Under the pieces are notes generated by a model, which saw only the letters and a list, made by a program, of their open reading frames with translations, was not told the origin of the DNA and made no database searches. Positions 1 to 41,591 of a stretch of 41,591 nucleotides of DNA are shown here, one piece after another (the stretch's first letter is position 1; every line of letters begins with the position of its first letter). The DNA is taken from IMG/VR virus record IMGVR_UViG_3300044852_000021, positions 1 to 41,591 of that record, one strand, 5' to 3'. Source of the DNA: a virus. Lineage: Duplodnaviria; Caudoviricetes. Position numbers and translations under genes: made by a program.

Positions 1-127
1 GCGTGTCGTTGATCGTGATCGCGTCCACCGGCTTACCCGCGCCGTGAACCTCCAGGATCGTCCGGTAGATCGTTTCGTGCGCGGGCTGGTAGAAGTCGCC
101 GCCGGTCAGGATGTCCGCGATGTCCGC
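1..127. repeat. Terminal direct repeat, copy 1 (assembly overlap of a circular contig)
   Basis: 1-127 is identical to 41465-41591; it lies inside dnaB, and 127 is a common assembler k-mer size. Confidence 0.95.
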
Positions 128-202
128 AATAGCGTCACGGCTAAGCAGCATCGCCCCGAGGACCGACTGTTCAGCGACCGCGTCGTGGGATGGTTCGGTC
201 AC
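1..202 (-). CDS. dnaB: DnaB-like replicative helicase, N-terminal part (continues across the contig join at 41464; 440 aa in total)
   Basis: Manual translation from GTG at 202: MTEPSHDAVAEQSVLGAMLLSRDAIADIADILTGGDFYQPAHETIY, the typical DnaB N-terminal domain; in frame with 40344..41464. Confidence 0.92.
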   Translation of the reverse strand, partial: MTEPSHDAVAEQSVLGAMLLSRDAIADIADILTGGDFYQPAHETIYRTILEVHGAGKPVDAITINDT

Positions 203-315
203 TTGCGATCACCCGGCGTCTGATCCTTGCGGCCCGTGTAGTAGCCCCAGACAAACGCGATGGCTACTAGGATCCCGGATGCGATGGCGCTGAGTGCTAA
301 GTCGTACGTGCTCAT
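199..315 (-). CDS. Small membrane protein, 38 aa (below the ORF-track cutoff)
   Basis: MSTYDLALSAIASGILVAIAFVWGYYTGRKDQTPGDRK; 4-bp overlaps with both neighbours; one hydrophobic helix. Confidence 0.75.
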   Translation of the reverse strand: MSTYDLALSAIASGILVAIAFVWGYYTGRKDQTPGDRK

Positions 316-989
316 TTGTAGAAGTCCTTACTCCAGGGGCTAGCGGCGGTCGGTTTGGTTGCTGTTCGTTCTGCTTTCAAGAGCCAGTTTTTGAAGGCCG
401 CATCCCAATTGACGATGCGTCGGTCATTGGCTTCGGCGTGGGTGCGGAAACGCTCAGCCTGGAATGCGAGGTTGATTCCCTCATCCCCGGCATATTGTGT
501 GTGCGCTTCGTTCGGGACCCATGAGGCGGGAAGGGGTGTTTTTCGCCCAGCCCGCGACACACTCTTTAGTGTCTCTGTCTCTGTCTCTGTCTTAGCTAGG
601 GAGTTGCTAGCGTTCTGCTCTAGCACTTTGCTAGCAGGTGCTACGTTCTTGCTAGCTTTTGCCAGCCCGCCAGCGCGCCCAGCCTCGCGTTTGCGCTGAA
701 TATCCTCGTTTGTTGTCTGGTGTTCGGCGAAGTCGTGAATCTGGTAGCCGCCGTCAATTTTGATCCATGAAGGCCGTTCGGGGTCGTTTGATGCGAGTTC
801 TGATGCAACATCAACACCCCATTTGCGCATCACAATTCGTTCATCGAGGAAGCCGTCTGTGAGCTGCCTGCGTGAGTAGAGTGTCGATTCAAACAAGGCC
901 CGGAACGCGGCGTCTGACAGCAACATGATCTTGGCGTGCTCGTCCATGCCGATGTCGAACTTTGCGTATAGGCGCCGGTCTTTGGTCAC
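312..989 (-). CDS. Phage replication initiator protein (RepA/lambda O-like role)
   Basis: GTG at 989 coupled to the upstream stop; N-terminal domain, low-complexity linker (KTETETET) and C-terminal WDAAFKNWL motif; upstream of dnaB; contains iteron-like repeats. Confidence 0.7.
   Translation of the reverse strand: MTKDRRLYAKFDIGMDEHAKIMLLSDAAFRALFESTLYSRRQLTDGFLDERIVMRKWGVDVASELASNDPERPSWIKIDGGYQIHDFAEHQTTNEDIQRKREAGRAGGLAKASKNVAPASKVLEQNASNSLAKTETETETLKSVSRAGRKTPLPASWVPNEAHTQYAGDEGINLAFQAERFRTHAEANDRRIVNWDAAFKNWLLKAERTATKPTAASPWSKDFYK
594..666. repeat. Iteron-like TTGCTAGC repeats, putative replication origin
   Basis: TTGCTAGC at 604, 628 and 649 with degenerate copies at about 594, 619, 639 and 659, inside the initiator gene. 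Confidence 0.55.
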
Positions 990-1180
990 GTTCGCCTCCT
1001 GCCCTTTCGTTGTTCGCGCATCACGTTCTTGATGGCTTGGTCTTCTGTTGGTCTGCGCACGGTTTGCCTGGCCCTGTCGTCGGCGTCTTGGGTGCGGCGC
1101 GCTTCGAGGTGGTGGGGGCAGTTCGGGAGTGCGCAACCGAACGGGGTGCGGCACAGGAAGCAGCAAAAATCTTGGTTCAC
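986..1180 (-). CDS. Small Cys/His zinc-binding hypothetical protein
   Basis: CFLC...C...CPHH pattern; GTGA overlaps at both ends. Confidence 0.75.
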   Translation of the reverse strand: MNQDFCCFLCRTPFGCALPNCPHHLEARRTQDADDRARQTVRRPTEDQAIKNVMREQRKGRRRT

Positions 1181-1773
1181 GACTTGGCCCGATCTAGGAG
1201 GTTGTTCGTAAACAGCTCGTTACGCTTGGCGATGACTGCGGCCTCAGCTTCTTCGAGCGTGGCGAAGTTGCCGACTCTCCTGCGGGTATTCCAGTGCGTC
1301 ACATATGCCTCATAGAAGCCGCCCCTCTTATTCCAAGACACGCCGCGCACTCCGCTGGTGTTGTTAGCCTGCGGGCCAGGCCGGTTTTCATGGTTCTGCT
1401 TGTTCGTCACCGGCTGAAGGTGCGCCGGGTTGACGCATGATCGGTTGAAACACATATGGTCGATGAACTTGCCTTCTGGGATCGGCCCTATGTGGATTTC
1501 GTAAGACAATCGATGCGCATATGCCTGCTTGCCGCCGTGGGAGTAGTTGGAATATCCTGCGGAGTTAGTCGTGCCAGCCCATCCCCAGCACCCCTCCTGC
1601 CTGATGGCGTACATGCCGAACACCTCGGCGGCGGTCATGTCCGACTTGGAGATGTACTGCTGCAAGGGTTTTAGGGGCTTACCCTGGCGCTGCTGCTGAT
1701 AGTGGGCATTGCACAGATCCCGTGAGTGCACTCTGCCTACGCAGCCTTCGAAAGTGCATTCCCTTCCACTCAT
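1177..1773 (-). CDS. HNH homing endonuclease with C-terminal AP2-like domain
   Basis: CWGWAG, AHRLSYE, DHMCFNRSCVNPAHL and NTSGVRGVSW motifs; ATG at 1773 overlaps the upstream stop. Confidence 0.9.
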   Translation of the reverse strand: MSGRECTFEGCVGRVHSRDLCNAHYQQQRQGKPLKPLQQYISKSDMTAAEVFGMYAIRQEGCWGWAGTTNSAGYSNYSHGGKQAYAHRLSYEIHIGPIPEGKFIDHMCFNRSCVNPAHLQPVTNKQNHENRPGPQANNTSGVRGVSWNKRGGFYEAYVTHWNTRRRVGNFATLEEAEAAVIAKRNELFTNNLLDRAKS

Positions 1774-2123
1774 CCCGCACTCCTCGCATAGTTGGCTTTT
1801 TCGACTTGCTGCCATAGCGCCCAGGTCTGATTTCCGAATGTTTTGGCCTCGCTCAGGTTCCAGCCGGATCCGGGGAAGTGGGCGCGTATGGTTTCGCGGT
1901 TGACGCCGGTTGTGCGGCTGACCTCGTGCTGTGACATGCCCTCGCCGAGCATGTCGGCGATGGTTGCGAGGCGGTCGGGCGTGAGGTCTAGCCGGCGCCC
2001 GCGGATGCCGAGCTTCGTGCGCAACCGCGTGACGGACCTGGGCGCGATGTTGAAATGTTCAGCTAGTTGCGGGATCGTCCAGCCCTCAGCGTTCAGGCGG
2101 GTGAACTCGGCGCGGTCGGTCAT
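1770..2123 (-). CDS. Double helix-turn-helix DNA-binding protein
   Basis: GWTIPQLAEHFNIAPRSVTRLR and GMSQHEVSRTTGVNRETIR. Confidence 0.8.
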   Translation of the reverse strand: MTDRAEFTRLNAEGWTIPQLAEHFNIAPRSVTRLRTKLGIRGRRLDLTPDRLATIADMLGEGMSQHEVSRTTGVNRETIRAHFPGSGWNLSEAKTFGNQTWALWQQVEKANYARSAG

Positions 2124-2452
2124 GTGCTTGCCTCGTTCGCCCATTCGAGCAACACGTCAGTGTGGCAGGGCTGGTCGGTCGCGCACCAGCAAGCAAGGTC
2201 TTTCCCGGCTAGCTCTTTGACGCCTTTACGCATTAGTGGATTCGCTGCGTAGTACTCGCGGAACGAGTCAACGGCATCCTGCGCGGTTGCCGGGGTGATG
2301 ATGAGCGCTGCGCCGTCCGCGTCGCGGTGGATCCACTTCTGCTCGCCGACCGCAAACGGGTTGCCGAAGCGCCCCGGCCTGCCGACATAGATGGCGCCTT
2401 CCGGCATCCGCCAACCTTTAGTGCGCTTGCGCTGGATTCTCTGCGGGCTCAT
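2120..2452 (-). CDS. DUF4326-family protein
   Basis: IYVGRPGRFGNPF ... LAGKDLACWC ... CHTDVL signature. Confidence 0.85.
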   Translation of the reverse strand: MSPQRIQRKRTKGWRMPEGAIYVGRPGRFGNPFAVGEQKWIHRDADGAALIITPATAQDAVDSFREYYAANPLMRKGVKELAGKDLACWCATDQPCHTDVLLEWANEAST

Positions 2453-2742
2453 GCGGCGGCGCTCCTGTGGGTGATGTGGGTGCGGATCATGGCTGGCTGC
2501 AAACCGGACCAAGCAACCTCGCCGGCCGGGGTGGATGCGACAACGACGGGCATCTGCCGATAGTTGAGTGTTTCCGTGACGTACAGGAACGCGGCCTCGT
2601 CGGACTTGACGTCTACGGCGGTGTATTCGATGCCGTTCTCGTCAAGCTTTTCTTTGGTCTTCACGCATCCGAAGCAAGGGGTGGTGGTGTAGACGACGAC
2701 GGCAACGTTGTCGCGTTCCTGGATGGTCTGGGCGTGGGTCAT
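2449..2742 (-). CDS. nrdH: NrdH-like glutaredoxin
   Basis: VYTTTPCFGCVKTKEKL, QMPVV and WSG motifs; GAAGGA RBS before ATG 2742. Confidence 0.85.
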   Translation of the reverse strand: MTHAQTIQERDNVAVVVYTTTPCFGCVKTKEKLDENGIEYTAVDVKSDEAAFLYVTETLNYRQMPVVVASTPAGEVAWSGLQPAMIRTHITHRSAAA

Positions 2743-2819
2743 GGTGTGGATCCTTCGGGGCATAAGTGCGGCGCCCGACATGTTGCCGGGCGCCGCAGGG
2801 TGGTTGTAGCAGGGGTGGG

Positions 2820-3479
2820 TTAGATGGACTTGGAGGCCCTGTGTTCGCGCCACAACTTACTTACCGCGGCGGTCTTGGCGGAGTCTCGCTGTCCCTTAGG
2901 GATGGTTTGGAGGATCCGGTTAGCCTCATCTCGCGGGGTCGTATCTTTCTGCCATCCTCGATACTTCCCGCAGGTCGCGCATGGTCCGTATGGGCAGCCG
3001 GATAGGGTGCTTTCCCATGGGCCGCCTTCGTCCAGTCGGCAGACGCATTGCTTGTGCGCGCTGCTGATGCTTGAGCAGTCCTGATGGAACAGCCCGCGCT
3101 CGCCGGACCACCACTTCCCCTTGTCGCGGTGCCACTCCTGGGAGATGTTCACGGCGTCACCCTTGCGGGACTTCCCAGTGCACCATTCGCACCGAGTCAG
3201 GGCCCAGCGGCGGAAGTGCTGCAACGGGTGGATCTGGAGCCGCCAGTGGTGGACGTGCCACTGCCAGCGCCCGGAATATGGGCAGTCCTCATTGGAGTCG
3301 AAGCCTGACGGGTCTACGTGCCAGACGGTGATAAGTCCGGGCCAGTAGTACTCGGTCCCCGCGATAATCCAGAATGGCGACCTTCCTATCTTCCAGCGCT
3401 TCTCGCTAAGCCTTCTGCCCTGTCGGCGCTGCGGCCACGGTCGGCGGATTTCGAAGGCTACCGTCATAGGGTCATGCAT
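2820..3479 (-). CDS. Hypothetical protein, Trp/His/Cys-rich
   Basis: 219-aa ORF coupled to the ssb stop; CxxC pairs. Confidence 0.75.
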   Translation of the reverse strand: MHDPMTVAFEIRRPWPQRRQGRRLSEKRWKIGRSPFWIIAGTEYYWPGLITVWHVDPSGFDSNEDCPYSGRWQWHVHHWRLQIHPLQHFRRWALTRCEWCTGKSRKGDAVNISQEWHRDKGKWWSGERGLFHQDCSSISSAHKQCVCRLDEGGPWESTLSGCPYGPCATCGKYRGWQKDTTPRDEANRILQTIPKGQRDSAKTAAVSKLWREHRASKSI

Positions 3480-3904
3480 CAGAACGCCGGCTCCTCGGTC
3501 GGACCGTTACCCCAGCCGCTGGACTGCTGCGGCTGTCCACCCCAGCCCTGTGACTGCGCGGCGGGCTGCTGGGACTGCTGCTGGGCGCGGGGGATGATTC
3601 CGACGTCGCGGGCCGTGACCTCCAATGACTTGCCCGTCGTGCCATCCTTGGCCTGGAACTCGCGGAGACGTTCGGAGCCGGTGACAATGACCCGGTCGCC
3701 CTTCTTGAGCACTTCGGCGAGCGCTTCGGCCTTCTTGTCCCAGAGGGTGACGCGGCGCCAGGTGGTGCCGTCCTCATCCCAGCCGCCCTGCTGATTCTTC
3801 TTGCTGTGGTTCTCGGCGAGGGAGAACTCAAGCACTGGCTTGCCCTGCGGCGTGAACTTGAGGCTGGGTTCGCCGACGTTGCCTACGGTGGTGATGTCGC
3901 TCAT
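3479..3904 (-). CDS. ssb: Single-stranded DNA-binding protein
   Basis: ITTVGNV, LKKGDRVIVTG and acidic C-terminal EEPAF. Confidence 0.95.
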   Translation of the reverse strand: MSDITTVGNVGEPSLKFTPQGKPVLEFSLAENHSKKNQQGGWDEDGTTWRRVTLWDKKAEALAEVLKKGDRVIVTGSERLREFQAKDGTTGKSLEVTARDVGIIPRAQQQSQQPAAQSQGWGGQPQQSSGWGNGPTEEPAF

Positions 3905-4071
3905 TTGTTTCCTTCGTTTGAGATTTCAGTGAGGACCGGGATCCACTGCTTAGCGGTTTCCGGCGTGAAGTAGATGTAGTTTCCGCTGCTCATGCGGAGT
4001 TGGATGCCGACGCCGTCAATGGGCGGCTTCGGGACACGTTCGACGTCGAGTGCCGTGATTGAGATGGTCAT
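3901..4071 (-). CDS. Hypothetical protein, 56 aa
   Basis: ATGA coupling on both sides. Confidence 0.7.
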   Translation of the reverse strand: MTISITALDVERVPKPPIDGVGIQLRMSSGNYIYFTPETAKQWIPVLTEISNEGNK

Positions 4072-4397
4072 TCGGTCGGCTCGTGGAGGACGATGGCGGG
4101 GAGGTATGTTTCCTCCAGCGGATCCGAGAGCCACGCATCGAATCCAGACTCGGAGACAAGAACGCGCCAGCCGTAGGCCAGCTTTCGGGCTACCTCGCCT
4201 TGGCCATCCATAACGACGGTGCCGACATCAAGCCCGTCCAACTCTTCGGCGGTCGTGATCGTGCGCGGCTTCGAGTAGCCCGCGGCCAGGATGGCGTCGG
4301 CGATATCCTCCTGAGCTGGTCCCGCCCAGGCGATGATGCCGTGACTGCTGTCGAGCGCGCCCTCTACCGTTGCCGCCAGTTCATCTCGTGTGCTCAT
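4068..4397 (-). CDS. Hypothetical protein
   Basis: MSTRDELAATVEG...ADAILAAGYSKPRTITTAEELDGL; ATGA coupling. Confidence 0.75.
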   Translation of the reverse strand: MSTRDELAATVEGALDSSHGIIAWAGPAQEDIADAILAAGYSKPRTITTAEELDGLDVGTVVMDGQGEVARKLAYGWRVLVSESGFDAWLSDPLEETYLPAIVLHEPTE

Positions 4398-4951
4398 TTG
4401 GTCTGCTCCTTGACATAGTCGGTGACGTACTCGGGCGCGCCATTTGCGGCCAGGTATTCGAGGTAGCCGGGGACGTTGTTCTCGGCGATGGCTTTGGCGG
4501 TGTCGGCCCGTACCTTGTCGCTGATGGTGGGCGGATCCGCTGGGGCGACTGGTGCGGGTGCGGCGTTCGGGAGGGGGTCCACGCTGAACGGTTTGCGCTT
4601 GCCCTTGGACTCGGTCAGCGCGATAGTCAGCGGCTTGGTGATGTGCGAGACGTGGGAAATTCTGATTCCGCCTATCGCAATGCCGCCCCACTTCACGGAC
4701 GGATCGCCGAACAGGGTCATGCGCCGCCCAATGTAGTTGTTCGAGTCGGAGCCCCACGCGGCAACCAGCACCCGGCGCATGGATTTGGACGGGCGCCACG
4801 GACGGTCAAACTCGGCGAGAATGATTTCCACCGGCTGCTCAGTTGACGGGCCGGGGCGAACTTCGGTGATGGTTGCCACGCGAGGCCCGGCGATGAAGTC
4901 CGAATAGTCCATCTGGTCTGACTTGGCGATGATGCTGTCTGAAAGGTCCAC
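4394..4951 (-). CDS. Conserved phage protein next to the exonuclease, candidate recombination/annealing partner
   Basis: GTG at 4951; KSDQMD, PWRPSKSMRRVL and VKWGGIAIGGIRISH; lies between RecE-like and ssb. Confidence 0.7.
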   Translation of the reverse strand: MDLSDSIIAKSDQMDYSDFIAGPRVATITEVRPGPSTEQPVEIILAEFDRPWRPSKSMRRVLVAAWGSDSNNYIGRRMTLFGDPSVKWGGIAIGGIRISHVSHITKPLTIALTESKGKRKPFSVDPLPNAAPAPVAPADPPTISDKVRADTAKAIAENNVPGYLEYLAANGAPEYVTDYVKEQTK

Positions 4952-4953
4952 GT

Positions 4954-5775
4954 CTAGAGCCTCATTTCGTTGTCGATGCCGAGCAGGTCTTCGGCTTGGT
5001 AGATCGCCCACATGGGGAGGCTGATGGGTTCGGCGGTCGGGTAGCCTGGCCAGTTGCCGGACTCGACGCACTCCCGGTAGATGCGTTTGGCCCGGTCGTT
5101 GAGTGCGCGCCCGATGTCAATGGCTTCCCAGTCGAGCTCAACCACTGACACGAAGTAGGGCGCCGTCTTCTCGACCAGCACGAAGCGGAACGGCAACTCT
5201 TCGCCGGTCGCAGCCTTCATGCCGTCGATGTAGTGGGCCGCTGACTGGTGGTAGCCGAAGCCGTGCGCGACCTTGCCGAACTCGTTGGGGTCGGCGTTGA
5301 CGGTGGTCTTGAGGTCAACGAGAACGTCCGACTTCCATGCGTCCGGGCGGCACTTGTACGTCTGCCCTTCCTCATCCCAGAAGACGGACGCCTCTGCGCG
5401 GTGGCCGGTGAACAGTTCCCGCGCCACGGGGTGCGCCATGACGGCGTCACGCATGGCGAGAACCTGCGCCCATTCCTTCGCCAGCAGGGGCTGCTTGCCC
5501 GCCGAGAGAGCGTCGGCCTTGAACTCCTTCGCCGCCTTCGTGAGCCAATTTTCGTGATCGACAACCATCACCCCCGACTCGTCCCCTTCGAGGATTAGTG
5601 AGTGCGCCGCGGTGCCGAGCGTGAAGGCGTCCGAGAACTTCGGGTGCTTCTTGTCGTGCTGGTAGTGCGCCGGCGTCTTCGTGGCTAGCGTCTTCAGCGA
5701 CGTGCTGCCGAGTGCCGCGTCTGCGTGGTAAGCGGCGTTGCTGATGCCGTCGTAAATGCCTGGTTCGTACTTCAT
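4954..5775 (-). CDS. RecE-like PD-(D/E)XK exonuclease (DUF3799 type)
   Basis: ISNAAYHAD, LGTAAHSLILE, KCRPD, DLKTT and GYHQSAAHY motifs. Confidence 0.9.
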   Translation of the reverse strand: MKYEPGIYDGISNAAYHADAALGSTSLKTLATKTPAHYQHDKKHPKFSDAFTLGTAAHSLILEGDESGVMVVDHENWLTKAAKEFKADALSAGKQPLLAKEWAQVLAMRDAVMAHPVARELFTGHRAEASVFWDEEGQTYKCRPDAWKSDVLVDLKTTVNADPNEFGKVAHGFGYHQSAAHYIDGMKAATGEELPFRFVLVEKTAPYFVSVVELDWEAIDIGRALNDRAKRIYRECVESGNWPGYPTAEPISLPMWAIYQAEDLLGIDNEMRL

Positions 5776-5795
5776 GCGTTCCCCCATTGGGTATG

Positions 5796-5819
5796 AAAAA
5801 GGCGCCCATATTAGGCGCC
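5796..5819 (-). terminator. Intrinsic terminator in the early operon
   Basis: Minus strand GGCGCCTAATATGGGCGCC followed by TTTTT. Confidence 0.6.
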
Positions 5820-5836
5820 GTGGTGGTTGTCTTTTG

Positions 5837-5986
5837 TTATTCAGCCGCTTCCGGTTTGCATTCGCATGGTTCGCCGGTTCCGCGGAGCAGCCGTTGCATT
5901 TCCGGGACGTTGATTTCGCCGCATCCCCACTTGTTTTCCAAGATGTACAGCGCTTGCTTGTTCCGCCGTTCGGCCTCGCACGTCAT
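5837..5986 (-). CDS. Hypothetical protein, 49 aa
   Basis: MTCEAERRNKQALYILE; ATGA coupling. Confidence 0.65.
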   Translation of the reverse strand: MTCEAERRNKQALYILENKWGCGEINVPEMQRLLRGTGEPCECKPEAAE

Positions 5987-6291
5987 GGGGTGGGCCTGTA
6001 GGGGTTGGTGATCGGGTAGCCCTTGCTGTACCGCCAGCCGTCCCATGCGCACTGGTTGTCAGAACCCGCCTCGGCGCCATCATCCCAAGCCTCCTTGAGC
6101 ATGTGCGGGGCGGCGGCTTCGAGGGCTCGACGTGCATCCTCCAGCGACTGGCGCTGCACTCGGTTACGTGCGCCGGTCGGGCTCTCTCCGTGTGCCACGA
6201 ATGTCCAAACCTGGGGGCCCCACACTGCCGGCGACATTGCCCGCGCTGCCGCCTCTACCGCAGCTTCCGGGATAATCTGCTGTTCACTCAT
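5983..6291 (-). CDS. Hypothetical protein, paralogue of 6957..7325
   Basis: IPEAAVEAAARAM and ALEAAAPHML shared with 6957..7325; AGGA RBS. Confidence 0.8.
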   Translation of the reverse strand: MSEQQIIPEAAVEAAARAMSPAVWGPQVWTFVAHGESPTGARNRVQRQSLEDARRALEAAAPHMLKEAWDDGAEAGSDNQCAWDGWRYSKGYPITNPYRPTP

Positions 6292-6304
6292 GTCCTATTC
6301 CTTC

Positions 6305-6418
6305 CTAGAGCCCGCATCGTTGGCAGTCGGTGGTGTGGCATCCCTCTGCTTTGCATTTGAGTAGCCGGCGGGTGCGGATCGCTGCGGCTAGGGCTTCGGC
6401 TTCCGGGTCTTCACGCAT
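6305..6418 (-). CDS. Small Cys-rich protein, 37 aa
   Basis: Manual translation MREDPEAEALAAAIRTRRLLKCKAEGCHTTDCQRCGL; GGAGG RBS. Confidence 0.6.
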   Translation of the reverse strand: MREDPEAEALAAAIRTRRLLKCKAEGCHTTDCQRCGL

Positions 6419-6605
6419 TGATGTACCTCCAGATCGCGGCTCCTGCCTCACGGTCGAACGCTTTCTGCGCGTACTCCTGCTTCCATCCCGCCAGTTCCAT
6501 GCCTTCGAGGTCGTCTACCTGCCCCGGTGTGAGCCGGTGACGTTCGAGCGTGTGCCGTGCGGCGAGGATGCCGAACCGGATCCGCTGGGCCTGATACGCG
6601 TTCAT
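6411..6605 (-). CDS. Hypothetical protein
   Basis: MNAYQAQRIRFGIL; ATGA coupling. Confidence 0.7.
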   Translation of the reverse strand: MNAYQAQRIRFGILAARHTLERHRLTPGQVDDLEGMELAGWKQEYAQKAFDREAGAAIWRYINA

Positions 6606-6742
6606 GCTTTCTCCAATTCGTCGATCCATTCGAGTCCGTAACCTTCGCAGTGGGCGGCGAACGACAGATCACGTTCCTGGGCGTGGCCGATCCGGTCAGC
6701 TTCCTGCGCCCGGGCCTGAGCCTCGCGTTCGTCCTCGCTCAT
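6602..6742 (-). CDS. Hypothetical protein, 46 aa
   Basis: MSEDEREAQARAQEAD; GGAGG RBS. Confidence 0.65.
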   Translation of the reverse strand: MSEDEREAQARAQEADRIGHAQERDLSFAAHCEGYGLEWIDELEKA

Positions 6743-6744
6743 GC

Positions 6745-6960
6745 CTAGTCCCTCCAGTAGTAGTTGCGGGTGCCGTCGTTGGCGCCGATGCTGCACCACC
6801 ATGTGTGGTCGCTCTGGACTTTGCATTCGACGCATCCGGGCCGGTTGGGGAAGTGCGCGTCGCACTCCGGGTCCGGCTCCATCATGGATCCGGGCTCGAC
6901 CGCGCTGCCGTAGCGGGTCCAGGTCTTCGGGTCGGTCACGGTGCATGTACAGTCGCTCAT
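6745..6960 (-). CDS. Cys-rich hypothetical protein
   Basis: 71-aa ORF, ATGA coupling, CxC and CxxC. Confidence 0.7.
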   Translation of the reverse strand: MSDCTCTVTDPKTWTRYGSAVEPGSMMEPDPECDAHFPNRPGCVECKVQSDHTWWCSIGANDGTRNYYWRD

Positions 6961-7325
6961 CCTTCACCCCGCACAGCAGCGGCGCGGGCACGGAGCCAGT
7001 CCATGTACGGGCCTTGGTACTCCCACGCGTCTTCGATATGAGTCCACCGCCTGCCGTCGCGCTGGGCCAACTCGTTAAACTCTCCGACGCCGATGTTGTC
7101 CTCAAAGTCCTGCGCCGCTTCTTCGAGCGCCCCGGCTTTGGCTTCTGCCAGCATGTGCGGGGCCGCGGCTTCGAGGGCGGCGCGGGCTTGGTGTGCAGCG
7201 AGGTCGCTGGTGTAGAGGCGCCTGTGGCATGTGCAGCTAATGTGAAGAGTTGTCTCAGATTGTGCGACTGCTCTATGGCTGCCCATCGCCCTCGCCGCCG
7301 CCTCTACCGCAGCTTCCGGGATCAC
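6957..7325 (-). CDS. Hypothetical protein, paralogue of 5983..6291
   Basis: GTG at 7325 overlapping the upstream stop; shared motifs with 5983..6291. Confidence 0.75.
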   Translation of the reverse strand: MIPEAAVEAAARAMGSHRAVAQSETTLHISCTCHRRLYTSDLAAHQARAALEAAAPHMLAEAKAGALEEAAQDFEDNIGVGEFNELAQRDGRRWTHIEDAWEYQGPYMDWLRARAAAVRGEG

Positions 7326-7645
7326 TGCGCCCCCTCCGTTGCAGCCAGCGCCTTGCGGATCTCGTCGGCGCTGATCTGCCAGCCGCAACGACTCCGCGTG
7401 TTGGCGAGGTCAAGCACCCGCTCGATCTGGGCGGCCTGTTTCCGGACAAGGGCGAGGAGTACGGGGTTTGCGGATTCGAGGGCGGCGCTGGCTTGGCACT
7501 CAAACATTTCACGATCGGTGGAGTCGAGATCGTCCCACTCGTCCATGTCGTAGGCGTCGTCGCGGATGTTGAAGATGGCCTGCGCGGCTTCCTTGACGAC
7601 TCCCGCCATGGCCCGTGCTTCGATGGCGGCGAGCTGGTCAGTCAT
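7322..7645 (-). CDS. Hypothetical protein (alternative GTG start at 7723)
   Basis: MTDQLAAIEARAMAG with GAAAGG RBS. Confidence 0.7.
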   Translation of the reverse strand: MTDQLAAIEARAMAGVVKEAAQAIFNIRDDAYDMDEWDDLDSTDREMFECQASAALESANPVLLALVRKQAAQIERVLDLANTRSRCGWQISADEIRKALAATEGAQ

Positions 7646-7719
7646 GTCTGCCTTTCGTTTGCGTTCGTGGATGGCGGTGACGAGGGCCCGGCCTTCCCGG
7701 TCCTCCAACTGGGCGGCGG

Positions 7720-7929
7720 TCACGGGGTCACGCCGTTTCGGTGCAGCAGGGTCCGGTCGCCTGATACCGGGACGCCCGGATAGATCCACGCATCCAGAGC
7801 TTGCAGGCCGTTGAGGAACTGGACGCTCCCGACCTCGTAGACCGAGACGGGGTCAACGTCAATGAACGGCTTGGCAGGCTCACCGTCGCCGCCTGCCTGG
7901 CTGATCAGGTGCTCGCTGTAGTCGCTCAT
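7720..7929 (-). CDS. Hypothetical protein
   Basis: 69-aa ORF, ATGA coupling. Confidence 0.65.
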   Translation of the reverse strand: MSDYSEHLISQAGGDGEPAKPFIDVDPVSVYEVGSVQFLNGLQALDAWIYPGVPVSGDRTLLHRNGVTP

Positions 7930-8183
7930 GATTCCAACCCCTCTACCTTGGCTAGTGCGGCCTTGAAGCGTGCCTCTTCGTTGGCGTAGAAGATCGCCGT
8001 TGCTAGGCAGTGTTCCTTCATGACGGCCTCAACGATATGGACTGCCGGGTGCGCGTCGTCCGGCGTTGGGGTCGCGTTGACGTAGATCGCGTAGACCTGC
8101 TCACGGTTGCGCTTGGACTCCTGCTCGCGGTGGCGTTCCTTCAGGATGCCAACGGATACCATCTGGACTGCTTCGTTGCTCAT
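7926..8183 (-). CDS. Hypothetical protein
   Basis: MSNEAVQMVSVGILKE; ATGA coupling. Confidence 0.7.
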   Translation of the reverse strand: MSNEAVQMVSVGILKERHREQESKRNREQVYAIYVNATPTPDDAHPAVHIVEAVMKEHCLATAIFYANEEARFKAALAKVEGLES

Positions 8184-8359
8184 GCTGTGTACCCATCGGC
8201 TTTCGTGTAGTTGGATCGGAAGTAGGCGCGGGCCGGGTTGTTGAGTTCCAGCCATTGCGCCTCAGTGAAGCCCCACGCCGAGATGACACGCGCCTCATGC
8301 GGATCCAGGCGGGGCTTCGGGACTGGGCGGGTGCGGCGGAAAATGCGGGGGAGGTTCAC
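8180..8359 (-). CDS. Hypothetical protein, 59 aa (below the ORF-track cutoff)
   Basis: Manual translation MNLPRIFRRTRPVPKPRLDPHEARVISAWGFTEAQWLELNNPARAYFRSNYTKADGYTA; AAGGAG RBS; overlaps at both ends. Confidence 0.7.
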   Translation of the reverse strand: MNLPRIFRRTRPVPKPRLDPHEARVISAWGFTEAQWLELNNPARAYFRSNYTKADGYTA

Positions 8360-8547
8360 CGGATCTCCTTAGCGGGAAAGTGGACGGGCTTGGGAGTGTT
8401 GGCGAACCCTGCCAGCGTCTTGCGGCTGTACGTCGCGCCGCAATTGCATTTGTTCCAGTCGCAATTCTGCGAGGAGCAATGCGGGTTTGCGGTAAGTGCG
8501 CCGCCCGGACGATCGCAAGACGGGCACGCGGGCTTCAGGTTGTTCAT
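8356..8547 (-). CDS. Small zinc-ribbon protein
   Basis: CPSC...HC...C...CNCG. Confidence 0.7.
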   Translation of the reverse strand: MNNLKPACPSCDRPGGALTANPHCSSQNCDWNKCNCGATYSRKTLAGFANTPKPVHFPAKEIR

Positions 8548-8684
8548 GCGGTGGCCTCCGTAGCGGTGTCATCTGCGGCGATGTCCCGGTAATGCCTAGC
8601 TGCCGGCTCCCACGACTGGGCTTGCGGGATGCGCAGGTCAGGCAACGGGGCGTCGTAATCGAACGGGGCTGGATCCTTGCTCAC
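8544..8684 (-). CDS. Hypothetical protein, 46 aa
   Basis: Manual translation MSKDPAPFDYDAPLPDLRIPQ...; 4-bp overlaps at both ends. Confidence 0.6.
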   Translation of the reverse strand: MSKDPAPFDYDAPLPDLRIPQAQSWEPAARHYRDIAADDTATEATA

Positions 8685-8845
8685 TTCGTCCTGCTTTCGT
8701 TGATGAGATGTTGGGCCATTTCGGCGATGCGCTGCAAATCCGGCACGAGCGGGTTGTCAGGGTCAGCGGCGATACGTGCAGCCATAACCTCAACAGCCCT
8801 ATGCGCGGCCCGGACAATGCACTCAGCGGACTGAAGATCGATCAT
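8681..8845 (-). CDS. Hypothetical protein, 54 aa
   Basis: MIDLQSAECIVRAAHRAVEV; ATGA coupling. Confidence 0.65.
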   Translation of the reverse strand: MIDLQSAECIVRAAHRAVEVMAARIAADPDNPLVPDLQRIAEMAQHLINESRTK

Positions 8846-8997
8846 TCTCGGGTCCAATCGTCGTCTTCGGGCTCGTGCTTGGCGCAGAGGTCGCCTTCGT
8901 TCTCGACTTCGTTCTCGCAGAATTCCGCTGGCTCTGGATCGACATGCCAGCTTGCGGCGCGAACCTCGACGTCGCAGTAGAAAGTTTCGGCGCTCAT
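8842..8997 (-). CDS. Small acidic protein, 51 aa
   Basis: Manual translation MSAETFYCDVEVRAASWHVDPEPAEFCENEVENEGDLCAKHEPEDDDWTRE; overlaps at both ends. Confidence 0.65.
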   Translation of the reverse strand: MSAETFYCDVEVRAASWHVDPEPAEFCENEVENEGDLCAKHEPEDDDWTRE

Positions 8998-9227
8998 GCT
9001 CGTACCCTTTCGAGGCGGGCTTCACGTTCGCGGCGTCGTGCCAGGAACGCGTTCAAGCCGGCGAGGTTGTACTCAACGGACATTCGCGCCGGCTGAGGGA
9101 CGCCGTTACGGCTGCACTTGGCGCACAATGCCCCGTACCGCTGGACCGTTCCCGGATAGTCGCCAACCTTTGCGTGTGGCGGGCGGGTAACGCTCGGGCA
9201 CGCCGCGCACTGCATAACGCCCTTCAC
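8994..9227 (-). CDS. Zinc-finger-like hypothetical protein
   Basis: CAAC ... LCAKC. Confidence 0.7.
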   Translation of the reverse strand: MKGVMQCAACPSVTRPPHAKVGDYPGTVQRYGALCAKCSRNGVPQPARMSVEYNLAGLNAFLARRREREARLERVRA

Positions 9228-9367
9228 TTGCCTTCACACTCCACACAATCGGAATCCGGGCCGTGCATCAGGTGGCAGGCGCTGGGCCGCTCCAGGTTGC
9301 GCAAGTACAGCGCATAAATGCCTAGCCCGATCCATGCGACGAGGCAGACGACAAATGGTGCGTTCAT
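9224..9367 (-). CDS. Small membrane protein, 47 aa
   Basis: Manual translation MNAPFVVCLVAWIGLGIYALYLRNLERPSACHLMHGPDSDCVECEGK. Confidence 0.65.
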   Translation of the reverse strand: MNAPFVVCLVAWIGLGIYALYLRNLERPSACHLMHGPDSDCVECEGK

Positions 9368-9639
9368 GACTCAACTCCCTTGTTGGTGTGGCGTGTCCAT
9401 TGACGGAGGCGCCCGTATTTGCGTGACTTGCTCGTTGATGCCTGGTCGCCGATAGCTTCGATCAGGTGGAGGTTGCGGGCCGCAGCGAACGCGGCGCCGT
9501 ACATGTTGCCGTTAGGTGCCGGCCTCATCTCGCGGCGTAGATCGTCGGCGGTAAACACGGCCTGCGCATTGGCGATACCGACGATGGTTGCCAGCGCATC
9601 CTCGGGCCAGTCGAGGTCGTCCAGGACTGCGGCCTTCAC
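9364..9639 (-). CDS. Hypothetical protein, possibly winged helix
   Basis: FTADDLR...NMYGAAFAAA; GTGA coupling. Confidence 0.75.
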   Translation of the reverse strand: MKAAVLDDLDWPEDALATIVGIANAQAVFTADDLRREMRPAPNGNMYGAAFAAARNLHLIEAIGDQASTSKSRKYGRLRQWTRHTNKGVES

Positions 9640-9749
9640 GCCGACATCACCGCAAACTCTTTAGCCGTGGTGTGGACTGTTGGGCGGATCGGGTGGTGGA
9701 CCTCGATGTTTCCGGTTATCTCGATGCGGGATTCCTCGATGGTGGTCAT
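9636..9749 (-). CDS. Hypothetical protein, 37 aa
   Basis: Manual translation MTTIEESRIEITGNIEVHHPIRPTVHTTAKEFAVMSA; AGGAG RBS. Confidence 0.6.
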   Translation of the reverse strand: MTTIEESRIEITGNIEVHHPIRPTVHTTAKEFAVMSA

Positions 9750-10336
9750 GCTGTTCTCCTGTCTGCGTCGTTGTGGGTGAAAAGCGAAAGCCGCAGTTGC
9801 CTCGCGGCTTCTGCGGCTTCCTCGATGGTTTTGAAGGAGCCCCCGTAGAGCTTCTTTCCGTTGTGCCCGACCGCAACCTGATAGCGGTTCTTGCCGCTTC
9901 GCACGACGCCCAGCGCTCCGGTAGAGCTATTGCGCTGAGCGCCGCTGTCATGCTCCATGTTCTGCTTGTGGGTCACGGGGCGCAGGTGGCCCGGGTTGAC
10001 GCAGGCGCGGTTGCTACAGCGGTGGTCTAGCTGCATTCCTTCTGGGATTGGGCCGACCAGCAGCTCATAGGCGAAGCGGTGGGCGGGATGGTTCTTCCCC
10101 TTGTATCCCTCCGCGAATGACCCATAGCCCTGGTCGGTCTTCGCGCCTGCCCAGTTCCAGCACCCCGGCCCTTTCTGAACTTTCATCCAGAATCGGTCAA
10201 CCATGGGGACGTGCCGGTTGGTCGTGCAAACATTGGGATCGCCCTGCCTTATCCAGCGCTGGTGATGCGTGCCGCACCATGTGCGGGCTTTCGCCGGCTT
10301 CACGCATCCTTCGATGGAGCACTCGGCGGCGCTCAT
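9746..10336 (-). CDS. HNH homing endonuclease with AP2-like domain
   Basis: RFWMKV, CWNWAG and DHRCSNRACVNPGHL. Confidence 0.9.
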   Translation of the reverse strand: MSAAECSIEGCVKPAKARTWCGTHHQRWIRQGDPNVCTTNRHVPMVDRFWMKVQKGPGCWNWAGAKTDQGYGSFAEGYKGKNHPAHRFAYELLVGPIPEGMQLDHRCSNRACVNPGHLRPVTHKQNMEHDSGAQRNSSTGALGVVRSGKNRYQVAVGHNGKKLYGGSFKTIEEAAEAARQLRLSLFTHNDADRRTA

Positions 10337-10581
10337 GCGGCCACCGCCACACGCCGCGCTGCGTTTTCGGCGTTGAGGTTGCGAATCGCCAGCATCGGTG
10401 TGGGGTCGTTGTAGGTGATGGTGCTGTAGAACTCCAGCATCTCGGCCTCGGTCGGCTCGTTGGTGAGCGTGTCGAAGCGGCGCTTAGCGAGCTTGGCGAC
10501 CTTCTTTACGGTGGAGCGTTCCTGGTCGGCGAGATCTTCACGGACCCGGTTTTCCCAGAAAGCAAGGGTGAAAATTGGCAT
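10333..10581 (-). CDS. Hypothetical protein
   Basis: 82-aa ORF with AGGT RBS, coupled to the HNH gene. Confidence 0.7.
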   Translation of the reverse strand: MPIFTLAFWENRVREDLADQERSTVKKVAKLAKRRFDTLTNEPTEAEMLEFYSTITYNDPTPMLAIRNLNAENAARRVAVAA

Positions 10582-10694
10582 GACGAATCGACCTATCTCC
10601 GAGGGACGAACCCAAGGGTGAGGTTAGAAAAGGGTGGGGTGGTTGCCCGAGCGGGCGGGGTGCTGCGGCCGGCGCTTAGCGCTGCGGCTGGGTG

Positions 10695-10889
10695 CTACTT
10701 GGTGGGCTGTGCTTCGAGCCAGGCTTTTACGGATTCGGGGCTGTAGCGGACGAGGCCGCCTATCCGGATGAACTCCGGGCCCTTTTTGTTGGTCCGCCAG
10801 TTTGCGATGGTGCCTACGGATACCTGCCACATGTGGGCCAGGTCATCGGGGGTGAGATACTGGGCTGCCGGGGCTGGGGTGTCGCTCAT
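10695..10889 (-). CDS. xis: Excisionase / MerR-AlpA-like HTH protein
   Basis: YLTPDDLAHMWQVSVGTIANWRTNKKGPEFIRIGGLVRY; follows cro. Confidence 0.8.
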   Translation of the reverse strand: MSDTPAPAAQYLTPDDLAHMWQVSVGTIANWRTNKKGPEFIRIGGLVRYSPESVKAWLEAQPTK

Positions 10890-11113
10890 GCTGTTTCCTT
10901 GAGGATGTCGATGAGTCCCAGGTCGAGGGCTTTTGCGATTTCCCCCGCTTCACGGATGGTGAAGTTCTCGGGGCGATTCATGTTTCGGTAGAGGGTGCTT
11001 TTTGCGATGCTTGCCCTGGTGGCTAGCTCGTTTCGGGTGAGGTTTTTGTTTTCCAGGGCTTGTTCGATGTTCTTGGTGATTGCCGCACTTCGGCGGGCTT
11101 CTTCGATTCCCAT
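10886..11113 (-). CDS. Cro-like XRE HTH protein
   Basis: LTRNELATRASIAKSTLYRNM HTH; first gene of the lytic operon, divergent from the repressor. Confidence 0.8.
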   Translation of the reverse strand: MGIEEARRSAAITKNIEQALENKNLTRNELATRASIAKSTLYRNMNRPENFTIREAGEIAKALDLGLIDILKETA

Positions 11114-11119
11114 GCTTCG

Positions 11120-11148
11120 ACCATAGTTCCCAAATGGGAATCAGGCAA
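11120..11148 (-). promoter_or_regulatory. Early lytic promoter (leaderless) containing a palindromic operator
   Basis: TTGCCT-17bp-TATGGT-6bp-ATG; operator TTCCCAAATGGGAA (11127-11140) sits between -35 and -10. Confidence 0.75.
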
Positions 11149-11247
11149 GTACGCCTTGACAAAAGCCCGAGTGGCGTTCTTCGGGTTGCCCAAGTGGTGG
11201 GAGTGGTGGTACTTGCGCACACGCGAGCGCGCCCGAGTACGTCAATA

Positions 11248-11323
11248 ATCCCAGTTTGGGTAGTTAATTTCCCAAACTGACTTGTTAACTGCACAAATGG
11301 GCGCTAGATTATGGATATGGGAA
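11248..11323 (+). promoter_or_regulatory. Repressor promoter (leaderless) with operator-like sites
   Basis: TTGTTA(11282)-17bp-TAGATT(11305)-6bp-ATG(11317); CCCA/TGGG half-sites; inverted repeat CAGTTTGGG-N10-CCCAAACTG (11252-11279). Confidence 0.7.
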
Positions 11324-11571
11324 ATTACGGAATCGACATCCAGGCAGCTCTTGTCATCCAGGTTAAAGCCGAGATGGCCGCCAGGGACATGAAGCAGAAG
11401 GATATGGCTCAGCACATTGGCATGCAGACCAGTACGCTCAGCCGCTACCTCTCGGGCGAGAGGGATATTCCGATGCCCGTCGTGTTTAGCATGGCGAGCG
11501 CGCTGAACTTGTCCATTATCGAACTGGTCCAGCGCGCCGAGCGCCGGCTAGAGGGTAAGGATGTCCAGTAG
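11317..11571 (+). CDS. Immunity repressor, XRE HTH, 84 aa, no autocleavage domain
   Basis: MKQKDMAQHIGMQTSTLSRYLSGERDIP HTH; divergent from cro. Confidence 0.8.
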   Translation: MGNYGIDIQAALVIQVKAEMAARDMKQKDMAQHIGMQTSTLSRYLSGERDIPMPVVFSMASALNLSIIELVQRAERRLEGKDVQ

Positions 11572-11676
11572 TTTCATCCCGTAAGACTCGGCCACCTCGC
11601 CAAGTTCTCGCGCCGTCATCGTTTCGAGGTTGATAGCGTCGCGGATCGACGGCGGGTGGAGCTGTTCGCGTTTCAT
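11548..11676 (-). CDS. Small protein, candidate damage-inducible antirepressor (alternative ATG at 11694)
   Basis: MKREQLHPPSIRDAINLETMTARELGEVAESYGMKLLDILTL; resembles the Cro C-terminus; PafBC-type promoter and SOS-like box upstream. Confidence 0.6.
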   Translation of the reverse strand: MKREQLHPPSIRDAINLETMTARELGEVAESYGMKLLDILTL

Positions 11677-11701
11677 GATTGGTGTAACCCCCATGGCTCG
11701 T

Positions 11702-11717
11702 TCGTAGATATGTTCGA
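11702..11717. promoter_or_regulatory. LexA (SOS) box-like site
   Basis: TCGTAG-ATAT-GTTCGA against the actinobacterial consensus TCGAAC-N4-GTTCGA (2 mismatches). Confidence 0.6.
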
Positions 11718-11725
11718 ATAAATAC

Positions 11726-11747
11726 ACCCTAGGCCACCCGCCTGACA
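11726..11747 (-). promoter_or_regulatory. PafBC-type (RecA-NDp) DNA-damage promoter
   Basis: Minus strand TGTCAG-GCGGGTGGCC-TAGGGT fits TGTCRG-N10-TANNNT. Confidence 0.7.
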
Positions 11748-11780
11748 CTCTGACAAGTGTTTAGGCGGGTGGCCTTTTTT
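11731..11780 (+). terminator. Intrinsic terminator for the repressor transcript
   Basis: AGGCCACCCGCCT...AGGCGGGTGGCCT stem followed by a T run. Confidence 0.8.
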
Positions 11781-11970
11781 GATCCAGGTGCGCTACTGCC
11801 GAGCGTACCCAATTGACGGTCGAAAGTTAAATCTGCGTTGAGCATCTGCTTTTTAACGACGTACACTTGGTAATGATCATCCAGATTCCATATAGAATCT
11901 GAGTATGCCCTCGCCGCGCCCGCGGACTCCTGAGGGGTTCCGAGAGTGGAAAGTGACTACCATGGACAAC

Positions 11971-12249
11971 ATGCCAAGAGGAAAGATGCAAGAGTCCCAC
12001 GAACTCGCACGAGCTATCGCTGCCGAGATTCGCGCCACTCTCGCCCGTCAAAACATGACCATCAAAGACTTGGCACTGACGAGCGGCATCTCCCAGGGCT
12101 ACCTCGGCAAGAGGCTGCGAGACGAAGCTCCGCTAAACCTGAACGACCTGCAAGCGATCTGCGATGTCTTCGAAAAAGACGTACTTGGGTTCATGTCCGC
12201 CGCGAAGGATGCCGCCGAGCCTGAGTCGAGGGGTCGAAGTGAGAGGTAG
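11971..12249 (+). CDS. Second XRE-family HTH regulator upstream of the integrase (alternative start at 11905)
   Basis: MTIKDLALTSGISQGYLGKRLRDEAPL HTH; TACCAT 7 nt before the ATG. Confidence 0.8.
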   Translation: MPRGKMQESHELARAIAAEIRATLARQNMTIKDLALTSGISQGYLGKRLRDEAPLNLNDLQAICDVFEKDVLGFMSAAKDAAEPESRGRSER

Positions 12250-13372
12250 AGCGCCGTTGCCGATTGGCACGAGTGGGCAGGTTTCATACTCGGGGCCCAA
12301 GGGTAAGATTGTGGCCCTTACCCGCTTCAGGGACTTTGACGGCGTTACTCGTCGTGTGTCCGCGCATGGCACATCACGTGCTGCCGCTGATGCCGCGTTG
12401 AAGGAGAAGCTGAAAGCGCGCACACACTTGGGCGGCCTAGAGCTAACCCGAGACTCTACGATCAGGGAGTTGTCTGAGCGGTGGCTACCGACCCTTACCC
12501 AGTCGCAGGCAACACAGGATTCGTACCGACAGAAAGTGGAGCGGTACATCCTGCCCGCCATGGGCGCGTGGAGGCTATGGGAGGCCACGACGGGCCGCTG
12601 TGAGGCTTTCCTGAGAACCTTGCAGGCAACCGCGCCGTCCATGGCGTCACAGAGCCGCGTGGTCCTATCCCTCATGATGGGACTCGCAGTGCGTTACGAC
12701 ATTATCGACCAGAACCCGGTGCGTGAAGTGATGATGGCGGCGGGGGAGAAGAAGCATGTTTCCGCGCTCACTGTTGAAGAGGTCCAGCAGCTCCGTCTGC
12801 ACATTGCCCAGTGGGCGAGTGAGAAGCCGGGGAGGGCTGCAACCTTGGACGCCATGGATATGTTTCTGGCAACCGGGCTGCGCCCTGGGGAGCTGCTGTC
12901 ATTGCAGTTCTCGGACGTTGACTTCCGGGCTGGAACTATCGCAGTGACGGGTACGGTCAAGAGGGATTCCGTGAATGGCTTGCATCGGCAGGCATTCCCT
13001 AAGTCGGAGTCCGGTAAGCGCGTGCTCACGCTGCCCCTATTCGGTGTGGAACTTCTGCGCCGCAGGAAGGTATCTGTTGCGGGGGATCTGGTGTTTCCTA
13101 ATCGGAATGGGGATCCGATGGAGCCGGCGAACTTCCGGAGGCTGTGGCGCGATGCCCGCGGCGATCAGTGGGAGGCAGTCAAGCCGTCGTCATTCCGCAA
13201 GGCCGTGGCAACTCTGATTGAGCGCGAGAGCGGATCCCTCATCGCATCCAGGCAGCTCGGTCACAGTTCGGACTCGATCACGAAGAGGCACTACATCGAG
13301 CGGAACAGGAACGCTCCTGACTCGTCGCTGATCTTGGAGCAGATGAATCAGCGCGTCACGCTGGTCCAATAA
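12239..13372 (+). CDS. int: Tyrosine integrase
   Basis: TGLRPGELL, PKS, SSFRKAVAT and QLGHS...TKRHY; GTG start overlaps the end of the HTH gene; attP follows. Confidence 0.95.
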   Translation: MRGRAPLPIGTSGQVSYSGPKGKIVALTRFRDFDGVTRRVSAHGTSRAAADAALKEKLKARTHLGGLELTRDSTIRELSERWLPTLTQSQATQDSYRQKVERYILPAMGAWRLWEATTGRCEAFLRTLQATAPSMASQSRVVLSLMMGLAVRYDIIDQNPVREVMMAAGEKKHVSALTVEEVQQLRLHIAQWASEKPGRAATLDAMDMFLATGLRPGELLSLQFSDVDFRAGTIAVTGTVKRDSVNGLHRQAFPKSESGKRVLTLPLFGVELLRRRKVSVAGDLVFPNRNGDPMEPANFRRLWRDARGDQWEAVKPSSFRKAVATLIERESGSLIASRQLGHSSDSITKRHYIERNRNAPDSSLILEQMNQRVTLVQ

Positions 13373-13394
13373 TCCCCACGCTGGGCAACCGTTC

Positions 13395-13417
13395 AAACGA
13401 CGACTAAACGACGAGTA
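13395..13417 (+). repeat. Putative integrase arm-type sites, left pair
   Basis: Tandem 11-bp AAACGACGACT/AAACGACGAGT, repeated at 13665-13687. Confidence 0.7.
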
Positions 13418-13431
13418 GCCCGGTTTTAGGC

Positions 13432-13484
13432 AAAAAGAAAACCGCTCCAGTACCGGCTTTTGACCAGTACTGGAGCGGTTTTTT
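13432..13484. terminator. Bidirectional terminator between int and the attP core
   Basis: 16-bp perfect inverted repeat AAAACCGCTCCAGTAC/GTACTGGAGCGGTTTT with A and T runs on the flanks. Confidence 0.85.
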
Positions 13485-13488
13485 GACT

Positions 13489-13525
13489 GTGCACCCCCCG
13501 GGACTCGAACCCGGAACCCATTGAT
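13489..13525 (-). other. attP core: 3' half of a host tRNA, probably tRNA-Lys(CTT)
   Basis: Minus strand ATCAATGGGTTCCGGGTTCGAGTCCCGGGGGGTGCAC (3' anticodon stem, T-arm, acceptor strand); isotype assigned from memory of actinobacterial tRNA-Lys. Confidence 0.8.
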
Positions 13526-13664
13526 CTAGAATAGCGCAACTGTTGCATACCCCACGGAAGTCCACGATAATGCCCTAACGGTCATGCAAAAACCGCGAAA
13601 TGACGCGAAATTAGCTCACGTTAAATCACGGCACGCCCCGCTGGCCCACGACATACAACGGATT

Positions 13665-13687
13665 AAAAGACGACCAAACGACGAGTA
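13665..13687 (+). repeat. Putative integrase arm-type sites, right pair
   Basis: AAAAGACGACCAAACGACGAGTA, matching 13395-13417. Confidence 0.7.
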
Positions 13688-13897
13688 AAGCAGGGACCAC
13701 GGCCGCCGGACTATGAACCGACGCTGGGGGATTTGAACCCCATTGCGAGGATCCACTTTGAATCGATATAATCCGCGCCAGCACTGGGAAGTAGGCCCAT
13801 TTTGCCCGGAATATTGAAACCGCATAAACAGCACAATTGGGGGTGATTCGACTAGGCGTCCCCCCATTGGGGGGACGATTCGAGGACGCCGACAGAC

Positions 13898-13950
13898 AAA
13901 AAATGCCCCCACCCTCCCGAGCCGCATGGGCTGGGAAGATGGGGGCATTT
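13898..13950 (-). terminator. Terminator ending the late transcript before attP
   Basis: AAATGCCCCCA...TGGGGGCATTT stem with a T run on the minus strand. Confidence 0.7.
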
Positions 13951-13994
13951 CAGTTAGTGCGCACTACCGGTCTTTACTGCCGCACACTCGCGGC

Positions 13995-14132
13995 ATGGGG
14001 ACTCTACGAAACATCTACGCATGGGTGGCGTCAAAGCTCCATGCTTCCGATCTTGACGCCACCTGCGAACACCAGGACCTTGGGGCGTGTGTTGACTGCC
14101 ACGCCGTCCTGACTGCTGACCGCTCCGCCTAG
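13995..14132 (+). CDS. Small Cys/His protein, 45 aa, moron-like
   Basis: MGTLRNIYAWVASKLHASDLDATCEHQDLGACVDCHAVLTADRSA; CACACT 6 nt before the ATG; fills the gap convergent with 14136. Confidence 0.5.
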   Translation: MGTLRNIYAWVASKLHASDLDATCEHQDLGACVDCHAVLTADRSA

Positions 14133-14135
14133 AGG

Positions 14136-16613
14136 CTAGGCGTAAGCCTCTGCGGTGAAGTTGTCGAACGTCGGGAGCGTCGCACCGGCCGCGTCGCTCC
14201 TAATGCCAACGCCGGTGCCGGAAACAAGGGCCGCTTCATTAGCCGCAGTGCTGAGCACCTGGGTTCCGTTGTAGTAGGCCTTGATGGTGGTGCCGATGAC
14301 TTCGAGGGTCAACGTGCTGCCCTCAGCAAGCCACTGGTTGTCCAGACCGGCGAGTGAGGTTGTTACGCCCGCAACAACCTTGTACAGCAGGATGTTATTG
14401 GTGGACAGGTTCACGCGGGCCGCGTAGAAGTTGTTGTCGTCCACGCGGCGGACTACCAGACCGGTGGTGGTTGCTGTTCCACGGTTGATGACAACGGACG
14501 CCTTGTGGTTCGGCGTTGACATGGCCGTTGCACTGGACAGGATGCTGATGGTTCCCGATGAGGCGGCGCGGGTCAGCTTGTTGGAGGCGATCTTGAACAG
14601 CGCGTTAGCCGTCCAGATGCCTCCGACAGTTGCAGAGTCGGCCCGGTCAAACGTATCGGCAACAAGCGTCTGCGTGGTGACTGTCAGGCCGGTTGATGCG
14701 GCTGATGCGTTTCCAGCGTCGTCTCTTGCCTTGACTGTGGCAGCGTAGGCTGTGGCTCCGTTCAGCCCCGTAATGGCCGCGCTGGTTCCGGTCACCGTGG
14801 TTTTCAGAACGCCGTCAAGGTAAACGTCGTATGAGGCAACACTGAGGTTGTCTGTGGAGGCCGCCCAGCTAAGCGTGAATGACGTTGCGCCAACGACGGA
14901 TGAAGCTAGCGCCGTCGGAGCCGAGGGTGCCGTAGTGTCTACCAGGCTGATCCAGCCCAGCTCATACTCCCGGTCACCCACGAGTTTGGCTATGATCTGC
15001 CTCGTCGCCAACTGTAGATGAAGCCCGTCCGTGAGCAGGGACGGCGGCACGCGGTCCTCGGATATGGCCGTGGTGTCCGCGCCCGTTGCTGTGATCGCGG
15101 CGTCCGCGAGCCCGTAGGCGATAAGGTAGGGCCGGTAGTCCACGAAGAGGCGACCATATTGGGCTTTCAGCGCCGCGTTGAGGGCGACAACCTTTTGATA
15201 GGTGAGCGTCCCGGACGCTTCGCCCGTGCCGTTGTGCACGCCGACGATGATGAACCGTTTTTGGGCTGCCCGCAGGTAGGCAACTTTTGCCGCATATGCC
15301 GCCAGCACGCGATTGACGGCGGTGGTGACGTCTTCGGCGGAGGTCACCATATTGTTGCGCCCGTATTGAAGGACGTGAATGTCGCCTCGGTGAGCTTCGG
15401 CGAAATCCACGTAGAAGGCTGCGGGTCGCGTAATGGTTATTGCCGTGCCTGCTGTTGCGCGGGTGAACGTGTAGTAGTCGTCCACTTGGTGCGAGGTTGA
15501 TGCACCAGAGGGCTGGGTGAGTGTTAGTGTCCCGCGAACGTAGGAGCCTCCGGGGAGTTTGATCGCCCCGACGAGTGTCTGACCCAGTGCGGGATTACCG
15601 TTCGTCTGGAGAAGCGGGTAGGCGGTGTACCCGGAGGGTGTGGTGAATGTGACGGTCACGCCGCCGGATGTGGGGATGGTGCCGCCGGCGGGGAGCATCT
15701 GGAAGGGCATGGCATTGGTCCGGGCCGCGATACCTTCAGCCGTTTCTCCGCCAACCGCGTCCGTCCGCACGGTCTGAAGCGTGTAGGCGGCCAAGTAGCC
15801 TGCCGGATTCGTTGACGTGCTGCCGCCTTGAGCGGACAGGGAATCGCCCTCCCACACAACGCCGGGGCCACTGGCGGCGATCCCTCCGGCGGCGACGTAG
15901 GCGTCCACCGCATCCACGGCTGCGCTCCGGACTGTACCGTCGGCGGCTAGTTGCGTCGTGACTTCCGCTGCGATGGTCGCAGGCAGCCCCGCAACTGTGG
16001 CATAAGTGGCATTAAGTGCCGCTGCTGCGAGACCCGCTGGAAGGTTCGCTTCCGGCACGCGGGATCCTGAGTCAAGCGGCGCAACACCGGACGCGGTGCC
16101 CTTCTGTGACGCGTCGAGCTTGGACGCGTCGGCGGGCAGGTATGCGGAGATGGCGTCAGCGAGGGGTGCGGCACCAACAGCGCCGGTCACGCCAGCAACG
16201 GAAGTAACGGGCACAATCGGCGCGCTGACGGGGAGGCCAATGCTTCCGCCCGGCAGATTATCGAAGTCAACAACATCCTGCCCCAACACGGGCTGCCAGT
16301 TTTTGCGGACGGTCTTGACAGCGGATCCGAAGATGGTTTTCCGCGTCACAACATACGCCCACATCGTGAACGTGTTGCCCGCCTGATCAGTAAAGCCTGT
16401 CTGATCCACGAACGGCGCCGTCAGGGATCCCGGCATGCCAGCGCCCGGGGTGACAGTCTCGGCGAAGTCATCAATCGGCTCACCCGTCGCGGACCAGACA
16501 ACGCCGGCCGTGGACTGAACCGTGACCTCAGTCCGGGTGGCAGCGTTGCCGAGGAAGGTAAGAGGGTTGCTGAAGGTCAGCGTAGCTAGCTGCACCCCGG
16601 CTGGGTAGGTCAT
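14136..16613 (-). CDS. SGNH/GDSL esterase + fibronectin type III + lectin-like domain protein, probable secondary tail spike
   Basis: WEGDSLS, QYGRNN and TDGLH; DTTAPSAPT...LSWAASTDN...YDVY...VKARDDAGN (FN3); DTFDRAD beta-sandwich. Confidence 0.8.
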   Translation of the reverse strand: MTYPAGVQLATLTFSNPLTFLGNAATRTEVTVQSTAGVVWSATGEPIDDFAETVTPGAGMPGSLTAPFVDQTGFTDQAGNTFTMWAYVVTRKTIFGSAVKTVRKNWQPVLGQDVVDFDNLPGGSIGLPVSAPIVPVTSVAGVTGAVGAAPLADAISAYLPADASKLDASQKGTASGVAPLDSGSRVPEANLPAGLAAAALNATYATVAGLPATIAAEVTTQLAADGTVRSAAVDAVDAYVAAGGIAASGPGVVWEGDSLSAQGGSTSTNPAGYLAAYTLQTVRTDAVGGETAEGIAARTNAMPFQMLPAGGTIPTSGGVTVTFTTPSGYTAYPLLQTNGNPALGQTLVGAIKLPGGSYVRGTLTLTQPSGASTSHQVDDYYTFTRATAGTAITITRPAAFYVDFAEAHRGDIHVLQYGRNNMVTSAEDVTTAVNRVLAAYAAKVAYLRAAQKRFIIVGVHNGTGEASGTLTYQKVVALNAALKAQYGRLFVDYRPYLIAYGLADAAITATGADTTAISEDRVPPSLLTDGLHLQLATRQIIAKLVGDREYELGWISLVDTTAPSAPTALASSVVGATSFTLSWAASTDNLSVASYDVYLDGVLKTTVTGTSAAITGLNGATAYAATVKARDDAGNASAASTGLTVTTQTLVADTFDRADSATVGGIWTANALFKIASNKLTRAASSGTISILSSATAMSTPNHKASVVINRGTATTTGLVVRRVDDNNFYAARVNLSTNNILLYKVVAGVTTSLAGLDNQWLAEGSTLTLEVIGTTIKAYYNGTQVLSTAANEAALVSGTGVGIRSDAAGATLPTFDNFTAEAYA

Positions 16614-16615
16614 GG

Positions 16616-16876
16616 TTACTCCTTGTCAGGGGCGAGGAACGGGGCGAAGCGACGGATAAGGTCATCCACTGCGGGTAGGGCCATCACGCGGGTAATGCCG
16701 GCGGCTACGGTCAGGGAAGTTGCCGCCCACTCAATGCCGGGGTCGATCCCTGCGGCCTGGATGATCAGGGCCCATGAGGCTGCTAGTCCGACCAGGAACG
16801 CGAAGGCGGTACGGACGGTAGCGCGCCACGGATAGGCCGTCTGGGTGGACTGTGGGGCAGCGTGGTCGCCCATCAC
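16616..16876 (-). CDS. Holin
   Basis: Two TM helices, PWRATVRT...GITRVMALP; directly after the endolysin. Confidence 0.8.
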   Translation of the reverse strand: MMGDHAAPQSTQTAYPWRATVRTAFAFLVGLAASWALIIQAAGIDPGIEWAATSLTVAAGITRVMALPAVDDLIRRFAPFLAPDKE

Positions 16877-17652
16877 TTCACCAGCCGTTTCGCCAGTTCG
16901 TCAGCGACCTGCTTGGCGATGCCGGCGGGGATGGATGCGGCGATGTCAGCGGGGCTCGCGTTGTCAACGATGAGCTGCTGAGTCACGCGGCCCACAGCTT
17001 CAACCTGCTTCTGAGTGTTGAAGTTGATCGAGTCGCGGGCGGCGTCGATGGCCTCCTGCGCGATCTTGCGCGTTGCCGCGTGCTTCGCCTCATTGGCGGT
17101 GTTGACTTCGTTGATGATGCGTTCAACATCTGCTGCTGACAATTCGTCCTCCTGGGGTGTGATGGTGCCTTGCGGGTTGATGCCGGCGCGGGGTCTGATG
17201 TAGCCGATTAGCCCCGTCTTGGGCAGGGCTTGGATCGTTGCGGGGCCGGTCGAGTCGTTGGGGTACGGGTTGCCCGGCTGAGCCGGTGTGCTGTTCTGAG
17301 ACATGCACGTCAGGAGCCCGCCATCCCTCACGACGACGGCCACATGCGTCTTGGGGTAGTACCAGTACGAGTCGCCCCACACGGCGATGTCGCCACCCTG
17401 CGCGGCGGCGTGCGGCGGCAGGAGCTCGTATGCCGCGGCAATCTCCGCGCTCTGCGGGAAGGCGTCGACCATGTTGCCAGCCCAGCCGGGCCAGCGGCCG
17501 GTGCCCCAGGTGCTGATCTTGGGCAAGCCTAGGGAGATCGACCAGTGCGCCGCGAGGTCCCAGCACTGCGCGCCGGCGGCACCGTCCACGTTGATGTACT
17601 GGCCCTGAACCTGCGGCATCCACAAGCCGAGGTGTTGCTGGATGTCGGTCAT
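16873..17652 (-). CDS. Endolysin, CHAP domain with a helical C-terminal domain
   Basis: DGAAGAQCWDL, GDIAVWG, THVAVV and MSQN. Confidence 0.85.
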   Translation of the reverse strand: MTDIQQHLGLWMPQVQGQYINVDGAAGAQCWDLAAHWSISLGLPKISTWGTGRWPGWAGNMVDAFPQSAEIAAAYELLPPHAAAQGGDIAVWGDSYWYYPKTHVAVVVRDGGLLTCMSQNSTPAQPGNPYPNDSTGPATIQALPKTGLIGYIRPRAGINPQGTITPQEDELSAADVERIINEVNTANEAKHAATRKIAQEAIDAARDSINFNTQKQVEAVGRVTQQLIVDNASPADIAASIPAGIAKQVADELAKRLVK

Positions 17653-17660
17653 GGCGACTC

Positions 17661-17948
17661 CTAGTCGTAGAGGCCGTCAGGCCATACGGGCGGCGGGGGA
17701 GGGTTGCCGTCCTCGATGTGGCGGCGCAGCTTGTTTATGTAGTCGTCGCGGATCCGTTCGCGGCGTTGCGCTTTCGTCTGCTCAGATTCGAGCGAGCCGA
17801 TGCGGGACGAGTGGCGGGCGAGTTCTTCCTGCAACTGGTCAATAAGTGCGTTCTCAGGCCTGCCCCTGTTTTGCATTTTCGCCACAAGGACGGCAACAGC
17901 AGCGGCAATGACACCCGTGACGTAAGGCCCGGCAACAGCCCAATCCAT
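17661..17948 (-). CDS. Membrane-anchored coiled-coil lysis-cassette protein
   Basis: N-terminal TM helix, coiled coil, C-terminal PPPPPVWP. Confidence 0.75.
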   Translation of the reverse strand: MDWAVAGPYVTGVIAAAVAVLVAKMQNRGRPENALIDQLQEELARHSSRIGSLESEQTKAQRRERIRDDYINKLRRHIEDGNPPPPPVWPDGLYD

Positions 17949-18421
17949 TACTTGCCACCCGGCTGCCCGTGAAGCATGTCCTGGAGTGCGTTGACCTTCA
18001 GCAGAAATCCGAAGATGAACACGGCAGGCGCGATCCAACCGATAGCGGCGTTCACTAGTTGGAAGTCTTGGAACCCGGTAGCGCCCCAGATGATGAGGTA
18101 TCCGGTGCCCCACGCGAACGACGTACCCACGAGGACGGACAGGCCGTGGCGGGTGTGCCGGTTCACCATGTCAGTCACACAGAAGACCAGCACGAGGCCC
18201 CAGAGCGCCGACCAGATGCCGAGCGCGTTCCCGTTCGCCGTGATGATTTGCTGAGCCCCAGAGAGTGAATTAGGACCTATGGTGGCGTAGTAGATGGACT
18301 GACGTAGGGCGTACAGTGCGCCCATTGTCAGGATGATATTCCGGCCGATCACAACCCGTCGCCGGGCGCTTATATCACGCAATTGGTCCGCCCCTTCAGG
18401 GGTAGTGTGTATTTCACCCAT
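17948..18421 (-). CDS. Four-TM membrane protein, holin-like
   Basis: Four hydrophobic segments; AGGAGG RBS. Confidence 0.8.
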   Translation of the reverse strand: MGEIHTTPEGADQLRDISARRRVVIGRNIILTMGALYALRQSIYYATIGPNSLSGAQQIITANGNALGIWSALWGLVLVFCVTDMVNRHTRHGLSVLVGTSFAWGTGYLIIWGATGFQDFQLVNAAIGWIAPAVFIFGFLLKVNALQDMLHGQPGGK

Positions 18422-18459
18422 CCGGGCGGCCTCCTATAAGGCTTGTTCATGCGTGGGTA

Positions 18460-18493
18460 GTGTGGCCCCGGCTGTGATGAGTCGGGGCCACAC
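18460..18493. terminator. Strong hairpin between the tail and lysis genes
   Basis: GTGTGGCCCCGGCT-N6-AGTCGGGGCCACAC; no U tract on the minus strand. Confidence 0.5.
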
Positions 18494-18495
18494 GT

Positions 18496-19167
18496 TTAGA
18501 CGGCGTAGTAGTCGGCGAGGGATGCCACGCACGCGGACACTGCCGCGTCTGAGTGGGCGGTCGGGAACACGGCGACGTCGTACACGGCGCCGGCGTAGTA
18601 GAGCGACGTGGACCGGGCAACCTGGAGCAGGGTGGCACTGAAGCCGGCCCCGGTCAGGGTGAACGGCGAACGGACCCCGTCAAGGTTGATCGTGCCCGTG
18701 GTCGCGGACGTGAGCGTGATCCCGAAGACGTGCCGCTTGCCTGCCACGATGCTGTTACTGCTGTACGCGTTCGTTCCCGTCGCGCCGATCCGCAGCTTGC
18801 CGGTGTCGATGCAGACGTTGCCGATGCCGAAGTTTAGGATCACCTGAAGGGAGCCGGGCACGGTGTCCACTTGGACCACGCCGTAGATGGTCAGCGGCGC
18901 CGATGCTGTCATGGACCGGGCGAGGAAGTCATTGCTGCCGTCGAAGACTGCCTTGACGTGCTGCCCGTCCAGTGTCGCGGTGGGCTGTGACCCGGACGTG
19001 GCCTGCACCAGCGACTCGCCCGCCTCCTCATCCGTCCACGTGCTGACCGGGCCCGGGATGAGCTGATCCCCGGCATACCGGAACGTCGGAACCGCCGAGG
19101 TGAAGTCCGGGATATAGACGGGCAGGGTGCTGTCAAAGTTGGTGTAGACGTTGCTGATGATAGCCAT
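18496..19167 (-). CDS. Minor tail protein, LamG/concanavalin-like fold
   Basis: VSTWTD, VFDGSNDFL, INLDG and YAGAVYDVAVF. Confidence 0.7.
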   Translation of the reverse strand: MAIISNVYTNFDSTLPVYIPDFTSAVPTFRYAGDQLIPGPVSTWTDEEAGESLVQATSGSQPTATLDGQHVKAVFDGSNDFLARSMTASAPLTIYGVVQVDTVPGSLQVILNFGIGNVCIDTGKLRIGATGTNAYSSNSIVAGKRHVFGITLTSATTGTINLDGVRSPFTLTGAGFSATLLQVARSTSLYYAGAVYDVAVFPTAHSDAAVSACVASLADYYAV

Positions 19168-21656
19168 TAGTTGCCTCCGTTGAATCGGGCGAACCCGGTA
19201 ATGTGCCCGGTCATTGCCTGACGGGTGCCGGTCGTTGCGAACTTCCCGGCCACGGTGTCCGAGTGGTAGACAGCGGCGCCGGCTGCGATGCTTGTTCCCT
19301 CGATGCCGGGGACTTGGTCGGTGGACTGCATGGTCCCGGATCGCAGGATGCGTCCCTGCTTGCCGGGCGGGATCGCTTCGAGCGCGATACCAATAAAGTC
19401 CGTGACCGGTGATGCGGTGCCCATGATCTTCGCCCCGCCGGCCGTGTCCTTAGCGACTGCCTGGAAGCGCCCGATGCCGACGGTGCCGGTGTTGGTCATC
19501 GTCACCTGCCTGTCAGGGAACGACGGGTAGTTCTCGCCCTGCGCCACCGCGTACTCGGTCGCCGTGCCAGCGGATCCGAGCGCGGTGTTGATGATGGTGA
19601 GGATGTCAGCGTTCGTCATGGCGGTGTAGTCGGCGTTCAGGACGATGTTCACCGGGGCCCCGCCGTCAATGGTGACGGTGAGCGTGAGGCTCCCAGCAGT
19701 GAGGTTACCCAACCTGCGGCCGAGGGTGTTGTTAACCGTCGTGTTGTTGAGCTGGCCCACGAGAAGCCCGCTAATGTCGAACTGCCCGAAGCTGTAGCCC
19801 TTGAGCCCGCCGCCACCGTCGCGCTCCGTGGAAACACCGAACAACCGGTCTGCACCAGTGCCGGATACGCGCACGGTTGAGACAGTGCCGGTGGATGCTG
19901 ACTCGATCTTGAGCGCCTTGCCCCGGACGCCCGTAGTGAAGCCGATAGGCGTCGTACCTGTGACCGTGACGCGGATCTGGGAGCGGTCGGCGGGCTGGTT
20001 CGGCAGGGTGGTGGCCCAACCGGTGTCCGTTTCGCGGATCCGGTTCACGTTGACCTCGGAGCCGTTGATGTTGACCCGCGACGACTGCCCGGACCCGAGC
20101 GGCTGAATAAGGATCTGCCCGTCAGTGGAGCGCGTGAGGATGCGGCAGTTGATCAGGTCATGGTTGATCGGCTTGGCAAAGTCCGCGTTGTCGTGGACAT
20201 ACCAGCCGTCAATCCGGGAAACGAAGGTGACGTTCTCGAAGCGCTGGTACACGCCGGAGCTGGAGCCGTAGCCCCACGCCCGGTCAGAGGCCCACACGGT
20301 TGAGGACAGCAGCCCGGAACCGGGGTTAGCGTCGCGCCAGGTCTTCGCATCCTCGTTGCCGAAGTGTTCGATGCGGCAGTTGACGATGTCGTGCCGGGCG
20401 TCTGGTGCCCCGCCGAACGCCTCAGCATGCACCGGGTAGCGGCCGTTCCGCATGGTGATCGTCAGGTTCTCCAGCCGTGCCGTCTTCTGCAACCACAGCG
20501 TGCTCGTGTTATCAATGACGGCGTCGGTGGCGCTGTCCACGTTCGAGCCGCGGAGGATGCACTTGTCCCGGTCGGTGCCGCGAATCGTGACGCCTTCCTT
20601 CACCGTCCAGTCGGTGTCCGTGTAGACGCCGGGGTAGACGATGATTTCGCAGGTCCCACCACTGCCAGCCACGAACGCGGCGTTGGCTGCCTTCGGAGTC
20701 AGGTAGTCCCCGGTACCGTCAGGCTTTACCGTGTACGTCGTCTTCGTTGCGCCTGCCATGCGGGCTTTCCAGCGGTCAAGGATCCACTGCGGCACGAGTC
20801 CGCGCTGATCGATTTCGTTCTCAGCCCGGCGCTGGTGAACATCGATCATGCCGGACGAGACGCGGCGGCTCATCGAGTACGCCGCACCCTCCCGGGCCGA
20901 GTACTCGAATCCACGGTAGGCGCGGTAACGGCCCTCCTCCGTGATGCCGCCGATGACGCGGGAGCCCGGCCCGAGGTCAATCTTGACCATGTCCCCGAGC
21001 CACGCCTGATTGCCAAGCGACTTCGGCAGGCCCGTCATGGGATTGATCAGGCGGGAGTCAACAACGTTGAGCCGGCCGTCCTGCTCAGTGTTCTTCGCCT
21101 CAACCACACTGAGGCGCCCGTCCTGGGCCGCGTTCTTGGTTTCCGCGACGTTGAGGCGCCCGTCCTGCTCAGTGTTCTTCGAGTCGGCATTGTCTACCCT
21201 GACGCCGAGCGCAGTGTCTGCCGCAACGAGCGTCACGTCCTTGGCAACGAGCGCGTCAATGGCGGCCTGCTGAAGCGCGTTACCAGGCGTGCCCGGGTCG
21301 CCCTTCGTGATGATCCTCGTCGGCGTGACGAGGGCGATCATGGAAGCAATAGCCCCGCCGCCAGTCGGGACAACAATCCGCCAGCTCGGGGTGACGCTCC
21401 GGTTGATGCCCTTCGACTGCCAATTGACCGTCAGCTTGTACGGGGCATAAGGGTTCGTGTCCGCGGTCGGATGCAAGTCCACACTGAAAGACCCGCCACT
21501 ATCCGGAATGACAGTGATCGGCTCGTCCGGGATCAGCGTCCCCGAGCCGGCGGTAACAAGATCACCGTCAAGCTCGAACACCAACTCAGGCGAGCGGTTG
21601 CCCAGACTGACAAGGCTAAGATCCTTGAGCGAACCCGTTACGGTGGCGAGTGCCAT
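19167..21656 (-). CDS. Tail fibre/spike with a pectin-lyase-like beta-helix, putative depolymerase
   Basis: YTVKPDGTGDYLT...IIVYPGVY...VTIRGTD...LENLTI; coiled-coil repeats; GGAGG RBS before ATG 21656. Confidence 0.75.
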   Translation of the reverse strand: MALATVTGSLKDLSLVSLGNRSPELVFELDGDLVTAGSGTLIPDEPITVIPDSGGSFSVDLHPTADTNPYAPYKLTVNWQSKGINRSVTPSWRIVVPTGGGAIASMIALVTPTRIITKGDPGTPGNALQQAAIDALVAKDVTLVAADTALGVRVDNADSKNTEQDGRLNVAETKNAAQDGRLSVVEAKNTEQDGRLNVVDSRLINPMTGLPKSLGNQAWLGDMVKIDLGPGSRVIGGITEEGRYRAYRGFEYSAREGAAYSMSRRVSSGMIDVHQRRAENEIDQRGLVPQWILDRWKARMAGATKTTYTVKPDGTGDYLTPKAANAAFVAGSGGTCEIIVYPGVYTDTDWTVKEGVTIRGTDRDKCILRGSNVDSATDAVIDNTSTLWLQKTARLENLTITMRNGRYPVHAEAFGGAPDARHDIVNCRIEHFGNEDAKTWRDANPGSGLLSSTVWASDRAWGYGSSSGVYQRFENVTFVSRIDGWYVHDNADFAKPINHDLINCRILTRSTDGQILIQPLGSGQSSRVNINGSEVNVNRIRETDTGWATTLPNQPADRSQIRVTVTGTTPIGFTTGVRGKALKIESASTGTVSTVRVSGTGADRLFGVSTERDGGGGLKGYSFGQFDISGLLVGQLNNTTVNNTLGRRLGNLTAGSLTLTVTIDGGAPVNIVLNADYTAMTNADILTIINTALGSAGTATEYAVAQGENYPSFPDRQVTMTNTGTVGIGRFQAVAKDTAGGAKIMGTASPVTDFIGIALEAIPPGKQGRILRSGTMQSTDQVPGIEGTSIAAGAAVYHSDTVAGKFATTGTRQAMTGHITGFARFNGGN
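21061..21185 (-). repeat. Three 42-bp (14-aa) tandem coding repeats
   Basis: KNTEQDGRLNVAET / KNAAQDGRLSVVEA / KNTEQDGRLNVVDS. Confidence 0.85.
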
Positions 21657-21737
21657 GTGCTGCCTCCTGGGCATGGGAATGAAGGCCCGGGGGCCTTAGG
21701 GGTTTTAATTGGGGGCGCGGGCCGCTACACTCACGAC

Positions 21738-22058
21738 ATGGGGAAAATTGGGGGACTCGTTCTTATCGCCGCACTCGCGCTCACCGGATGCTCGGCGGAA
21801 CCGGCAAGCACCACGCCTGCCGCCGAGCCGGTCGTCAGCGTCACTACCGTAAAGAGCGATCTAGTCGTCATGCGGGACGCCACGGATGCCACGATTCAGG
21901 CAATGGCTAATAGCATCTGCAAGCTCTACGCGAGCGGCAAGTCAGACGCCGAAGTAACCGCCCTCGTGATCGCCGCCAGCGCCAACGTTCAGATCGGCGA
22001 CGACGGGCTCAAGGTTGCACGCGCCGCCGTCAAGACTCAGTGCCCCGAGTTCGGCTAA
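21738..22058 (+). CDS. Lipoprotein moron, possible superinfection exclusion protein
   Basis: Lipobox LALTGC; TACACT 6 nt before the ATG (leaderless); opposite strand to the tail genes; IC...QCP pair as in DUF732-like proteins. Confidence 0.8.
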   Translation: MGKIGGLVLIAALALTGCSAEPASTTPAAEPVVSVTTVKSDLVVMRDATDATIQAMANSICKLYASGKSDAEVTALVIAASANVQIGDDGLKVARAAVKTQCPEFG

Positions 22059-22786
22059 GCGGTAGAGATAAAGAAGTTCCCGCTAGAGTCTGCGTAGACA
22101 TTCGCCGGGGATGCCGTCGTGGGTAGCGTCCCAACCTGAAGCTTGCCAGTGACGCCGACAATTCCGTCAGCCTGAAGCGCTACGATGTTTGCCGCGGGCG
22201 TGCCGAATGATGCGCCATATGAGGTCACGCCGACTACGGCGCTGCCCATTTGCAGGCCAATTCCGCCGGATGCGTTGGAGAGTTTTGCCCCGGTGCTGAA
22301 GCTAATCCCGCCGCCATCCGTCGCCGGGTCGAGGGTCATTGCTGAACCAACCTTGACCTTGCCGGTCGTCACGTTGAGGTCGTTCTTCAAAGTAGTGACG
22401 CCCTCGACTGAGAGCGTGCCCGTGGTCTTCATCGGGCCGTTGACTGTGAAGTCTCCGGTCACCGTCGTATTGCCCGTGATGTCAGTGACGCCATTGATAT
22501 GAGTAGGGCCGTTGAGTTTGGTGTCACCCGTGAACGTGGTCGGCCCGGACTGAGTAAACGTGCCCGTGAAGGCGATAGTCCCATCGGCCTGAAGTGTTCC
22601 CGTGATGGTCGCCGTACCAGTGACGGACAGCCCGCCGTTCGTTATTCGGATCACGCCGCCGTCGTATACCTCGATGCCATCACGCCCGATAGCCGTGTTG
22701 TTCACCGGGGAGGCGCGTTCCAGGCGTTCAATCCGCCGCAGAAGGTCAGGCACCTGTGAGTCGTTCAGGTTGTCGAACTTAGCCAT
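22055..22786 (-). CDS. Minor tail protein with beta-helix-like Gly/Thr repeats
   Basis: LLRRIERLERAS N-terminus followed by repeated VTG/ITG units. Confidence 0.8.
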   Translation of the reverse strand: MAKFDNLNDSQVPDLLRRIERLERASPVNNTAIGRDGIEVYDGGVIRITNGGLSVTGTATITGTLQADGTIAFTGTFTQSGPTTFTGDTKLNGPTHINGVTDITGNTTVTGDFTVNGPMKTTGTLSVEGVTTLKNDLNVTTGKVKVGSAMTLDPATDGGGISFSTGAKLSNASGGIGLQMGSAVVGVTSYGASFGTPAANIVALQADGIVGVTGKLQVGTLPTTASPANVYADSSGNFFISTA

Positions 22787-22794
22787 GCCGCCTC

Positions 22795-23868
22795 CTAGGT
22801 TGACTGGAATTCAAGATGGACATTCAGGGAAAGGTCGCCCGAGTATTCGAGGAGCCGCGATGACCGCCAGCCCGGAGCCAAGAAAAGATCATCCTTGACA
22901 TGCCAGTTGACCGTCCCGCCGAGGCTGAGCTGGTTCACGCTGAAATCCTCATCCATCTGCACATCCATCGAGACTTGCTCGGTGGCATGAGAGAACTTGG
23001 CGAGGTCAGCGCGGGCGCGTGCGGCAAGGTTCGCTTGCACCTTCTCGTCCTTATAGCTGACAACCTTGTCCAAAGGCAGGAAGTCCGAGGTGCCCGAACC
23101 GTCAGCGACGGACAGCAGCATCTTCTTTTCCGAACCCTCACCAACAGCGGCGATCCGATTAGCCATGCCCGTACCATCACGGCGCACCTTCAAACCCGAA
23201 GCCGTAGACAGTGGCGTGTCCAGCATCCATGACCACGTGCCCGAGGTCAGGTTGCCCGCCTGGAGCACCCATTCAATCGAGCCCGAGTCAGTCCACCGCG
23301 GCGCCAAATCCATATCCGGCGCGTTCTCAGTGGACGTGACGTCGTCAAGGATGCTCGCCACGGTCGGCAAATTCCACGGATCATACGAACGGTTAGACCC
23401 ACCCGACGAATCCGCCGGCAACACAATCGGCAGGTTGAAACGGGCCGCATCGTTCTGACCCTGATAGATCGCCTGCTTGATGAGGTTCGACAGCGACACG
23501 CTCGAATAGGTGAGGCCAGGTCGCGCCTGAACCCCATCGCTCAGAATGTCCGCCATGACACGCCGCGAGAACAGACTGTAAATATCCTCGTGCGTGACCG
23601 ACACCGAACCCGAATCACGATCAACGCTGTAGCCCGTAATGAACCCGGCGTAAATGATCACACCGTAAAAATCCATGACGATCAGGCGTTTCCACGGGGC
23701 AAGGTTCGTTTCCGTCGCCGTGTCAGCAACGAACGGATCGCGCACCTTGAACTCGGTGCTACCACCCTTGCCCGAACCCAACGCCCGCGCCCAAGTGGAC
23801 GCGGACGGGGTCAGTTCAATCTTCGACGTCCAGTTAGACGTACTCACAGAGAACACACGCCAAGCCAT
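22795..23868 (-). CDS. Minor tail protein (baseplate hub/Tal-like)
   Basis: IYAGFITG and ANRIAAVGEG; position downstream of Dit. Confidence 0.8.
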   Translation of the reverse strand: MAWRVFSVSTSNWTSKIELTPSASTWARALGSGKGGSTEFKVRDPFVADTATETNLAPWKRLIVMDFYGVIIYAGFITGYSVDRDSGSVSVTHEDIYSLFSRRVMADILSDGVQARPGLTYSSVSLSNLIKQAIYQGQNDAARFNLPIVLPADSSGGSNRSYDPWNLPTVASILDDVTSTENAPDMDLAPRWTDSGSIEWVLQAGNLTSGTWSWMLDTPLSTASGLKVRRDGTGMANRIAAVGEGSEKKMLLSVADGSGTSDFLPLDKVVSYKDEKVQANLAARARADLAKFSHATEQVSMDVQMDEDFSVNQLSLGGTVNWHVKDDLFLAPGWRSSRLLEYSGDLSLNVHLEFQST

Positions 23869-23890
23869 AATGCTCCCCTGCTAGTTATTT

Positions 23891-23926
23891 AGGGTGTTGA
23901 CAGGGTGTATATACACCCTGTAGATT
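23891..23926 (+). promoter_or_regulatory. Promoter with a 22-bp perfect palindromic operator
   Basis: TTGACA(23897)-18bp-TAGATT(23921); ACAGGGTGTATATACACCCTGT at 23900-23921; extra half-site AGGGTGT at 23891. Confidence 0.85.
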
Positions 23927-23964
23927 CTTCTTATCGGAACAAGCCGAAGACGGAAGGCAAGACA

Positions 23965-24189
23965 ATGAACGCCACGGAAGCCATCGCCAAGATGATCGAA
24001 GACTCCAAGCTCGGCCCGATTAATCACTGGAATGCAGCAGGCGAACCGTGGCGCTACTCGGTGAAGATCATCAACGGTCACCACGTACAGACCAACCTCA
24101 TGGGATGGGCCGAAGAACTGCGGGTCTGGATTGATAGGTCATCCGAACCGCTAACCATCACGGAAGCCGTCGCCAGGATCGCGGCATGA
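23965..24189 (+). CDS. Hypothetical protein, 74 aa, first gene of a moron operon
   Basis: GGAAGG RBS; ATGA coupling to the RHH gene. Confidence 0.75.
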   Translation: MNATEAIAKMIEDSKLGPINHWNAAGEPWRYSVKIINGHHVQTNLMGWAEELRVWIDRSSEPLTITEAVARIAA

Positions 24190-24503
24190 GCAAGGGCACG
24201 ACACACCGCACAGTCCGCATCGAAGACGGGCTGTGGGAGGCGGCCAAAGCCAAGGCCGAGGCGGAAGACGTGAACCTGTCCGATATCATTCGAACGGCAG
24301 TAGCCGACTACGCTCAAGCTCGGGAGGTGGACATATACCGGACCTCGAAGCAGCCCGTGGCTGATTTCCCGAGCGGGAAGGTCGCCATATCCAGCCTCGA
24401 AGACCTTGAGGCGATCTGCGAATATGCTGGCGAGGTTGTCATCTACGTAGGCAAGGATGGCAAGCTGTCAGCCGCCGAAATCGTTGACGACTACCGCGAA
24501 TAG
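24186..24503 (+). CDS. Ribbon-helix-helix DNA-binding protein with an extra C-terminal domain
   Basis: HRTVRIEDGLWEAAKAKAEAEDVNLSDIIRTAV. Confidence 0.85.
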   Translation: MSKGTTHRTVRIEDGLWEAAKAKAEAEDVNLSDIIRTAVADYAQAREVDIYRTSKQPVADFPSGKVAISSLEDLEAICEYAGEVVIYVGKDGKLSAAEIVDDYRE

Positions 24504-24509
24504 TGCGGG

Positions 24510-25280
24510 TCAGATGTAGGTGTCAGTGATGGTCATGTCAGCCGAGCCAGTGCCAGTCGTCACCGGATACAAACCGACGCCGACAGACTGCCCGGGAGGA
24601 ATCGGCGTCGTGTTCGTGTTGCCCAAGTTGCCCTGAGAGAGCGTGCCATTCACGTACAGCCGCCCATTGTTGTAATCCACCCGATGCGGCGCGCCACTAA
24701 CCAGCGGCTTCGTGACCGTGTAATTCCAGCCATTCACCGTCAACGTCCAACCGCCCGGCATATCGCCGCGGACAATGAAACTGGGCATCGCGTTGTAATT
24801 GCCGCGGTGGAAGACGCTGATCGGGGAGCCCGTATCAACGGCTATGGTTTTCGACTCGCCGAACTTGCGGGGGTCTGGGCACCACACCTGAATCTGAAAC
24901 GACGCGCAATCCTGCCCGCCAACCTCAGTGAACATCGGCTTAGCAGCAAGCCGACAATCCGTCCAGCGCCCCACGCCGCGCTTCTCAACCTGGATCCGGC
25001 CCACCTGACCGCCAGCCAGCAGGCCCGTAAAGCGGTCACTAAGCGCGTCCAATTCACGGCCTGAATCAGCGAACGCGTTCCCGCTAATCGACACCGTCCG
25101 CGCATCCTGAAACACCGGCAAATTGAACGAACCATGAGCACCCGGCCGGGCCGTATTCTCAAGACGCATATCAACGCCGTCATCCCAGCCGCTAAAACCA
25201 TCCGGCGAAATGATGAACCCATCCGAGCCCTGACCATAAAAATCAAGGCCCGCAATCGTGACCCGCAAACCGTCAGTCAT
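24510..25280 (-). CDS. Minor tail protein (distal tail protein, Dit-like)
   Basis: Follows the tape measure gene; ARTVSISG and FQIQVWCPDPRKFG. Confidence 0.85.
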   Translation of the reverse strand: MTDGLRVTIAGLDFYGQGSDGFIISPDGFSGWDDGVDMRLENTARPGAHGSFNLPVFQDARTVSISGNAFADSGRELDALSDRFTGLLAGGQVGRIQVEKRGVGRWTDCRLAAKPMFTEVGGQDCASFQIQVWCPDPRKFGESKTIAVDTGSPISVFHRGNYNAMPSFIVRGDMPGGWTLTVNGWNYTVTKPLVSGAPHRVDYNNGRLYVNGTLSQGNLGNTNTTPIPPGQSVGVGLYPVTTGTGSADMTITDTYI

Positions 25281-27259
25281 CAGGCCATCCTCAACTGGTA
25301 GTTCAACGAATTAGCCGCAACCCGGCCAATGGTTTCCTCAGACATCCCAGGCGCCGGATGGATGTTCACATTCACGCCAGCAGAACCGCCAGAGCCCATC
25401 GCGGAACCAGCGCCAACGCTCGCGCCGGCCGGAACCATCGAGCCCGACAAGACGGCCGCACTAGTCACCGAAGCAGCAGCAGCAGCAACCCGCGAACGCT
25501 GCCCCTCGATACTCGTAGCGAAGTCGCCAGCAAGCGCCGCGCCAGAATGCGTCGTGTAGCCCTTGCCAGAGAACGGACCCTTCTTGGCCGGCGAGTGGGG
25601 GAAGAAGTCAGCAACAGCGCCAAGCACGCCGCCGACCGCGTCACCAATAGCGCCAACCATGCCGCTGATGCCGTCAATGAAGCCCTGAATCAGCGCCTTG
25701 CCAGAATCAACCAGCCAGCCACCAATACCGCCAAGCGCGCTAAGAACAATGTCCTTCAGCCCAATCAGGACGTTGCCGACCGTCGCGAGGGCGCCCAAGA
25801 CGATGTTCCCCAGCCCGTTCCACACCTGCGACCAGTTGCCCGTGATGATGCCCGTAACAACCTGGATGATGCCCTGGATGATCTGCATCGCCGACGTGAT
25901 GATGGCCGCGACCGCGCCGAACACCGTAACCACCACCGGCATAAGCGCCTGAATGATCGGGATAAGGAGACCGGCGATCTGTGTAATCAGTGGCGCAATC
26001 GCGCCGACAACGTTGGTGAAGATGTCAATCAGTGGCGGCAGGACAGCGGAAACAAGCTGCGTGATGATCGGCAAAAGCTGCGAATAGAGCGACAGGACCA
26101 GCGGCAGGACCGCCGCGACAACACTGCCGATAGCCGCCGCGATCTGCGGCAGGACTGGCATGAGCGCCTGGAAGATTAGCGACGTCGGCGAGAGTGCCTG
26201 ATAAAGCGAGAACAATTGCGGCACAAGAGCCGAGAACATTGGAAGGAGCGGTGCGACAAACGCGCCGATCTGCCCGATGATTGGCCCGATGCCGTCAAAC
26301 GCCTGCCGGGCAATAGTACCGATGCGCTCCATGACGCCAGCGAAACCGCTAGACGTAATGTCGCCGTCGCCCGCCTTGAACGCCGCACCCATCGCCCTAA
26401 ACCCGCCAACAATTTCCTTAGTGCCAGCGAGCGCACCAGCCATTGCCGGGCCCAGCGCCTTCGACAACGCGCCGGTCACTGCGGACACGGCGGGCAGGAG
26501 AGCGGCGCCAATAGCAGCCTTGCCGTCCTGCCACTGCGCGTTTAGAACCTGCTGCTTGTGGGAGAGAGTGTCAGTCTCTTTGGCGAAGTTGCCATGAGCG
26601 TCCGCAGTCTGCTTCATGATGAGCGACAGCGTTGCGGCCTGGTTAGCCTCGGACGATAGTGTGCCGCCAACCTTCGAGAACCCGAGAGCAGCAGCCTCGG
26701 CGTCGATCTTCGCCTGATTCAGCGAAACGCCGTAAGCCTCAATCGGGTCCCGTTCGCCTTTCAGCGCCGAACTAAGCGCCGCAACAGCATCCTGCGTCGT
26801 ACCACCAAACATGGACGACAAGTCGGCGCCAGTCTGGATCAGGTCCTTAGTCTTAGGCCCAAGATCCTCCATCGCCGTGCCGCCGTTTTTCAACTGCGAA
26901 CCGATCAGCGAACCAAGATTATTGAACTCGTCCTGAGTCAGCCCAACATCCGTTGCGGCTGATTTCGCCCAGTCATGCATCTGACCAGCAGAGCCCTTGA
27001 ATACAGCATCCACGGCGCCAACCGACTGCTCAAGGTTCGCCGCACCAGAGATTGCGCCCTTGAAGAATGAGCCAACAGCCAGCGCTCCAGCAGCAGCGGT
27101 GAGGATGCCGCCCATGCCCTTCATGAACCCGCCGCCGGCAGACTTGCCAGCAGATCCACCCGAAGACTCGGCCGAACCGAAAGCCTTCTTAATGTCGCCC
27201 GCCAGATTGTTGGTGCCCAAGCCAACGGAGATAAAAGCGGATCCAAGTTCCGTTGCCAA
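25280..27259 (-). CDS. Tape measure protein, 659 aa
   Basis: TTG start MATELGSAFISV; Ala/Gly-rich with periodic hydrophobic repeats. Confidence 0.9.
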   Translation of the reverse strand: MATELGSAFISVGLGTNNLAGDIKKAFGSAESSGGSAGKSAGGGFMKGMGGILTAAAGALAVGSFFKGAISGAANLEQSVGAVDAVFKGSAGQMHDWAKSAATDVGLTQDEFNNLGSLIGSQLKNGGTAMEDLGPKTKDLIQTGADLSSMFGGTTQDAVAALSSALKGERDPIEAYGVSLNQAKIDAEAAALGFSKVGGTLSSEANQAATLSLIMKQTADAHGNFAKETDTLSHKQQVLNAQWQDGKAAIGAALLPAVSAVTGALSKALGPAMAGALAGTKEIVGGFRAMGAAFKAGDGDITSSGFAGVMERIGTIARQAFDGIGPIIGQIGAFVAPLLPMFSALVPQLFSLYQALSPTSLIFQALMPVLPQIAAAIGSVVAAVLPLVLSLYSQLLPIITQLVSAVLPPLIDIFTNVVGAIAPLITQIAGLLIPIIQALMPVVVTVFGAVAAIITSAMQIIQGIIQVVTGIITGNWSQVWNGLGNIVLGALATVGNVLIGLKDIVLSALGGIGGWLVDSGKALIQGFIDGISGMVGAIGDAVGGVLGAVADFFPHSPAKKGPFSGKGYTTHSGAALAGDFATSIEGQRSRVAAAAASVTSAAVLSGSMVPAGASVGAGSAMGSGGSAGVNVNIHPAPGMSEETIGRVAANSLNYQLRMA

Positions 27260-27273
27260 AGGGCACCAACTCT

Positions 27274-27995
27274 CTATGTTGTTTTCATGTATCGCCCGCG
27301 CGCGTCTCGGGTCTGCTTCGGTTTTTCCAGAGGAGTGGCAGGCCATCCAAGCCAGTCGCGTATGGAATCCATCGACTCGGCCTTGCCGCCGAACTTCTTC
27401 GCATCCGGCGTGACGCCGGGGCGCGGGATCTGCTTGGGACGGTTCTTGTTCTTCTGCCCGTCTTTCGACTGCATCCAATTCCCGGCAATCACCGCGTCAG
27501 CCACAATGGCTAGAAGGTGCTCAGACAGGCCCCAAGGCGCCGCATCCGGGTGCATCTCCCGGTACAAGGCGGACGTCGCGGGCTGATACTTTACGACGTC
27601 GCGCAGATCAGCCCAGGACAGGGAGGACGGTACGTCGGCAACCCGGTAGCCGAGCCCCATAAGGTCGTAGTTGATGGCCCCTCTAAACTCCCGGAGGAGA
27701 GTTAGGAGGCCTCGGATTCCCCCACGGTCACGCCGCTGTCAGCCTGCCACGCGCCGATAAGCGCGGTGAGCTGGTCCTTGTCGAGCGTGCGGATCGCCTT
27801 GCCGATGGGGGAATCCTTCTCGCCGAAGACGGAAAGGTAGGGTCCGATTGCGTTCTCAGGGGCGCTCTCGACAGCCTCCAGCACGCCAACGGAAAGGTGC
27901 TCAAACTTCGGCACGCTGTACGTCTTCGTACCAACCTTGAACTCGAACACGTTCTGCTTCAGGGACCGCTTAGCCGCGGGTACTTCATAAACCAT
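27274..27995 (-). CDS. Tail assembly chaperone, long form made by -1 frameshift
   Basis: GGGGGAA at 27723-27717; the -1 frame is open into MGLGYRVADVPSSLSWADL...PKQIPRP. Confidence 0.85.
27702..27995 (-). CDS. Tail assembly chaperone, short form
   Basis: Follows the major tail gene; ends AWQADSGVTVGES at the slippery site. Confidence 0.9.
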   Translation of the reverse strand: MVYEVPAAKRSLKQNVFEFKVGTKTYSVPKFEHLSVGVLEAVESAPENAIGPYLSVFGEKDSPIGKAIRTLDKDQLTALIGAWQADSGVTVGESEAS

Positions 27996-28044
27996 GGGGT
28001 GACTCCAAAGAATAGGGTGACTGATTTGAGTGGGTGACTATTGG

Positions 28045-28084
28045 AAAACCTCGGGGCGGGGAGTCACCACAACCCGCCCCGAGG
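28045..28084 (-). terminator. Terminator after the major tail gene
   Basis: 12-bp stem CCTCGGGGCGGG/CCCGCCCCGAGG followed by TTTT on the minus strand. Confidence 0.75.
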
Positions 28085-28095
28085 GGCTTTATGGA

Positions 28096-28674
28096 CTAGG
28101 CGCCCGAGAACTTGCCGTTATCGAGGTACTTGTAGGCCTTCGTGCCCTGCGAATCGGCGAACGCCTCAACGGTGACTTCGTAGCCGATGACCTCGGAGTC
28201 GCTGTAGGTGATGTCGCCGACTTCGGTGATCTGGCCGTCCGGGACGTAGATGCGGATCTTCGCGTCCCCGTCCTTGACCTCGAACACGTAGGACTTGTGC
28301 GGCAGGGTGGAGGCGTTGACCTGAACCTCATGCAGCGTGCCAGTCGAGACGGTCGCCGCCGTGGTGGTGACGTTGCCCTCGCCGTAGACGGCTTTCAGGA
28401 CGTCGGCGTTCAGGGTTTCCAAGAACGTGAACTTATAGGTCACGTTATGCTCGGTCTGGACAACCTTGACAGTGTCGCCGCCCCAAGCCCGGATGCGGTC
28501 GGTAGACCGCTCGTTCGCCTCAGTGACGCCATCCTCGCCAATGTAGCCGGCAGCATTGAAGCCGGTAAGCGTCGAGAGTGCGGTCGTGGGGGCTGCGGCG
28601 CTAAGAGCGCCAATCAGGATCCCGCCAGTAGCCAGGGGAACCCCAGCCACAACATTAGAAGCCGTGTTGGCCAT
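28096..28674 (-). CDS. Major tail protein
   Basis: GYIGEDGV, IRAWGGDTV and FTFLET; GGAGG RBS. Confidence 0.9.
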   Translation of the reverse strand: MANTASNVVAGVPLATGGILIGALSAAAPTTALSTLTGFNAAGYIGEDGVTEANERSTDRIRAWGGDTVKVVQTEHNVTYKFTFLETLNADVLKAVYGEGNVTTTAATVSTGTLHEVQVNASTLPHKSYVFEVKDGDAKIRIYVPDGQITEVGDITYSDSEVIGYEVTVEAFADSQGTKAYKYLDNGKFSGA

Positions 28675-28734
28675 TGTGTTTCCTCCAAGAGTTTGGGCAT
28701 AAAAAGCCCTCACGACGGAGGGCAGGAAAGTGGA

Positions 28735-29133
28735 TTAGATAACCGCCGGCTTGACGTGCCAGCGAACAGTGAATTGGTAACGCGGCTTGGCCGTGTCAGG
28801 GTCAGGGAAGTTCTGCACGCCGCCGACAGAATCGACGCGGCGCACAAACACGCCGCCAGCAGTCGTCCACGCAGCAGCGAGCATGAGGGCCTGTGAGCGC
28901 CGCGCAAGATTCGAAGCGGTCGGCTCATCATCAGCCCAACACTCAACCGTCAGTTGCGCAGTATCCGACGCAACACCAGTGCGTGAACCGCCGGTCAGCG
29001 AAACCCGAACCATCTTCGCGGGCATCGTCGCGGGAACCTTAGTGGCAACCTTGTCAGCAAGAGCGCCAAGACCTGACCGCAAATAGACGACAGCCGCAGA
29101 CTCGGCATCAGGGGAGACAAGAACCTCAGCCAT
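28735..29133 (-). CDS. Tail terminator
   Basis: VRVSLTGG, LTVECWA and PDPDTAKPRYQFT; synteny. Confidence 0.8.
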   Translation of the reverse strand: MAEVLVSPDAESAAVVYLRSGLGALADKVATKVPATMPAKMVRVSLTGGSRTGVASDTAQLTVECWADDEPTASNLARRSQALMLAAAWTTAGGVFVRRVDSVGGVQNFPDPDTAKPRYQFTVRWHVKPAVI

Positions 29134-29396
29134 CAGCCCCCCAGTTGATCGAACACGCGGACGAGTGTCTGGTGCTTGGCGTTATCGCGGATCGCCTTGA
29201 AGTCGTCCGTGAACACGGTCCCGATAGCGCGGCCCAACGTGCCCCGCCCAACACCCTGCACAACAGACCCGACATAGCCCGGCCCGGCAGCAGAAGCCGC
29301 GGCGTCAACGCTGGATTCCAGCATGCGAACAGCCTCGGGTGAGCGGCGGATCTCTTCGAAGCCGGCTTGACGCCACTTGAACTTGGTCTTAGCCAT
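29133..29396 (-). CDS. Neck/tail completion protein (HK97 gp10-like position)
   Basis: GFEEIRRSPE...NAKHQTLVR; synteny. Confidence 0.75.
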   Translation of the reverse strand: MAKTKFKWRQAGFEEIRRSPEAVRMLESSVDAAASAAGPGYVGSVVQGVGRGTLGRAIGTVFTDDFKAIRDNAKHQTLVRVFDQLGG

Positions 29397-29725
29397 CAGC
29401 CAGTCACCCGCCTCAACGACACAACAGCGCCCGGCTCGTGGTTGCTGAACATGTTCCGCCAGCGCCGAACCTCACCCTCAACCTCATAAGTCAAGCCGCG
29501 GACAATGGCACGGTCGCGCGGCACGAACGGCATGTCAAACGGCCCGTAAAGGGTCGGCTCAACAATCACCCGCCCCTGACCAGCAAGACGCGGCTCACTT
29601 GAAGACCCAGGGTCGAAACCGTAACGCCCCGGAAGATCGACCGCCGCGCCCCAAGTTTCCGCCTCGTTCCCATGCGCATCCTCCGACGCGCCCACAAAAG
29701 GGACACGCTGCACAAGCTCACTCAT
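29396..29725 (-). CDS. Head-to-tail stopper
   Basis: EDAHGNE...W, DRAIVRGLTYEVEG and LRRVTG. Confidence 0.8.
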   Translation of the reverse strand: MSELVQRVPFVGASEDAHGNEAETWGAAVDLPGRYGFDPGSSSEPRLAGQGRVIVEPTLYGPFDMPFVPRDRAIVRGLTYEVEGEVRRWRNMFSNHEPGAVVSLRRVTG

Positions 29726-30158
29726 AGTCAGCCGGCCCCACGTAGAACCGGCTAAAAGGCGACGTAACCGGGATCGTGTCAACCGTAAACGCGCCGCGAG
29801 TAGACCCAGCCGGGGAAACAAGCGCCAACTCGGCATCAGTAATCCACAACTCGCCCGGCTGATCCCCGCCATAAGTGACCGAACCAGTAAACGGTCCGGT
29901 ACCCTCTTGGCGCTGCCGTATACCCTCCGGATTGCGGAACACTCGCTGAACCATCGACGTAACAACATCCACGACATTGCCGAACAGATCAGGCTCAGTC
30001 TCAAACCCCGAATCTAGGCGAGCGCCCAAGGTTGGGACCTTGGACCTAAGAAGACGCTCGGCCTTCCCTATCCAGATATCAACCTTCGCCGTGTCCGTAG
30101 GCGCGTCATCGCCAATCCACGCCCCCAGCACGTCGGCCGCAACAGTCAAACTAGCCAT
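29718..30158 (-). CDS. Head-to-tail adaptor
   Basis: MVQRVFRNPEG...TGPFT...LWITDAELAL. Confidence 0.85.
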   Translation of the reverse strand: MASLTVAADVLGAWIGDDAPTDTAKVDIWIGKAERLLRSKVPTLGARLDSGFETEPDLFGNVVDVVTSMVQRVFRNPEGIRQRQEGTGPFTGSVTYGGDQPGELWITDAELALVSPAGSTRGAFTVDTIPVTSPFSRFYVGPADYE

Positions 30159-30177
30159 GACGCCTCCTGCGGTGCCA

Positions 30178-30206
30178 GCGGGTGCACGCCAGAAGCGTGC
30201 ACCCGC
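30178..30206. terminator. Hairpin after the major capsid gene
   Basis: 12-bp perfect stem GCGGGTGCACGC-CAGAA-GCGTGCACCCGC; no clear U tract. Confidence 0.55.
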
Positions 30207-30218
30207 CAGGGTTGATAG

Positions 30219-31418
30219 TTACGCGAACAGGCCGCGGATGACGCCGTGCGAGCGCTCGTTGCCGTAAGACAGGCCGATTTCGCCGTAGATCTGGGTCTTG
30301 TCAGAGGCGCCGGTCTTAGCCAGCTCCTCCTCGAACAGAACACCCTTGCCCGGGATGGACAGGAACACGGGGTCGATCTGCTCCAGCGACAGGACAGCCA
30401 GCGCGTCGGCAGGCAGTGCGCGGTCGATAGCGACGTTCAGGGTGCCGAAGTCCGTGATGATCGTGTCAACGGACACGCCACCAACGTTGCGAGTGCCACC
30501 GAGGAGCTGAGCGCCGACGTTGCCCGCGGCGTAAGCCTTGGTCAGCGCACGCTTCTGGCCCGAGGGGACGAAGATGGTAGCCGTACCCTGCTCGGAAATG
30601 CCGCCGTTGTCGTACACCGACTGAAGCAGGTTGCCAATCAGATCCGGGGTGATGACCGTAGCGGCCTTCACGCCGTAGAACGACACGGTAGCGGTGCCGA
30701 TGACGATGGCAGTGCCGCCCCTGGTAGCGGAAACCTTGAAGGTAGCGGTCGTGCCGTTGGCGACAACCCAGTAGGCGCGGCCCGGAACGATCGTGGTGGA
30801 AGCCCCAACGTCAGTGAACACAACCTTGTCGTTCACAACAAGGTTGTGAGTGACGGTGACAGTGTCAGTCGCGGCGGAAGCACCGACAGTGAGCGCGTTG
30901 CTGGAGTCAGCAACCTGAGCGTTAGACGTGATCGCCTGGAACAGGCCGCGAGTCTGACGAGCCGTGGTGTTGTCCACCGGCTTGTTGTACTTGCCGTGCC
31001 AGAACGTGTAGTTCACGTCGCGGGCCATCTGCTTGAGCGCCTGCGCAACCTGCCAGGAGTGCTCCGAAGCGACCGGGTTGGCGATGCCGTTGCCGGCGGA
31101 AGCGTACAGGTCAGTAGCGGCCTGCTTGGTGTAGCTGGTGCTCACGGACTCGTGGAAGATCTGCACGATGTTGTCATGGTTCGCACGAACGCGAGCCTCA
31201 GCAGTAGGAGCGTCGCCACCTTCGAGGCGGGTGCGGATCTGCGGGTCACGCAGATCATAGTCCTGCCACTCGAACGAGGTAGACGTGGCCTGCTTGCCGC
31301 CACCGTTGAGGCCGCCAGCCGCAGACAGCAGCGGGGTTTCCTCCGGGGTCAGGGCCATCAGTTCGCCGTGGTAGTTGGGGAGATTGAAAGTGGTGCTAAG
31401 ACCAGTGATGCCGGCCAT
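30219..31418 (-). CDS. Major capsid protein (DUF5309/SU10-like) with an inserted beta domain
   Basis: ETPLLS, FEWQ, NIVQIF, TRGL, TDFG and LAKTGASDKTQIYGEIGL; follows the scaffold gene. Confidence 0.9.
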   Translation of the reverse strand: MAGITGLSTTFNLPNYHGELMALTPEETPLLSAAGGLNGGGKQATSTSFEWQDYDLRDPQIRTRLEGGDAPTAEARVRANHDNIVQIFHESVSTSYTKQAATDLYASAGNGIANPVASEHSWQVAQALKQMARDVNYTFWHGKYNKPVDNTTARQTRGLFQAITSNAQVADSSNALTVGASAATDTVTVTHNLVVNDKVVFTDVGASTTIVPGRAYWVVANGTTATFKVSATRGGTAIVIGTATVSFYGVKAATVITPDLIGNLLQSVYDNGGISEQGTATIFVPSGQKRALTKAYAAGNVGAQLLGGTRNVGGVSVDTIITDFGTLNVAIDRALPADALAVLSLEQIDPVFLSIPGKGVLFEEELAKTGASDKTQIYGEIGLSYGNERSHGVIRGLFA

Positions 31419-31420
31419 GG

Positions 31421-31978
31421 TTAGTCCGTCCGTTCAGCCAGTGCCGCAGCCTTCTGCTGCTGCAACGAGATTGCAAGGGGGAAGTTACGATCAGCCCGGG
31501 CCGCGGCAATATCCGCGTCAAAGTCGACCGTCTTCTGTGTGGCGTTCGTCCGCGCAATCGCCGACGAACTGGGGGCGGCAAGCTTCTGCTCACCCAAGAA
31601 AGCAAGTAGCGCGTCAGCCGAAGCTTCAAGCTCCTCCTGCGTGCTGCCCGTAAGCAGTGCAGTAGGGACGCCCTTGGCGGCGGCAACGTCGGTGCGGAGC
31701 TTGCCAGACTTCAGCTCGGCGTTTTCACGCTCAACAGCTTCCAGTCGGTCGGCAGTCTTCTGCGCCTCGGTCTTGTTAGCCTCTTCCCACTCGGCGTACT
31801 TCTGGGCCTTGGCCTTCAGTTCGTCGTAGTCGGTCGGAAGCTTTTTGCGCTCCCGGTCAAGACGCGCCTGGATGATCCGGTCAAGCTCCTCCTGCGATGC
31901 GGGGGCCTTGAACGTCACTTCCTCAGTAGCGGTCTGCTCGGTGTGTTCTCCCGCGGTAGCGGTGATGTCATCAGACAT
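31421..31978 (-). CDS. Capsid scaffolding protein
   Basis: SQEELDRIIQARLDRER, DYDELKAKA and LLTGSTQEEL. Confidence 0.9.
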   Translation of the reverse strand: MSDDITATAGEHTEQTATEEVTFKAPASQEELDRIIQARLDRERKKLPTDYDELKAKAQKYAEWEEANKTEAQKTADRLEAVERENAELKSGKLRTDVAAAKGVPTALLTGSTQEELEASADALLAFLGEQKLAAPSSSAIARTNATQKTVDFDADIAAARADRNFPLAISLQQQKAAALAERTD

Positions 31979-32069
31979 AGGTGTATCCATCCGTTTAGAG
32001 CCTGTCGGCTATTTTTGATAGGCCACACTTACGGCGTGCGTAACCGCTTCGCAGGAGAACTGCGGAAGA

Positions 32070-32723
32070 TTATTTGGCGTCCCGGACCTTCGCATACTGG
32101 TCATAGAGCGCAATCGGGTCGTAGCCGAACTCGACACGGGCGCGGGTTTCATCCCAAACAGGCATCGCATTACAGCGGCACTTGCCGTGGAACTTCTTCG
32201 ACTGGCCGGCGGTCGATTTCGAGTAGACGAACCCGCGGGAAGCGAGCATCAGGCAGAACTCGCATGCGCCAGGCTCCGGGATCCGCGCATAAGCGGCCTT
32301 GTCCTTGTGCGCCGCCTGCATGACCGTGTCACGGCCCGGCTGCAAGGCATATTCGTTCGTCATCATCCCGAGGAACGCCGTCAACGTTGCGCCGTCACCA
32401 GCCCACAGCGGCCCGCTGGCCCGCGTAGCGAAACCAAGCCTGGCATTCACCTGTTCCGCCGGGATGAGGGGCGCCAAGGGGGCGCCAAACCTCCCCGGCA
32501 CGCCTTCCGATGCCCGCAGTTCGTCATACCAGTCAGCCGCAACCGTCGCCGCCATGTCCCCATACTCGGAAACCAGCGACGGGACAAAGTCAAACAAGGC
32601 CCGCTGAACAGCCTCCGGGCGCCCAAAATCCATGACGCCCAGAAAGTCCAGCAAGTCCCGTTCGACAAGGTCCGCTATGCCGTTATTGGCCTGCTCGAAC
32701 TGCGTCAGCAGTTGCATTGACAT
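32070..32723 (-). CDS. MuF-like / capsid maturation protein
   Basis: AADWYDELR, ACEFCLMLASRG and FHGKCRC; between portal and scaffold. Confidence 0.75.
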   Translation of the reverse strand: MSMQLLTQFEQANNGIADLVERDLLDFLGVMDFGRPEAVQRALFDFVPSLVSEYGDMAATVAADWYDELRASEGVPGRFGAPLAPLIPAEQVNARLGFATRASGPLWAGDGATLTAFLGMMTNEYALQPGRDTVMQAAHKDKAAYARIPEPGACEFCLMLASRGFVYSKSTAGQSKKFHGKCRCNAMPVWDETRARVEFGYDPIALYDQYAKVRDAK

Positions 32724-34122
32724 CAACAACCCCCTGCGTCGGCGTCTTCACGGCAGCAGCCAACGCATCTAGGCGATTACCCGCGCTTGCTCGACGTCGG
32801 TCAGTCCGCAAGCGGTCAACCGTCGTCTGGTCGTAGCCGGACTCCTCAAGAGCGACATCAGACTCAGCCATCCACGGGAAAGCCGCAATCTGCTTGGCAA
32901 CAAAGTCGCCACGAGCCGCCATCGTCGGAGTATCCACCCGAGCCCACTTAGCCCGGAGGCCCAAAAGCTCGGCAGGCAACCCGCCATCACGGATCGTCAC
33001 AGCCATCTGCATAGCCTCAACCCAGCCAGCCCCGAAAGGCTCCCAGGAACGCTCAGCCTCCGAATACAGCGCCATATAGGCCGACTGCATCGCAGCATCA
33101 GACGCCGGATTTTCATGGATGATACCCAGCGCACTAACAGGGATGTTCGTCTCACCAGCGAACAGCGCCGCATCGGAACGGATCATGTCAAGATGCGGCT
33201 GCATCGTCATCTGCGGGAACTGCTGAACGGTCGGGATCTCGCCGTCATCATCACGGCTAATCACCAACAGCTTGCCGATAGTGGTTTCCCACCCGGACTT
33301 AAGCTGACCATCAGGCCCAACGAAAGCATCCTCGTCAGCGCCAAGAATGGCGCGCTGCGGGGCACTGTTGAACTCCGCCGAAATCTCCATACGCAGAAGC
33401 GTCCGAGCCACCCGCTCAGTGATCGTCATGACGCCGCGAGTAATCCGCGAACGACCAAACGGCTCCTCAATGGAAGGCTTGAATGGAAGCACCGCAATCG
33501 GGCAGCGCTTCAGGCCATGCGGGCGCTCATCAATGCCCCACTTCGCACCGTCATAACCAGCCGTAATCACGCGGTCATCCAGGAACAAGATGAACTCGGT
33601 AGGCTGATAAACGCCGTTCACGCGGGCCGAAGAAATGACAGTCAGCGCCGCAGTAACCCTGCGTAGAACAGGATCCCAAATCGCCGTCGATGACACCGGG
33701 GAAAGATTGCGGATAACAACCGCAGGTTCGCCGCGGCCGGAATCCCCAGCGACAACAGCAAGGAACGCCACCCCATACTTCAGCGCCGAAACATGCGCCT
33801 GCGTAGCCTCAATACCAAGACGGTTGTCCCGCCAAATTTCATCAAGCCGGAAATCCGCGGCAGTACCATCCGGGATCACATAACCCTCGAGGTTGATCAG
33901 CGACTCCAACGCCTCAACAGCCTTAGCCGGCCACATCAGCGTCGTCTCAACCTTCTCCAACTGCTGCGGAACCGCAATACCAAGATGCCGGGCCTTGTAC
34001 TTGCCATCAAACATCCTGGTCCGGCGATCATTGATCCACCGCTTAGCGTCCAACTGAGCCCAGCACGCATCAAACGCCGCCTGCGCCACATCATCAAGGC
34101 CGATCTGCATACCACGCATCAA
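32683..34122 (-). CDS. Portal protein
   Basis: WPAKAVEAL, ALKYGVAF, PFGRSRIT and APQRAILG. Confidence 0.9.
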   Translation of the reverse strand: MMRGMQIGLDDVAQAAFDACWAQLDAKRWINDRRTRMFDGKYKARHLGIAVPQQLEKVETTLMWPAKAVEALESLINLEGYVIPDGTAADFRLDEIWRDNRLGIEATQAHVSALKYGVAFLAVVAGDSGRGEPAVVIRNLSPVSSTAIWDPVLRRVTAALTVISSARVNGVYQPTEFILFLDDRVITAGYDGAKWGIDERPHGLKRCPIAVLPFKPSIEEPFGRSRITRGVMTITERVARTLLRMEISAEFNSAPQRAILGADEDAFVGPDGQLKSGWETTIGKLLVISRDDDGEIPTVQQFPQMTMQPHLDMIRSDAALFAGETNIPVSALGIIHENPASDAAMQSAYMALYSEAERSWEPFGAGWVEAMQMAVTIRDGGLPAELLGLRAKWARVDTPTMAARGDFVAKQIAAFPWMAESDVALEESGYDQTTVDRLRTDRRRASAGNRLDALAAAVKTPTQGVVDVNATADAVRAGQ

Positions 34123-35621
34123 AGAACCAATGCCTTCCCCCCGGAATCACCGGACTTGCGTTTCTTGGCAAACTTCACAGCACCGAAATGGGCGGCGGTT
34201 ACGGACATAATCTGCGTCAAATCAATCTCGAACGTCTTGCGATTCCACTTCCACGCGCCACCCTCGCCGAACTTCTGCTTCACAGCACCAGCCAACGAGG
34301 CGTCAAGCGATTCCTGCCCGTAATGAGTCACAGATTTGTCCTTCATCACAGCGTCATAGAGCCCGCCGCAAGCCTGCGACAGTTCGTTAGGCCCAAGGAT
34401 GAACACCCGGACCTTCTTAGCCTTCAGCGCGGCCTCAATCGACCGGATAGGCGAATATGCGTCCATCACAACCGGCGCGTGCCGGCCGGCGCGGGCAAAC
34501 ACCCAATCAATGAGAGCCTTCGAGCCCTCATCCGAAAATGGGGCATCCTCCACCACCTCAACATGCACGCCATGCGGCGCATGAGCGGCAACAGCGATAG
34601 TCACCTTCGTCCGCTCCGGGTTCATGTCCAGGCCGATGGCAGCAAGCGGCCAATCTTCTGGCACCTCATCGAGACGGCGCTCATCCCATGAGCCGGCAGG
34701 GATCGCGGCGGAAGTCTTGCCCGCAATAGGCCACATATTCAGCCGCTCCCGGGCGAACGAACGCGCCGAAAACTGCTTCAACTCAGACTCAACCGTCGTC
34801 TGATTGATGCGGAAGCCAAGAGCCGGATTAGCGTCCTCCCAATTGCCCTTATCGGCAATGAACTTCACCAACTCATCCGGCGACATCTCGTCAACATCAC
34901 CGACAGCGGAAAACTCAACCCAAGCAGCGCGCTTATCCGAACCATCAACCGCGCCATTGCGGACCCGAACAAAAGGCTCCCCAAGCTCGCCCATATCCTT
35001 CGGAGGCGTGCCCATGTAAATCGTCACAGGGTCACCAGAGGGCGCCGCGGAGATCGTAGGCAGCAGAGCCTCTAGCTCATGCTCCTGAAGCTCCTGCGCC
35101 TCATCCAGCACCAAAACATCAACCGTGAAGCCGCGGCCCGAACCCTTAGATCGGGCCACAACCTCAATCAGTCCGCCATTACGAAGCTCAACAGCTTCCT
35201 GCCCGTTCGTGTTGCGGACTTCCTTCACCAGAGCGTTGAGTTCAGGGAACTTAGCCGTGGGATCGTTCGCACGCTCACCAAAGAAGAACTTGATCCGCTT
35301 GAACGCCTTGCGCGCCGTCTTGATCTCGTGGGCAGTGTGGAGGAACTTCAACCCAAGGGCCACGGTCCCATACAGCTCGACAATCTCAAGCGAACCGTTC
35401 TTTCCGTTCTGCCTCGGGACACTCACGCCCCACGTAGAGGAACACCACAAGCCCTTACGGCCACGACGTAGCCACGAACGGCAAACCGCCTCCTGCCAAG
35501 GATCAGCAGTCAGCCCATAAGCCGCAGCAAAAGCAACCGCCAAGTCGGCATCCTCAACACTGAAACCCTTCGGAGCCGGCGCAGTATCGAACCGTGGCAA
35601 CTGGGAACCCCGAAGCGCCAC
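34119..35621 (-). CDS. terL: Terminase large subunit
   Basis: VPRQNGKN (Walker A), LVLDEAQ (Walker B), YMGTPP, ANPALG and nuclease GLD. Confidence 0.95.
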   Translation of the reverse strand: MALRGSQLPRFDTAPAPKGFSVEDADLAVAFAAAYGLTADPWQEAVCRSWLRRGRKGLWCSSTWGVSVPRQNGKNGSLEIVELYGTVALGLKFLHTAHEIKTARKAFKRIKFFFGERANDPTAKFPELNALVKEVRNTNGQEAVELRNGGLIEVVARSKGSGRGFTVDVLVLDEAQELQEHELEALLPTISAAPSGDPVTIYMGTPPKDMGELGEPFVRVRNGAVDGSDKRAAWVEFSAVGDVDEMSPDELVKFIADKGNWEDANPALGFRINQTTVESELKQFSARSFARERLNMWPIAGKTSAAIPAGSWDERRLDEVPEDWPLAAIGLDMNPERTKVTIAVAAHAPHGVHVEVVEDAPFSDEGSKALIDWVFARAGRHAPVVMDAYSPIRSIEAALKAKKVRVFILGPNELSQACGGLYDAVMKDKSVTHYGQESLDASLAGAVKQKFGEGGAWKWNRKTFEIDLTQIMSVTAAHFGAVKFAKKRKSGDSGGKALVL

Positions 35622-35635
35622 GACAACACCACCCT

Positions 35636-35881
35636 CTAGCCGGACTTAGCCTGCCGCTCAGCAATCTTCTTCATCAAGCCATCAAGCGGAGTCGCAACGG
35701 CGCCAGTGGCAGAATCGGCCTGGCTCAGTTCATCAATCTGCAAAAGGACATCCGTAAACTGCCGCGAGAGAGCCGCAACATCACGCGACTGCTCCGCGGT
35801 ATCTATCTCCTGCGCCAGGCGGTCACGCAGTGCCACAAGGCCAGCAAGCCGGCCCTTCGGAGCCTCGTCAGACAAGCTCAT
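35636..35881 (-). CDS. terS: Terminase small subunit
   Basis: LRDRLAQEID...RDVAALSRQ; directly upstream of terL; GGAGG RBS. Confidence 0.75.
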   Translation of the reverse strand: MSLSDEAPKGRLAGLVALRDRLAQEIDTAEQSRDVAALSRQFTDVLLQIDELSQADSATGAVATPLDGLMKKIAERQAKSG

Positions 35882-35922
35882 AACGCCTCCAGACGTGAAA
35901 ACCGGGTCGCGGGGGGAGAATT

Positions 35923-35944
35923 GTCGCTATGCCGGAGGAGCGAC
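35923..35944. other. Candidate cos site
   Basis: GTCGCT-ATGCCGGAGG-AGCGAC: a 6-bp inverted repeat around 10 bp, flanked by G runs, between the HNH gene and terS. Confidence 0.5.
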
Positions 35945-35972
35945 CGTTGGGCCGGGGGAGGGGGTGGGTGCC

Positions 35973-36272
35973 CTACCATTTCCGGCTGGTTTTGAGCACT
36001 TTCGGCGTTGTGCTTGCCTTTGGTGCGTTTCGGTGCCCTTTTGACTGGTTGCAGCGCCTACAGATGACTTCGAGGTTGTCTACGTGGTCGCGTCCACCTG
36101 CTGACCATGGGATGAGGTGGTCTGGTTCGGCGCTGTTGGGCTTTAGCCCTTGCTTGTAGTCAAGTTCTACCTTGCAGTGTCGGCAGTGCGTGACGCCTGT
36201 GCGTTTGGCTTTGGCTAGGGCTTGCGCTCTTGCCCGCTTCCATGTGGCAGTCCCTGTGCGTGACGTCGCCAC
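35973..36272 (-). CDS. Packaging-associated HNH endonuclease
   Basis: CRHC...EPDHLIPWSAGG...DNLEVICRRCNQSKG; upstream of terS. Confidence 0.9.
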   Translation of the reverse strand: MATSRTGTATWKRARAQALAKAKRTGVTHCRHCKVELDYKQGLKPNSAEPDHLIPWSAGGRDHVDNLEVICRRCNQSKGHRNAPKASTTPKVLKTSRKW

Positions 36273-36281
36273 CCTCGCCCC

Positions 36282-36518
36282 TTAGTCGTCGTCGGTGTCG
36301 CAGTCGGACATGACGGTTTCGGCGTAGTGGAGTAGGCCGATTGCGTGGTGGTAGGGCAGGTCGCTATCCCTGTAGTAGTACCCTGTGCGGCCTGCTGTTT
36401 GCGTGACTGTTGATGCGACGAATAGCCATTCGGTGAGGTATTCGGGCGGGCCATCATTGACGTCGGCTACGTGCGCGGCGATGGCGTCGTGTATTGCCTG
36501 GAACGTTGCGTCACTCAT
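36282..36518 (-). CDS. Hypothetical protein
   Basis: 78-aa ORF, GGAGG RBS, ATGA coupling. Confidence 0.75.
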   Translation of the reverse strand: MSDATFQAIHDAIAAHVADVNDGPPEYLTEWLFVASTVTQTAGRTGYYYRDSDLPYHHAIGLLHYAETVMSDCDTDDD

Positions 36519-37843
36519 GCCGCTACCTCCATGCCGTCAATGAGTGCTACACCGTTGCGGATGCGGTAGACGTGCGGCCATGATTCGGTGTCGTTGTAGT
36601 AGGCGATCCCGAACCCTTGCTGCCAGTTCTCTACGATCCTTGCCGGCGTGCCATCAGCGCCGATAGCGCCGTTGACGCTGGGCACTGCACCGTCTACACG
36701 GCAGAGGCAGCCGGGGTTAGCCGAGTATGACTCGATGGCTTCACCTCGGGCGCCCATGACTGAGCGGTAGGTGATTTCTACGCGGTGCGTGTGGCCTGCC
36801 CATGTGTTGAGGTGGGGCAGCTCGAAGACGTACTGCGATGTCGTACTGCCGCGGCTGTTGGCTTTGGTGCCGTGGATGTTGCGGGTTGTCGCGTTGTCCC
36901 AGTCGGTCGCGGCGGGGTAGGCGTCAACGTATTGGATGTTCAGCTCATCCAGGCGCAACAGGTAGGGCAGGCTCATGACGGGCCATGACTCAGGCAGGTT
37001 CGCCCGCTTGAGTCCGAACGCTGCTAGCGCGTTGGCTTCGATGAAGTTCTGCATGCGCTTGTCATGGTTGCCTTCGATGACGACTATCTCGGCATCGGGG
37101 CATGCGGCGCGCAACGTGGCGAGGAACTTGTGACCGGTGTCGATTGCTTCCTGCGTCGTGCTTGCGAAGGCGGCTTCTTGCGCGAATCGGCCTTGCGACG
37201 CGAGGTCTAGGAAGTCGCCAAGGATCTGGATCTTGTCAGGCTGCATCTTGTGGGCGGTCTTCGTGAAGACGTCCATGGCGGCTTGGTCGTGGAACGGGTC
37301 AAGGGATCCGTCAGCGAGTCGTCGGTAGCCGATCTGTGTGTCAGCGCCCTTGAGTGCCAGCTTCATGCCGCGGACGGGCTTTGCTGGCGTGTTGGTGATG
37401 GTGACGTTGACCGGCGCTGCGGGCTGAATGACAGGCCATGCGGGGGAGCCGTCAGCCGTTGCGCCAATGGGGCGCACGTTGAGCAACTTGTTCCATGCCC
37501 CGCCTGCGGGGTTGGAAGTCCAGCCCCAGGTAAACGTTACGGCGTCCGGGTCCTGCCCAGTTGAGCGGATGAATGCCCGGTAGTCCTCGAAGCCCCACGG
37601 CTTATCGCTGAACCTTGTGTAACTGCTAGAGCCGTCCGGGTTGTGCTGCTCGGACTCGCCGCTATTTAGGGCTGGTGCCGCAACGAGCAAATCGGGGACT
37701 GTTGTTGCTCGTTCGCAAGCGCAATTACCCGAACGGTGCGAGTTGATGGCCGACTTGCCCATACCGAGGAACCGTGCGGCCTGACGTGATGTCATGGCTT
37801 CAGTGTTCGCCGTTGACGCGGCTCCGTACTTGCAGAGTGACAT
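36515..37843 (-). CDS. Calcineurin-like metallophosphoesterase with an N-terminal HTH-like region
   Basis: ADTQ, LGDFLD, EGNHD, IHG and GHTHR motifs. Confidence 0.85.
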   Translation of the reverse strand: MSLCKYGAASTANTEAMTSRQAARFLGMGKSAINSHRSGNCACERATTVPDLLVAAPALNSGESEQHNPDGSSSYTRFSDKPWGFEDYRAFIRSTGQDPDAVTFTWGWTSNPAGGAWNKLLNVRPIGATADGSPAWPVIQPAAPVNVTITNTPAKPVRGMKLALKGADTQIGYRRLADGSLDPFHDQAAMDVFTKTAHKMQPDKIQILGDFLDLASQGRFAQEAAFASTTQEAIDTGHKFLATLRAACPDAEIVVIEGNHDKRMQNFIEANALAAFGLKRANLPESWPVMSLPYLLRLDELNIQYVDAYPAATDWDNATTRNIHGTKANSRGSTTSQYVFELPHLNTWAGHTHRVEITYRSVMGARGEAIESYSANPGCLCRVDGAVPSVNGAIGADGTPARIVENWQQGFGIAYYNDTESWPHVYRIRNGVALIDGMEVAA

Positions 37844-38008
37844 ATGGGCTCCCCGTGCTCAGTGGGTGAAAGGTGCATCTGGTTTGGCTTCCGGTTTGCC
37901 TGATGCGGTTGTCCGGTGATGCTCCCTCGGTTTGCGGCTTGTCCTCGCGGGGCCGACTTTCCGGGGAAGAGTGCGCAATTGCTTCTTCATCGAAGCTTTA
38001 GCGTGAAG

Positions 38009-38084
38009 TGGCAAGGGTGACAGGACTCGAACCTGCGACATTCGGTTTTGGAGACCGACGCTCTACCAACTGAGCTACACCGAT
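38009..38084 (-). tRNA. trnW: tRNA-Trp(CCA) with encoded CCA end and two acceptor-stem mismatches
   Basis: ATCGGTG TA GCTC AGTTGGTA GAGC G TCGGT CTCCAAA ACCGA ATGTC GCAGG TTCGAGT CCTGT CACCCTT G CCA. Confidence 0.85.
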
Positions 38085-38575
38085 ATGTGCCATTTGCCGC
38101 ACGTCTGCGGCTCTCAGTGGCGCATGGCTGCACCCTCCCTGACCTTGGCTTGCGGCGTTATCGCAAGTCAGAGGGCGGGAAGTAAATCCCTGACGCCGGC
38201 GCCCGCGCTGTTGAGCGTCAGGCGGGCTGCGTGCGCGGAACTCCCGTAGGTTCTCGCGGCTTATCCGCTCCGGCGTCAGGAAACTTAGTGGTTTGTCAAA
38301 CAAGTGAAGATGCGATTTCGCGTTTAGTGTTGTACCAGGCCCCGCCTTGGTGCACCGTGGCGGGGTCCGGCGTTGCTGCGGTCACCAGCCGCGGCTCTTG
38401 CTTTCCCGGCTAGCGGGGAAGTGTGGGTGGCGTGTCTCTCGACATGGCCGGTGCTGCGTATCGGTGCAGCCCGAGATACTGACCTCCTAGGAGTCCGTGC
38501 GTATCTGGTGTTTTGGCGCCACGATGGGGGAGCGTGGCGCCAAGTGTGAAGGCCCGCGTGGAAGGTTTCGGGCAT
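38085..38575 (-). ncRNA. Candidate structured non-coding RNA / late leader
   Basis: Near-continuous hairpins, two perfect 11-bp helices, cUACGg and GAGA tetraloops, no credible ORF. Confidence 0.45.
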
Positions 38576-38608
38576 AAAAAATGACCGGTCGCTTATGCGA
38601 TACCGGTC
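38576..38608 (-). terminator. Terminator just downstream of the putative late promoter
   Basis: Minus strand GACCGGTATCGCATAAGCGACCGGTC-ATTTTTT. Confidence 0.75.
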
Positions 38609-38671
38609 TGATCGGGAAACACTTCTTCCCTCAAAATGAAACACTACACGATCTAGTCCATATGCGCTAGT

Positions 38672-39256
38672 TCATTTCCCCCGCGTGTCGGACCAGACTT
38701 TGAGAACTTCGTGCGGGTGGTACGTGGGGACGGGTTCGCGTTCGACTGCAACGAGCTTCCCGCGGCCCGCCCAGTTGCGAATGTCCATGCTCGTGATCGC
38801 AATCTTGGCGTTGGTCCTGAGCCAGGGGAGCAGTTCACGGGTTGGCATGGGCGGGGCAATGTCGCGTACCCGTTCCCTGAGTGCGTCATGGTTCACGAGG
38901 ACTTCTTCCGGGCCGTAGACGAGGGCGCGTGCAGACCGAACCCAGATCCGCGCCATGTATAGCGTGCGTCCTGCGTCGGGGTTGTCCATCGCCTCGCCAT
39001 GCGCACGCTCAGGCAGCGAACCCAGCCAAGCCTGCAACATCATCGCGTCGAGACTTCCTGGCGGCTTAGAACCAGTAACGCCGCCGCCTCCACCGGATCC
39101 CGGCTTGCGAACAACAGATGTTCCCTCCCGTGCGCCGGCAAGCATCGGAATCAGCGCCGGAACATCCCTCAAAAGCCCGTCAAGCTCCACAATGTGATCC
39201 GTGCACAAGTACAGGCTCGTCGGCTGGTGGCAACCATCATCCGTGCAGTAACTCAC
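38672..39256 (-). CDS. Putative late-gene regulator (N-terminal Zn finger, C-terminal HTH)
   Basis: C...C...LCTDH N-terminus; ITSMDIRNWAGRGKL...PTYHPHEV; last early gene before the late leader. Confidence 0.65.
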   Translation of the reverse strand: MSYCTDDGCHQPTSLYLCTDHIVELDGLLRDVPALIPMLAGAREGTSVVRKPGSGGGGGVTGSKPPGSLDAMMLQAWLGSLPERAHGEAMDNPDAGRTLYMARIWVRSARALVYGPEEVLVNHDALRERVRDIAPPMPTRELLPWLRTNAKIAITSMDIRNWAGRGKLVAVEREPVPTYHPHEVLKVWSDTRGK

Positions 39257-39435
39257 GCTTTCCCCTTCCGTGCCATCTTGTGAACCCAGCGGATAGCCGC
39301 TGCGTGGGTTCTGAATCTGTCGGACCTGCCACCAATGCGTGCCAGCCATGGCTTACTGGTCGAGTAGGGCAGCCTGTTGAGTGTCCGAATATCGGCGGTG
39401 GCTGTGTAGTTCTGATTGATGATCTTCGCCTTCAC
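39253..39435 (-). CDS. Hypothetical protein
   Basis: 60-aa basic ORF, GTGA coupling, GGAGG RBS. Confidence 0.7.
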   Translation of the reverse strand: MKAKIINQNYTATADIRTLNRLPYSTSKPWLARIGGRSDRFRTHAAAIRWVHKMARKGKA

Positions 39436-39827
39436 GATTCCTCCTGGCTGATTGTGATGATGACCGCGGCTGGCCCCTTGCCGCCTTGACGCAGGTCCGG
39501 GCCGATCAGGTGGTTGTTGGTGTCGTCGGGGATGAGGCCGTAGTCCACGAGTCCGTCTACGCAGGCTTTGAGCGTTGGCATGAGGTTGTGAACGTCATAC
39601 TGACGGGCGGTGGGCTTGGTGATGTGGGCTACGATATGGACGCGGTCGAGGCCCTTGGGGAGCTCGGCTAGGTGTGCGCCGAGTAGCGCGTTACGTCTCC
39701 ACGCCCGGGTTAGTTCGGCCTTGGGTGCCCAGTGCATTCTTTGGTTCGCGTTGAGCCACTTGATGGACGCGGGGATGGTGATGGTCCACGTCCCCGCCTT
39801 CTTCGCCGATGCTCTCGTGCGGGTCAT
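39432..39827 (-). CDS. rusA: RusA-like Holliday junction resolvase
   Basis: LNANQRMHW and YDVHNLMPTLKACVDGLVDYGLIPDD. Confidence 0.85.
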   Translation of the reverse strand: MTRTRASAKKAGTWTITIPASIKWLNANQRMHWAPKAELTRAWRRNALLGAHLAELPKGLDRVHIVAHITKPTARQYDVHNLMPTLKACVDGLVDYGLIPDDTNNHLIGPDLRQGGKGPAAVIITISQEES

Positions 39828-40357
39828 GCGGCTGCTCCTTTAACTGGAAAAGCCGCCTGGTTTGGGCGGCTTCGGTCTGCGTCGTTATGCGTTTGTAGTT
39901 CGCTGCGTTTGGCTATTACCGCTGCCTCGGCGTCATCTAGGTTGATGAAGTAGCCGACGTGGAGCACTCTGTTGTGGTGGCTTACCTGCGCTACCCATCG
40001 GCTACTTTTGGCCCGCCAACTGACGCCGCGGACGCCACTCGTGTTGGTGCGAAGTGGTCCCGAGTGGTTCTCCATGTTCTGCTTCCGCGTGACCTTGCGT
40101 AGGTGCGCTGGGTTGCAACACGCTCTGTTGTGGCAAGTGTGGTCTACCTCAATGGACGTTGATAGTTTCTCGCCGGTATACACCTCCCACATGACGCGGT
40201 GGGCAACATAGCGCCGACTGCGCATTTTGAACCGCCCATAGCCGGTGCTGTTCTTGTTGCCCTCCCAGCCCCAGCAATCACCCTCCGTATTCACGCTGGC
40301 GTAGAACCTTTCGACCTCAGCCGGTGTCAGCGTGGGGATCTCGTTAGTTATTGGCAT
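39824..40357 (-). CDS. HNH homing endonuclease with AP2-like domain
   Basis: CWGWEG, AHRVMWE, DHTCHNRACCNPAHL and NTSGVRGVSW; GGAGG RBS before ATG 40357. Confidence 0.9.
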   Translation of the reverse strand: MPITNEIPTLTPAEVERFYASVNTEGDCWGWEGNKNSTGYGRFKMRSRRYVAHRVMWEVYTGEKLSTSIEVDHTCHNRACCNPAHLRKVTRKQNMENHSGPLRTNTSGVRGVSWRAKSSRWVAQVSHHNRVLHVGYFINLDDAEAAVIAKRSELQTHNDADRSRPNQAAFPVKGAAA

Positions 40358-41591
40358 GTGAAGCCTCCTGGAGTCGCCTAGCTTGTGCTTGTGGGGTAAC
40401 GCCCATATCAAGGCATTTCGAGTAGCAACCCCAGAACTGCATTTCCGCGAGCCCTGTTGCGCCGTGCCGATTCTTGGCAACCAGCATTGCTAGGTCGTTG
40501 CGGTTGTCGCCCATGATTTCGCGGTGCAGCAGAATCACTACGTCGGCGTCTTGTTCGATGGCGCCGGATTCGCGCATGTCGCTTATCTGGGGCATTTTGT
40601 CTTCGCGCTGGGTGGATCCGCGGTTGAGCTGCGAGAGTGCGATGACGGGGATTTGCATGTCCATGGCAAGGATCTTCAACTGCCGGGACATGTCGGCGAC
40701 GAATTCGTGTCGGGGCCGCTTGTCTCCTGGCTGCTGAGACAGGAGCTGAAGATAGTCAACGACGATGCCGGCGAGTGGCTTGCGGCGGTTGACGCTGCGG
40801 GCGAACCTCTTGATGTCGGTGATTGTGGCGCCGGATCGGTCGTCAACGAATAGCGGCACGTCGGACCATGAGGCGCGGCGGTCACGGATCTTTGCCCAGT
40901 CGCCCGGGGTCAGGTTCCGTTCGATGAGCCGCCCGACGTCGAGGTTGAGGTCAGATGAGACGGCGCGGATTTGCACGTCATTGTTGCTCATTTCGAGCGA
41001 CGAGAACGCAACCGAACCGTGCGCCGCCAAACCCTGCGCGAGGTTCAGCGCGACAACACTTTTGCCCACGCTGGGACGGGCCGCGACGACGTACAGCGCC
41101 CCGGGCCGCAACCCGCCGATGACCTGGTTGAGCGCGTCCCATGGTGTCGGGCGGTGGTTGATTTCTTCGTCCAACGTCCCGAGCATGGCGTCGATGGTTT
41201 CGCCGAATGATTGGACGACTGACCCGGTTGCGCGTGAGGTCTGGTCAACCTCCCGCCGTGACGCCTCTACGAGTTCGTCAACGTCCCCGGCGCCGGTTGC
41301 TAGGTCCTGGATTTTGCGGCCCGCAGCGAGCAGCCTGCGCCTTGTGGCGGCGTTGGCTACTATCTCCGCGTAGTAGGCGCCCGCACTGGCTGACGGGACG
41401 GTGAGCGCCAACTGGTGCGTGTATGACGGCCCGCCAGCGTGTGCGATCTCCCCGGCCTTGGATAGCGTGTCGTTGATCGTGATCGCGTCCACCGGCTTAC
41501 CCGCGCCGTGAACCTCCAGGATCGTCCGGTAGATCGTTTCGTGCGCGGGCTGGTAGAAGTCGCCGCCGGTCAGGATGTCCGCGATGTCCGC
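40344..41591 (-). CDS. dnaB: DnaB-like replicative helicase, main part (starts at 202 across the join)
   Basis: AARPSVGKS, SLEMS, VVDYLQL, ALSQLNR, RESGAIEQDAD and KNRHG. Confidence 0.95.
   Translation of the reverse strand, partial: ADIADILTGGDFYQPAHETIYRTILEVHGAGKPVDAITINDTLSKAGEIAHAGGPSYTHQLALTVPSASAGAYYAEIVANAATRRRLLAAGRKIQDLATGAGDVDELVEASRREVDQTSRATGSVVQSFGETIDAMLGTLDEEINHRPTPWDALNQVIGGLRPGALYVVAARPSVGKSVVALNLAQGLAAHGSVAFSSLEMSNNDVQIRAVSSDLNLDVGRLIERNLTPGDWAKIRDRRASWSDVPLFVDDRSGATITDIKRFARSVNRRKPLAGIVVDYLQLLSQQPGDKRPRHEFVADMSRQLKILAMDMQIPVIALSQLNRGSTQREDKMPQISDMRESGAIEQDADVVILLHREIMGDNRNDLAMLVAKNRHGATGLAEMQFWGCYSKCLDMGVTPQAQARRLQEASHANN
41465..41591. repeat. Terminal direct repeat, copy 2
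   Basis: Identical to 1-127. Confidence 0.95.

Follow-up and report, generated by a model that had tools for sequence, protein, structure and literature searches.

A putative damage-controlled, Cro-like antirepressor gene overlapping the repressor gene in a family of actinobacterial phages

Layout of the control region

We know of no explanation for the way in which actinobacterial prophages detect DNA damage when their repressors cannot be cleaved, and none was found in the literature searched. The question is raised by the control region of a complete temperate phage related to Arthrobacter phages, which forms a single virus record of 41,591 bases (the whole stretch analyzed here, referred to below as the window). 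The gene content of the window includes terminase, portal, capsid, tail, endolysin, helicase and tRNA-Trp genes, and the nine records matched by the sequence of its control region are all Arthrobacter phages. The gene order is excisionase and cro on the minus strand, an 84-aa XRE repressor on the plus strand, a small ORF on the minus strand, and HTH2 and a tyrosine integrase on the plus strand, with the following features.

10695..10889, minus strand: excisionase-like HTH_17 protein, following cro
10886..11113, minus strand: Cro/Mor-like XRE protein, 75 aa, first gene of the early operon
11317..11571, plus strand: XRE repressor, 84 aa, Pfam HTH_3 only; homologs are labelled 'immunity repressor' (annotation only)
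11548..11676, minus strand: Cro-like helix 4-5 protein, 42 aa, candidate antirepressor; its last 24 nt overlap the 3' end of the repressor gene
11962..12249, plus strand: HTH2, the second XRE protein besides the repressor; divergent from the small gene and 5' of the integrase
12164..13372, plus strand: tyrosine integrase, start codon uncertain

The initial annotation had stated that the repressor lacks a protease domain, which holds well beyond the gene itself: HTH_3 is the only Pfam domain of the repressor, and neither the self-cleaving Peptidase_S24 nor the ImmA-type Peptidase_M78 has a match anywhere in the complete genome. No Peptidase_M78 gene adjoins the repressor, as one would in an ImmA/ImmR-type switch. 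HTH2 perhaps controls the integrase. Candidate repressor operators are found between cro and the repressor as the palindromes TTCCCAAATGGGAA (11127-11140) and CCCAGTTTGGG (11250-11260); in a second clade of relatives, the candidate operator is TGTCC-N3-GGACA within the cro promoter.

A tRNA-like 3' fragment (…GGTTCGAGTCCCGGGGGGTGCAC on the minus strand) at 13426-13548, not called by ARAGORN, adjoins the integrase and is probably the attP for a host tRNA gene. The same genome carries three related HNH endonuclease genes (PHROG 3593; 1177-1815, 9746-10336 and 39824-40480, minus strand), and a metallo-phosphoesterase gene (36515-37843) and the tRNA-Trp gene (38009-38084), both on the minus strand, are located near the packaging genes. 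Beside the control region of the related phage Maja (L006:1-1869), the annotation lists both a tyrosine and a serine integrase.

Damage-type promoter, LexA-type box and their conservation

The small ORF is preceded by the following signals.

11742..11747, minus strand: PafBC-type -26 element TGTCAG, exact motif; the same element is upstream of host recA in 3/3 genomes
11726..11731, minus strand: -10 element TAGGGT (tA-N3-T), 10 nt after the -26 element
11702..11717, no strand assigned: LexA-type box TCGAACATATCTACGA, just 3' of the inferred start and 8 nt past TAGGGT
11688..11692, minus strand: ribosome-binding site GGGGG, preceding the ATG at 11676
11731..11780, plus strand: hairpin with a T6 tail, z = -6.8, overlapping the damage promoter

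The motif pair described in the initial annotation, TGTCAG-N10-TAGGGT at 11747-11726 and TCGAACATATCTACGA at 11717-11702 with an 8-nt gap, was verified at these positions, and the element spacing would place transcription initiation near 11719. The ORF behind it is real as well; its likely start is the ATG at 11676 (42 aa), which is common to relatives and has GGGGG (11692-11688) upstream. The hairpin around the promoter, the overlap of the ORF with the repressor gene and the antisense course of the transcript had been overlooked. The transcript would run antisense across the repressor gene toward cro, on the strand of cro, and the plus-strand hairpin is the probable terminator of the repressor transcript.

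TGTCAG-N10-TANNNT has a single exact occurrence in the 41.6-kb genome. When sites were scored with weight matrices trained on relatives with the window excluded, the promoter was the top site of the genome (20.1 bits vs 11.8 for the next promoter-like site), as was the LexA box (21.7 bits vs 9.1 for the next; the median of 60 relatives is 22.6). The second-ranked sites, at 29274 and 29149-29164, lie within late structural genes and were dismissed as chance. A sigma-70 promoter and terminator scan, whose rules do not extend to PafBC promoters or long stems, gave nothing here. No RNA holder is listed for this region, a result that carries no information on expression.

PafBC is described as binding tGTCgg-N10-tA-N3-T, a -26/-10 hybrid promoter (PMC8635444), and a second study reports that TGTCAG and TGTCAC variants occur and that the direction of the motif matters (PMC8151990). 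In mycobacteria, control by both PafBC and LexA is described for recA and imuA'B (PMC8635444, PMC8682763, PMC8151990). The promoter in the window, with a TGTC[GA]G -26 element, a 10-nt spacer and tA-N3-T, is aimed at the small gene and resembles the promoters of the mycobacterial PafBC regulon in motif, spacing and direction. In contrast to that regulon, it is phage-borne, and the box lies just after the -10 element of the same promoter, whereas host recA has separate sites (P1/P2). The consensus of the actinobacterial LexA box is TCGAAC-N4-GTTCGA. Three Arthrobacter/Pseudarthrobacter genomes that carry the repressor encode a fused double-WYL (PafBC-type) protein and LexA. In all three, host recA carries TGTCRG-N10-TAGCGT and a LexA-type box, with the box upstream of the PafBC site. 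The host lexA loci carry boxes too, TAGAACACATATTCGA among them, and these variants are shared with the phages. The strict promoter combined with a perfect LexA box has 0 sites in the three host genomes. From these shared motifs, we infer that PafBC and LexA act on the phage sites.

Loci for comparison were gathered from viral, genome and metagenome collections with the repressor as the sole anchor, giving 121 including the window; removal of four with cut repressors, four with less than 300 nt of 3' DNA and 25 redundant loci left 88. These loci are kin rather than independent, so the counts measure conservation and not separate origins. Within the 300 nt 3' of the repressor, on the opposite strand, the strict TGTCRG-N10-TANNNT is present in 62/88 loci and the TGTC-NN form in 79/88, always on the strand of the small gene; the LexA box (at most two mismatches) is present in 54/88 and the pair of promoter and box in 61/88. 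The same strand, four downstream offsets and three shuffles, used as controls, gave 0-2 promoter motifs and no pairs, and no PafBC motif was present within 300 nt in nine of the 88 loci. The small-protein profile matches 80/88 loci, 75 of which are its own training rows, and 0 of 63-70 at the control offsets; a further 17 plus-strand matches were discarded, since that stretch holds helices 4-5 of the repressor itself. Co-conservation of motifs and ORF in relatives, which the initial annotation had proposed as a check on its reading, is thus observed, and to a degree well above chance.

Across the 79 promoters the hexamers are fixed and the spacer is variable, and the start codon is mostly about 40 nt past the -10 element. 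A box (at most three mismatches) accompanies 61 of them, mostly 7-10 nt after the -10 element, and none is recognizable in 18. The motif persists across repressors that are ~35-40% identical and have differing candidate operators. Eleven loose 'PafBC' matches between the repressor and cro were mostly TGTCC-N3-GGACA palindromes in a TTGCAA..TACAT-type promoter, and were taken as operators and left uncounted. The claim that both host damage pathways gate the small gene can be kept for PafBC and does not generalize to LexA, whose box is missing in 18/79 promoters; judged by the motifs, PafBC is the constant core input and LexA a common second lock.

Promoter, box and ORF are present in all eight cultured phages checked (seven from Arthrobacter and one from Propionibacterium), and among phages of Arthrobacter globiformis, a harmless laboratory host, the module is carried by Bridgette, Sarge, Hestia, Bauer, Zucker and Maja. 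The small gene is unannotated in Hestia, Bridgette and E6 and labelled 'DNA-binding' in Zucker and Maja; for Hestia, Bridgette, Zucker and Maja, the present analysis amounts to an annotation correction. A blind scan of IMG/VR for the motif pair returned 24 matches, seven of which are the same cassette; the others are mostly lower-GC contigs without the small gene. The repressor was found in 21/401 genomes of the host family, 13/401 of the order and 2/401 of the phylum, with the loose promoter in 12/22 family-level loci. Nine distant order-level repressor homologs have neither motif, and one of them has the small gene; the module fades with distance from the window.

Several individual loci deviate from the common arrangement. 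L093 has an intact repressor with no recognizable small gene or promoter behind it. In L087, the spacer of the PafBC element measures 4 nt and the LexA box is intact; both are possibly induction-defective or rewired prophages. On a high-GC virus contig (L015:1501-1546, minus strand), a PafBC-type promoter and a perfect LexA box stand ahead of a 301-309-aa tyrosine-recombinase-like ORF. In L022 (1501-1546, plus strand), the motif pair precedes an unrelated 49-aa basic ORF, which faces an excisionase-like and a Cro-like gene and is a different cargo behind the same promoter type.

The small protein and its predicted complex with the repressor

The alignments used here cover 75 of the 88 loci, 13 being omitted because the small ORF was not called, divergent or doubtful. 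The 75 aligned members range from 31 to 95 aa and share a core of XRE helix 4, a turn and helix 5; 56 of them have at most 24 residues before helix 4, and T21 and A29 are kept in 97-99%. The core is under purifying selection outside the overlap with the repressor gene (pN/pS 0.33 in 276 close pairs), and third-position divergence in the same pairs is 0.50 vs 0.20 and 0.16. Shifted frames have a pN/pS of 1.5-2.0; in the antisense frame whose third positions coincide, the value is 0.39.

The small protein had been described as resembling the Cro C-terminus without the HTH helices. On direct reading, the small protein does share 11/26 residues with the Cro segment without gaps, and the 42-aa form in the window indeed keeps helices 4-5 only. 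The likeness to Cro is conserved and extends to profiles (probability 95.4, E 1.7e-8, against 66.2 and 5.5e-5 for the repressor), and the small protein is nearer its own Cro than its own repressor in 50/60 loci and nearer Cro than HTH2 in 58/60. The preference for Cro over the repressor is strongest at the predicted interface positions (identity 0.40 vs 0.27); the small protein shows little likeness to HTH2, and what there is does not follow the locus (p = 0.93). What does not stand is the simple view of a piece cut from the phage's own Cro: the 42-aa form is a trimmed family member, because the family also has 61-aa forms with a whole XRE fold. These have a predicted five-helix XRE fold (pLDDT 87), and their nearest folds are the N-domains of Stl, DdrO and SinR (1b0n), with a TM of about 0.7 and a best E of 0.03, none below 0.001. 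The HTH of the long forms is variable (entropy 1.94 vs 0.85 in repressors) and has a net negative charge in 9/11, whereas the repressors are positive in 11/11. A basic conserved recognition helix is hence missing in the short forms and replaced by a variable, mostly acidic one in the long forms. The family resembles a copy of Cro in which DNA binding was lost first and, in most lineages, the HTH afterwards.

The 75 members matched no Pfam family above cut-off, and the small protein had no real PHROG match and no PDB sequence match; a Rho_N match at E 0.03 was rejected. By sequence, it belongs to none of the named antirepressor families compared (Pfam, PHROG, PDB). When 1.84 billion proteins were searched by profile, 47 matched at E ≤0.001, and the ten looked up are all unnamed. 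In the small ORFs of L067, L116 and L142 and in the proteins P0036, P0043 and P0044, the helix 4-5 motif occurs as a tandem duplicate, and the two copies perhaps bind two repressor types or both subunits.

A complex of the repressor and the small protein was modelled from one 75-row alignment each. It scored 0.84, against 0.01 for the best of three controls, a value that was obtained with author-built alignments and may reflect resemblance to XRE dimers of known structure (the repressor is related in sequence to HipB, and the CI-NTD:Mor structure has been solved). The score mark of this test is reached by 116/157 solved complexes and 2/215 mismatched pairs; near cousins of true partners also pass, so the score is no ground for preferring the repressor to Cro or HTH2 as the partner. 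The model is a 1:1 complex in which the partner pLDDT is at least 78 and the runs share 100% of contacts. The heterodimer with the repressor suggested in the initial annotation is supported at the level of a model.

In the predicted complex, the invariant P52-x-P54 loop of the repressor, together with its helix 1, receives the near-invariant T21 of the small protein and the residues beside it. The T-[VI]-R-E-x-G helix of the small protein contacts helix 1, the P-M-P loop and helix 5 of the repressor (residues 2-12, 50-57 and 67-75), and the recognition helix (about residues 37-44) is left free. Conservation of the repressor interface is no higher than that of the remainder (entropy 1.38 vs 1.33). 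In TP901-1, the CI regions that bind Mor are the N-terminus, the start of helix 4 and the C-terminal part (PMC11149083), and the repressor surface in our model covers all three.

One mosaic pair, L037 and L133, is 90% identical from the promoter to the middle of the core and has repressors that are 40% identical. The last helix of the small protein tracks the repressor class in this pair, part of which is forced by the overlap, and the pattern fits cognate pairing. A helix-5 position shared by the repressor, the small protein and Cro in 63/65 loci was set aside as proof of co-evolution, because the agreement follows two clades and the leucine codon in the clade of the window is the complement of the repressor stop codon.

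A proposed induction switch and its alternatives

The motifs and their conservation at the sequence level, together with the complex model, suggest that the small gene probably encodes a DNA-damage-induced, Mor-like antirepressor. At host genes, damage generates single-stranded DNA, PafBC activates promoters and LexA is cleaved. In the phage, PafBC would turn on the small-gene promoter once LexA leaves the start-site box, and the Cro-like product would then bind the phage repressor. The predicted contact surface is probably the one through which the repressor dimerizes, and its occupation would break the dimer; the repressor would leave its operators, and cro-xis transcription and the lytic cycle would follow. 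The antisense transcript through the repressor gene toward cro may add interference or read-through. Because the box lies just past the presumed start, after the -10 element of the same promoter, activation by PafBC and derepression from LexA may both be needed at one promoter (AND logic). The position of the box does not prove such logic, because ruvC of M. tuberculosis is reportedly induced independently of RecA despite a well-placed SOS box.

Four other readings were considered. The transcript itself could be the main effector, with head-on polymerase silencing the repressor gene by collision or antisense and reading into cro-xis, and the peptide only helping. The promoter does face the repressor and cro on the strand of cro and overlaps the probable terminator of the repressor, and a T-tailed hairpin separates it from cro in only 1/72 loci; that scan may miss sites, and actinobacterial terminators often have no T tails. 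An account led by the transcript is nevertheless unlikely, given that purifying selection acts on the part of the ORF beyond the overlap, that the peptide keeps T21 and A29 almost without exception and fits the repressor in the model, and that pre-existing repressor protein would still require inactivation. A little further down the scale we place a peptide acting as a dominant-negative of Cro or HTH2, which would retune early or integrase/excision transcription during damage. Such a Cro-dimer poison would be expected to resemble Cro more than the repressor, notably at interface positions, as the peptide does, and both possible targets are common (Cro in 72/76 loci; HTH2 in 62/73 loci with enough DNA). 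Yet a second Mor-like ligand of the repressor would likewise resemble Cro, the predicted complex with the repressor scores confidently and involves the invariant P52 and P54, and blocking Cro upon damage would leave the non-cleavable repressor standing; for HTH2, the low likeness that is untracked by locus is a further objection.

It is also conceivable, if improbable, that on binding the repressor the peptide takes the role that Mor has at PR, that of a co-repressor or target switch, and stops repressor synthesis or even keeps the prophage quiet during repair. Mor is described as both antirepressor and co-repressor (PMC11149083, PMC11323111), and the recognition helix of the repressor is free in the predicted interface. 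A composite operator is nonetheless unlikely for the short forms, which have no DNA-binding helices (56/75 with at most 24 residues before helix 4), and the LexA-controlled small phage proteins studied so far promote induction (PMC3121763; bioRxiv 2025.11.27.690993). The motifs might, lastly, be by-products of the terminator hairpin or phage operators that host PafBC and LexA do not read, a view to which we give hardly any weight. The -26 element and spacer sit within a strong hairpin in the window, and a similar one is present in 32/79 loci, where it may add constraint. The promoter is kept without such a hairpin in 47/79 loci, however, so the hairpin cannot account for the motif. In addition, fixed hexamers flank a variable spacer, the motif is strand-specific, it is retained across divergent repressors with differing candidate operators, and host recA and lexA bear the same motifs.

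The antirepressor reading can be extended into a joint one, which we put forward tentatively, as possible rather than probable. In this extension, the prophages would form a PafBC-induced actinobacterial family in which RecA is dispensable where the LexA box is absent and a one-promoter PafBC-AND-LexA gate operates where it is present. The trigger would be a duplicated, DNA-binding-dead Cro whose gene overlaps the repressor 3' end, such that the specificity helix travels with its cognate repressor in phage recombination; Cro itself would be a Mor-like repressor ligand, and a single transcript would yield the antirepressor while obstructing the repressor gene.

Tum of phage 186 and AntC of N15 are LexA-controlled antirepressors. 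GfoA and GfhA of the Gifsy phages (PMC3121763) and Sar of the SPbeta family, a DNA mimic (bioRxiv 2025.11.27.690993), are likewise described as small antirepressors under LexA control. The present locus resembles all of these in having a non-cleavable repressor and, at the sequence level, a separate small gene behind a LexA box, and its induction would by the model also run via protein-protein inactivation. It differs from them in that the constant input is an activator-dependent PafBC promoter and LexA is optional. Furthermore, the small gene overlaps the repressor 3' end head-on, whereas the Gifsy antirepressors are outside the immunity region (PMC3121763), and in contrast to the DNA mimic Sar, its product is a paralog of Cro that corresponds to XRE helices 4-5.

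The predicted contacts are Mor-like: in CI:Mor of TP901-1 and phi13 (PMC11149083), the HTH domain of the repressor is bound by a protein of the XRE/HTH type that occupies the place of Cro, and the repressor surface predicted in our model covers the same three regions. Mor is the first gene of the lytic operon and controlled by CI; here Cro holds that place, and the small gene is a second, trimmed Cro-like copy with its own promoter, putatively under host damage control, facing a repressor that is a single 84-aa domain. SinI of Bacillus, a small HTH-less paralog fragment, titrates the XRE repressor SinR by heterodimer formation, as the small protein would do here. SinI mimics a separate C-terminal oligomerization domain and is chromosomal and not damage-controlled; the mimic here corresponds to helices 4-5 of the HTH domain itself and would be damage-controlled. 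As in the TF-smORF modules that include Qtip, a small ORF would inactivate its cognate repressor without cleavage in phage-specific pairs; those modules are driven by phage-encoded factors and independent of SOS, with smORFs that have no recognizable domain (PMC10432266).

The literature searched, which covered sources other than subscription journals and supplements (where motif tables may exist), contains no report that PafBC controls a phage gene and none describing the small-gene family, and the module is conserved and apparently undescribed. For damage sensing by prophages with non-cleavable repressors, it offers a candidate promoter and gene together with a surface predicted to bind the repressor. 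Because PafBC and SOS respond to different damage types (PMC8682763), the drugs that rouse a phage with the LexA box should differ from those that rouse one without it. If the proposed mechanism is true, it would explain the waking of prophages whose repressor has no self-cleavage domain, and would be a first case in which phage induction is timed by a WYL-type activator pathway and not only by the loss of LexA.
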